Positions 1 through 64,000 of a stretch of 64,000 nt of DNA are shown in pieces. A program made the position numbers and the translations under genes. Below the pieces are notes generated by a model. That model searched no databases and was not told the DNA's origin. It saw nothing but the letters and a program-made list of their open reading frames with translations. The DNA is taken from positions 7,306,722-7,370,721 of the forward strand of contig OZ037766.1 in assembly GCA_964035545.1 (NCBI GenBank), in the 5' to 3' direction. Position 1 is the stretch's first letter. Each line of letters opens with the position of its first letter. Origin of the DNA: Bugula neritina (lineage: Eukaryota; Animalia; Bryozoa).

Positions 1-1322
1 ACAATAATTAGATTAGATAGCACACATGTACATATGCAGAAAACTTGTCTATCCTTAGACTGTGATAACATTATTAGTGACAGTTTTTCCTTAGCCTTAA
101 TGTTCAACTCAACTATTTAATGCTTTGCATAATTTTATGGCCAACTCTTACTTATTTCATATTGCCATCTGCAAAGTTAGAATAACCTAATTTCCAATAT
201 AATTAGCAGGAAAATTATGAAATTATCTGCAAAAACTGTTCCCTATTTTATCATTTAACATCAAGGCTGTTGTCATAGAATTCATCTTTAACAGTTTTAT
301 TTTTTGGTCCCAGCTGTCATTTAGGTGTAGCAGTGGAGAAATTTCAATAACCCAAGTTCTTTTATTTTCTTCAGAAGTTTGGGTTTGGGGCTAGATTGAA
401 ATTCTTGTGTGAACATCATTTGTTACATTTTCCATCTAGAACACAAGCTTTTCCCATTTTCTCCATTACTGCAACTACCTCTAATTTTTTTAAGAAGGTT
501 CGTGAGGATTATTTCTAATTAGTGACCAGGCCGAACCTTGGTATGATTGTATCATCACCCTAGGCCCCTCTCCATTTCACAAAGTATCTGAATCTATCAT
601 TGCTGTCAATCAGTGCCTGTATTCAGTAACCTGTTGGTCTTGTGGAGGAGTTGTTAGTATTTTAAGATTTTGTTGATAAAAGTGAAAGCTTCTGAACTAG
701 ACTAGTAAAGTTGGTTTGTAAAGGTCACGTAACTAGATTACTAACTATCAATCAGTTAGTCACTGTCTTTTGATTGATGGCTGGTAGTACAATGTACAGC
801 TGTTAAAACTATCATTTCCTAACATAATAATATTTTGTGCAACTGAACTCTGACATAACCCATAGTAGAGTAATAGCATGATAGACCACATACTTCGGAT
901 GGTTCTATTCATGATCTATGACAATTCTACTAAAATAAGTGACAAACGATAAAAAGGAAATGTTGATTTATTAAAATGATTGTTATGCAGCCAAATGCAT
1001 GGAATGATAGTAAAAAATTGTCTCTTCACCCAAACCAATTTAAAAAATAAAAACTAATGCTAAAATTCACATATAAAAAGCAGTGTATCAAAAATTAACA
1101 CTCCATCTATGTGGTATTGGCCTATTGTCAAGTTATGCAGTAAGTGGAGTGAATATATTAGATATTATATACAATACTGTGATGCTCATCACTATGTCCA
1201 TTGCACTGCTGTGGGTAATTAGAAATCATAGGATGAGTTGTACTTTCTCTTCCAATACTATGACATGGTTTATAGTTTCTATAGTCTCATGTCTTGTTTT
1301 GGTCTGGCGGATAAACCCGCTG

Positions 1323-4300
1323 TTACTGTGTTATCTGTGAGTGGTTGCTCATTGGTATCGCCATTGTCACTGAACTGCTGCTATCGATGCTTGACATCAG
1401 TCCGTTGGTGGTGGGAAGGGAAGTCCTGGCTTCGGATGAGTTTATTGGTCCCCCAGAGCTAAGTGCTGCTGAAGAAGTCATCAAACTGTTAGATGTTGAG
1501 GACATTGTCAGTAGATTTTGTGTAGTTAGTGTGTTGATTGTTGTAGTTGGTGTGTTGGCTGTTGTAGTTGGTGTGTTGTCTGTTGTAGTTGGTGTGTTGG
1601 CTGTTGTAGTTGGTGTGTTGATTGTTGTAGTTGGTGTGTTGTCTGTTGTAGTTGGTGTGTTGGCTGTTGTAGTTGGTGTGTTGATTGTAGTAGTTGGTAT
1701 GTTGGCTGTTGTAGTTGATGTGTTGACTGTTGTAGTTGGTGTGTTGTCTGTTGTAGTTGTTGTGCCACTTGTTGTTTCTGATATATTAGCATCTGCAAGT
1801 GTTGAGTTTGTTGCTGCTGCCATTGTTGGTTGACGTTGTTTTGAAGTTGGTAAGAATGGTGCAAGTGTGATATTAAAGTTCTCTTCTACTGGGGTCATGC
1901 TGCTTGCTGCCACAATGCTGTTTTTAGGCTGTGATAAACTAGTGACAGATAACACTGGCCCAGCAGTTACACTGCTTGTGACTAAGTCAGCTGGGTCGGT
2001 TTGTCGTGTGGTCTGGTTGTCTGCACTTGGTGCAGAAGTGTTTGCATGTTGTGTCTGATTATACTCCAGTGAGAAACCCTCTAATGTCATTGTGGAGGTC
2101 TCTGAAACACTACTGTTAGTGTTGACTAGTGGTATAGGAGCTGCAGTTGTTGTGTTGAGTAGGCTATGCGGCACGCCCGTAGATTGAGGAGTAGATGTTT
2201 GTGTTTTTGTATCCGAGCTGCTATTAGTAGACGTTGTAGATAAATTGTGATCCTCATCAGCTGTAGATATGTTTACTGTCTCAGACGTGATGTTTTTATC
2301 TGGAGCATTAGCAGTTGTCATCACAATCCCGTTGGTGGAGTTACTAGGAACACCTGGATGTATGCTGATGTGATGAGTCACTGTTGTAGTGGAGTGTTTT
2401 GAGTACTCGATGGTAGATGGGGTCGTGTGCTGCGCTAAGCCCGAGTCTGTACCCGTAGAGGTCAACTCAGATTCTCTACTCTCAGATGTATATGCTGGCA
2501 TTGTTGTCTGTGGTAATGTTATGTTCTGTTGGTCTGCTAATGTAGACTCACTGGGTAACAGTGATGGATTTTGTTGAGTGACTGTAGTCGTCACCTCTGT
2601 GAGATGATAACTTCGAAATGTTGAAGAAAGAGTTGCAGTCACTGCGCTTGTGTTAACTATAGAGCTCGTAGCATTGTACATAGGAGTTACGATGCCTTGT
2701 ATTCCATTTGAATAGCTTTTAAAGCCGCCGTAGAAATAAAGAAGTGCACCAACTATTCCGAGTACTACAGCGACTGAGATTATTGTAACAATGCAGGCTA
2801 TTCCACATTTCCTTATAGAAAGTGCGTGACTCAGTTTGGTAGTATCGTCGCAGCTGGTGATGTCATAATCACGGACTTTCACCAGACCAGCCTCGATGTC
2901 ATAACTAGCAGGACTGGAACTGCTGCTACATTCATCATCAGGCTGTACTTTAGACTGAAATGTACTGCTAAGTAACTTATGCCATTCTCTGATTCGTTTT
3001 TCTCTTTCGGTTATCTCGTGCTCTTGTATTGATAGTCGCTGCTTGATTTTGGCAGCGTTTTTCGAAACTTCCTCTTCTAGTAGATGTATGTGAGTCAGAT
3101 CAGCTTCGTCCTCGGCCACCACCCAGTAGCTGGTAGGTCGGTGCTGAGAGCTAGATACTAGTTTAGAGTAGTAGTTATCTATTACATCCTTGTATGTGGT
3201 TAGGGTTGTGTAAGTAGAAATGGCTAACGTTTGATATTGGGAACTGTTTTTAGTATTCTCATTTCTTTCCAATGTTGAATGACTGCCTTCAGTGTTAGCA
3301 ATAAAGTCAGTTCTTGGCTCTATTCCTTTCAGAAGAGATCTAATTCGACAAGCTATGCATCCTGAAATATAAAATCAAAATATATAAATCATGTGACCTG
3401 GTTATAGCCTTGCATTTGCATATGATGTTCTATAGTCTATACTCTATACTATGGAGTAGTGATTTCATTGACACAAACAGAGTTATGAAATCTACTGCCA
3501 TGCCATGTACACAATACACAACACATCCCAACTAGACAGTTCATAGGTGAAATGTGTAGGCTTTGGATGGCTATGGAAGGGGTGATATCATAAAATATTA
3601 GGAAAAAATTATGGGATTTCAGTTTAATGTTTACCAATATTTGTTTTCTATAAAAGTTGAATTGGTTTGTGTTCAGGAATGTAGCCGACTGTATTACACA
3701 GAGAGATAGCAGGGGTAACCTACAGGATATTTTCTACAGTAATACTCTGTTACCTGGAAACTACTCTAGCTAGTATGTCATACAAATATCGCCAGTTACA
3801 TCCCATATCTATAGCTAGAGAGTTTTACCTTACACTAGTTCTATGAATTCTAGGATACATTTTGTTTTAATTAAATAAATGATAACTTTAATTGATTTAG
3901 TTTTTTAGTGTCTCACCACTATTAACGCCTATGTCGAATAAGCTAAATCAACCTACCAATCTGTTTCATAGATTTTTCCACTTCATGCATTTGTTCATCT
4001 TCAACTGGGAGAGAAGACGGTACGCCTGTGGTGTATGTATTCAAGTCTGACACACTCCTTTCTAAACTCTCTATCTCACTCTCTATGTTGGCTGATTGTC
4101 CCAGGTAGTTGTTGATAGATTGCTTAAGGATTCTAGAGTTTCGGTTATCTAATGGGATCTTGGCGCTCCGTCTCCTCTCTGTGTTTGTGTTGACTAGAAA
4201 CTCAAGCTCTGGGTAGGAGTCCCTGACCATCATGGCAATCTCTACAAGATAGTGATATGAGCTAAGAGCAGTTACACATACAGTTCAGAATGACGAGTCA

Positions 4301-7300
4301 TCTATGTGCTGCTTAGAATTTTGAAAATACCTGAACAAGTATATATTGTGATGAATTGTTTTAAACACAATATGATCTCCGATATCATTTGTTGTTGCAA
4401 CTTTAATGGGTGGAAATTTCATCCATATTTGATGTTGGTGGGTTTAAATAGTCTACAAATATCACTAACAACTTTCTAAGTCTTTGTCATGATATGTCTA
4501 CTTTCAAATCACTCAATGTTTTCAATTTTGACTTGGCATTCCCTTTCAGTCAGTTTATACAGAATCTAAAAGTTTGGTTACCCACTAATCACTAATGGAA
4601 TGTTTCACTTAGTTTATCAACTGTTCCCATCTAAAATTACAAAACCTAATTAATTGGCATGATTTTTATGCAATAATGCAATATTTTGTCAGATGAAATG
4701 CAAAGCATCTAATTTGAATTACTTGTTTGACAATAGGCAAGTGCTTCAGGTGAAAATATCCTTTCAGATGTTGGTTAGAGTTTTGCAAACATTTCTTATT
4801 GTTACAAAGCTAGATCATGTTGGAAATGCCTTTGATGTAGTTGAATGCCTGATGACATGAACTTAAAAGTCAACAATTTTCACCAAAGCTATTGTTATAC
4901 CCACTCTGGTTGTGTGAACATGAAAACATGAACATGCCTCATCACTCATTCGTGAAGTAGTATGTAACTGGTTTATAGAAACTTGAATCTATTGCCATAG
5001 AGATAAACAGTGGATGTTAGTAAAAATGTTAGCTATTTGTGCTTAGCTACCCAAAAACCTGACCAAAGTAAAGCTCCATATAGTTTCAATGAACAGGGTT
5101 GATAAAACTGAGTGTAAAAATTTCCCTTTTCCACAGATATGTTGCATTCCCATTCTAGCTTCAAAATACGATCTTGAAAAGAGTTGAAGCTAAACCAAAC
5201 GTTGAATTTATATACACCTACAGTCCACTTCATTTACCATGCCATTAAGCCACAGTGTACATTTCTAGTTAGTCAATAAATAAAATCAACGAAAAAAAGA
5301 GAATGATGACAAGATGGTATTTAGTGCATAATTTAGTGTAAACATTTTTAAGCTCAGATTTGATCTAACACACTAAGAAGTAGAAATGAATTAAAAATCG
5401 ACTTTGAGCTCTTAATAATTGTTTATTTACTTGTGTTTTTAATTAATATATAATTATCATAAAGTCTCACCTGTTGGTTAGGTATGATAAAATGATATTT
5501 GTGAATTGTGTCCAAATTAGTTTAACTGTTTTTTATACTTATTAGTCTTCGAAGCCCCTTTTACATCTCCTACATCCTTGCTATAGTGGATGTTATGCAG
5601 TATGAAATGACCAGCTAGTCAATAGCTTTGAGAATTACATTTTCCTGCATTTTGATTGGCTGATTGATAAAACTGCTGGAGTTATCTTACACTGTATGTG
5701 AAGATGCAGAGTGATTCAACCAAAAGTGTGTTTTGTATTTGAAATGTGATTAGTACGTTGAACTCGATTTGCCCAATTTAATGACTGTGTTATGTTAATA
5801 AAACTAACAATAGCTGTCATATTTGATCAAATTACTCAAGTATTTTTGTCACCAGCCTTTTATTATTTTACTGAGTAATAAATTTAATTAATTTCACTAG
5901 CTATTCACTAGTTGCTATTCAGCATGAAGTTAAATACCCAGACATTATATCTCCCATGAATCATATAGCAACGGATTTCATAGTTGCATTTGGTATGACA
6001 CCCCAGTTGATATTTTACCACAATTAACTATCTCTTCCCTTATAAGTTTCTAACTTCCTAAAGTGAAAAAGCATTCTTTTATATCTTGTATAATACATCA
6101 CTTGTAGGTTAGTTTAGAACCACCCATATTGAATATAGGTAGTGCATGGAAAGTAGTATATATAATTATTTTCATAAGGTGAAAATGCATGCACTGAATG
6201 CCTTTTCCGTTATCATTTTTATTACCTCATGGCTTATAATATTTGTTTGGTCGACTTCTTGAGTACAGCTAGTTGGTATCAGCTTTTACTAATTGCACTA
6301 CAGACACATTACATTGTCTATTAGCACTATGCACTATAGCCTACACCTTGCTATACTACTAACATTCATTTTGTATGATTTCATCAGCTGTTGTTATACT
6401 CATAGTGCATATGTTTGCTTTAATAATATTATTTAACATAATGACTATTACTAATAAGAGAGAGACAATGATACAAGTGACAATTTTATAATAGACTGCT
6501 AATTCTTCTGGTATTACTCAGCTACTGGTAAGAAAATGAAAACAGCTGAAATTACAAGACTGGTTTATGCATTACGTCAACATATTATAGACTTGCTATC
6601 AAAATATTAGTACAACTGTGGTGGGAGTTGTGAACTATGTTGTGAAATGGCCGTTTAAATTCTCAATTTTCAATTTAAAAATCCATCATAGAATAATACT
6701 ATAATGTGTAGATTTGCTTTGTAACTATGGAAACCAAATTTCCTGTTTGGAATTTCCTTTCATATAGTGTAACACTTAGATCTGTTCGTGTAGCGATCTA
6801 GTTACTGTCTGTCCATATCTCCTCTCCCTCCCCCTGTTCACTGCAAGCTCTACCAAAATGTCCAGTGACCAGGGGTCAGCAATTAATGTTTGTGGTTGAC
6901 CCAACTGCCACATAAAAGTAAACCCCCTTGATTATCTTGTAAATTATTATTATTTTGCATTTATATATACACGGCTTAGATGGAAAATTACTTACTATGT
7001 CTTGCATATTTTTCTTTTGGTTTTGAACTTATCAAATTGCTTACCCTGAACAGATTTGTAATTCATTAACTGGACATTTAAACTAATTAAAAGTTTTATC
7101 GTTTTTTTTACTATTCAGTTAGCCCTGTTCTTGTTACTCATGTTTAAACAAGGTGATTAATACACATACTAGCAGCTGACTTTATTCTATCTCACCTCAA
7201 AGGTGTATCCCATTCATTTCTTTTGTCACTTTCAGTACTATTTATAAAAGGCCGTGACTCTGAATCTATGATTATGAATTCACAGTCCGATAACAATCAC

Positions 7301-9679
7301 AAACTAGCAACAAAACTTGACTCTTCTTATCTAATGTCATGTTATACCAGTGTGAGTAATATAGTCTTAAAGCCAGTTCATTGCTATTGTCTGCATTGTT
7401 AGCTTTTTATTCAATCACTCTAATCTTATTCATGTAAAGAAGTTTCAAACTTAATCTCATCTTTATGACTTGTTCGCCAGTTATTTTCATGGTTGTAAAA
7501 GTTATTTTTTAGGGCAACTCCTTTTTTAATTTCAAATATGACTCACAGATCAAATTATGTAACATTTTTATACTGACAAGTTTTCTAATATGGAAATCTA
7601 ATCATGGTAACTGCATTTGTTTTATGGACAAGATATGACTTTCAAATGTAGACAGATTAATTTAAGCGGAAAAGTGCTGCGGTGGCTGAATCTTTTTTTC
7701 TAGTTGATAGGAAAAGCAATGCCATCTTAGATAAGGTTTTAGTACATCATTTTCAGTTGAATTTTCAATAGAATGCACATGGAATGTAAACTAATTGAAT
7801 CCAAAACTGTAAGGCAGCCATCGTGTTAACTCAGACTCATACAAACTCATCAAACCTAAACCCACTCTTGTTTACACATTCTGTCCCCCCCCCCCCCCAT
7901 AGAATTCTTTAGGAATCTTCCAAATAATTACGATTTCATATTTTTAAAACTTTAGCCTGTTTCACACATTTCTTTGAACACTTGGGTGCTATGGGACACA
8001 TCAAGATTGTTTTTGAAAGTCCTGATTTAGAAGTTGGCGAGCTCTATTTTGGCTGAAATACCTGCATACTAGTTCCGAGAAACATTTTGAAAATTTAGTA
8101 GTATCTAAAATTGGCAGCGTTTCTGACAAAAGCACTACGACTGCTCCAACTGCCAACATTTATGATTCTCCAGTCCATTAACCCTCAAGACTCCATGATT
8201 TATAGCAGATGTATAGTTTTTACTTTAGAGTTTAGACATTTCAAACTGAACAAAACTGCTGTTGTCATATGACCTATATCTGTTGCCATTTGACCTATAT
8301 AGCCTGTGACTAGGTGACTCATTACTCACTACATTAGCTGGGTAATTAACCAGCTAATTCAAATGTAAATATATCGGACAACTGTGATTTCAGTTGACAA
8401 ACGTAAAACATATTTCATAAATGGAGACAAAATTAAATAAAGTTATAATATACAAGCTTATTTTCTTCCAAAAGGCTAAATATCACATTGCCTCTTTGTA
8501 TAGATTATTAAACAATGCATGGCCTATGTTATCACTCAGTTTCCATCTATTAATAGTAATGTTTGCTGCAATCTACTTTCTGGTGAGTGATGACAGGCGT
8601 GTTTGCTGCTTACAATCAACATTGAGTCAGCTCAAAATATAGATAGTCTTATGCACAACTTAAGATTTCTATAAATAACATTTTTGTAGCATTCGCACTT
8701 TTTTATCAAAATTTGAATTGTAATTATTATGGCTAGTTTTCTGTACAGTCTCAAGCTGTTGGGTTTTAGACACTGTATCCTGGAACTTTGAGGTCAAACT
8801 GCTACAATTCTATTCATGTAACATATTATTTTAGATGATAAAAAAAAGTTTTAAATAGCTGAATAATGGAGCAGCTAATATTGTGCTTCTGCCTTAGCCA
8901 ATTGGAAGCTATTCAGGTCCATCTATATTGGTACAGTTTCATGAAAAGGCTTTGGTGACAGTAGACCTGAATGGGTGATTTGAGGCTGGGGTTAACACTG
9001 ACACTGGTGGGGGAGGGGGCCCTCTACCTAATTTGTGTATTCAACAGAAATAGAGGAAAATTTTGCTGTTGAAATACTTGTCAAATTAGAGTTTTGTAAA
9101 AAATGTGCTGAACTTCTAATTCACTCAGGTTATGGTTTTGAAAAAACTTCCTAACTTTCACAGTGAAATTTATAATTGAGAGCCAGTGATTTATTTGCAC
9201 CATCGTGTGAATTTGAGGTAATTTGCAAAGAATCTTTCCCAGCAGCTATAAAATGCACTTATCAGAGTGAGCTGTTTGTCTATAGTAATATGTGTCTGTA
9301 GCATAAGTATGTCATGGACATGCAAATGATAATATTGTACTGATGTCTTGTCTTCCTAATTTACTTTTATACTCAATGTGCAATTTCCTTTCACACTGGG
9401 TGATCTACTCAGCACAATACTATACATTACTTGACTACTACTCAGTACTATACCCTGCTACTAGTAATTAGTACTACTAGTATTACTATTAGTGAGAGAC
9501 TTTACTCATAGTTACTACAAATTTTATAACTAACAAAGCATTTTCTCACCAGCTGTGTGCCTTCTCCTTTGGGGAAGAGTATATGTTCCTGTATTGTTGG
9601 CTGACCAGCGCCTTGGTAAGGTCTTAAACTCCATGGCTTCTGGCTCCAGATCTGTCTTCCACACTCTTACGGCAGCCAT
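1323..9679 (-). CDS. Type-II single-pass membrane mucin-like protein (~817 aa if all three exons are used); exons 9679-9550, 4241-3957, 3361-1323
   Basis: The 649-aa ORF extends upstream to a TTTCAG acceptor (exon start 3361). Exon 4241-3957 ends ATTG|GTAGGT in phase 1 and joins it in frame. Exon 9679-9550 (AACATGG start, GCTG|GTGAG, phase 1) joins the CTTGTAG acceptor at 4241 in frame. This first exon is less certain; the alternative start is ATG 4233. The protein has no signal peptide, a charged coiled-coil-like N-region, one TM (RKCGIACIVTIISVAVVLGIVGALLYFY, ~2807-2730) and then ~470 aa of S/T/P-rich sequence with many N-x-S/T sequons. Minus-strand AATAAA near 970. Confidence 0.75.
1527..1760. 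repeat. 21-bp coding minisatellite (~11 copies) encoding TTT(A/D/I)NTP mucin repeats
   Basis: Unit gttgtagttggtgtgttg(g/a/t)(c/t)t is repeated in tandem. It also produces the spurious overlapping ORFs 1345-1833 and 1526-1864. Confidence 0.95.
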
Positions 9680-10391
9680 GTTTTGTTCACAACTTACAGC
9701 ACATAGTAGAACTCTGTATCTATCACAAATACCTCGTAGGCGGATGTGTATTTCTCGCCATAAACATGTGAGCTGCTGGTCTCCCACTAATAGACTGAGC
9801 GGTAGTCTCACTAAGTGGTGTACATTCGAACTCTCAGTGTGGTTGTCTACGTATAGCCTATGGACTACCCATATGACAATGCAGCTCTCTATCTTGTATA
9901 ACCAATAACGCTAATTATGATGAGGGTTGGAATGATGAAATATTCCTTGAGCTGACAGTTGGACATGTGACTTGCTGCTGCTCTTATTACAAACAGGATG
10001 ACAAGTTTAGTTACTCTGTGTTGGGTGTAACTACTAGTCTACCATAGGCTCTACCACCATCATCGGCTTGACACCAAGTTGACCTTGTGTTTTCATTAGG
10101 TCCTGTAGTCACAACATCTACATTCCTTGAATAATGTTGCACCAGCTGGAATGTGTTACTGCGTATAACTACATCACATGCTGTATTCACTTGACTGCAG
10201 TGTTGAACTTTGAGAGTTGGTGTTGTATCGAGGCTAGAATCTAGATAGAAATGTGTGTGAATACTTGCTAACTTGTAAATATTTTGTTGGGTAATTTTAA
10301 ACTCAAAGATTGGCTTCTAATATCTTGTAGGAATAAATGTTATGGGAACTGTAGCTGGAATAAAATATATTTGTTGTTTTTGTGTTTTTAG

Positions 10392-12258
10392 ATTTACACA
10401 AGAAGTGAGGAAATTTTTGGAAGTTCCAGAAAACAGAAGTAAGTTAGTCATAGTAGAATTGATTTCAGAATAATTTTTGTGTTACTAAGTGATTTCTCTG
10501 TAAGAAAACAGGATAGTTGCAGTTGAGAAGTTGTCTTCTCTGGACATTTGTACCCATGGCCTTGTTGGATCTATTTTAAAAATGCACTATAATGCACTTA
10601 GTATTACTATGTTGGTGATGCAGTATTCGATTGACATAGAAATAGCTTACTAGTTATCAAACTGCTTGAGTAAGTGTGTTTTACTTTTATTTGTTTATAA
10701 TTAGCAACTAGCAAACTCAACAGTTATTTTTCATGTTTTCATCGATTTCCATATGAAAGTAAAACTTGTGTATGTCAATGAGATAGATATAGAAAAGTGC
10801 AAAGACTATTACTGCTAATAATATTATGTAGTTATTAAGAAACTGTAGTTATTTGGTTAGACTCTTGATAGTTAGAGAGTATAAATAGATGGGAATTTTA
10901 TGCAGCATTATATCATCATTACAGATGCTGTTGTTGGTGTACACTGTACACACGGTCTTAACCGAACAGGCTATATCATATGCAAGTAAGTCTCCGAGTA
11001 TTATATACACCAGTGTGACTCACAATTATGCACATAATGTTATAGACATCACCATAGCTGTAAATAGTATAGTATAATGATGCTATTATTTTTGCACAAC
11101 AATTTCACTTCTTTCAAAGAGCTACAGCAGGAAAGGTTTTGTGGTATTTTTAGTACAAAATTTATTACCATTGGCTGGTGATTAGTTCCTTGCTTGCACT
11201 TTGTAGGTATTTGATAGAACATGAAAACATGGACCCTGAAGAGGCTATAAACCTGTTTAACGTCTGCAGAGGCCACGATATGGAGAGGGAAAACTACTTG
11301 ACACATCTGCGTACTGGTACACTGTAAGTTGAGTGGCAAAAGATTGCTACGAGGAGAATACGTTAAACGCCTAATATTTTCATCTTGCACTAATTTGCCA
11401 AAATTATTCTTTAAGCGGTTCCTAGTTGGGTTTAAGTTGGATTTTGAACTTCCCAATTCTAAACTTGAGACCCCAACTACTGCACTCAATCACCTCCAAC
11501 TCAAGGCTGCTCATAGATAATTTCAATTTATCATAACTCGGCTTTTTTTACTTAGCCTAACATAGTTTACTCTCCATCATGTGCAACACCATTAAACATG
11601 TACTAATTGGGAGTTATTGTCCCTATTTGGCAATGCGTGTGGATGAACAACTCTATAAAATTCTGTAAGTTTTGAAACCAAAATTCTGAGCTACTGTTTT
11701 TAAGCAAGTAGATTTTAAATGTAATTCCTATTACAATTCTTCATTTGAAACTGTTTTAGGCCTATAAATGAAGCAAAATCTTATTTGGATGCTGAATATA
11801 AAGACTCTAAGTTTCAATCCGGGAACAATAGCAGCAGAGGTGGTGGCAGGCACTCGTATAATGACTACAGACACCAGTCTAGTTTTTACAGTGAACCCCC
11901 CTACTATGACCAGAACTATTATTATGAACCTGAATATAGCACACGCCACCATCATGGGCACAGTAGTTATAACCAAAGCTACTATAGGAGAGGTGATGAC
12001 AGATTCTCCCACGATGACTATGCATATACTGACTCTTCTGATAATTACTCATCATTTGAGCGCAGGCCACTTTCTAGAGATACCTCACGGTATTATAGCA
12101 AATTACACAGTTCTCCAAAGAAGGATCATGGTAGCCGTCGTCAACATAATGATGACAGAAATTACCGGCGAACTCACGTTTCGGGCCATGGCAGGAAGGG
12201 AAAAGAAAGAAGGAGAACTCCAGATACCAAGTGTATGGAGAGTCGAGGCAAAGATTAA
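10392..12258 (+). CDS. DUSP11: RNA/RNP complex-1-interacting phosphatase (DUSP11/PIR1, RNA 5'-triphosphatase), 3' part; exons 10392-10438, 10925-10985, 11207-11323, 11760-12258; 5' exons not found in window
   Basis: Spliced translation FTQEVRKFLEVPENRNAVVGVHCTHGLNRTGYIICKYLIEHENMDPEEAINLFNVCRGHDMERENYLTHL contains the HCTHGLNRTG P-loop and RGH..ER.NY motifs typical of DUSP11. All junctions are AG/GTAAGT with consistent phases (2,1,2,2). The last exon encodes a Y/R/S/H-rich tail rather than a guanylyltransferase domain, which argues against the capping enzyme RNGTT. Confidence 0.9.
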
Positions 12259-12726
12259 TAATGTAGAATAGTGAAGATTTCAGTCTATATCAAGCTTGAA
12301 AATTTTAGATTAGGGAAAGAAATTTTATAGGTATGCATCATTTTATTAACATCATGTCCAGATATTTTTTTAATTTCATATGTAAATTAAAATATTTGTT
12401 GTCCAAAATAGTAACTTCATATTTTAATTAGCACTATGTTTTATAGTGTGTCACTAATTGGTTTTTGGTATATACTGTTATTTTATTTAAAAAATCAAAA
12501 TGTATAAATTTATAAAAAATATATTTAAATTATTTCAAAATTTATTTTAAATTTGAAAGTCCTTTGTTGTGTATATGTATTGCTAAACAATGTAAAAAGA
12601 TAAAAAAGATTGACAGTAGCAGTAAATGACAATACTAGAAAAATATATATGATTATAAATTGAAATAAACTTTCGTGTAATTCTATTACTACTTGCCGCT
12701 AGTAAAAAAATTTTTAAAAAAAAATT

Positions 12727-13350
12727 TCAAAAAATTCTACGGTGAATAGAATCAAAATACTTGGGCAATATCACTCCATTCTCATTGCCAGGACAAAGTA
12801 TGACATTGTTTTTGGATTTAAAAAATTCAAGTCCATCTTTCTGAGCTTTGGCAACATTAACACGGACATAATAATCACAAGACTGTCTGGCGCCACTAAC
12901 TACTTCATCTGGTCGTAGTTCATCAAATACCATGTGTATATGTTGCCTTCTCATTCTTGACAATCCTTTCTCTTTGATGGACGATACACACTTCTCATAA
13001 GTGCCATGGATTGCAAATTCAATTTCACCAGGTTCTAACTTGGTCAACTCCAAATCTGGGACATCAATGGAATGGCCCTGATTGGCTCTAATTAGAACTT
13101 CTGCATCATCTTCATTCAATTGGAAACGTTGTTTGGAATTATTTTGAACAACTAGTCTAATGTTATCTAAATTATAACCTTTAAACTTGGGATGTTTCAA
13201 CAAGTCTTCAACTTTAACATAGCCTGATGGTAGCATATGCAAACCTTCCTTTTCAGCACCATGACGAAGGATATATGACAAAAGCTTCGACAGTTTCACA
13301 TTATGAGTAGGTCCACTCTTGTTTGGTTTCAAAGAGCTTCCACTTGCCAT
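12727..13350 (-). CDS. TRPT1: tRNA 2'-phosphotransferase 1 (Tpt1/KptA family), 207 aa, uninterrupted CDS
   Basis: Motifs LSKLLSYILRHGA, KQRF, IRANQGHS, HGT, GLSRMRRQHIH, FFKSKNNVIL. A pyrimidine-rich AG acceptor ~20 nt upstream of the ATG (near 13371) suggests a 5'-UTR intron, with a candidate donor near 15287. Confidence 0.96.
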   Translation of the reverse strand: MASGSSLKPNKSGPTHNVKLSKLLSYILRHGAEKEGLHMLPSGYVKVEDLLKHPKFKGYNLDNIRLVVQNNSKQRFQLNEDDAEVLIRANQGHSIDVPDLELTKLEPGEIEFAIHGTYEKCVSSIKEKGLSRMRRQHIHMVFDELRPDEVVSGARQSCDYYVRVNVAKAQKDGLEFFKSKNNVILCPGNENGVILPKYFDSIHRRIF

Positions 13351-15289
13351 TATTTGACAGATTAGCTAAGCTAAAAACAGAAAAATACTAAAATGTAATT
13401 TCATCAAAGAAATGTTTCAACAATAAAATTGGAATTGCAAGTAAACTTCGATTACAAAAAATAGTTGAGAAGATAAATCTTAAATGACTGCATTATATTG
13501 CGAGATAAATGTAGTCTTTTGCTACCTAGAACATTTTGATGTAAATAGTAGGTTAAGACTTGCTACATTGACCTAGAATGAAGATCTGCTTCAAAAATTA
13601 ATTCAATAATAGCAATATAATAAGATTTGCAACCTAGAAGGATGCAACTAAAATTCCCAACATATTGCAGCCAGGTTAGTCCAGGTGAGATCAAAACTAC
13701 AAAGCCAAAAAATGTTCATATATAAAATAACACTTTTGCAATTCTAGGTGCAGTTAGACTGAATTGTTCACTCAATACTGAGATTTATTAATCCAGCCTT
13801 ACTTTCTCAAGTTCTTCCAGCCATATACTGCCTGAAGACGACTTTAATTATTTTCACTACAGCAAAATTATGATGAACATACTCTAATAAAACTTAAACA
13901 GATTTTCTGAGACAATTTTCTGGTGGAGTAGTTGCATGCTAACCAAAACATCCCAGTATTTTTCCCACAATATTAGAAAACACTACTCTTACTAAATAGC
14001 CCATTAATTTACAACTCATGTAAGACCACATAATTGCTTCCCTTTAATTTAAACTAACCCCCTTCATTTTAAAGTTGTGCACGTTATAAGCAATGCTGAC
14101 TTTCAGTTATTTATAAAATACTGTATTGGTATGCCACCAATCGTTGAAGCTTTCTTGCCTTAATACATTCATCAAAAGCTATTCATAGCTGGCAGTGCTG
14201 GTGCTATAATTCACTGCACAGCACAGGTCAGTGTGCTCTAATCAAACAGCCGCAGAGGAACATTCATTAACTTTCCTCTTCCAACAGACGGCTCACTACA
14301 TTTGCTATTACATTATATGAGCACACAGTTTTATACTCCAACATTTACAGTCTGAATATACCATCGGTTTTGACATTGGGATGACAAAGAATCTTATCTG
14401 TACATCAATATTGGTACAATTCGATAGTCAATAAACTTGAGAACCTGTTGCCAAGTTAGCTAATAGATAAAGTACATCACAATCTGAGTCACCCAGACAC
14501 TGTCACAAACCTGATACAGATACCTAGTGCTATAACAATTAGTACAAGTATGTGAGCTTTCAGAATATTATATTTGCACACTACTAGTTGAGTTGAAATT
14601 GAATTTTTACAAAATTATAGTTACATAACTGAAATAAAATGCAACACTTCTGACCTTTAAAACCAACTAGCTAGTAAAAATGAAACAACTACACTTTGCA
14701 ATTATTATTAATATTAGGCTGGCAAAAACATCAACAAGCCATAATAAAATTGGATTTCAATAAAAACTAAAACTTGTTTTTAATTAAATCAGTAGGCTAT
14801 TTACTTTTAACTTTGATTTAAAATCTTTAACTAGATATTCACATTGTAGCAGCCTCTCCCCCTCACACTAACTGTAAGCTCAACTATGGATAATACTAAT
14901 AGTTAATGTTAATACCCTATGGCTATTAAAACCACAAGTAGTATTGTGTAACTAAATCAAAGTTAATAATATTATATATAGTATTATATAGTTATACTAA
15001 TAAATAATATATCAATCAAAATAAAGAGGAGCAATTATAATAGCTACAATAATAAAAAACGTTATACAATTAGTGAATTACATATTGTCTATTAGTATTA
15101 CATTTACTATTATTATAAGTATTACTATTAGTATTACTAATAGTAATAGTATTAGTATTACTATTAGTATTACATTTACTATAGACATAGTTGAACTAAT
15201 ATTATTACTATTAGTATTAGTTTTAGTGTTGGTCTCAGAACGACTATTAGTATTAGTATTACTATTAGGTTTGTAACTGTAGACTTACG

Positions 15290-16450
15290 ATAACCCGCAA
15301 CTCTAGAGTAGCACGTTGAACTTGGTATTATGTTTATTTATATTCGGAGATTATTCTTATATAGCTATTCATCTAATTTTGCTTCTGTTGGTGAAAGAAA
15401 ATGGAGGAAATGTCAACATCATTGCACCATCGCGAAACGAATAGGAATGTTGCGTCACAGGCTAAATTAAATGGGTGTGACTGAAATGGGTGGCCACCCG
15501 GTGTCGCGGTCCGTGACACCCATTTTAGTCATCCGTGAGTGTTTTGACTAAAATCAAATGGGTGTGGCGAATATTTTTAGTTGTATTTTCACATTTTGTA
15601 GATATTTTTGTTTGTTAATATTGCTCAAAACGTTTTTAATAGATTAAAGTATATCTTTCATCAGTTAGAATATCTATGATCATAACGATAACAGTAAAAT
15701 TAGGTGAAAATTAAATTTTTGATGAGAAAAGATAACTCTCGATAAGTTTGGTTTTGTTAAAATTAAATTAATTTAATCATTATTTATTCATTATTCATTT
15801 AACAATAATTTCAAACAGTCACAACTGTCTAAAAATCTGAAAATAAAACGAAAAATCTTCGCGACACTCATTTTAGTCAAAACCTCACTCCCCCTTATGA
15901 CTAAAATGGGTGTCACGGACCGTGACATTTTAGTCACACCCTTCTCGTGTTTATTTAAACTTTGATTGTAATTAACGCACACTAGATTCGCCCTAGGCCT
16001 ATGGCATGCAGGATCTTAAAAAAACCATTGTTAATGTTATAAATTATTACAAGCGCTGAACTATGTCCTGGTTATATTTCATGTGGATTACGTTACATGC
16101 GTCATACTACCGTTGTTTTGGCGACAGAATCCTAGCCGACGCGGTTTTGACTTAGCACCGGGGTATTGTAAATTTTTACAGGCAGTATAATTATATTTGA
16201 GGGCACGTAACAGATACCCCCATAAAATGTATGCGTCAATGAATAATCATAGTGTTCAAATATTGCCAAAAGGCAGCACCAAATTAAATGTGAGTAAGTG
16301 CAGCATTTGTTGCTCGAGCTCCAAACCCCCAACGCCAAACTCGAAAACCCCAATCAATGCACTCGGTGAACACCAATTTGGTGCTGCTTTCAGCAACTTT
16401 CCTAAGCCGTACGTACCACTTGAATATCAATAATTATCAAAATGAAATAT
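15290..16450. promoter_or_regulatory. Putative bidirectional promoter region for TRPT1 (-) and SLC26A11 (+)
   Basis: Locally CpG-enriched sequence between divergently oriented genes. CRE-like TGCGTCA at ~15451 and ~16098. Minus-strand donor GTAAGT at ~15287; plus-strand donors GTGAGT at ~16289 and GTAAGT at ~16656. Confidence 0.45.
15473..15941. mobile_element. MITE-like element with long (~120-130 bp) imperfect terminal inverted repeats
   Basis: The left arm (gggtgtgactgaaat...ggtccgtgacacccattttagtcat...ttttgactaaaat...gcgaatatttttagttgtattttcaca) is the reverse complement of the right arm (tgaaaataaaacgaaaaatcttcgc...cattttagtcaaaac...atgactaaaatgggtgtcacggacc...ttttagtcacaccc). The centre is AT-rich and non-coding. 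No clear TSD. Confidence 0.8.
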
Positions 16451-19199
16451 GCCATTGGGCTATGTTAGTTTATTAATATTTATGTAAGAATATATTCGTC
16501 TAGGGTTGTGGCTTACATCTGCTTTAAAGGGTAGAAGGTCAGGATAAAACTGAAAATTTTTGGCTAAAGCCAAAGGCAAATGACCGCCTGCCTGCAAATG
16601 AAAAGGAAACAGTCCTAGTAGTAGTACTAGTACTAATACTAGTACTAGTAGCACTGTAAGTGTATTGTTATTGTAATTTGTAGGTATAGCGTCACTAGTC
16701 CTGGTAGTACTACTACTAGTGCTACAGTACCTGTGGTAGTTTTTCATTTTACTCGAACACTGAATTGCAGTGGCTCTACCAATTCTTGAATTTGAAGCCC
16801 AGTCGTTTTACCAATCAAGACGTGACGTGAACTATTAGTATTACTAGTACTAGTACTAGTAGTAGTACTATCACTACCAGTATCACTATGATAAAGTTAT
16901 TATGATTTAATAATAATATAAATAATAATTATAATTGTGCAATCCTAATAGTATTAGTTACTCTAATTTTTACCCTGACAGCAACATGCCTATGACTAGA
17001 AAATATACTTTATGATTATCATTATTGGTACTACAAATGTCCATCTTCAAGTCCATATTATTTGTTAAACTTAATGGTAATACCTAATAGTAATAATTAT
17101 ATTATTAATATTATTTTTAGTAGTTTAGTGATTTACTTATTTATTTTAATAACTAATAAGCAATGGCACTAACAGAGTTACTGTTACACTTACTGTTAGT
17201 GTTAGTAGTTAAAATCAATATTTACAACTACTGATAATAACTATAAGTATAACAAATAACTGATAGTGATATACTAATAATAATAGTAATACTTATTTTA
17301 GTATTTAATTTTATAGTTTTACTAATACTTACAGCTACTACTAGAGGTCGAAGAAATAATTATACTAATACTAATACTAATAAACATACTCACATAGTAA
17401 ATATAATAGTAATACTAATAGTAACACTAGTAGTACTATTACTCTACTAGTATTACTATTACTACTACTGATAGTATACTAATATAATATTTTTATTCTA
17501 TTTAAATTTTAAAAATTATGATAATGGATTGTTAAATAGAATAAACATTTTAAATTTCTTTATAAATTTATTATCATTTATGCTCATACCAATTATAATT
17601 GTGTGATAGTTATTTTTAGTTTTACCCTGACAGTAACATGCCTATAGAGTATAGTCATAGTTATAACCTAAATCTTTTAATTTTTATCATAAAACCAAAA
17701 TTGAAGAATAATTACAGACTATATATCGCAAGTATATTTTAGGTCTAAAATTATCCTTAATATGCAGAATCAGGCATGCATGTATATAATGAAGATAGTA
17801 GCACTGTGTTAGAGGTACCATGAAACCATAATAACTCAGATCAATAACAGGCCAACTCAGATTAAGTCTCCATCAAAACACAACAATCCAAACCAATATT
17901 TACTAGTAAATCTGTGTTACAACTCAATACTTGTCATACTAATATTTGTAACTCTTAGCATCGCATTATTATTTATATATTATAATATGCTAATTATAAA
18001 TATTTATTTAATACAAATATTAAGTTGCTAAAATTAATATGTTACGTACTTAGATTTGTATTTGTTAAGATTTCTTAGATTGCTACACATTTCGATAAAA
18101 CATTAATATGTATGTCGGAAGATGCTACATGTTGAATTTGCTATTAACTCATTATTCTGGCATGTTCTACTAGTAAAGGTGTGTGTGTTAGATATTTGTC
18201 TACTTTCCAGAATATTATGTATATGGATTTGGCAGCTCTTGTAGCATTATGAGTTCTAAATGCTTTGTTCTTGAAAAAGTTGTCTGTAGTGTTTTTACAA
18301 TCTAAGATTGTTGTTGGGACAGTTTATTATAAGCTTTCACAAGAATTCATATTTTTAAACACAGCTAGCTCTTTCAATTTAATAAAACTCTTAAGATGGC
18401 ACAGTGCAAGCATACATCATACTCAATTCTTCCAAACCGTGCTTGAAGTAAAGCGAGACCTACCATTTTGTGCCGTGGTAAAGTAGAACCATGAATACTT
18501 GCTAATTTTTTAAAAATAATTTACACCATTAATTTATTAGTTGGGTGATTCAAGTAAAATTGTACGCACTAAATCTGAAAGTACTTTTGTCAGTGTGTTT
18601 TACCATCAGTGTTGCAAACAAGTCTTATGAAAGTTACAGAGCACAACTAATTCAAGAACTCAAGCCATATAACAAAATTTAATATTTACTCTTGCAATCA
18701 CTTTTCATCATGGCTTCACAAAGTTTCATTTGTACTCTATAAAAATTGTCATATGGAATCAAAAATTGTTTTTTCATTAGTAGATTTGTTATAAAAAGAT
18801 ACAGAAACATAAATTTCCTTTAACATGTGATGTCACATCCATTTTTCACCTGTGATTAGTGTTTTAAGTTTAACATTCTATTTATTTTTTTCAACTTTTA
18901 TGTTTATATATTTGTTTATGTTTCTGTTTTAAAGATTATGTAGAAATGTTGTTACTATTCCTTGTAATTATTTTATCAAAGAATACCAGTAGTTGTTCTG
19001 TGTTGGGGCTTATTGAATTAAAGCGTTGTTACTGTACAAGCTTTCAGAGAAAAGCTGTAAAAAGCTTTCAATTTAGCAGCTAATATTGTGTGTATCTACT
19101 GGTTTTACTCTCTCAGTGTTGCTCAAGGTTATAACACGTGCTACTCCAATAAAACTTTTTATCAATAAAATTTTTATCTTAGTGGTATACAGCTCTCCA

Positions 19200-22100
19200 A
19201 TGGCGTTGGATCCAGAGCACCAGGTGGCTGCTGGAGAATCGGATGTGGAAGACCAGGTGGCTGCTGGAGTATCAGATCCTGCAGAACAACCTCTGTGTTC
19301 AGATGGGGCTTCAGATCAGGTCAGGCCAGAGAATGGACAGGAAGGTGATCCTGAAAGTAAACAGTTTTGTGGTCGTTGTTACAGCAGTATGCAGCCCAGT
19401 AAGTTCTTTTATGATGCACTGTTTTTGTGCTTTTGGCTTCAACTTGTTATGTTTTTTACCAAATAGTTTATGTCAATTGGTAACTTCCATTTGCTCTAAT
19501 TGGATTTCATATAAAACATGGTAACAGTTATGTTGTATTATGTGGATACAAATGTACTGTAAGTCCTTGTTGTCTAATGCTCTAATCTATGTTGTACAGT
19601 AATTGTCTTCTCTTTCTACTTGGTAAGTGTAATAGCTATTGCATTATGGTGGTGGCAGTAACTCTTCCCTCATAGCCAACTGATTCCATGCTGCATGTGT
19701 CAATCTCTCCGTCTTTCTCCCCCCCCCCCCCCCGCTTTTTATGAGGCCATGCATGGTACGTGTGATTCTTGCATCATCCATGGCAAGTTTTTATTTGATG
19801 CCTACTTTTGTGAATGGGAAATAAGGTAAAAGGAATGGAAATATGCTGGTATGTTAGACTTAGGTCCTACTCTTTCTATCATTTGCCTGTGAAAGTCCCA
19901 ATAATAACATGCAACTGCTACACGACTGATTTAGAATCTTTATCTTGGCACCAGATTGCCTCTTCCTGTACTTTATGTGCTCGTGCCTCATAGGTGAAGC
20001 TAGTGAACGTCGTTTTACTGGTAGTTATCATTTAATTTCTTCTTGGATATAAATTCTGCCATCATAAATGAAGCCAGTTCCATTAAATAAAATGCAAGAA
20101 GCAAAACCGTTGCTAGATGTCCACCATGGTGAGTGGTACCGTGTATAATTTGGTAGCTTTCATGGTTAAATTTAGATACAGTATCTTTTTAACAAGTAGG
20201 TTTGTTCTTTGACAGTAAACAGCTATATTGTTAGGTTTTGTAGTAGCATTTGAGCTGAATATTCTGTTAGTATGTTGTGTTGCAATGATTTAATAGGCTA
20301 GTGATTAACCGTTGTTTTTATTGAATGAAGATATACCAAACAATACAAGTTTGTATTACACAATACAGAGCCTGCAGCAGTCTATGTTACAAATTAATTA
20401 AATATTTTTATTACTCTTATTATTCTATTCACTTCCTCCCAGTCAATTTATTTTGCATCTCATTCGTTGCTGCTGTTTGTTACATATCAGCAGATATTGA
20501 TAAGTTCTGTGGCTCCACTAAGCCCAGTCATTGGTGTAAACATTTGATAGTGCAATAAAGTATTATTTACTCTTTACGTAACAGTAAACAGAAGCTATAG
20601 CAGTTGGGCCTATCTTATCTCCTAATAATGTAGTTGATAGCAAAATTTTCTGATATAATCTTCTTTTTAGCAAAACCAGTTGAATGATTTTTCTCTTATT
20701 ATCGGCTGTCAATCACCCTACCCGATGTTGAATTTGAGCCGTAGAATCTCATACTCTGTTGATAAGTTAAATTTTTATGTAATCGTCAGGTATGTCAGAA
20801 TTCTGTTGCAGTCTGTCGATGCTTCTCAGAGTTTCAAGTCATGGCTTCTAGTTTTAAAGACAGTTCTATTGCTAGATATGGTAGAGAATTTTTCACAGCA
20901 AAGAACGGAAGGCGGAAATTTCCAATTGTCAATTGGATTACTAAATACAGGTTTATTATATTATTTCACGTAAAATTAGTTTTTGTCTTTGTATTTATAT
21001 TTAGTGTATCATGTGTTTATTTTTAGCCTCATTTACAAATATATGTTATAAATAGAGTTGTTGTGATTTATCAACTACTTGACTATAAGTAGTAAAATAA
21101 CCTGTGATGTACACTAGCATAGTATAAAGGACGGACAAAATTAATTTAGCATGTATTGTAATACTAATGTGTTGTATTATGAGATGAAAATATATTGGCG
21201 CTGTTTGTTTGTTTACTCTATTGACTTGGTCTCTTAATAGTATATGAATTTTAACTTGCATTCTTTTTCATAATAATTTTTTTACCATCTCAAATCAGCT
21301 AATTTCACATGTATAATAGCATAAAATTGATTATTTACTAATAAAATAAAATCTATGCTTGGACAATCATTGTGTTATGCTTACTAGTGGTTACATGTCC
21401 AGGCCTGGTGTAGCCGATTGTTTCACGAGATGAGTATTTTACCTGCTGCTTATGTTTCAGACTAAAGCACTTCATCGGAGATCTAGTCGCTGGTCTTACA
21501 GTCGGTCTAACAGTCATTCCTCAAGGCTTAGCCTACGCTCAAGTCGCTGAGCTACCTCCTCAAGTAAGTTCTCGCTCTATTCTCTTCTTCTACAGGGTAA
21601 GCTAGAAGTGTTATGGCTATCTTCATGTGTACTTTTCATGCTTAGAGCAACTTTTTTTATTATACTGGATGTTTGAAAGAACCATGTCTTTTGTAATACC
21701 TATTTCTATTTCAAACAAAAGCAATTCCAATTATTCAATGAATTTTGTTTTGTAGTATGGGTTATACTCAGCGTTTATGGGCGTATTTGTATATACATTT
21801 TTGGGCACGTCAAAAGACATAACAATGGGTCCTACAGCCATCATGTCTCTCTTGGTGGCGGAATTTGCTACGGAGAGAGCACCTGTCAAACACGATCCAA
21901 CGTTTGCCATTATTCTCACGTTCTTTACTGGCTTCATTCAGCTAGCTATGGGACTATTGAATATGGGTGAGTCACAATCAGATAAGAATCTCTTTCTCGT
22001 TGGTCTCTAAAAACTTTCATTATTCTAAATTATTTGTTAATTTGGTCGATTTGTTTGTTATTGTTATAGTAATCACCATTTTGTGACGCAATTCGTGTAA

Positions 22101-25100
22101 ATTGCAACATTTTTTTGAGTTATTGGCTATTCACTAGATCGCTAGAAACAGTGAGTTGATAATTTTAATGCTCATTATTTTAGTTGTATTGTTGTATTTG
22201 ACAATTTTTCCTCTAAATGTGATTGAATGAAGTTTGTACAGGTCTATTTATTATGAAAGTAAGATTTGAATTTAAAAAAACTTAGTGCAAAGCTGGAATT
22301 TTATTTCTGATTTAAACATGTCAGTCGTTTTTTATGTGTAGAATTATTTCATGAAAGCGGTGGAATGCGCATTTATTTCACTGTTGAAATTTACTCCGTT
22401 GCAGTGCATTATTTACAGCATGAAAGCTAATGATGCAAAATGATGCTCTTCAAGTTGAAATACAGGGAAAGTAGCAACCAACCATTCATTTAATTACATG
22501 ATTTAATTGGAATGACAACAATTTCGTTTCCAGTATCTCAATGTTTCTTGCCCTATTTTAAACCCACATTTAGGGGTGACAGTGTGTTCTATTATTTCTT
22601 TCTACAATAGCCTACAAAACATGGAAAATATACATAGAGAGTATAACTCCTTTAGATCATGTACCGCATATGCTGTGTGCCATGTGATCATGGAGTTGTG
22701 TTCACTTTTGTACAATTAGCTGATATGGAGTTGCTTTTAGCTCAGCTCCAAAAATGTATGAACACAGTTTTGTCATTTTTATCGTAACAGTTTGATTTGC
22801 TCATTAGAATGTTTAGAAGTTGAAACTCACAAAATCAGACTGTTTTTGTATGATGTTAAGTCAAGTCTCCATAAATAATTCTTGAAATTCTTGGCATTCT
22901 TTTAGATGATTTTCTGTGCATGGTCATCTATTAGAATGCATAAGTTGATAAATGCTCTATGTCTAATCAGTAGGGGCGGGTTTAATTCCCTCCTCACTCT
23001 CATATTTTTACCACATCACTTAAATTTTTATATTATCAGGTTTTTATCTTATTTGAGTTGCAGATTAATTTTATCAGGCATTTCGTAATCGTCATAGGCT
23101 GAGAGTGAATCTGTTTGAGTAATGATAACATTGATTACATCTCTGATAAGTGTGCTATAAGACCCCAACCTTCTGTGCTGTTATCTTACTCGAGTTTTTC
23201 TTCATCTTATTTAATTTTGTTTAGCTTCATTCCCACAAACTACGAATAATTCTGTTAGTTTTAGAATGTGCCCACCCTTACACTTATTTCAGGAGCTCAG
23301 GTCATTGGGCATAATCAACACTAATAACTACAAAAATAACATTATGTTAAAAAGTAGGCTAAACCCTGCTGATATGCTGTATCATATAATAGGAGTTGTA
23401 CCAGAGGCTGTTGCAAGGCTAACATTTGGCAGTCTAGAGTCTAGATAAATCAATTGAAAAAACTTGTTTTGAACTACTTGTCCACACCAGCATTGCTTGA
23501 TGTCATTTGCAGGGTTTGTGGTGCAGTTTATCTCTTTCCCTGTCATTAGTGGGTTTACATCAGCTGCTGCTGTCATCATCGCATTTGGCCAAATTAGGGT
23601 AAGTATATGTTTGTAAGTATTAGACCTTATGGTTACAATAAATTGGAAATAGTGATATGTTCATCTAGAACTTGAATCTTGTTTTTCTACAGCTTAAGAA
23701 TCTATGATTGTGAGGCATACTAAGTCATAGTGAGGTGTATATTTGGAATTAGGGTTGCTAATTGTAATTGAATGAGCACCAACATGATTGTTTTAAGAAT
23801 GTGTGCATATACCTGCTGATAATAGGTATTGGAACTAATTTAAACAGTGGGTAATTGTGTAGTAATGTAAAGTGCAAATTGTGTGGAGATTGGCAAAAAT
23901 TCATGTTTTTTTTATGAATCTTGAAAATGCTTGCGAGTCAATCTAATCATCTTTCTGTTGACAGAAATGGCTAGGACTGCAAAATGTGTCCAGAACATTT
24001 ATTTCACAATTTCCCCAGACTTTTGAAAAGTTGGGTGAAACCAAGTAAGTTTTTTTGCTTTTGAAATATTATTATGCTATAATATATATAATTTAGTAAT
24101 GTGATGTGCTAATATAATATGGTAATGTTTTATAGTAATGTTATATGGTGATATAACATAGCAATAAAGTACAGTAGTATAGTTCAGTATAGTATAGTAT
24201 GATCATACATTAATATAGGTTGTGGCTTATGTGTTATCAACTCACATGCGTTCCACAAGTGATATTAGTCAGTGAGATATAATGTATTGATAGGGGCAGC
24301 TGCCTCTTTATTGTATTCTGATTTCATTATTAGTTAAAATCAGTAGGCTGCAAGCTAATTCATGATAGAGAAAGTTCTGGATAGCACAGGCTCTAGTGTT
24401 ACAACCGTATGGATGTCATGTCCACACGTCTCATGCTAAAGTGGTGACATTGCATTAAATGTTATCGCCTGGATATCTCAGTGTAGCCTAGATTTCTGTA
24501 CTTGACAATAGACTGTGGTTTTAGATTGCTCCTACAACAGCAGTATTATTCCAGTATCACATTGTTGCTGATAGAGGATAACTCCTGACTAAACATATGA
24601 TCTGCTGGATGATATAAAAATATAAAAGGCTCGAAATTGCAGCCCCTTGATTAGGCTATCAATTTCAAGCCTAGGTTATTGAAGCCCCATTAAAATTTAC
24701 TATCTTACATTAGTTATATGCTACTTAATGTGGCTGGAGCATAGTATTATACTAGTGGGCATCTATTTACCTGTATGTAGGGAGTTGTCTTTCAACAGAG
24801 AGTGTCTAGTATTTTTGGACAGATAACTCTTAGTCTAAGTATTTACAAAAGCCTTTTTGAATTTGACAGCTTGTGGGATTTTGGAATGGGATTGGTTTGC
24901 ATCATAGTGTTGGTTCTCATGAAGAAAGTAAAAGAATATGCTGATTCTCGGATGAAATCGGCTACTGGAGGCAGGAAAGCTGTTCTCAAGTTTCTATGGC
25001 TTCTATGCACTGGTAAAGTATCTATACTTATACTTATAGAATATCTGTTCTATACTAATAGAATATCTATTCCATAAGTATAGAATATATATTCTATACT

Positions 25101-28100
25101 TATAGAATATCTATTATATAAGTATAGAATATATATTCTATAAGTATAGAGTATCTGTTCTATACTTATAGAATATATATTCTGTACTGGTAGAATAGAT
25201 ATTCTGTAATGGTAGGCTATAGAGTATAGCTTCTCCCACACCAGCAATATTAATATGGTGAACGGATATCCCAAGATTTTCTGCTAAGTTTCATCTAATT
25301 GGCTAGTTACTTTCTAGGAAGTGAGGTTTGTGTTGTTTTTATTTTTACACTTTGGGTGGGATTTAAATGATAGATTAAATGAAATTTGTCCTGTGTAAAT
25401 TTATTTAGTGGCTTGTTTGACCAGTGATATTCATTTTTAAATAAAAAACTTTTGCACCTATAAAAATGATCCAGCATTCTTAAATATAAAAACTTGAGCA
25501 ACTCATTTGCAATAACTTACATTGTTTTGTGAATTCAATGTAGCTATGCATTGGCATACAATTGGCAAGCAGTTTAGCTTCTCTACTTTATTATCGTATT
25601 TGAGTGTTGCTTTTTAGAAACATTTTTATATTTGAATTGGTTGCTCCAATGCATACTAATGTATTGGTCAGGTTTCAATAACTGCTTTTAGAAACTAGTT
25701 TTAATAAAATATTTGATTAGCCCACGGTAATGTTTCATTGAAATCAGTTTCTAGGAAAAATATGAGTTTTTATTGGAATAAAAGATTCAAATTAGTTATT
25801 CTGTGATAATAACTGACCATAGGGTCTTACAATGCACATGACGTAGTTGCTACAAGGTAGGATAAAAGGTTTTTATCCACATTCAGATGGGCTTATTCTG
25901 GTACTTCTTCTTGCTGCATCTAGTCAATTTCCCTGTGGACTTGCGCTAATAAATGTGTAGAATACTGTTATCCAAGTGACCCTAATGCTATAATATAATG
26001 GCATGTATTTGCTTTGGGGAATACTGTAACGGAATCATCACCCACAGTTTTGTGCGATGTCATGTGGCGGTGATTTTTAGGTTTTGTAGAAGGGACAATT
26101 GTGTAAACAATGCGATTGATGAGAAAATATCGCAAGTTCTTTTGGGCGAGTAAATTTATGATGGAGCATCCCAATAAAAGCACGATGATTGTTTTGGTCA
26201 GCATTACTTTCATCTATAATTTTAGCCCTCAGAATAAAAGCTGGACTGGGCAAGGAATTCTGCCTGAATTCTGTAACCTAGGCTCATAGAATTAGAAATA
26301 TTTCTTCTTCTTGATAATAACACTGTGACATGATGCAACCATCTCATGTTATTTGGTTTAGTTTGACTACAATTTATTTGGTTCCATTCTATTTTCAGCC
26401 CGAAATGCGGTAGTAGTTGTGATCACAGCGGCTATAGCATCTATAGTTTACGATGTTGTCGGAATAAAGGACAGTTTCAGCTTGACTGGTAAAATTCAGG
26501 CGGGCATGCCTGTGCCTTCAGTACCCAAGTTCTCCTTAGAGTACTTTAATGAAACCTCCAACTCTACAGTTACCATGGGGCTTGGGGAGATCTCAGGGGT
26601 GAGATATTTATACTCTAGTCTATAGTAATTGAAGTCTCTTGCCTTGTAAACTCTGAAAACAGCTGTAGCACATCATTTGGTCACTACAATATATTCTATT
26701 TATTCAAAATACAAATTTGCATTAATTTATTATATACATCAAGTAATGGGCCATGACTATTCAAACGTTGCTTACTTCCTAACTGTAGCATGCTTTACTT
26801 CCACTATAGTAAGAGGATAGTTTCAACATCTTTAAATTTAATTCGTATTTTAAGATTAGCTTGGTGTACATGTGATGGTGTTTACAAAAAAAAACACATT
26901 TCGCACTGAAATACTTGACTTCAACACTGACTAGAAATTGATTTTTATGTTGCTACAGGATTGTTTAATATATCGAAAATGACAACTTTTTAATTCATAT
27001 ATATTTTTTACAGAAAATCGCTGAAGGTTTTGTGGTTATTACATTAATTGGCATGCTTGAAAGTGTAGCTATAGCTAAGGCTTTCGGTAAGTTTTCAAGC
27101 TAATATTGCTATTAGCTCCACTTTTTTAAAATAAAATATCTAGCAGTTTTTGAAGTTCTTTCGTAACCTGCACTGAATATTCTTAAGGTTTGCGCAATGG
27201 TGCAGTCTTTTGCTTTTGATTAAATGCTGATGTTATGACATCATGCTCTTCTATTAACATTCTATACATGTCTTTCTTTTTATACATTTTGGCTGTGTAA
27301 ATGTGGGCTGAATTAATTTTAATGTTAGCCATTACTAAGTTAGAAGAAAACTTTCCCATCTAGTTCAGGATCTATCACTAATAGATTTCACTATGCTAGA
27401 CAGGCTGTCTACACTTGCAAACTATATTTAACTCATTTTATAAGGTTGCTTTGCAAAAGTAATTGCCATGAACCATATTTTATGGAACAGCTTTTTTGAA
27501 ATTTGAAACAATAATTTTATTCCTTCGAATTAGTTTTTATCGCAACTGCACTGTAAAGAAATAGTTGTGTGTAAGATAAGTTAACTATCTGAGCTCAAAC
27601 TACATTTCAGCACTTGTTGTGCCAAGTCCCACTAATTTGGTTACTTAAGTTTTTTTGACGACTGAAATTAGCACAAATTAGTGATTTGGCTTCCATGTTT
27701 AGCGACTAGTACCAAATTTTGCAGTGATTGAAACATGAGAATATGTTAATGTATTATATAGAATTCAGTTTAAAATATGTACTAGACTCCAGAGTGTTGC
27801 CGTGCACTCCACAGATATACAGTAACTTGTAGTAATTGTATTTTCTGATGATTGCAGCTCGACGTAACGAGTACAAAATAGACCCCAGCCAGGAACTGAT
27901 TGCTATGGGAGTAGCCAACACCATCAGCTCCTTCTTCCACTCCTACCCGGTCACTGGCAGCTTTTCCAGGTAGAAACTGGTGTTTGCTTCACTGGTTTAA
28001 CACATAAACGCAGCACCAGAATATTTCTATATATAGTTCTCAATATGAATAATTAAATTGGCTTTCTAGCACATTTGTACACAGTCATTTCAGTGTGTCC

Positions 28101-31100
28101 AGTGGTATGTGTAGGCTAATAGGCACCATGAATAACACAACAAAACACACCTACCACTATTTACCTGTGTACACCACCCCTGGGTCTCAACATACTCAGA
28201 ATAGTTGTCTGTCTGTGTCTCATGGCTTTCAACTGGGGACTATGTGATAATGCACTGAGTATACTCGCTGGCCTTTAAGGTTTTCTATCAAAAAATAGTT
28301 GCCATCAAGCAAATAGCAGTGTTTGCTATGTACTTTAGGTTCTCATTCTTGGATATTTCAGAAATAGTTTCACTATTTAAAGCAAATATATTTCATTTAC
28401 ATTGAATTTCCATTGGGTGTTGTTTTTCCAAAGTACTGCATCAGCTATGTGTTGTGAGTAAGTTTTGACTCCCCAATGCATTTTACAAGTTATTCACTTA
28501 TTTCTTAGTGTAAAACTAAAAATTGTCTTATGCTGTTAGTGTATTTAATCAGTGAATGGCATCTTAAATTTTGTTTACTTTGCAATATAACTTGAGGACA
28601 ATTTTTTCATAGAGCATAAAAGATTTGTGCTTACTTTCCAGCTGCATGAGTATGTTTTAAGTCTGAAAGAGAATGGCCTGTTTTTTAGATGTTGGATTTA
28701 TATACTAAAAGTACTGCTTATCTCTATATACTCTTACCCAACATACTTGTGTTTCAACGAATTTCTTCACTATTTACAATAATATTTGCAGAACTGCCAT
28801 CAACTCTCAGTCAGGCGTGAGGACCCCAGCTGGTGGCATTTGGACAGGAGCTCTGGTGATTGTTGCTATCGTAGTGCTTACCCCATACTTCTTTTATATT
28901 CCTGAGGCAGCGCTGGCTGCCGTTATCATTGCTGCTGTCGTGCAGATGGTTGAATATGAAATTGTGTTGACCCTCTGGAGAGTCAAAAGTTAGTATTTTA
29001 GTTTAGTTTGTACAAGTCTTTGTTTAATTGTTTTATTATTAGAATCTCAGAAGGCCAGTCAGATTGTAACATTATTCTACAGTTAAGTTAGGTTAATATA
29101 GGCACTCTGTAACGTGTGCATTTAGATAAGTTTGTGTCTAGTTATGAATTTTACAGTAAGCTCTAATACAAGAAGCATATCAGCATTAAAAAACCAAGCT
29201 TTTAGTCATAAAATAAATAGGATCTTTTGCAGGGTGAAATAACAAATTGAATAACAATCGTATTTTTTTTTTAAAACACTAGTTTTTTAATTCACAAAGT
29301 TCAGCAATAGCTATTTTTGCTGTATTTCCATGTGGTTCACATTTCACATGCTGTTTTACTGGCCTCTTGTTAATATTCTAATTACCTGCCAGCGTTTGTT
29401 TACAACTATTTGTGCGCACAGTTTTACACATTGTTGCATAGCAAACTATAGTTTTAAAGTTACTCATGTGTGAAATAGTATTGAGAAGCACCAATGTTGA
29501 GAGTATATTGCTATTGTTTGTGAGTGTATTGTGTTTCCTCTGGGTATTTCCTTGCAAACTCTATTGAATAGTGCATAGTTCTAACAACCTTCAGGCTTTG
29601 ATAAATAATTTCAAGAGTTGATGCTCTTCCCACAATCATCCCATTCATTCTAGTCTGGGAATTATTCAACTTGCAATCTTTTTAAATGCAACCTTTCTTG
29701 CATGAAACTAACTGAAATGAAACTGCTGTTTATTTGTAAACTTGTTTATTGACTACACATAACAACGGAACCTTTTGCCGTCATGACTAATCAGTATTGT
29801 GTCACTTGCGCCAGGAAGTTATGACACCACATGGTGGGTGTCTCATAGAGTCTGTAAGATTCAGCTTCTCAGGAAATGAGCATCATTAAAATTTAATTGA
29901 CCTGATCTATCACTTCCAGTGTAAAGGAGATGCTGTTTCATAGATAGGGCTCAGTGGGAAAGCAACTGTTGCCAATACTTCATATCAATTCACAATGGTA
30001 TTAGCAAAGATGCCTGTCAATAGTTACAACATTATGCGCTTTAGTGTTGGTGTTGTGGGGAAATTGTGCAGGCCCACGTGCTTGGGCTATTTAGTACATT
30101 TAAATCAGTTTATACTCATATATAGCTAATTATATTATAAAATTTCTTTTTGTAGAATTGGACTTGCTGCCCCTGTTAACTACATTCTTCGTATCAATCT
30201 TTGTGAATATTGAAGTAAGTCTATCCTCTTGCCACAACCTCAATAATTCTTTAATATACGTTCCATTACATTTATTTCATGTGTGATGAGATTACATAAG
30301 AATAAAATTAAAAGAAGTGATGTCTCATTTGAGACACTGACTAGCTAGAAAATATGCCTTCTCGTTGAAATATATTGTATATGATGTTACAGGAGTGCAA
30401 ATCTGTTATAGTATATTTTTTAAGTGAAAAAATTATATTTTACTCCTTCAGGTTGGGATAATTGCAGGAATAGGAATTTCTGTTGTAATGGTCTTAATTC
30501 CCATGGCAAGGCCCAAGCTTCTGGTTTGTATTTCACTAAAACCATTAACTTATTCTAACTTAATATACACCTAAAAGAAATACATAAATGAAGCTCGCTG
30601 ATTCAAATATCTGTATAACAGTTATATGGGCAATTGCTTTCTATGAGTAACTTTGTGTTAAAGGAGCCCAAGATTTTGACTACAACTTTATATTATTTCA
30701 GTTTAGTTTGTATTTTGTGTACTACTTAAGCCTTATGGTAGAACCTGTTTATTACAAATTATGAATATGGTTTATGTGTTGACTTGCCTAATATACTTTG
30801 TTTAAAAGCTTTTTATTTTTTATATGTTTTAATTTTACAGGTAACCTATGCAAAAGCATCTAAGTATCTGGACAACCCCACTGATGCTAATGAAGAAGTG
30901 AGTTATGTACAACTTGGCATTTTCTAAATATATTTTATATTCAAAATTATAAAGGTTATGGCCAGAATATTTTCAATAAATTACCATGTCTATCAAATAA
31001 GTAGATAATATACAGAGTTTATATTACCCTGCCTTTCTAGATTCATCAATAACAATAAAATTATATATAAATATATATAATTTACATTTCTAATCAGATT

Positions 31101-32132
31101 TCTTGTAGTATGTCACTTTTGGTGTTGATTTTCATACGTTTATACTCTTGTAGAAGTAGTTCTCTATAACCACCCATGCATTTGCTACAGATGTTGTAGT
31201 ATATATATTTTTCATCTGCTTTTATTTTCATGCAAAGTGTTCGCCAAGTCTAAATTCTTGGTTGGTGAAACATTTTTTTCAGACACTATTAGTGCACATG
31301 TGTTTCCCCTCTACTCTACACTAGTTTGTTCTCTATGCAGGATGCAGCAGTGATATTAGAGCCAGCGCAAGGTCTAAACTTCCCTGGTGTGGAATATATC
31401 AAAGACAAGGTTATGAAGCACGGGGTGTATGAAACGCCCCCTAAAGCTGTAGTGCTGAATGCAGTGCACTTTTCTAACTGCGACTACACTATGGTCTTGG
31501 GTGTAACACAACTCTCTGAATATTTCTCCAAACATGATCTCAAATTTGCTATAGCTTGTTGTCCCGTAAGTATATTGCTTTTGCTATTGTAACGTCACTG
31601 AAATACACTATTTGCCTTCTTGAAGTTTTGTTTTATTGGAGTTTCTAATAACAGAATTCTGTATCAGTTTTTGTTGATTAGCTGTTTTACATTGTTTGCT
31701 GGTCACCATACTATTTTAGCTATCAGTATGTTATATATATTGTATATTTTGTATATGCATGTATATATTTATATTGTATGTGATGTTATAAATGTTTTCA
31801 GCTATAAGTGATTCTTTATGCTAAGCAGCCACTAAGATGTACACACAATCTTGTTGATCACATAATTTATTTCTTAGGATGAAATCAAGGAAACACTTGT
31901 ATCGGCTAAAATAAAAAAGTTAAAGTTTGGTGCTACAGTGGAGGATGCTCTACACAAGTCATTTGGTCAGTCACCTCCCCCTGCAGCCCCTGCTGCTGCT
32001 GCCTCGGCTGCGGCTCCTTATGCTGCATGTAATAGCATAGAGCTAGAATTCATGCCAGATACCTATAAGCAGGACCTACCTGATTCTTCCATGCTTGACT
32101 CTAGTCATATTGCACCTGGCAGCAAATCTTAG
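19200..32132 (+). CDS. SLC26A11: Sodium-independent sulfate anion transporter (SLC26A11-like SulP + STAS), ~736 aa; exons 19200-19398 (or alternative 20068-20128), 20812-20950, 21461-21563, 21756-21966, 23513-23598, 23965-24044, 24870-25012, 26399-26598, 27014-27086, 27858-27969, 28792-28988, 30156-30214, 30452-30523, 30841-30897, 31341-31565, 31878-32132
   Basis: SLC26 signature [38 protein letters not shown]...GTSKDITMGPTAIMSL, plus PVISGFTSAAA, ARNA, ESVAIAKAF, QELIAMG, YPVTGSFSRTAINSQSGVRTP, FFYIPEAALAAVII and a STAS-like GLNFPGVEY...DYT. All junctions are GT-AG and phase-consistent; summed exon length 2211 nt is divisible by 3. The first coding exon is uncertain. Confidence 0.92.
25015..25205. 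repeat. Intronic AT-rich quasi-palindromic minisatellite (tatagaatat..ttctata units in both orientations)
   Basis: Repeated tatagaatat(a/c)t(a/g)ttctata(ct/ag) units immediately after the exon ending at 25012. Confidence 0.8.
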
Positions 32133-33428
32133 TCTTTTGTCATAATTAAGGAGCTTTTTACTCATGAGATTATATATTTCAAAATGTTGCTTCTGCTCTC
32201 CCAATTTTGATGTACCTGCTGCATACAGCTCTAGAGCTAGATGATTTAGTTAGTCGTAGTTGGTTACTCATCTATTCTAAACAATCAAGGAAAAATTTTG
32301 AATTTTGTTTATTTTTTATACGTTTTTATTCAAGCCGTCTCTTTACATTCGAATCTTCATAAATTGTTGGAATCTCTATGCATATTTATTTATTTGAAGC
32401 ATCACTAGCATCTTCCACAATTATAGTTTTTATAAAAAGTTTTATGTTCAGCTTTTATTGCTGCTATCGAAATATATTTCTAATTTGTGCATTAATAACT
32501 TCACTTCTGTTTGTAAAATGATGTCAAGTTTATATAAAATTGAAGTGTTCAGAAATGGTTCTTTAACAGAGAATGTGCCTAAATGTTTCTTAGAAAATTC
32601 AACAGTTCACAGTATTTTGAGTTGAAGAAGCTTATTACAGCCAGTTATTGTGTTGCTGACTTGAACAACAAACAGTTTTCTCTCAAGTAGTGAGGGAACA
32701 GCATAAATTGAATGATCATAACATTATTTGCTGCTTATTCGGTCAACTCATTACACACTAAAGCTCTTCAACTGATTAAGTGTAAGTCTGCCTGTGATTA
32801 TTAGAATTGTTAGAGTCTGTTATTTGTGATTTAGTCAGTTTAGCTTATCCATGATTGTGAATCAATATCTCTTCATCACTCTATTTTTAATTTAGAAATT
32901 TTAATATCTAGAAAATATGAGTGAGGTGCAACATTATGTAACTGTAGCTGTAAGTACTGTGTCATCCGGTGCAGTGTAATGCTTATATCATGGTTATATA
33001 ATATAGGTGCTTTTAATGCATCTCCACCCATTTGGGACTGCGGCAAGAAATCCCTCATAATCTGCACCATCCACACTTCTTGGTTACTAAACATTTAGGC
33101 CTCAGGCATTTCTAATAGAACTCATTAAACTTATTTAATTGCAATATAACACTTATATTTATGTGACTCATGCTATGCAAACTTAATGTTTGCTCCAATA
33201 ATACCTTTTAGCCAATATCATAATATTATATAGTATATAATTATTATATAATAGAACTCAACTCAATACTGAAGTAAAGCTGGCAAGCTATTCTTCAACA
33301 AGAATGAAGGACATATATTATTTCAATAATTGATCAATTGATATTTTTTGCTAAAAAAAGAAATTTTGTTCTGTTAAAATATATCAACGATCAAAGTATA
33401 AATTTCAATTTCTTCTAAAGCTTATGCT

Positions 33429-33433
<5 letters not shown>

Positions 33434-33487
<54 letters not shown>
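33434..33487. repeat. (TA)n microsatellite
   Basis: Perfect TA run. Confidence 0.97.
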
Positions 33488-33490
<3 letters not shown>

Positions 33491-34656
33491 ATCAATTACA
33501 TTATTGTGACGTTTTATTTACCTATGGTAGACATCATTAAGACATCATTCATTATAGATGTCTTAATGTTATCCTGCATGTATTTTGTAACCTGATTGTC
33601 AATGACATTTTCTGCAAATGAAACAAATACTATTCAATTGAGACAACTTGAAGTGCACATCTTATATCTACCTTAAAATCTGAAAGAGGACTCTTGGATC
33701 CTATTAATTGATTATATTGCAGACTTTCTGAAATTATTTCAAATGGAACCTATATAAGGCAATTTGGATGTTCGAAAAACGGGGATTGAAGTAGCGCTGA
33801 ACGCTTTTAGGGGTACACAGGCTGGTATGCTATAGTTTATTAATGTATAATGATTCTTTCTTTGCTTTTAGAAGCAGGAGTTGAAGACCTTGACAGTCAA
33901 GCTTACAGTAATGGGGCATACAATGACCATGGTGACAAAGCTGCCAAATTAGCAGACGATGCTGTATAAGGAGGTTAATTTTCAAGAACATGGTAACAGT
34001 AATATATGGGCACGCTACCTTACTAATTGGCATGGTAGCAGCCTGGTGTTCTACAGGCTAGTTTAAAGGCACCTTAGCATATTGATAACACTTGTACAAC
34101 ATATCATATACATTATATAAGTGGATAACTAATTTGCCTTTTTTAAGTTTTTTACAGCAAGACACACCAAATATGGTTAGATTTTTAATATTGTATTTTA
34201 TAAATTCTGAGATTCAAGCTTTAATTTTTTCAAAAACTAAGAAATATTGTCTTTTTGATAAATATCATATCTGCTATTCTTCTATATCATAAGATAACAA
34301 AACTAAATAAACTGATCATGCACAAAGGTACGTAAACTATGATTAATTTGTAAAAAAATTCATAAGCGACATTATGACTGATTAACACAAAACATTATAA
34401 CAAAATTACAATGTCTTGCGAATACATTAATATTAAAAACATATTAAAGAATTTGTCACAGACAAGAAATGAACAAAAATTATGAAAAAATGAAAAATTC
34501 AAAAAATATCTTAGAGTTAAATAAAATTGTTGGCGCAGTCTTTGGAGATTCGAATGTTTATTTAAAATAAATAGAGTCATTGAATTTGGAGTGTCGTACT
34601 AAATAAATAATAAATGCAATATATATGTCACTACAACATATCCGTGGTATGTGTTA

Positions 34657-35516
34657 TCAGGGAAATCTCCAGTAACAGTTTACTACATTCACTAAACATA
34701 TATATCTCCTCTTGGAGCTTACAGGACCTTGTTGGCTGCTATTAACTGTGTTTGATGACCTACGGTCAAGTTGTATTTGTTTTTCATTTATTAATTTTGC
34801 TAGTAGTTGGTGGAGCGTAGGTGTGCTAAACTTCTGAATGGGATTTTCGTTGGTTGGAATGGTTGTAAGCTGGTCTAAGTTGTATGAAATGTCTTCCAAA
34901 ATGTGTCTATCTCTAGATGAACGGCGTTCTTCTATGGGCCCCTGAAGTCAACATCAAATACTGGGTTATGAATATTACACAAAAGTAATGATTTTATCTA
35001 CCTATGTGTATAAATCTCATATTATTTTGTAAACAATATATCAAAATAATGTTTGCCTTGCCATGCTTGCATCTAATATGATCGATGAGTATGACATACA
35101 AAATCACAGCGCATATAGAAATAATAGCATCAATAATTTACACAATACAATAAGAAAACAAAATTATTTAACATAAATTAAGCAATCTGAACTTTCAAAT
35201 CAAAATTAAAAATGAAAGCAATATGAATGCTATAAATGTATTGTAATAGTTTATTCTATACCGATAAAATGTGCTTTATACGAGTAAGTTGAAAGATACT
35301 ACATTAAATGTAATAATATATCAAACACAGCAGATATGCATTATTATACTAAGTATAGGTAATTTGCATGCCTAAACTTACTGAAACTAATGCATGATGA
35401 TCTCTGAGCCAAGCAGTTCTATATCCTGTGTCTGCCTCAGTAGTAACAGGAATCGAAGCAGCAAAATGTTGTGTTAATGCTGCCAAAAAAATTATAAATA
35501 AATTTTTATCCATCAT
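34657..35516 (-). CDS. AstC: Allatostatin-C / somatostatin-type neuropeptide precursor, 139 aa; exons 35516-35382 and 34941-34657
   Basis: Signal peptide MMDKNLFIIFLAALTQHFAAS. The phase-0 intron (TCA|GTAAGT ... TTCAG|GGG) joins in frame. The C-terminal peptide follows a KRR cleavage site: YICLVNVVNCYWRFP, with C-x6-C spacing and a CLVNV.(A/N)CY core like lophotrochozoan AstC peptides. Confidence 0.85.
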
Positions 35517-36750
35517 TGATGTAAAGAATAGTAATGAATCTAATAAAAGGTTTGCAGCAGTTCGACTTGAAATATTAACATGTATTAGTAAATAGTTAGA
35601 TTTGTTCTGATATAAATACAATAGGAAACGGTTGTTCTTGCGATTTCATTGGATAACCATAAACCTAATGGAATGATGACGAGGTATCATCAATATCAAT
35701 GTTTTATACTGCGAATGATTTGCCTTGAGCAGCATATAATATACTGTTGTATAATTTGATTAATTGCTGTAGCACTGTTGCCCTTTGTAACTAAAACACC
35801 ACTGTCACTATTTACATATTGTTATTATGTGAATGTTGTTCTAGGTGGTATTATCTTTGCCTTTCCCAAGTAATAATTGTACCAGCCACAGTTATATATA
35901 TACACTGTTACTCAGTTCAAAGAGTAGAACACCCATAAGAATACTACTTTATCTATTACTCATGAAATGGTCATAAAATACACTAATCTGTGGTGAGACT
36001 TAAAAAAGAATAATTCTAATCATATCTAATTAAAATAAATATTCCAATTTTAATAAAACAGAAAAATCAAACATATATTGTAGTTTTTCCTTGATTACAC
36101 ATGTACAAGTTGGGTATAATTGCAGATTTTTCTCTCGATCTCCTCTCTTTCACACGCACGCACACAATTCTGAAACTATATGTATTTTATTGACCTCTTT
36201 TGCTCCTTTTTAAGTTAATGGCAGGCAGACCTGAACTTACCATGCAGCCAGTATATGCTAATAAACTACTGCATTGCAGTGAAGGTTTTCTTTAAAATTT
36301 TAACAATTTGATTTTGTCACAATGTATAGCTATACATAAATAAACATATTCTTGGAGCCTAAATCTATGGAACAGCTCTTAACTAATAGTCATCATGGTG
36401 ACATCTGGCAGTGCAGCACTTTGACTCTTTTAATACACAGTTTCTCATACCAAGGGCAAATTTTATTCAACATTTTAGCATTTAGAAACCACAGGCACTC
36501 TTAGTGTGCCATCAACAATCAATTTACAGTTGGGGCCCGATTGCAGATGCCAATGCCAGTACATCAGTTGTATATTGGCCTTATCCTACCATAAAAATTA
36601 ACAATTTATTACTCATCGAATGTCAATCGAGATTATAAAAAGTTATACTATGTGAGTGATATAATTCAATGCTAAAAGCAATATAAAATAATATTTCATA
36701 CTGGTTGGTTACAGTTAAGTTGCTACCTTTTATATGGAGTTATCGCAGCG

Positions 36751-36920
36751 TATAAAAGGAGACAACTCTAATTTTATTTAAGCAGCTGTTTGAACTCTCG
36801 CTGGCACTAGTGCCTGCAAACTGTTTTGCAACTTCTGCAGCCCACGCAGGGAAGCAATTAGCGTAGCGGTCACGTTTTGGTGCGCCCACAAACAAGTGAC
36901 AGTGTGAGTGTAAAGTAAGT
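36751..36920 (+). promoter_or_regulatory. Candidate TATA promoter plus non-coding first exon of an unidentified + strand transcript
   Basis: TATAAAAG at 36751, a GC/CpG-richer ~140-nt stretch, then donor AAA|GTAAGT at 36915. Confidence 0.35.
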
Positions 36921-37159
36921 ATTATTTTTCCTTTCTTTACAATTATGATATTAAAATGCTTAATAACGGCAACGTCTTTGTAAATAAGTCACTGACTTCA
37001 TTATTCATATTGATTGTACTATTCATTCATCATTACCGTGATTACGAAGCTATAAAATTAAATATAAACGACCACTGTCACTGTGACTGTGACTGTGACA
37101 CTGGCTGTAACCAATAAGTATGACATTGGGTTTGACTATTAGTATGAAAACCACTAAAT

Positions 37160-37567
37160 TTAACTTATTAAATACTAATAGTACTAGTAGTAAAGTACTA
37201 CTACTAGTACTCGTACTAGTACTAGTAGTAGTAGTACTAGTAGTAGTAGTAGTAGTAGTAGTGCTAGTGGCAGTGGCAGTAGCAGTACTACTACTACTAG
37301 TACTACTAGTACTACTACTACTACTAGTACTAGTACTACTACTACTAGTACTAGTAGTAGTAGTAGTAGTAGTACTACTACTATTACTACTACTACTAGT
37401 ACTAGTACTAGTAGTAGTAGTAGAGTAGTAGTAGCAGCAGTAGCAGCAGGAGCAGCAGCAGCAGTAGTAGCAGTAGGAGCAGCAGCAGTAGTAGCAGTAG
37501 GAGGCAGTAGTAGGAGGCAGTAGTAGGAGGCAGTAGTAGGAGGCAGTAGTAGTAGCAGTAGTAGTAA
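37160..37567. repeat. Compound (TAG/CTA)n, (GCA)n and (GGAGGCAGTAGTA)-type simple repeat
   Basis: Mosaic tagtac/tagtag/gcagtag tracts. They account for ORFs 37050-37634 and 37120-37428. Confidence 0.95.
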
Positions 37568-40500
37568 TGGCGTATAACTTCAAGTTATTAGGTAACTGCA
37601 AATCTAACAGAAACTGAAAGAGACAAGCCCTCACCCCAGGTGGGTAGGCCTAGGAGTGGTTAGTAAGACTGAATCAGTGAATGGTACAACCGTTTAGTTT
37701 TAAGCAAAATACAAGCTACAAGTAAATATTACTATCAGTGATAAGTATTAGCATGAAGTTGACAATCACAATGGTTGTGGCTGTGGGTTTGATTTTCATT
37801 TTGAAGTCAGTCAAATAAAAAGTTTTTTCAATTACTGAATTATTAATACTTGTATTAGAATAAGTATTACAATTTATTCAATACTATTAACAATTGCTTT
37901 TTGTTATAATGGCAATAATATTTATTGATAATGAGTAAGCCTTGGGTAAATAAATGGGTTGCGACTTACAGCTCAGCCAGTCAATGCTTAATTTTAGGGG
38001 GAGGGTGCTACTTCAGTTTTCATCATTAGAATAATGTAAGGGTTAATTTTGCTTTAGTTTTTGTTATTATAATTATGTTTTGAAATTAAAATTAATAGTA
38101 TAATCTATTAATAGTAGCTGAACAATGTGTTTACTTAAAATTAAATATAAGGTTGATACAATAATAGTAACTAGTAGTAAACTTACAATTATATGGAGGG
38201 TACTGTGGATTAATTGTTATTCTAATGGTAACTAAGATTAATAGTTCAATTTATTTTTCTAGAAAGAAATAATAATACTTGACCAGTGTTTTTTATAGAA
38301 TGTCATATAACTGTTTATTATCTCTGTAATATAATCAGACAACATAGCATTTACATGTCTATGTATTTGCACTTGTATTATAGCAGTAACATCATATGAC
38401 AATACAGAAATAGTGAGTAACCTACTTTTTGCTGAGCAATATCTGATATTAATCAGAGTTTGCATCAAGTGATGAACTTTTCACCAGCCGCTGTGGTCAA
38501 TTGAAGAGCTAGGGGTAGTTGGACCAATTTGTTCAAGTTAGTAAGATATACTCAGATGCAGATTCATATTTGTGGTGTTTATAACAGAATGCTGTTTATA
38601 TGTAATAAGTTCAGTAATATTGTAATATAAATCTAGAAGCAAAACCGTAGCTCATCTGAGATATGAATCTTTAGAGCTACAGCTTATAATTTAAAGGAAC
38701 CTACCAGTCTATAAAAGTTGCCGGAGCTGTAAAATATTAACAATAAGCTGCAAGCTTTTGTTTCTAACTTTTAATACAACTTTAAATACACATTGGACTT
38801 GCAATATAATTGTCACTCTGGCAAGCTCTATAATCTTGATAACATAACACTATGCTGAAAAGCTACTTTAATTTGCTGGCTACATTAGTCTAAAGTAGTA
38901 ATTTCTGGGCATTTTTTCTCTAGTATTTTTAATTTTATTGCCCATCGCTTACTTCTGTTCTACTTTGAAGCTCTGAAGTTCGCGTTATCATAAAACTAAT
39001 GGTAGTTATTGCTAACTTTCATAGCATGTTATTCTTAGCTGCCGCAACACACAGCTTAATCACTTAGCTGGCTTGAAAGTTTAAACTTTCAAGCCAGCAA
39101 AATAATACATATGTTTGAGTATACTGAAGTTAAAATTATTTGCTTTGTTTTTGATAAAATATCATTGGTTGCTGAAATGACTATGGACTTTTTTATTTTT
39201 AAAAGTGTCATGAAATTTGTAAATAAGCAAGAATTGCAAAAATTAAAAACTGCCCTTTTCTTTCACAAGTTGAGTTCATTCTCATTGTCAGAAATAGCAG
39301 TTTACTAACCACTTGTTTTCAATTTATGTTGGTTCAAGTACATGAAAAAACTTATTTTTGTAGATAATTGGTTATCTTAGAAGTCCAGGAAAATGCTGTT
39401 AGTTTGAAGTTGGCTACTCACATTGAAATGCATGGTATTGTAAGTGTTGTCTTCTCTTTTCTATTATGTGTTGGGAAGAACAATTCTCATGTCTTTAAAT
39501 CCAGCCTCATGTAACTGCTGTATTCTGTATCTTAATTGTGATGCTATGCTACAGTTTGCAATAGTCTATTTTCTCGTGTATATTGTGGTGTGTAATGGTT
39601 TGAAAATGCGATTCTTTAATATTAATGTCTTGGGCTTACTTTTAAATTGATTGCCAATATCCACTAGCCTTTAGATTGGAATAAATTGGTGATTTAAATA
39701 TTTCGATAATGCCTTTGGATATTCTGAGTAGACATTATCAGTGTAAATGGGAATCATGTTCTGCAGAGATGGGCTAATTCTACAGTTTAACTTAACACTA
39801 GCAACACAAGTAAGAAAGGACAACTCTCATATTATAGGCAACCTCATTGGTTAACTTTTCATTTATCATATTTTACTAAACTTTTCTAGCTATTATTTTA
39901 ATTCTCTCATGGAAATTTAAATTCTTTTACTTTTATGGTATATGTGTTTCCTAGTTACTGAAAATTTTCTCATATTTTCTGAATCTAATTTTCAGTAGAG
40001 TGTATGCTGGCCAACCTACCCAACAATGATCGAGTGGTAGTCTATTTTTATGCTATTCATCTTTTAAAATTTCCCTGAAGTTAGCAGTAGCTTTGAAATT
40101 TGCTATAATCCGAACTACGCAACCACAATTACAACAGACGAAACTCCTTTTCTAGTAAAAGTGCCAATCATCCTGAATACCAAAATTAGAACTTTCCTTC
40201 TAAGCGTGCAATAATTATTGTGAATGCACATGACTAAATATTTTTTTAGGCAAAGTTCTCAGTATTAGATTGAATGAATTAGCACTTACTACATTTACTC
40301 CTATCTCACCAGTTGTTGGACTGTAAAGTACAATGGCTTATGCTAATATGACTGGTGATGTCAAGCAGCAATGTAAGCCGAACTTTGATACAAATCTACC
40401 TAGCTATTTAGTGAGCTCTCAGTAAGAAAATAAACTGATGCGATATTACACTATAAAGTAGAAGCTGAAGTGATGTATGACTTTGTACAAAACTCAGTGA

Positions 40501-42309
40501 ACACTTTTAATGGTCTTGCAAGCTTTCAGTATTTTAAGAATGCACTACAACCAAGTAGTTTTCATTTCTGTCTATTGCCAGTTTTTGTGTCTACGCAAAC
40601 TAAAAGGTAGTTGATTCATAAAAGTTTGCACAATTTTGATCTCAGAAATAGTCACCCATTAGTTGGTCAATTTTAAAATTAGTTTTTCATCTACCCACTT
40701 GTGACTAATACTTTTTAAGAGTTGTAACTATTTGAATAGATACTTATTTAGTAAATGGGTGTAAGTCATAAAATTGCATATTTGGAAAACCCACAATCCA
40801 TGAAATTTCATCATGTTAGCAGTGGTTGATGTAAGAGACCAATTTGCAAGCTAGACTCTATTAATGACTAATAAGCTCCTTTTACATACGCATGTAGCCT
40901 GTTTTTGTACCGGATCATATTTCAATTGTAGACTGTTACATAATAATTCAACTGGTTACTTAAGCAAGCATTGGAATCCTAAACTTTTCTGCAATGTTTT
41001 CGTTTTTCAGATATTAACAAAAGCCTGGATAGAGGGTGGATATTAATTGTTTGAGCTTTTTTACTGTTCATTCGTCTAGTAATAAGCATTAGTCAACATC
41101 AATATCACCTGCATGAATCGTAATTGGCTAATTAAACAAATAATCAATAATTTTGTTTAGTTCTTATTTCCTACTTCCTTCATACCACTCAGGTTTAGAA
41201 GTGTAAACCCTATCCAATGCACAGCCAATAGACTTTTTGATCAACTTGAAATATGATAATTAGTTTGTCCTAGGTGCTGCTATGACGTAACTTATTTAAG
41301 TTCTAGATTAATTGTTCTCATTTCCAACTCTGTATTGATCACTACTCTTTGCTAATCCTAGTTGGATAATATAGTAACTACCTCATAATTGCATTAATAA
41401 AAATTCCAGCTTCCCAGTAAATGAATCATTTGCTTGTAGAATTTGAGCAATTTTTTGCAGTTTTTCTGTAATCATTGTGATAATAGGAAATTATTAAAAT
41501 TGAGTCACTGTTATAATATTGATAGTGAAGTTGTGACTAATTTATTTGGTGGTCCAGTGACTATCAGCTTTTTCACACACCCATTATAATAATAATATGT
41601 TGCTAATAGTGTAACTTTTATTATAGTTTCCTAGGTATACCACTGTTATAGTTTACTATAGATGTGGCATATTGTGCATATGTTTTCATCTTTATTTATT
41701 CCTAAAATCACCAGTTGCCATTGGTTATTACAAGCCAACCATTAGGTAAGATTATGGTAGTTTTGAACAGTAACTTTTTTAGACTAATCAATTAGAGTAG
41801 TATAATCGTTCTACAGAAATTTTCAATCTAAAAATAGTTTGAAATTGTAAAGCAGAAAAAATGAGCTGCTGCCTTCATCAAAACGACTGTCTACATTTCC
41901 GTTTAATGGTCTGTGTGCCGAAAATGTTTGCAAAACTTTGCTATGTTAGTTTTTGGTAGAACCCAAGGTGTTTGGCAGTCGATATCTTGAAACATTTGAA
42001 TAGAATGGAACCAAGGCCAGCTTTATAGATAGTTGCCATCCAATGTTCAAAGCCAACATTTTCCCTTTAAAAATAACCCCTTACAGGTCTCATATTATGG
42101 TCATATTCACTACTTTCTAGTGCATATGATTTAGGCCTATGAACAAATGATGTTTAGTATATATTTATATGTATTTTTCATTCATTTTGTGCTTTACTGC
42201 TGGTTCCTAGAAAACATTAGTAAGTTGTAGAAATAGTACAATTGTAATTGGCAGATGGGGGAAGGAGCTGAAATGATAGTTTCATGATAGTTGTTCCCAT
42301 GCTCTAGAG

Positions 42310-42523
42310 CAGGGGTGGATAACTGGGCTCTTTGCCCATTTTTCAGTGGCCCTTTTAATGCTCAAGATAAGTAACAACTGTTATAAGCATTCTGGTTAAT
42401 GCAGTATAGATTTAGTGACAATTTTTTTATTATAATAAAATTAATATGTGTACAATCATGTGTCCCTTTGGTTTGACGGACTTCTGAACTTGGCCCCCAT
42501 GCAAAAGAAGTTGCCCACCCCTG
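42310..42523. mobile_element. Non-autonomous hAT-type DNA transposon (MITE), 214 bp
   Basis: TIRs CAGGGGTGGATAACT and AGTTGCCCACCCCTG match at 13/15. The 8-bp TSD is CTCTAGAG (42302-42309) / CTATAGAG (42524-42531). CAG-G ends and an 8-bp TSD with central TA are typical of Buster/Charlie-like hATs. Confidence 0.85.
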
Positions 42524-42671
42524 CTATAGAGCTAGCGAAATGTGCGTTTTAAGTTTTGTAGGATAAGCTCTTATTTAGTTTTATTTGAAGCCATGAAATT
42601 GAGTTTCTCAAAACCTGACCTTTTTAGTGGTCATGGTACTTGGATCTGTGCCAAAGACTCCAGAAGAGTCC

Positions 42672-42787
42672 CTGGCAGGTACCTGGCAGGTACCTGGCTG
42701 GTACCTGGCTGGTACCTGGCTGGTACCTGGCTGGTACCTGGCTGGTACCTGGCTGGTACCTGGCTGGTACCTGGCTGGTACCGGCTA
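42672..42787. repeat. 11-bp minisatellite (GGTACCTGGCT)n, ~10 copies
   Basis: Direct tandem array. It explains ORFs 42542-42835 and 42631-42816. Confidence 0.95.
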
Positions 42788-43920
42788 TCATTCATAAATA
42801 AGTCACATGGCCTCATCTGTCCTTTATCTGCTTAAAGTATTTCAAATATGCCAAGAACCGGGAAGTTACAAGCTTTATGTTTGCTCAAAGATTTAATCTC
42901 AGTTGGTGAGCATCCTATTCCACACCAGACTGGTGTGATTATCACAGCCCATCTACTCGTTATCTGCCAGCTAAGGAGCAGTTTGTTATTATGTAACAAA
43001 GGCCCACTTTATCACTACAAGCGTACTTGCATTTTTGTTTTAATTTATGCTCCTTAAATATGCTAAGTTTACAAGGTTTTCGAATAATGTCGTTTCTTTC
43101 ATCCTGGCTTGTGTTTTGTAAACATTTGTTTATTATTAGGATTAAGGCTTTCAGTGCTGCCAGAACTTGTAGCTGTCTTGGAGGCATTTTACACTCTATC
43201 TAGTACATATTAAATTCTTCAAATCTTCCTGTTTGCCATGGTATACCAACTGCTCTTTCTGTTATTTTGTTTGAGATGTGCAATGCTGTCCATTACTGTA
43301 ATGTAGAAGTATACATACCAGGAAATGGTGCATAGTCATTAAACTGGTTTATATAAAGTTTTTTCCTTGTTTTTTAGGAAAGTATATCTATGCATATTCG
43401 CACCATGAGCACCAGCTGAGTGAGGTGATCTGTGAGTCAGTGATGTGATCGGCCTATTATGACTCAGAGTATCAGGTTTCCCTTTTTTCTACTATAATGG
43501 TCTATTTTTAGACAGGTTAGCGGATCACCAGTTTTATTCAATAATTTTGTTACAATAAATTTCTATTGAGCTGATGTATAGATTTTATTGATAAATCAGT
43601 CATAGCTATAATTATTTCCGGTGAATAGCTATAATTATATCTAATGACTAGCTCTATTATAATAATTTTTATGAATGAAACGAGTTGGGAATGGATAATG
43701 TTAATTAACTAGGGTTCCTCAAAGTTTATTGATCAGTCAGAAGTTTGCTATTTATAATATAGAGTATTAGGTCAGATTTACTTGGCTGGCTGCCAAAAAG
43801 TTAAAAATACCAATTAGAATCTAAACTGGGTGACTCTAACTCCGAACCTCTCTCAATGTTAAATCGGTGGATCCCAGTTAGATGCTAGGCTAAATTTCCC
43901 ACTTTCCCACATGGAAGCTT

Positions 43921-44317
43921 TCCAGTTAGACGCTATTTATTCATTTTGGTACAATATAATATTATGTTTTATGTGCAATTTATTTGAATATTATGAAATA
44001 TACGTATATACTTAAATTAACTTGGATCAATTGCTTGTTATTTAGCACATGGATGAATTTCTTTGATTTGCATTAACTTATTATTTTCCATTTTCTATAC
44101 TTCTTGTTGTTTGAAGATATATAGTTAATAAGTATTCATTAAAGATAATGTCTATTATTACTGTTATATTATTGTTTTTTCCACACAAAGCCGTGAAAAT
44201 TGGACTACATATTCCAAATAATTTATATTAGCTATTATAGCTATAAGCATATTAGCTATTTAGCAATCAATACAACAGTTATATTGGTACCAAAATAAAA
44301 GGTAGCGTCTAATGGGA
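43921..44317. mobile_element. Degenerate MITE-like inverted-repeat element
   Basis: Left arm tccagttagacgctatttattcattttggtacaatat is similar to the reverse complement of right arm atattggtaccaaaataaaaggtagcgtctaatggga. An extra partial copy of the arm lies at ~43871. Confidence 0.5.
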
Positions 44318-46646
44318 TGAAACAGTTGAACATAGATTAAGCAAGTTCTTTGGTGACTTTCAGTCTGTTGCAATATAGAGACATATTAGTGGTTTTATGG
44401 TTTCACATAAGATATAGGTGTTAGCACTATATGCATTACTTCATAAAGTTTTTTTTAGTATTATTCATTGTAAATTAGCCGTGATAGAATACTAATTTTC
44501 CCATAAAAACATTGCTTTTCCCTATTTGTGCTGGTACTGAGCTACCTCTGATACAGAGTGGCGATTTATCCATACTAGTTTATACGACATGCTTATATAA
44601 AGTCACGCCCTTTTGCCCAATGAAATTAGCTCAAAACTAATTTATATTTTTTTCTATGTGTTCAACTTTATTTTGTTTACGACACTGTTTCCTTTTGTTC
44701 TAAGCTGTAACAGTACTGGATCTTTTGTTTCACTGTTGCCATTCCCAAAAATATATCCTTGTATTGCTCAATTTCAAATATTTAAATCAAGAAAATTAAT
44801 TTAAACTAAGCCTGTATCTTAATTTGGAATGGCAACTCTTGGCTGTCTCGGTACAGTTTCTATCTTGAGCAGGCAATATCTCATCTACATTGTATCTAGT
44901 TGTGTATAACATTAGTATTATAATTATTATGTTTTAGCCATACCTGGTGTCAGTAGATGTAGTATTAAATGAAAGCAAAACTAACAAGATCTGACATTTG
45001 AAGGTAAATATGAAACACAGCACTTTATACACTGAAATACATGACAACTGAAGTCGGCTTTGAAATTTTGATAATTGCAATAGTTGCTGCACAGTGTAGA
45101 ATAGTTTTCATTTTATTGCTTTACAATGTTTGGTAGCTAATGTATCCTATATATTGTAGTATCAATTTGTCTAATAGAGACAATACATTTATATTTGGTA
45201 ATGATTATAGCCGGTTAAACTTTTTCACCTTTCTCCGCTTTCACCTGTTCACTTTCTGGTTATATATGTTTTTGTAAAGCTGCTATTGCAAATAAACTAA
45301 GGATGACTTGAGGGGAAGTAAATTTGTTAAAAACTAAACCATTTTGTCCTAATGTTTAATTTTGGAAATTTTAAATGCAAACGACTTCTTTTTGTAGCTT
45401 CTTGCTATTTTATTTGACATTTATTGCTATAAGCTTGATTAGAGCTGCATTTCTTTGTTTATTGAGTTCCTGATGCCAACATTTACCAAGTTCTACTTTT
45501 TTGAAGTTGTAGATAAAGTAGAGGCAGTTGTTATCTATTGGTTTGGCTGTGTCTTTCAAGCTTTGTGTTTGTTTTACCATCTGTGAGTTACTTTTAGTGG
45601 CAATTGCCTACTTACAGGGATCAATGCTTATCTCATATGATGATACTTAGATGTGACGTCATAGTCAGCACCCCTTGGGTGTTTATTTCAACTCCCCAGT
45701 CGTGTAGACTCCTTGCTTGGACAGTTCCAAGAAATCGTGATAAGAGTTTATATGGGCCCTGATGTCCAACTTACATAATCTTGACTCATATAACGTGCAG
45801 TGAAATGACTTTTAGTGTCCTAGTACATCAATTGTTGTTACGCTCAAGAGATACACCATCTACATCTTTTAATTGATGTACTTAAGAAGTCCCTTAGAAA
45901 ACTTTGTTATGCAATAGTTTGTTTTATTAATATGTGTTACAATGTTATTAGTATTACGTTGGAATGCAAGTAATTGGTATGAAAATAGTAAAACAAAACT
46001 TCTTTAAAACTTTAACCAACTGTCAACTTTCCATGCTTATTATTTCACTGTAAGTAAATATTACAGTTTTCTCAATAGTTATCTAACCTACAATTATTTA
46101 TGTTGTACTATCAAATAGACTACCTAGTCCATGTAGGTTGCTCATCACGCCATGTGTGTTGTATAGTATGCTTAACATCACTGTGAGCTATAAAACTGCC
46201 AATATATTGTAGATAAACTTTTTTTGCATAAATGAAATGTTTAAAGCTGCGCTTTGCTAAATATTATCCTCATTTTATAAGGAACAAAAGTACCCAACTA
46301 GTATAGATATAATGAACTAGCTATTATCAACTGCAGTAATTACCTAAAGATGTATGCACAACACTTTACTTTCCTCCTTTATGTTCCAATAATTCTATTT
46401 ATAACTCATATGTCTATATTTAGATTGAAAGTAGATAAGACAGCATATTTTGGATAATTTTAGGACCCATATTTAAAATAAGTTCTATTTTTGAACCTGT
46501 AGTGGTATGTTTTCTAGGAAAATATTTTATCCATTACCATTAATGAATATGCTTTATTTATTATGCAACCTACAGCTTATGTGCTATCCCAAGCTACTGT
46601 GCATCCGCTAGTTTTAAACTTTCAACAAAGCTTAGAGCAAGTGTTG

Positions 46647-46654
<8 letters not shown>

Positions 46655-46737
<83 letters not shown>
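46655..46737. repeat. (TA)n microsatellite
   Basis: Perfect TA run of ~40 units. Confidence 0.97.
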
Positions 46738-46742
<5 letters not shown>

Positions 46743-49700
46743 TGTCGCAGACAGAGAAAAGAGCAAAGAGTAGAAGTTATAAGTTATAGTGTGGTTTCAA
46801 GTGAGAAGATAAGTGTCTGAATAACAGAAAATTCTGGGTTTATATACCAGTCTAAAAAGTTAGCTACTTTGTAGTAGCTAGAATCATTGTAGAAAAAGCG
46901 TAATGTAGCTAACATAGCTATGCTAATACAAGTAGAGCTATAATGAAATAGGAAAAGCTCTCCCAGCTCATGTAATGTCCCAACAGAAAGAAACCAGTTT
47001 CCAACATGAAGTTTTAAAACTACACTTTTTCTATTTTACCTTTTCCTGTTTCTGTTTTGAAAATTTCCTGTATAAGTTAAAAGCTTCTCTATTTTGCTAT
47101 CTAAAAGCAACAACTAACAATCTTGTATAAGACTCTGCTTTCCAACAAACCACACATTTTTAGAGTTTTGTTCAAGTTTTGTAACTAACTTGGTTTATCC
47201 TTGAATGTTAATATTTGATGTTTTTCACCCACAGCTTGAATCATGTGATAATCTAAATATTTTTTGTAAAAAAGTAGCTTTTTATGCAGGGTTGAAATAG
47301 ATGTTAAATACCAGTTTGAGAAAAATATCCGTTATGGCTATTTTTGTTTAAACTGAGAACACATGTTAAATACTAAGTTAAATTATCATACTTTTCAACT
47401 TCCACAAAGAAATCTGTGATCTTTTTAAAGGTGTAGATATTGGCCAGAGACTACACAATGTATGCTCTTTCTGGGGTTCCACGTGGGTTTTATATTGGTT
47501 GGTTCTCTTTGTCATCGGTTCATCAACTAATGGATTTACCTCAACACTTTCACGCTGACTGTTTAGGTTAGCAGCAGCGACATCTCTTTAGACTTCAGTC
47601 CTTCATTTTTCTCCTTGTTTAGATATATTTGCTAAGCTTTGGAAAAATTGATCGTACCTAAACATAATGCATTAGGATAAAAATAATAGTGAATAACTAA
47701 GCCTTGTTATTGGCTTGATGAAAACCATCAGTGCAATGAGTAATTGGAATTTCCCTGGAATACCCTTTACTCTTAGCATTTTCTTATGGTGGTATTAAAA
47801 AGTTTTCCAAAGTACTTTTTCGGCCTACGATTAAACCCCTCCGTGTGATAGGGTGATTTGTCTTCCAACATTAACCCACCTTGCTGTGGAAAGTTACAAT
47901 TAGCACTAATGATTTTCATATTATATACAAATAATGTATATAGGTTGCTATCCAGGTAGTCTGGGGGAGAACTTTAAGGAATGCCCTAGGGCCTGGCCTT
48001 TAGTCCCCTCGTCTTTATTGTAATTTGGCAAGGCGCCAACAAATATGGCCACGGTTACACTTGACTCTCCCTACTCTGATATGATATATTGAAAGCCAAC
48101 CTACTACGCTATCATATAACATGCTAAAAATATGGTTTGGATTTTTGGAAAACTGATATAGTTGTGTTCTGCATAAGCTGCAGTCCAATGGCTTTGCTTC
48201 CTGAATTGTAAGCTGCTATTAGGAGGGGGAAAAGTATTTCCACGGTCATTGCTGTATCTTTAATAGGTTGGCTTGTTTGGAAATTGTCTCTAAAGTACTT
48301 GAAAATTAGTCTAGAGAACAAAAACAAACTAATTTCAGTCATTGCGGTAGGATTTTTAAAAATCAAAAATATTTAAGATGTTTTTATATCAATAAACAAT
48401 GATGCATGTAGTAACTCTCTCTAATGAGTGATGATTACTGTCATTAGAATGTGGGTAAACTGTAAATTGGTTACCTAATTCTAAAATGTAGTTCCTTTGC
48501 AATTGATGCATTTTGTTCTGGACAATAAATATTAGATAGTTAGTTATTAGGTTTATTAGTCACCTGCCCAGTACCTAGTCATGGTCTTCAGCTGATAAAA
48601 CTTGAAGTAATTTAAAATATTATTATATTTTGTTTTTCTACAAACAGAAACGAGGAAAATGTAGCATCTGTATTGCACACCTCAGGAACTACTAGTATTG
48701 GAATGTATGGTGACTAATGATTACTAACAGAGTAAGGCCTGTGACTCAAAATATGAGGATGCAGTTTACAGAAAACATTACTCACTATCTTTATAGGTAG
48801 CTGCTTACTGTACTGCTTAAAAATATTGAATGATTATGAAAAATTCGGCTCTAGTATTCATTAAAAAGTAAATAATGAATGATACTGTCCATGCCTTTTT
48901 GAGACTGCCATGATATAAAGTTGAATGTTCCAAGGGGCTTTTGTTAAAGTGAGAAATTGGTTTGTTATGTGCTGCTGCTGAAAACTCTGTTTTCTTAGTC
49001 TAAGTGCTGACTGAAACTAATTTAACTTGGCTAGGGAGATAACATTACAGCTATGCCGTTTAGTAATTTCTTTATGATTTTGGTATTCCCTGTAGATGTT
49101 AATATAGTTCCTAAAATTATAAACAAAAAGATGTGTTAATTACTGATCAAATCAAATTTAAAGTAACTGGCTTATGCAGGAAAAAGTTTGTGTCTTTCTC
49201 CTTTAATCAGCTACTGGTGTTAAAAGCAAGTTTGCATAGCAATATGGCTTCATGTAATAGACTGTTGTGAAAATGAATAATATAACGAAATAATTAAATG
49301 GTGTAATACATTTGAAGTAGACAGTGGGATGTTGGAAAGGGACAGGAAAGTATCGAACCTGACTAGAGATATGATGATTAATGATATTCTTCACTACCTG
49401 AGCAGAGAGGTGTGAACTGGTCGACGTGTTACGGATTCAGGAAACGGTAAGGTATAACATTTTGACGGAAACAATTTCCTTTTGCTAAATGTTATAAGTA
49501 TTCCTCAATTTTGCGACCAATGAAAATTAATTAGATATGCAAGGATATTTATCACGAACTCTTTCTGTATTCTCAACTATTTTTCAGTTCCTTATCTTAC
49601 AGTACCTGCAAACTGGTTTATAAAAATAAGTTAATTTGAGTTTAAATGTAAAGCTTGTTTTTAAGATTTCATATAATAGTATTTTTGAATATATTGTATT

Positions 49701-50556
49701 TGATTGAAAGACTTTGAGGCTTCATAATAGTAACTACTGGTGATAACCAACTATTTATTGAATTGCCTAGGCTGGGTTTTGTGTTATTGTCTGTAAATGA
49801 GCTAGTGGCAGGAGCAACATTTCTTCATTGTTGTAGATGCAAAAATTTTGCCAAATTATAATACAGTTTACCCAACTATTTATAGTGAAATGATTGAGCT
49901 GGCTGGTTGAAATGTTTTAAGATCCATAATTTTCAATTTTTTAGTTTTTTGCGTCAAATTTAGTATATATTATAGGCTTAAATTAAATTTAAAACTTCTC
50001 ATCACTTTATTCACTGGGAAATAAATTATTTCTTTGTGGTTTTGGGGTCATTTATTATAGAATTAGAGAAGTCTTACTGCGATTGAGCAGTTTTCTCCTT
50101 GACCTTTTCACATGTACTGTGCTGAAGTGTGGAAAAAGGTTTCGGATTCTTTTCGAACTTCTCCTGCTTATGACATAAATGACATAAAAATATAGTCTCA
50201 GAAAATGTGTTTGCTTTACTCCTCACTGCGTCTCCAATGGTGAATGGTGAATTCATCCACATGTTACATGCAATTAATATCCGTGGTTTTTGTGTAGTGC
50301 TGAAGGTTTCTTCTGTCTTTTCTCTTATAGATAGATAATTCAAAAAATGCTATTAATTGCTGGCCGTTGTTTGCTATGCCTTGTTATATATTCCCAGAAA
50401 GTTTTTTCTGTTCTACAGTCAACTTTGTCCATGGAAGTTGATTGCTGTAGGAGAAATGGTAGATAATTTTCTCAACGAATTTAATGCTATTCTGTTGTAC
50501 GTAGTATTATATAATTTCCTTTTTCGTAATGGAAATTACTAAACCCATTGTAGGTA

Positions 50557-50655
50557 TACACACGTACATACACACATACATGCATACATACACACAACAC
50601 ACACACACGCACACGCGCACACCACACGCGCACACCACACGCGCACACGCGCACC
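50557..50655. repeat. Imperfect (CA)n/(CGCACAC)n microsatellite
   Basis: cataca/cacaca/cgcaca tract. Confidence 0.9.
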
Positions 50656-53600
50656 AGTGCAGGTGAAAGCTGTTACTTCTGTTTCGTTAGTCACAATCTG
50701 CTCCAAGAAACATTAGTCAGAGCCTGAAGTTAATGTATTAATATAGAATGAAGAAGGCTGATGCGCAACTGGCAGCTCTTCCTGCTCTTAATTCACAGAC
50801 GTGCAGGTAGTCATCTGTTGTAATAATATAGCTGTGGCTCATAGCTGAGTTATTGATCAAACATAAGACTTCAAATATTTTCAGTCACTTCAAACCTTGT
50901 ATTGCACTGGAGTTTTGAAACTTAGGGCTTGCTCTATTAATGCTGTTAGCTGAGAATTCATGCTCTTCATGCAATCAAGTAGTCTCTAATACTAAGCATT
51001 TTTTTGCGAAAAATAAAATATTTGCTAAATCTGATTGAGTGCAAGCAAATTGACTGTTGGAAATTTTGAGTTATAATCTGAAGGACTATAGGTGTATTCC
51101 AATTCCTTAGTATCAAAACAAGGCATTGGCACAAATAGCATTTTTAGCCATTGAAAATCCAATCAAAACAAAACTGTCCTTCTGGCTATTATCTATGTTC
51201 CCTATAATCTTTTGAAACGGGAAACAGTGGTAAAAATTGATAATTTTATTTAACTTTAGGGTGTTACATCTTATTTTGTATTTGCTTTAAGGGTGTACAG
51301 AATGTATGGCATGTCTAAATACTTGAAAAATGCTATAACATATCTACCGTTGAACATTTTGCAGGGCTTTAAACTGTAGCATGCTATATCTTGTACCTAG
51401 AAAGTCGGTGTTATTATTATTAGTATTTTTATCTGGAGATGGGTCTGAGATTTGATTAGATGTTTTATCTTTCCGTTACACCCATTATATCTTGTTATTG
51501 TATTGCTGGGATGTAGCCAAATTGGAAAGCCTGGCTTTGGCTTGTCAATGAGCTGAAGGTTGTCTTTAGGTCAAGTTCCTTTACTCAATTTAATACAGCT
51601 CCATTATCCTTTGAATCCAGTTCGGGTATATTAACGTATTAATTTATATAAAAAAAATTAAAGATAGGCCAACAGTCTACTATTGGCTACGGCTGTCACC
51701 AATGGAGAGATGAACATATAAGCAAAGTAAGGTATAGGGTATAGTGTTAAGAATAAAATATTAGCATCCTATGAATTAGTTTAGCCTAAAAGAAATTTTT
51801 CCCTTATTTTTTATGCATTTGTTTGGTTTATTTGATTATCAGTTATTGTAAATTGGTAAAACTTCAAGGAAAAAAGTTTAACTGCTTTTGGAAAAGTTGT
51901 ACGTCAATTACTTTTTAACTCACTTAAAATAGCTATAAATCCAATAAACAAGCAAATAATATGATAGTTGAAAAGATAATATTTCCTATCTGGTGGTTTT
52001 TGACGTACAGAATTCAATTTTATGAGGACCTGGCCTTCTTTATCTCAACAGCAAGCTGATCAAATAAGAATTATTAGTTTATGGTAATCTATAAACTAGT
52101 TGACACACTTTAAGCCGATCAGTGTAACAGTACCAAGAATGGTGGTCATCTCTGATAGTTGCCACAGTAGCAAAATATTAAATTAATTAGTCAAATTTTG
52201 GATTTCCCAGAGTATGAATCATTATGGTGATGAGTCAGCATTTGCTAGTATTAGTTCTGGTAGCAAGATCATGTAGCTAGGTGAGATAAGTGCTTGTTAT
52301 CTTAACCTTATTGCTGCCTAGCTACAGTTGTCACTCACCATGTTTAAGAAATAACAAGAAGCTCCGTGTCATCATGACCCACACCTGGAATTGTACAACA
52401 ATTTGTTGTTTTATAATATGTGCTGCTATATAGTAACTTAGTAAGCTGGACCTAATAATGTTTAAGGGATGTATATAGGTGCAGGTTACTGTGGCTCATT
52501 TTATTTTAATGCTTTTTTCCTCAAAGTGATTAGATCAAAGAGAACTGGAGAAGCGTCATAAACCCCAATTAGTTTCCTCCTTATCCCCAATAAGCAGTAT
52601 ACAAGTTAGCAAATTGGTTGAACAAAAATAGAATAGCTTTACTTGTAATTAAAGCACTTTAAATGATAGTTTTATTACATTTTTTTGGTCTAAAGCCAAT
52701 GCAGACCTCCTTAAAATTACGTAGTATGAAAATTTTAAGCTCCCATTAAAATACTTTCATAATAAATAAATCATGATAACAATAAACTCAAGGAAACAGT
52801 TGGAAAATGACAATGCGATTTTTTATACAAATGTGACATTTCAACAAAAGACTTGTAATGTAATTATTTGGAACTCAAATGAAAGTATTTTTATAGGTTG
52901 GCAACAGTGAAAGTTCACATCCTAGGTTCTGCTCATATTATTAGAATTTACTGGCCCTCGCTCTTTGAAAGATATTGTACACATTTTAGTTTCAAGAAAT
53001 TACTTCAACTCTAGAACTGTGTGTAAACAGATTTTCACATTGTTGAAGAAACTGCAAAGCTGGTTGACAATTTTTGCAATGCTTATTTTTTCTGTCTACT
53101 TGCATACTTGCATACAGTGAGAAGGTGTACATGTGTAGCAGTAAAATTGCATATAATATGTACCGAAGTATGGTTGCATATATGTGATGGTAAAGTTTTT
53201 TATTGTGTATTTCAGTGAAACTACACAGCTATCAATTCATGACGGCCAAAACTAAGTTAACTATGAGGTATATCTGTCGGCAGGCAACTGTTACACTGGT
53301 AAGTAGGACAAGAAATAAGATGTAATAATAAGGTCTACATTTTACAATAATGACATTAATTTCAGATCTAATAAATTATAAATGTTGTAAGTGGTGGGCC
53401 TTTAAAGTTTAAGCTATCGCCCATGCTTGAAGAGTGCAGCATCAAGTAGTTTAACAGCTGACTTACACGTGAGTGTTAGAGTAAAACGTGATTCTATTTT
53501 AATACCGGAGGGCAACTAGCCAATAAGCAGACCTCCTGTACATCTCTTTGATACTACTGAATATACTGTTAACATTGTTTATTTAGACGTGCATTATTTG

Positions 53601-56600
53601 CTCAGTACACAATTCATCTGGTATAATCATTTGATAAACTCATTTCAATTGTTCTGAATGGAACAATTCAACCAATCACTGTTGGCTCAATATTTCTGCA
53701 GCTAATAGCTAATGTTAACATCATGGCTAGTATTTGATTGGCCCTCAACCGGACAACTTACTGCTCACCTCTGCTTCCTTTTCTTATCAAAATAATAATC
53801 AACTACCAATAGGGTCGGCAAGTTTTGTTTCAACAGCATAATTTGCCCTTGAGACCGATCAAATTGATAGCTGGTAGGTTTTACCACGCAGCTGGCTAAA
53901 AATAATCTTATTCTATTCTGTGAATTTAATAAAAAAGTGGCCCCTTGCAAATTCTGCCACAGATAAAAAACTTGTCACTTGTAATTTCATTAATTTGCTA
54001 GCATATCATGATTGTACTTACTACTTAGTACTTTAAGGTTAGTCTTCTTAAACAATGAATTGGTAAAATTACCTTGGTGATTACCTCCCCTCTCCTCAAT
54101 AACTGGGCAGAGGTAGGTTATGCATAAATTTAAAAAAAAACAGTTTAAGCATTGAGCATACTTTTAATTCAAAAGAGAGAACTAATAGTTATGTTGACCC
54201 ATTGTAAACTGCATATTTCATTAAAACTACAGCATCACCTTGAAGATTGTGAAAATGAAGTTTGTTGTATTTACTTGGCTATTCAAACATTCTTTGGAGT
54301 AACTAAATGTTTTTCTGCATAAAACGTAACTAATATGTTTATTTTGTGTTTACTACTTCCATCTACAAAGTGGTTAGCCTGCAAATTCAGTTGCAATAAG
54401 TTCTCTTTTATTTAAACAACCCAAGTTTTTGAAAATTTCATGTTTCTTTCAAAGATCACTTATAAAGCTGTGTAAGAATATCTTATAACTAGGCATCACA
54501 ATTCGGTTTGCAATTATTTCATAAAAATGTGTCGGGTCCCTTTTCTTCTTTGCAAAACTTTGCCTATTCATAGCATGTTTTAAAATGCAGTTATCAAATG
54601 GTATTTTCGTATACATGCACTTCAAATTATGTCCAAAAATATGTTTGATCATGTTATAATGCTAAAAATAACTCATTTGTAACCAGCTAATTCACTAAAC
54701 ATACTATATTTTTGTGGTTAGTCATTGCTGTAGCAATTGCTGGATTTACTCTTTTGAACAGCTGCTACAATTTCATAAAGTGTTGAACAATAAATCAGGA
54801 GATCACATGTTACACAGCTTGCTAAAAATAGCCTCTTCCACTTACTGCCCTACTCCCCCTCATTGGTCAATGGCTCTTAGCCTTCTAATTAGTTAATCTA
54901 TAATGGGGAAATCTTGGGTAATAACAAAATGTTGAAATGTTTTGCAATTTGAATTGGAAATGCTTACATGGCAAGGAAAGAGAATTTTCTAGTCTATACA
55001 TGTTTAATTATTTCTACAGCTCCTCTACATCGTATAGGATCAGCTGAGAGAATTTCTAGCAGTTTGCTAGCACTTTGCTAGCTAATGATTGCTCAGTTAT
55101 GGTTACTTTATGGTTAACTGATAGACACTTCATGGATGTGTTTGTCTATCTGTAGCAAGGACAGTTACCCTCTGGCTGAGTTTAGAATCATTTACTGCCT
55201 TATCTTACCAATACGAAGTCAATGGCTAATGGAGCGCATCTTCCATAGAAGTGGTGTTGTTCATAGGCTATACAGTTAAGGAAGTTATAAACTCATCACA
55301 TGTGCTTGTATATTTATTCCATTGTAATTACAGAGTTGGAAGAAGTGTGTCTTCTAGAACCGTAGTTTGGAAGAGTCATTTTCCAAAAGAATTTCTGTAA
55401 TATTTAATTGATATGTCTTGTATTAATGGAAATGATAGACAAGTGTAAATAGTAGAATTGTATGATGGTGTAATTTGTACCTTTGATAAGAGAATTGATA
55501 AGCAAATTACATTTTTATTCATGGCTGAAAATAATAAATGTTAAATAACCATCAAACTAACAAACTTTTACTGAATTAATATGAATTATATATTAGTAGA
55601 TTCAATTAGCTTAGAATGTTGGCAAACATACAAGCTATAATTAGCTAGGGGGTTTACTGGTGTGGTGCACTTTAAGAAAAATGTGCTGGTCTATTCACTA
55701 TCATGTGGTGATTTATGTGCCGATCTTCAGATTTACTTGATCATTTTGGTAAAATCTTCAGAATATTTACAATAATGCATCAGCTTCATGTTCATGGTAA
55801 AAGGGTTGTCCCACATCCTATCACATGTTATAATATAGCCGTGAAATATTGCCGGTCTATCAAAAGGTGCCATGTTTTGCTTGCTTTGGTCGTTGGTTTT
55901 CAATCAACATTTACACCAGCTACTCCTTACCTTAATCAGCTCTACCCTTTAGATATAACTTTGCATTGAAAAATCTAACTGTTTGACAATACCCTACATT
56001 GTAAAAATACTTTAATGTTAAATCTGCATCCATATTCCAGCATTTAGGATGTTAGATGAAATTGGACCATTAAAAATGTTTTAAGAGTATGGTGACCTTT
56101 GATGGATAGTTTTTTGTCTAACTTTTAGTTTTGGCAGATTTATTTGACTGACTTCAAAAAATACATGAATATACAAAAGTTATAATTTGTTAAGGAAAAT
56201 TTTCAATGCTCTCGGTGTTCATGTTATTTTCCACACTACCAGCGATTCTATGGGAAACCAGTCACACACAAATGACTGTCCAACCGCCGTCAGTCATTCT
56301 AAAGTTCCATAACCCCATCTCTAGCTTCTAATCCTGATGCAACACTGGGTCTTTTCCCCAACGCTTGGTTTGTCACCGACCCAACCTACAGGCATGCAGG
56401 AATGCTCACTGGGTTTTATACTTACCCAAGTATTCATGCCTTACCTATTCACGCACAGTCAAGTTTCCCATGTGTTCACTATTTTTAGAATGGGCTATAT
56501 TGCGATGGAAAGCTCATGTCACATGAATATATAGAACTTGCATCCTTGGCATTTTCAAATACTTGCAGTTATCAACAAAAGCCTCATTGGATATTGCTGT

Positions 56601-58529
56601 TATTTTAGCTAAAATCTGAATACAATAAACAAATAGGTTATTCATATTTATTTCAAGTAATTTCTATGTGTATTTCAGTTTTGATTCACTATGTATTTTC
56701 TAATTGCTGCAACTAGCAATATCAAGCAATAAGAGTAAAATTTCTGATTATTTCCTTATTGTGTCCAGTGAAATCATCTTTACTATAAGGACATACGTGA
56801 GTCAGTAGCTATAACTTACTTGTCAACTCTTCTTCACATTAACACATCTTAAACCAATTGCAATGAGTGTTACACCATAGAATGTAATGTAAAGAATATG
56901 TTACACGTATGAATATTTATGCAGACATTTTGTAGTATGTGAGCATCTTATGTGGCGGCAGTTTGTGGTGCAAGCTTCCTCAGTACAATGGGTTTGGATA
57001 TGATTGCATAAAAGAGCATGAGAAGGTGTGGGTGCAACTTGCTTGTCTAAAGGGCTCTGTCATTATAGGAAAGGTGCCCATGCTGCAACTATGCCTTATG
57101 CTTTGCCTTTTTAAAGCTAAAGTGGAAATTGACTGCTAACATAACCCTCAGCAGATACTTTGTTGGGAGATTTTCCTGTCGAACTTTATGGTGGTATGAC
57201 TGCTACAGTCATGCTAGGTTGTCTAGCAGAGGCACCCACTGTCACATGATAGCATGGTGGAATACTCATGGTAGACCCTCAACTTTTCCATTACCACTAA
57301 TAAGTAAAGAGTTTCCCCACAAGTAGAAGTAACCCGCGCATGGATGTATATGAATTATGGATTACTCCGAGGTACTGTGCTATAAGGAGACGCGTAGTAG
57401 ATGGAATTTCCCTTTTATTATGTCGTGTGTTTTGAACTGTGTTATTGATTTTCATAGAGACATATTTCACAAGTGTTGCTCGAGTGACTGACAAAGAAGG
57501 CTACGAATAATATGAACATGTCAAATCTTGCCCTGCACTATTTTTGTGTTGTTTTCTGAAAGACCTCTTCTGTCTCCACTAGAGAAAAGTCTGTGTCTGA
57601 AAATCTATGACAATTTCACAGCTTTACATCATAGTTATGATGAAGTGTCTCAGCAACAGTAATTTACCAAAGCATCAACCCCCCAGTATCTTTCTGAGTC
57701 TAGTGTAATAATGGTGAAATTTTGCTATAGCTGTTTAATCTTAAAATTGCAAGCTCGCTAAAACAGCACTGGTGTATTGTAATATGATATCTATTCAAAA
57801 TCTGCATTTGGGATTACAATAAAAAAATTGCCAGGAATTCACCGTTAGTAAACGGGGCAGCAAGGATTCAAACCTCTGTTGGTGCGACTTTTGAGGAACC
57901 AATTTTAAAAAGGTTGCTGCATTACAGGTTATGAACAGACGGGAACTTCTTATCTCGATGTACTCTAAATTTGTAGTTAGACAAATATAGTTTTGCTTGA
58001 ACTATGGAGTACTCAGTATTGAAATAATTGTCTCTCAAAGTTGATAACTATAAAAAAGTTGTCAGCTTTGTGATGTAAATGCTACCGTTGCAAAGAGTTT
58101 GTATATTAAGTGTTGATAAGCTCATATAAATGGAAAAACATTTTTATCATTATAGATATATTTTATATATTTGACTAGCTACTCTCAGTTTTCTTTCAGC
58201 ACATCGCTGAGGCACGCGTCAGCGTTATAATATAATTGTAGCCAAGAATTATCTTTAAAAGTGACTGCAGGCATTGAGTGAAATACTTATCAACAATCCA
58301 TCACATGTCCATCACATGTTCCTGCATATAAATCCATTAATCACCTTTCACTTTTTGGCCTGCATCAATTTAAAATTGGTGGGTGCTTTAGCTGTAGGCA
58401 TTTTGCTCTGACAAATCATTGACTGATGCTCTTTATCTATGGCAATGCATCCTCCCCCTACATCCACTAACAAAAGTTTATCTTTTCATTGTAGTATAGG
58501 ACAATAAAAAAGTTTTAGAAAAATTGCAT

Positions 58530-58667
58530 CTGATTAGTCATAATAAGTTATCCAATAAGCTACACAAGGAAATGCTTTTGATTGGCTGAAATTGGGAAAG
58601 TTTATAGCTAGTTTTTCAGTTGATTTTTAGCTAGTGCTAACTCAGAGGTTACCAGGGTGAGTATAAA
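58530..58667 (+). promoter_or_regulatory. Proximal promoter of secreted protein A: CCAAT boxes, kB-like site, TATA
   Basis: CCAAT at ~58552, ATTGG at ~58581, GGGAAAGTTT at 58594-58603, TATAAA at 58662, about 90 nt upstream of the ATG. Confidence 0.45.
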
Positions 58668-58755
58668 TATCATAATAGTTTCTTGAGTTAAATCAAATAA
58701 CATTTTGACACTGAGAGTTTAGGTTGTGTGTTTTGTTTAGTGTTTAAAATAAATA

Positions 58756-59646
58756 ATGGGTGCGATTTTCAATGTATTCTTGCTTGCAGCCTGTGTGCTA
58801 TACATGGTAGCAGCAAATCCTATAGCACCTAATAGCAACATTAGCTTTAACATAACGGAATGTAAGAATCAAGGGGCAGAACACTACGAGTTACAGAGAC
58901 AATACGATGAGCTAGACGCTCAGCCAGTTTCTGCTTTCACTGCTATTGACATATACACGGCAACAAGGTTTAATTATACACATATTTCAGGCTGTAGCCC
59001 TCTGGATGTGCCAACGTGAGTACTTATTTCAAATATAATAATATTTTTTATCAACTTCTGTTTCCACGAATTTACACATTTATGAAATAACACTTATGTG
59101 GTATTGATAGATAACCAGCCTTCTAGCCTGGGCACTTTCACATTCTCAATGAATCTAATTTATCTGTGAATTACCGCATGCTTTGGGTAAAATATAATTC
59201 ATTGATTAAAACTCAGCTTATATTTTCTAAGAATCAAATCGAAAGTTTTAACTGTCATCTGGGTGTAGCTCTTATAGCAGTATTTTTATAACAATATTAC
59301 ACTTGAGTACTACCATACATTAATGTATTTGTTATTACCCTCCTAATCTCATTGCCTAGACAAGGTCTAGCCTATAGTAAGTAACACACACTATTTATTG
59401 TATTTTAGGCGAACTATCACATATGAAGACAACGAAGGGTTGATGTACGAGCAAACTGTTGAGACGAGGGTGCTCTGTGGTGAATGCCCCAGGACGCCTA
59501 ACGGCATCAAACAGATAGCAAGGCGACATATAAGTCTTGCTACTCGATTATTGGCTGATCATTGTGAGTTTGTGGAATCTAAATGGATCTGGAGGTACCA
59601 GAAGGTAGCTTTTGAAGTAGCCAGTTACACTTGTGAATCTGTCTAA
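58756..59646 (+). CDS. Secreted Cys-rich protein A, 165 aa (divergent IL-17/cystine-knot-cytokine-like); exons 58756-59015, 59409-59646
   Basis: Signal peptide MGAIFNVFLLAACVLYMVAA. The phase-2 intron (CCAAC|GTGAGT ... TTTTAG|G) joins two ORFs in frame. Six Cys in the mature chain, including CGEC and C-terminal YTC; several N-glycosylation sequons. The gene structure is secure; the family assignment is tentative. Confidence 0.8.
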
Positions 59647-59719
59647 AGGCTCAACTACGTTCAGTCTCTCTAAAAGAAATCTCACTTTCATCCTTCCAAT
59701 ACACACTCTAGTATACATA

Positions 59720-59946
59720 TACTTATTTAAAAGGTTTAAGTTATATCAATTGACAATTACTTCTGGTGAATTTACTTTTTACTATTTATTGTATTTTATT
59801 TGACAGATTATTTGATAGCCTTTGGTGGCATTAATATCAAATATCTAGTGCTTTTTTGTCTAATATTACTTATCAAAATTTTGTAAAATAATTTTTTTAT
59901 TATACTATTATTCATATTGATTCTAGGTCTAATTTATTTATTTATT
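59720..59946 (+). promoter_or_regulatory. AU-rich elements in 3' UTR of secreted protein A
   Basis: TTATTTAA at 59723, ATTTA at 59770 and 59784, and overlapping AATTTATTTATTTATT at 59931-59946. The AT-rich background lowers significance. Confidence 0.45.
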
Positions 59947-61531
59947 ACTGACAATTTTCATTTTCTGCATGCACGCTATGCATTGCTGATTTGTCATTTT
60001 GCGCAATATTACAATCATACTCTTTACAGTCGTTAATAGATTTTCCATATTTTTATGATTTTAATACAAAATGTTATCGAGTTAAGGCCTACACATTAGA
60101 CAACCTATATAACATGTTTTGCATACTTTTTACTTATCCTTGAAATATATATATATATTCTACAAACTTAAAGAAGCTATATTCTCATGATTTCTTGATT
60201 GTGAACAGTGTGCTAACTTTGAGGGACAGAAAGTAAGAGTGTACTTGAACTTGGGCCCCCTCCCCCCTGTGTAGCCTGGGAGAAGTTAAAGAGTTGCGCT
60301 TTTCCCTCATGATATATTTAGGCTTTGTTACTGCAGCCAATACTATTGAAGTTGGGTGGTTATTTGAGGAAAAGTCAAATGATATGATAGGCTGGTGCAA
60401 ATAACTAGACTAATGTTCAGTGGAAATTATTTCTTCCCCAGCATTTTATGGATATTGTATACCAAAGGCAGTGTATTTTCCTAGTAGTTTATGATGTATG
60501 CTCCATTTTCTGTATGTAATATCTGAAGTTTCCTCTAAATTCCAAAAGGCATTTGCCATGTAATGCTGATGTAATATATCCTAGCTCATGCAGCTATAAG
60601 AGTATGGGCCTGCAGTATAACCAGATGGTTGTAATCTGAATGCATGTTATGCAAATAAAACAGATTCTGTAAAACAAAAAATTCTAGTCAAGTTGAACCT
60701 TGGGAGTTATGCTATTGATAGATAAGGCTGAATTTGATCTGCTAGCTAATGTTAAACCTACCCATAATGTAACTCCCCCAGCCTAGCTACGTGCAGATTA
60801 GGAAAGAGGGCTATGTCGATGCCTGTTTTGAAAGATTATCATAGCAGCTCAAATTAACAAATAATATATTATATATCCAGGTATTGGAAATGCGTGAAAG
60901 TTCTCTATTCTTACGTTATATATTGGCTTACTTGCAATGTTTTTTTTGCGGATTTGTCTCCCCATAGTTGACTTGGGCTCATAAAAATGACTATCGTAAC
61001 CAAAAGTTATACCCAGATCTTAGAACACAGAATTAGAGACTTTATCAACTGATGCCCAAAAGTTTCAAATTGTCAGTCCCTTGGTTAGTTATCTCTTGTA
61101 AGTGCATTTTGTAACAGCATTTTAATTAAACTTACAAATTGTTAATTACTCAATATTAATGATTGAAATTGTATGGTTTAGGTACAAAATTAAATTCTGA
61201 AACAGCCAAAATAATAAAGAATGTCTCAGTATTCTTTAAAATATAGTATTTTAATCTCTTTATCTTTTGCATGGTTTGTAACTTTATGGGTAAGATTTGG
61301 TCTTTAAACACCAATACTGTTCTTTAAGTCAATTTGCCACTTTCAAAGTAATATTATGAAGTAGTATAATATATTTATGCCACCATCTTTCTGTGTGCTG
61401 GAGCGGCTGTAGAGAACATGACTGCTAAAAGGCTAATCACAGTGGAGGTCAATGAGCAGCTCACTGCACAAATAGTATCAACGCGGCTTTGCAGTGCCAT
61501 TGAAGCGAATCAAACAATGAGAAATGTTAGT

Positions 61532-61691
61532 GGGCGGAGCTTAGTTTTATAGAAAGACCTGACGCATCCTTGCAGTCAAGCGACTGGTAACAGCAGGAGT
61601 GACAGTTAGTCAGGGAACTGGGTAATTACCGAAAGACCAACAGTGCCTTTAGCTGTATGGATTTCCCACCGGAAATGGTTGCCTATATAAA
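61532..61691 (+). promoter_or_regulatory. Proximal promoter of secreted protein B: GC box, CRE-like, kB sites, TATA
   Basis: GGGCGGAGC at 61532, TGACGCA at 61560, GGGTAATTACC at 61620-61630, TGGATTTCCC (=GGGAAATCCA) at 61658-61667, TATATAAA at 61684. Confidence 0.55.
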
Positions 61692-61964
61692 GGTAAACAG
61701 GTCCGTATTGCACTCAAATATTTTAGAGACAGAGCTGGAAGACATACTACCTGTGTGCTCTTTCATTATACATGTCATTTTTGTGTATCTGCTACAGACA
61801 CACTTACTGAAAAGATTTGTACCTTTAGCTCAATCAGTTGGTTCTGCTGTGATAGACTCTAGTTATCTTGAAGTAAACTTTGTTAGCAAACGTAAACACT
61901 AACCCTTTATACTAACTCTTTAAGAGAAAAGTCAAATTTGCTGCTTATTCTGAAAACAGTATCA

Positions 61965-62751
61965 ATGAATCTCTTAACTTTCTTAGTTGTATTGACAATT
62001 GTATCAATATGGCAACTCAGTAGTTGCATGTCAATTGGTAATCACAGACGGCATAGTGGCAGTCACTCACCTACACAGTTACCGTACTTCACTCCTCCTT
62101 TCTACGACAATGTCACGTACTGCTACAGTTCCGGGGCTACTCATCCACTTAGTGAACGGCGGAGGCAATGCATTGCAAGTTCTTTGACTATACAGAGAGC
62201 GGAAACAGGTCTGGAAGCTGAGCTACTGAATTCTACAACTCTACATATTAACCATAACATTTTCTGCAACGATAAAAGTATGCAAACACCATACGAGAGC
62301 CCTACGTAAGTCAAATTCACTATGTTGTACACCTAAATGATAAATCAACTGTAATGTCTTGTCCCTTTTAACTCATGGTTTTATTAGTATATAGCTGCAA
62401 TCTAGTAATAAAAATAGAAGGAAGCATTATTGGTGCTATTAATTAAAAAATCTTATAAAATGCTCAACTGTTTGTTCTAATAGACAATTAGAGATATGGG
62501 AAGCGAAGATACCAGGGACTTTAGTACCGGAGTATGTGAGTAACGTATCTCAATGCGGTAACTTTACCTGTCCAGCGTGTGCTGGATGTTCTAAGACCGT
62601 TCCAACTGCAGAGGCAGAAGAGAAAATACACATACAGGTTTCTGGTTGCTCACACATGAACAGTACTGACTACACATCTCCTCTAGAATTTGCATATAAA
62701 TATGTAGTCGTCAAAACTAACACACGATTCCCGTGTAAATATGTAGTGTAA
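61965..62751 (+). CDS. Secreted Cys-rich protein B, 202 aa, paralogue of protein A (divergent IL-17/cystine-knot-cytokine-like); exons 61965-62305, 62484-62751
   Basis: Signal peptide MNLLTFLVVLTIVSIWQLSSC. The phase-2 intron (CCTAC|GTAAGT ... AATAG|A) joins in frame. Nine Cys in the mature chain (SQCGNFTCPACAGC ... SGC ... FPC). AATAAA at 63202. Confidence 0.8.
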
Positions 62752-64000
62752 CTTATCGCATACTATTTTATTATTTTAAATCAGTAGTCATTATAAAAGT
62801 TAATATATTTAGCTATTTATTAGCTGCCTGCTCTTTATTTTGTTACATCATATAACTCTGATACCGGTCCAGCCTTTTGCATTTCATTTCTCAGGATCTT
62901 TCAATTATTCCTATTTGAATGTCTTGAAGCCAATTGTAGAATTTGTGAGTATCAACTCTATTTTTATACATTTTTATTTTATCAATTCAAAATAGGTATT
63001 CTATTTTTACTTTTACTCAAAAAACCAACTGTAGCTACTATTGATATAAAACTTATTTGATACCATTTTTTAATAGCAATTTCATATCTATTTTGTATAA
63101 AATGTGTAATTTGTATAAATTCATTCATCAACTCTGTTTTTATACGATTTATGCTATGTTAAAAGTCTGCTTGGTATTTTATACTCAGCCTATAGTTTAT
63201 CAATAAATCTATAGCTGGTTAAAAATGACTTTTGTTTAGTAGCTATTTGTGTTAGCTACTGAAAATGTTGATTATCCAGTGAGTGCCATTGAATTTTATA
63301 AAAAGGAAGTATAAATTTCGCAAGCCAATGAGCATTCACTCGACCTCTAATAGGTTTATACAAAATAATCAATGTATACTAGTGGCATTTCGCAATTAAA
63401 AGGTAAATAAAAAGGATTGGTAGCTGGTGAATAACACAACTCAATGTATAACTGCAAAACCTTTCCATGTCAGAAGCCACCTGGAACTTGAAGATGTTTC
63501 CAAATAACTCGTCATGCATGTTTTGGTGTTGGTCTCTTTTTCTTACATTAGCAAATGGAAGCTTTTGGAAATATCTTAATGCTTATGATAGCTACATTTC
63601 ATTTACTTGAATAGCCTGTGGTAGTCATGTATATACCACTTGCACAATATGCATTATAGCAATATTATCAAAGACTGCAAAGGCTATAATTATTTGTAGA
63701 ACTATAGATAAAGAATGCGCAAAACTGTTTGCGGCTGCCTACTTTTTTTCCAATTGTCATATTATTATATTATTACCTTCTTTAATTCCAAGTGGGGTAC
63801 AAGTATTTTAAATATATCAAATTGAAATCCCATCCAGGAGATAATTGCCCAAAGCATTGCTTACCATAAACAGAGTCACATGAAGCAGTAGGAAAGACAG
63901 AAACCTATTTGCCTCAGCTTGTGTTGCTGCATAAATTCCATCTTTCCATTTAGAAAGAAACTAAATGGATGACTGTGTGTACAAATACAAATGATTTATA

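Follow-up and report, generated by a model that had tools for sequence, protein, structure and literature searches.

Invertebrate IL-17 genes diverge fast, occur in tandem arrays, commonly consist of two exons and encode a CPW/SPW motif (PMC8353272, PMC4517768). A sea-urchin IL-17 overlooked by BLAST is on record, as are sea-urchin subfamilies without the C-terminal cysteine pair (PMC5457136). Bryozoa are nowhere mentioned in one survey of IL-17 evolution (PMC8353272), and none of the 10 invertebrate genomes covered by another is apparent as bryozoan (PMC4517768). Here, we analyze two genes, A and B, that lie in a 64,000-nt stretch of DNA (the window) of the Bugula neritina species complex (Bryozoa), for which a sibling NCBI assembly, ~88% identical to the window, is available. 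The original prediction held that A and B are tandem, highly diverged paralogues that encode secreted, cysteine-rich relatives of IL-17 and other cystine-knot proteins. We regard the chances as evenly balanced that both belong, as extremely diverged members, to the IL-17 branch of cystine-knot cytokines; A is most likely nearer than B to recognizable bryozoan IL-17s, and B most likely arose by an old tandem duplication or is a member that diverged separately.

Two spliced genes on the same strand

Gene A (58756-59015 and 59409-59646, + strand, 165 aa) and gene B (61965-62305 and 62484-62751, + strand, 202 aa) were recovered as open reading frame models with two exons each, as predicted. In both, a GT..AG intron of phase 2 interrupts a Thr codon, the first coding exon ending 2 nt into that codon. 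The same gene pair is annotated in the sibling assembly, encoding hypothetical proteins of 165 aa and 211 aa, and both reading frames stay open and retain every cysteine despite ~12% nucleotide divergence between the window and that assembly.

A TATA-box-like element (TATAAATA; 58662-58669, + strand), putatively functional and conserved in the sibling sequence L011, is located ~90 nt upstream of the gene A ATG. Exon 1 (58756-59015, + strand), whose orthologue L011:6805-7064 is part of the annotated 165-aa gene, encodes a predicted signal peptide, Cys35 and Cys80, the latter within a C-S-P-L motif. Exon 2 (59409-59646, + strand; stop codon at 59644-59646) encodes four cysteines (exon positions 23, 26, 52 and 75) and a C-terminal end of ..SYTC plus three residues. 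The intron (59016-59408, + strand; GTGAGT..TTTTAG), which has an in-frame TGA directly after its donor, is often retained in RNA contigs: a 453-nt contig (58986-59438) was present in three runs and a shorter one (59036-59438) in a fourth. No spliced gene A contig was seen directly among the RNA contigs. The 453-nt contig, which retains the intron, reaches precisely 30 nt into either flanking exon, and the exon 2 contigs have their 5' start exactly at 59409; these breaks imply the gene A junction, which also agrees with the gene as annotated by NCBI in the sibling assembly. A contig of run X5, extending from 59415 to 60169, sets the minimum extent of the 3' UTR (59647-60169, + strand).

Upstream of gene B, a TATA-box-like element (61684-61692, + strand) is conserved in L011, and a kappaB-like GGATTTCCC, located 5' of this element, differs from L011 by one base; both are candidate regulatory elements, the number of exact kappaB consensus matches in the window being not above chance. 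The 5' UTR has a minimum extent of 61739-61964 (+ strand), as a spliced contig of run X1 begins at 61739. Full-length B was examined through its database orthologue P0001 (NCBI hypothetical protein EB796_023449), while window sequences were searched as exon pieces. Exon 1 (61965-62305, + strand), 83% identical to P0001, encodes a predicted signal peptide and three or four cysteines; exon 2 (62484-62751, + strand; stop codon at 62749-62751) encodes six (exon positions 24, 29, 32, 35, 55 and 84) and a C-terminal end of ..RFPC plus four residues. The intron (62306-62483, + strand; GTAAGT..AATAG) is absent from contigs of runs X1, X2 and X5, which represent three studies, and the ORF is uninterrupted in the Logan transcript contig L012. 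Of the two junctions proposed for confirmation by RNA-seq, that of B (62305/62484) was thus observed directly, and that of A (59015/59409) has indirect support. Given the open frames and retained cysteines, the sibling annotation, the splicing of B in three studies and the coincidence of the A splice sites with contig break points, we conclude that both gene models are real.

Both N-termini look like signal peptides, with hydrophobic followed by small residues, in line with the original prediction, and a confident N-terminal helix in an AF2 model of the B orthologue was counted in favor of secretion. Judged from their sequences, the proteins are small, secreted and fast-evolving, and probably N-glycosylated and disulfide-bonded; the N-glycosylation motif of A, situated in a NITEC.. 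motif, is not conserved in the sibling orthologue. The odd number of cysteines ascribed to B depends on whether signal-peptide removal takes Cys21. Per-exon codon alignments between the window and the sibling assembly, summed per gene, gave dN/dS values of 0.46-0.63 for the two genes (1.1 for exon 1 and 0.29 for exon 2 of A; 0.52 for exon 2 of B), and exon conservation was no higher than intron conservation. These values favor an alternative explanation, namely that A and B encode secreted proteins of restricted taxonomic range that have neither a cystine-knot fold nor IL-17 kinship and are perhaps not paralogues, the resemblances in Cys spacing, terminal Cys and intron phase described below being coincidental, as may occur between small secreted proteins that contain cysteines. 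We take this to be a serious contender, although on balance we would not subscribe to it.

Searches for relatives and similarity between A and B

Querying the genome with the individual exons as well as two profiles revealed no further members and no paralogue of A or B; both genes are single copy. An exhaustive phmmer search with mature B against 1.84 billion protein representatives returned only B itself and two Cys-repeat proteins that we took as spurious. Word searches with a canonical IL-17 exon and with gene A exon 2 found no relatives, and neither did two metagenome scans. A and B are separately transcribed, single-copy genes confined to the Bugula neritina lineage.

The profile check suggested along with the original prediction turned out negative as well: the four exon pieces and the full-length B orthologue had no match to Pfam IL17 (PF06083; curated cut-off of 24 bits), Spaetzle (PF16077), NGF (PF00243) or Noggin (PF05806) even at E ≤ 10, while an IL-17 sequence from the Bugula genome, used as positive control (C3), scored 35.1 bits. 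A PDB sequence search with B gave no match; PDB profile searches also returned nothing, and they have no power, since a canonical bryozoan IL-17 used as control likewise misses the vertebrate IL-17 chains. The missing paralogues, the missing Pfam and PDB matches, and the failure of phmmer to find a relative of B and of word searches to find one of A exon 2 would all fit lineage-restricted proteins that merely resemble IL-17s by coincidence.

Sequence evidence that A and B are paralogues is weak. The two genes have a common architecture, with the same strand, two exons and a Thr codon split by a phase-2 intron; the first last-exon Cys follows the intron by 23 residues in A and 24 in B, and the terminal Cys is followed by three or four residues. 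In exon 1, BLASTP aligned 20 aa with an E of 0.008, and in a shuffle test the NITEC../NVTYC.. motif reached p 0.003-0.008 when the two window genes were compared, but p 0.4-0.7 with their sibling orthologues. The second exons of the two genes showed no significant similarity (E 12, p > 0.25), hhalign of A with B, using two-sequence profiles, gave a probability below 1%, and no DNA similarity was found between the two loci. Hence, the shared gene architecture supports the proposed paralogy, while the exon-1 motif is not robust in the orthologues and the second exons are dissimilar. Overall, BLASTP, hhalign and shuffles yielded no significant A-versus-B alignment, an outcome that speaks against the original prediction and, together with the lack of DNA similarity, for two unrelated secreted proteins.

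Comparison with the IL-17 genes of the Bugula genome

Three loci in the Bugula genome encode IL-17 last exons. Two of these, at G000 C3:13708992-13709207 and C3:13719958-13720173, are identical and match Pfam IL17 with 33.8-35.1 bits (cut-off 24); the third, at C1:27448493-27448711, has 46% identity to the C3 sequence. A genome-wide Pfam IL17 family search recovered only the two identical C3 loci, and neither this search nor one of the genome with IL-17 profiles recovered A or B. A SEFIR domain, of which the genome encodes at least one, was counted in favor of an IL-17 link.

The Bugula IL-17 genes have a last intron in phase 2 and a last exon of 78-80 aa, in which the first Cys comes 22 residues after the intron; the last exon encodes 79 aa in A and 89 aa in B. 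In a MAFFT alignment, four Cys and one Gly are invariant in 6/6 sequences, the statistics on Cys positions and introns being post hoc. The IL-17 pattern of four knot cysteines, C-x(n)-C ... C-x-C, is replaced by C-x2-C in A and C-x4-C in B, located early in the last exon, each with one terminal Cys. That both terminal motifs (YTC and FPC) contain a single Cys, the first Cys of CxC being absent, had been recognized from the outset, but had been read as a departure from IL-17. Pfam-positive Bugula IL-17s also have YTC rather than CxC; both distinct sequences end in ..RSYTC, and gene A ends in ..ASYTC. The missing CxC is therefore a lineage trait and no bar to IL-17 membership.

Gene A exon 2 scored 7.5 bits (p ~0.004) against a bryozoan IL-17 profile and p ~0.006 against IL17-1, with no similarity to IL17-2 (p ~0.24). 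Exon 2 of B showed no similarity to bryozoan IL-17s or to A, comparisons of A or B with bryozoan IL-17s by BLASTP and hhalign were not significant, and the N-terminal halves of A and B showed no similarity to canonical IL-17 exons 1 and 2. In canonical Bugula IL-17 genes, C-P-W lies 23 residues before the first knot Cys; in A, G-C-S-P-L precedes the first knot-position Cys by 28 residues, and B has only E-S-P-T. The start of B exon 2, ..IWEAK, presumably identical to a stretch in human IL-17A, was considered as a further likeness and dismissed as coincidence, as it lies ~11 residues too early under an alignment anchored on the intron and cysteines.

Several of these observations argue against two unrelated proteins. 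The phase-2 intron position, the last-exon length, the four collinear cysteines and the SYTC ending are common to the Pfam-positive Bugula IL-17s; the profile score of A and the language-model neighbors of B (see below), which all fall into one group of related cytokine families, point in the same direction; and the tandem same-strand layout is typical of IL-17 arrays (PMC4517768, PMC5457136).

Predicted structure and relation to known ligands

The B orthologue alone was modeled by AF2 with low confidence (pLDDT 39), and exon 2 of A, supplied with a six-row alignment, reached a pLDDT of 43; its model has two long predicted strands (33-47 and 58-74). Too few homologues left these fold models unusable, and Foldseek with the low-confidence A exon 2 model returned nothing meaningful; the predicted disorder would agree with proteins that have no cystine-knot fold. 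Among the nearest Atlas (language-model) clusters of the B orthologue, 10/10 carry NGF, IL17, Spaetzle or Noggin, the best having a score of 0.92 with 190 shared features, where shuffled proteins reach 0.9 in 4-10% of cases. A exon 2 alone had no match in the Atlas.

The mixture of NGF, Spaetzle, Noggin and IL17 clusters around B raises the question of whether A and B, and B above all, belong to a different cystine-knot branch, as NGF/neurotrophin, Spaetzle, PTTH/trunk or Noggin-like pro-proteins cut at dibasic sites. The N-terminal half of B contains the basic clusters HRRH and ERRRQ, possible pro-protein convertase sites, and B exon 2 lacks specific similarity to bryozoan IL-17s. We nevertheless consider such an origin improbable, given the negative Pfam searches with the NGF, Spaetzle and Noggin profiles and a last-exon architecture shared specifically with the Bugula IL-17 genes, in a genome comparison limited to the IL-17 family. 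The proposed kinship to IL-17 and other cystine-knot proteins is thus backed by three independent, weak lines (last-exon architecture, the p value of A and the Atlas neighbors of B), against which stand the missing Pfam, PDB and profile matches and the missing A-B alignment.

If A and B do belong to the IL-17 branch, the signal peptide would be removed and the ~80 last-exon residues would form the long β-hairpins of an IL-17-like core. This core might be held by disulfides among the four collinear cysteines, i.e. the first of the exon, a second 3-7 residues on, the penultimate and the single terminal one. The protein would then dimerize and act on a SEFIR-type IL-17 receptor. A more specific proposal, which we think rather unlikely, is that A and B represent a bryozoan-restricted cytokine lineage derived from IL-17 with a re-wired knot, which would make them either IL-17R ligands with a new disulfide topology or ligands of a different receptor. 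Such re-wiring would comprise one terminal Cys in place of CxC, loss of a core Cys in A and gain of a C-x2-C-x2-C cluster in B.

As IL-17 derivatives, A and B would imply a bryozoan repertoire larger than domain scans show, and cytokines that escape sequence searches could be traced by their gene architecture. A whole lineage would manage without the CxC pair, which is usually held as defining, because the Pfam-positive Bugula IL-17s already lack it. Otherwise, the two genes would encode ordinary lineage-restricted secreted proteins.

Among known systems, the IL-17s of invertebrates, and of Bugula in particular, share with A and B a predicted signal peptide, a last exon of 78-89 aa after a phase-2 intron with its first Cys 22-24 residues in, four collinear Cys and one Gly, and a lone terminal Cys, separated from the C-terminus by 3-8 residues (within SYTC in A). 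The C-S-P-L motif of A lies near the position of the IL-17 C-P-W, and A and B are, like invertebrate IL-17s, arranged in tandem on the same strand and fast-evolving. In contrast to Bugula IL-17s, they have no Pfam IL17 match and two exons instead of three, and their intron interrupts a Thr codon (following ..VPT or ..SPT) instead of the Trp codon of CPW. Of the canonical last-exon cysteines, A lacks the third; B has an additional C-x2-C-x2-C cluster and a last loop of greater length, and the N-terminal halves are unrelated by sequence. NGF, Spaetzle, PTTH/trunk and Noggin ligands are likewise small, secreted and Cys-containing, and are the nearest language-model neighbors of the B orthologue; A and B differ from them in having no HMM match, the canonical six-Cys knot spacing and pro-domain processing being at most putative in A and B. 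Sea-urchin SpIL17-4 and SpIL17 subfamilies 3 and 9 keep a recognizable (partial) IL17 domain, whereas A and B are without one. Still, they provide precedents, SpIL17-4 for an IL-17 gene that escapes BLAST because of its divergence and was found through transcription, and subfamilies 3 and 9 for the absence of the two C-terminal knot cysteines (PMC5457136).

Gene structure and transcripts of A and B

Reading of the sequence from 58500 to 63000 and piecewise translation bore out two two-exon genes, as the original prediction had it: gene A (58756-59015 and 59409-59646; 165 aa) and gene B (61965-62305 and 62484-62751; 202 aa). The two introns have GT..AG ends and, as claimed, interrupt a Thr codon at the same phase, after its second base; the N-termini of both proteins, put forward as signal peptides, are hydrophobic and signal-peptide-like. 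One TATA-like element lies upstream of A and another upstream of B. As anatomy, the pair is real.

Logan contigs from four RNA runs of four studies, ~90% identical to the window, were placed on the region. The B junction (62305/62484), for which an RNA check had been proposed, is joined precisely in contigs of three of the four runs; the split codon reads GTA in spliced contigs and ACA in the window, and a separate transcript contig (L012) carries an uninterrupted B ORF. In run X2, a low-depth contig (61953-61990) joins 37 letters to position 61990, within the region coding for B's signal peptide; these letters match the TATA-box region of the B promoter as found in the sibling assembly, and the contig could be chimeric or represent a structural variant.

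The proposed A junction (59015/59409) was borne out in part: A exon-2 contigs have their first base exactly at 59409 and other contigs break near the splice sites, but no spliced A contig was found among those of the four runs, and A exon 1 had no coverage at the 90% threshold. All four runs include RNA contigs that retain the A intron (59016-59408), at a depth comparable to that of exonic contigs. Three runs yielded a 453-nt contig spanning exactly 58986-59438, its ends lying 30 nt beyond the predicted splice sites, and the fourth a shorter one (59036-59438). Given 31-letter words, we infer that these breaks are those expected from coexisting spliced and unspliced forms. Since B's intron has no such coverage, the retained A intron represents RNA rather than contaminating DNA. 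The intron-retaining form would stop at a TGA directly following the donor, and retention may be regulated or may reflect slow splicing.

Divergence between lineages and between A and B

The open frame of B exon 1, used as a query, retrieved one protein, P0001 (B. neritina hypothetical protein EB796_023449; 211 aa, 83% identical), whose contig in GCA_010799875.2 (locus L011) is annotated with a 165-aa gene as well, located 2.3 kb upstream of the one encoding the 211 aa. These annotated genes are the same pair as A and B. Because L011 and the window are collinear at ~88% identity throughout, the window represents a sibling lineage of the B. neritina complex. Compared with L011, the frames of A and B are still open, with zero indels and every Cys conserved, and exon conservation is no higher than intron conservation. 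Nei-Gojobori dN/dS between window and sibling is 0.63 for A (exon 1, 1.1; exon 2, 0.29) and 0.46 for B. Both genes evolve fast, with constraint that is weak to moderate. The annotated N-terminus of B differs between the lineages (211 versus 202 aa) because, nine codons before B's start (61938), the codon is ATG in L011/P0001 and TTG in the window.

Collinearity is interrupted just upstream of A's TATA element (window 58254-58649 versus L011 6592-6704), where ~400 nt of the window, CCAAT-like boxes included, have no aligned L011 counterpart. A κB-like GGATTTCCC is located at 61657-61668, ~15 nt upstream of B's TATA element, and the sibling genome reads GGATTTTCC at this place; exact κB consensus sites (47746 and 57403) occur in the window no more often than by chance. 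Elsewhere on the reverse strand, an intronless 207-aa ORF (12727-13350) matches the Tpt1/KptA RNA 2'-phosphotransferase family (Pfam PF01885, 195 bits), and a 649-aa Thr/Ser/Pro-rich open frame (1323-3272) with tandem TTT-x-NTP repeats and a hydrophobic segment looks mucin-like, with no match in Pfam.

The motifs said to be shared by A and B were not upheld. In exon 1 of the window pair, a 20-aa match around the proposed motif gave a BLASTP E of 0.008 and p of 0.003-0.008 in shuffles. Between the sibling orthologues p was 0.4-0.7, and the sibling genome has Ser-Ile-Lys in place of A's Asn-Ile-Thr within the motif, which therefore does not qualify as a conserved family signature. Exon 2 gave no signal in BLASTP or shuffles, hhalign of A against B was blank, and the two loci share no DNA similarity. 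Any paralogy of A and B rests on architecture only.

Likeness of A and B to bryozoan IL-17s

Further copies, suggested as a check, were not found, each of the four exons being unique in the 216-Mb genome. Pfam likewise offered no family match, and word searches, PDB and metagenome scans for relatives were all blank. Among 1.84 billion representatives, an exhaustive phmmer search with mature B recovered B itself and two Cys-repeat matches only, which we take as spurious. PDB profile searches are without power here, because a canonical bryozoan IL-17 profile misses vertebrate IL-17 chains too.

A Pfam IL17 scan of the same genome (G000) identified, on contig 3, a pair of identical, inverted copies (IL17-1; 33.8 bits; ~11 kb apart), the sequence of which reaches 35.1 bits, the cut-off being 24. 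Protein search with the contig 3 exon uncovered a third locus, 46% identical, on contig 1 (IL17-2). The three loci encoding IL-17 last exons are L014 (G000 C3:13718458-13721673), L013 and L020 (G000 C1:27446993-27450211). The last intron of the contig 3 gene contains a long (CT)n microsatellite. A SEFIR domain is likewise encoded in this genome.

Unexpectedly, the last exons of A and B are very similar in architecture to those of these canonical IL-17s. In IL17-1, IL17-2, A and B, respectively, the last intron is in phase 2 throughout (in the Trp of C-P-W in the first two, in Thr in A and B), intron and first Cys are 22, 22, 23 and 24 residues apart, the last exon encodes 78, 80, 79 and 89 aa, and 6, 8, 3 and 4 aa follow the last Cys. 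Four Cys and one Gly are invariant and collinear in a MAFFT alignment of six last-exon peptides; such Cys placement arises in shuffled exons with a chance of ~0.01 each, for windows chosen after the data were seen. The terminal CxC is a usual, normally conserved pair in IL-17. Its first Cys, said in the original prediction to be missing from A (YTC) and B (FPC), is also missing from both distinct bryozoan IL-17 sequences, which end in ..RSYTC; A ends in ..ASYTC.

Statistics for the IL-17 link are mixed. With an HMM built from the two bryozoan IL-17s, A exon 2 scored 7.5 bits, a score attained by 12-14 of 3000 shuffles, with p ~0.006 against IL17-1 but only ~0.24 against IL17-2. B exon 2 gave no signal against these proteins, pairwise or by profile, in shuffles, and the N-terminal halves of A and B show no similarity to IL-17 exons. 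In a language-model search with B's orthologue P0001, through which full-length B was studied, the neighbouring clusters all carry NGF, IL17, Spaetzle or Noggin domains (best score 0.92; 190 of 256 features in common), which by the tool's own calibration is suggestive, not proof; A exon 2 alone gave no usable match. AF2 models had a pLDDT of 39 for B's orthologue and 43 for A exon 2 with the six-row alignment, Foldseek was uninformative, and the two long strands predicted for A exon 2 would be compatible with, but are not evidence for, an IL-17 hairpin.

The proposed IL-17/cystine-knot kinship is weakly favoured by the last-exon layout, the SYTC ending of A, the profile score of A exon 2 and the language-model neighbours of B's orthologue, and opposed by the blank Pfam searches and the null result for B exon 2, with A and B as unrelated orphan secreted proteins being the main rival. 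We consider IL-17/cystine-knot kinship the best single explanation, with about an even chance of being correct.

Comparison with invertebrate IL-17s

Invertebrate IL-17s are strongly divergent and mostly identified just by their domain and the pattern of their Cys; in them, CPW corresponds to the SPW of chordates, two exons are common, and the genes are arranged in tandem (PMC4517768, PMC8353272). Neither "bryozoa" nor "Bugula" occurs in the full text of PMC8353272. In sea urchin, an IL-17 undetected by BLAST and subfamilies without the C-terminal Cys pair are both on record (PMC5457136). Under either reading, A and B would be unsurprising among fast-evolving invertebrate secreted ligands.
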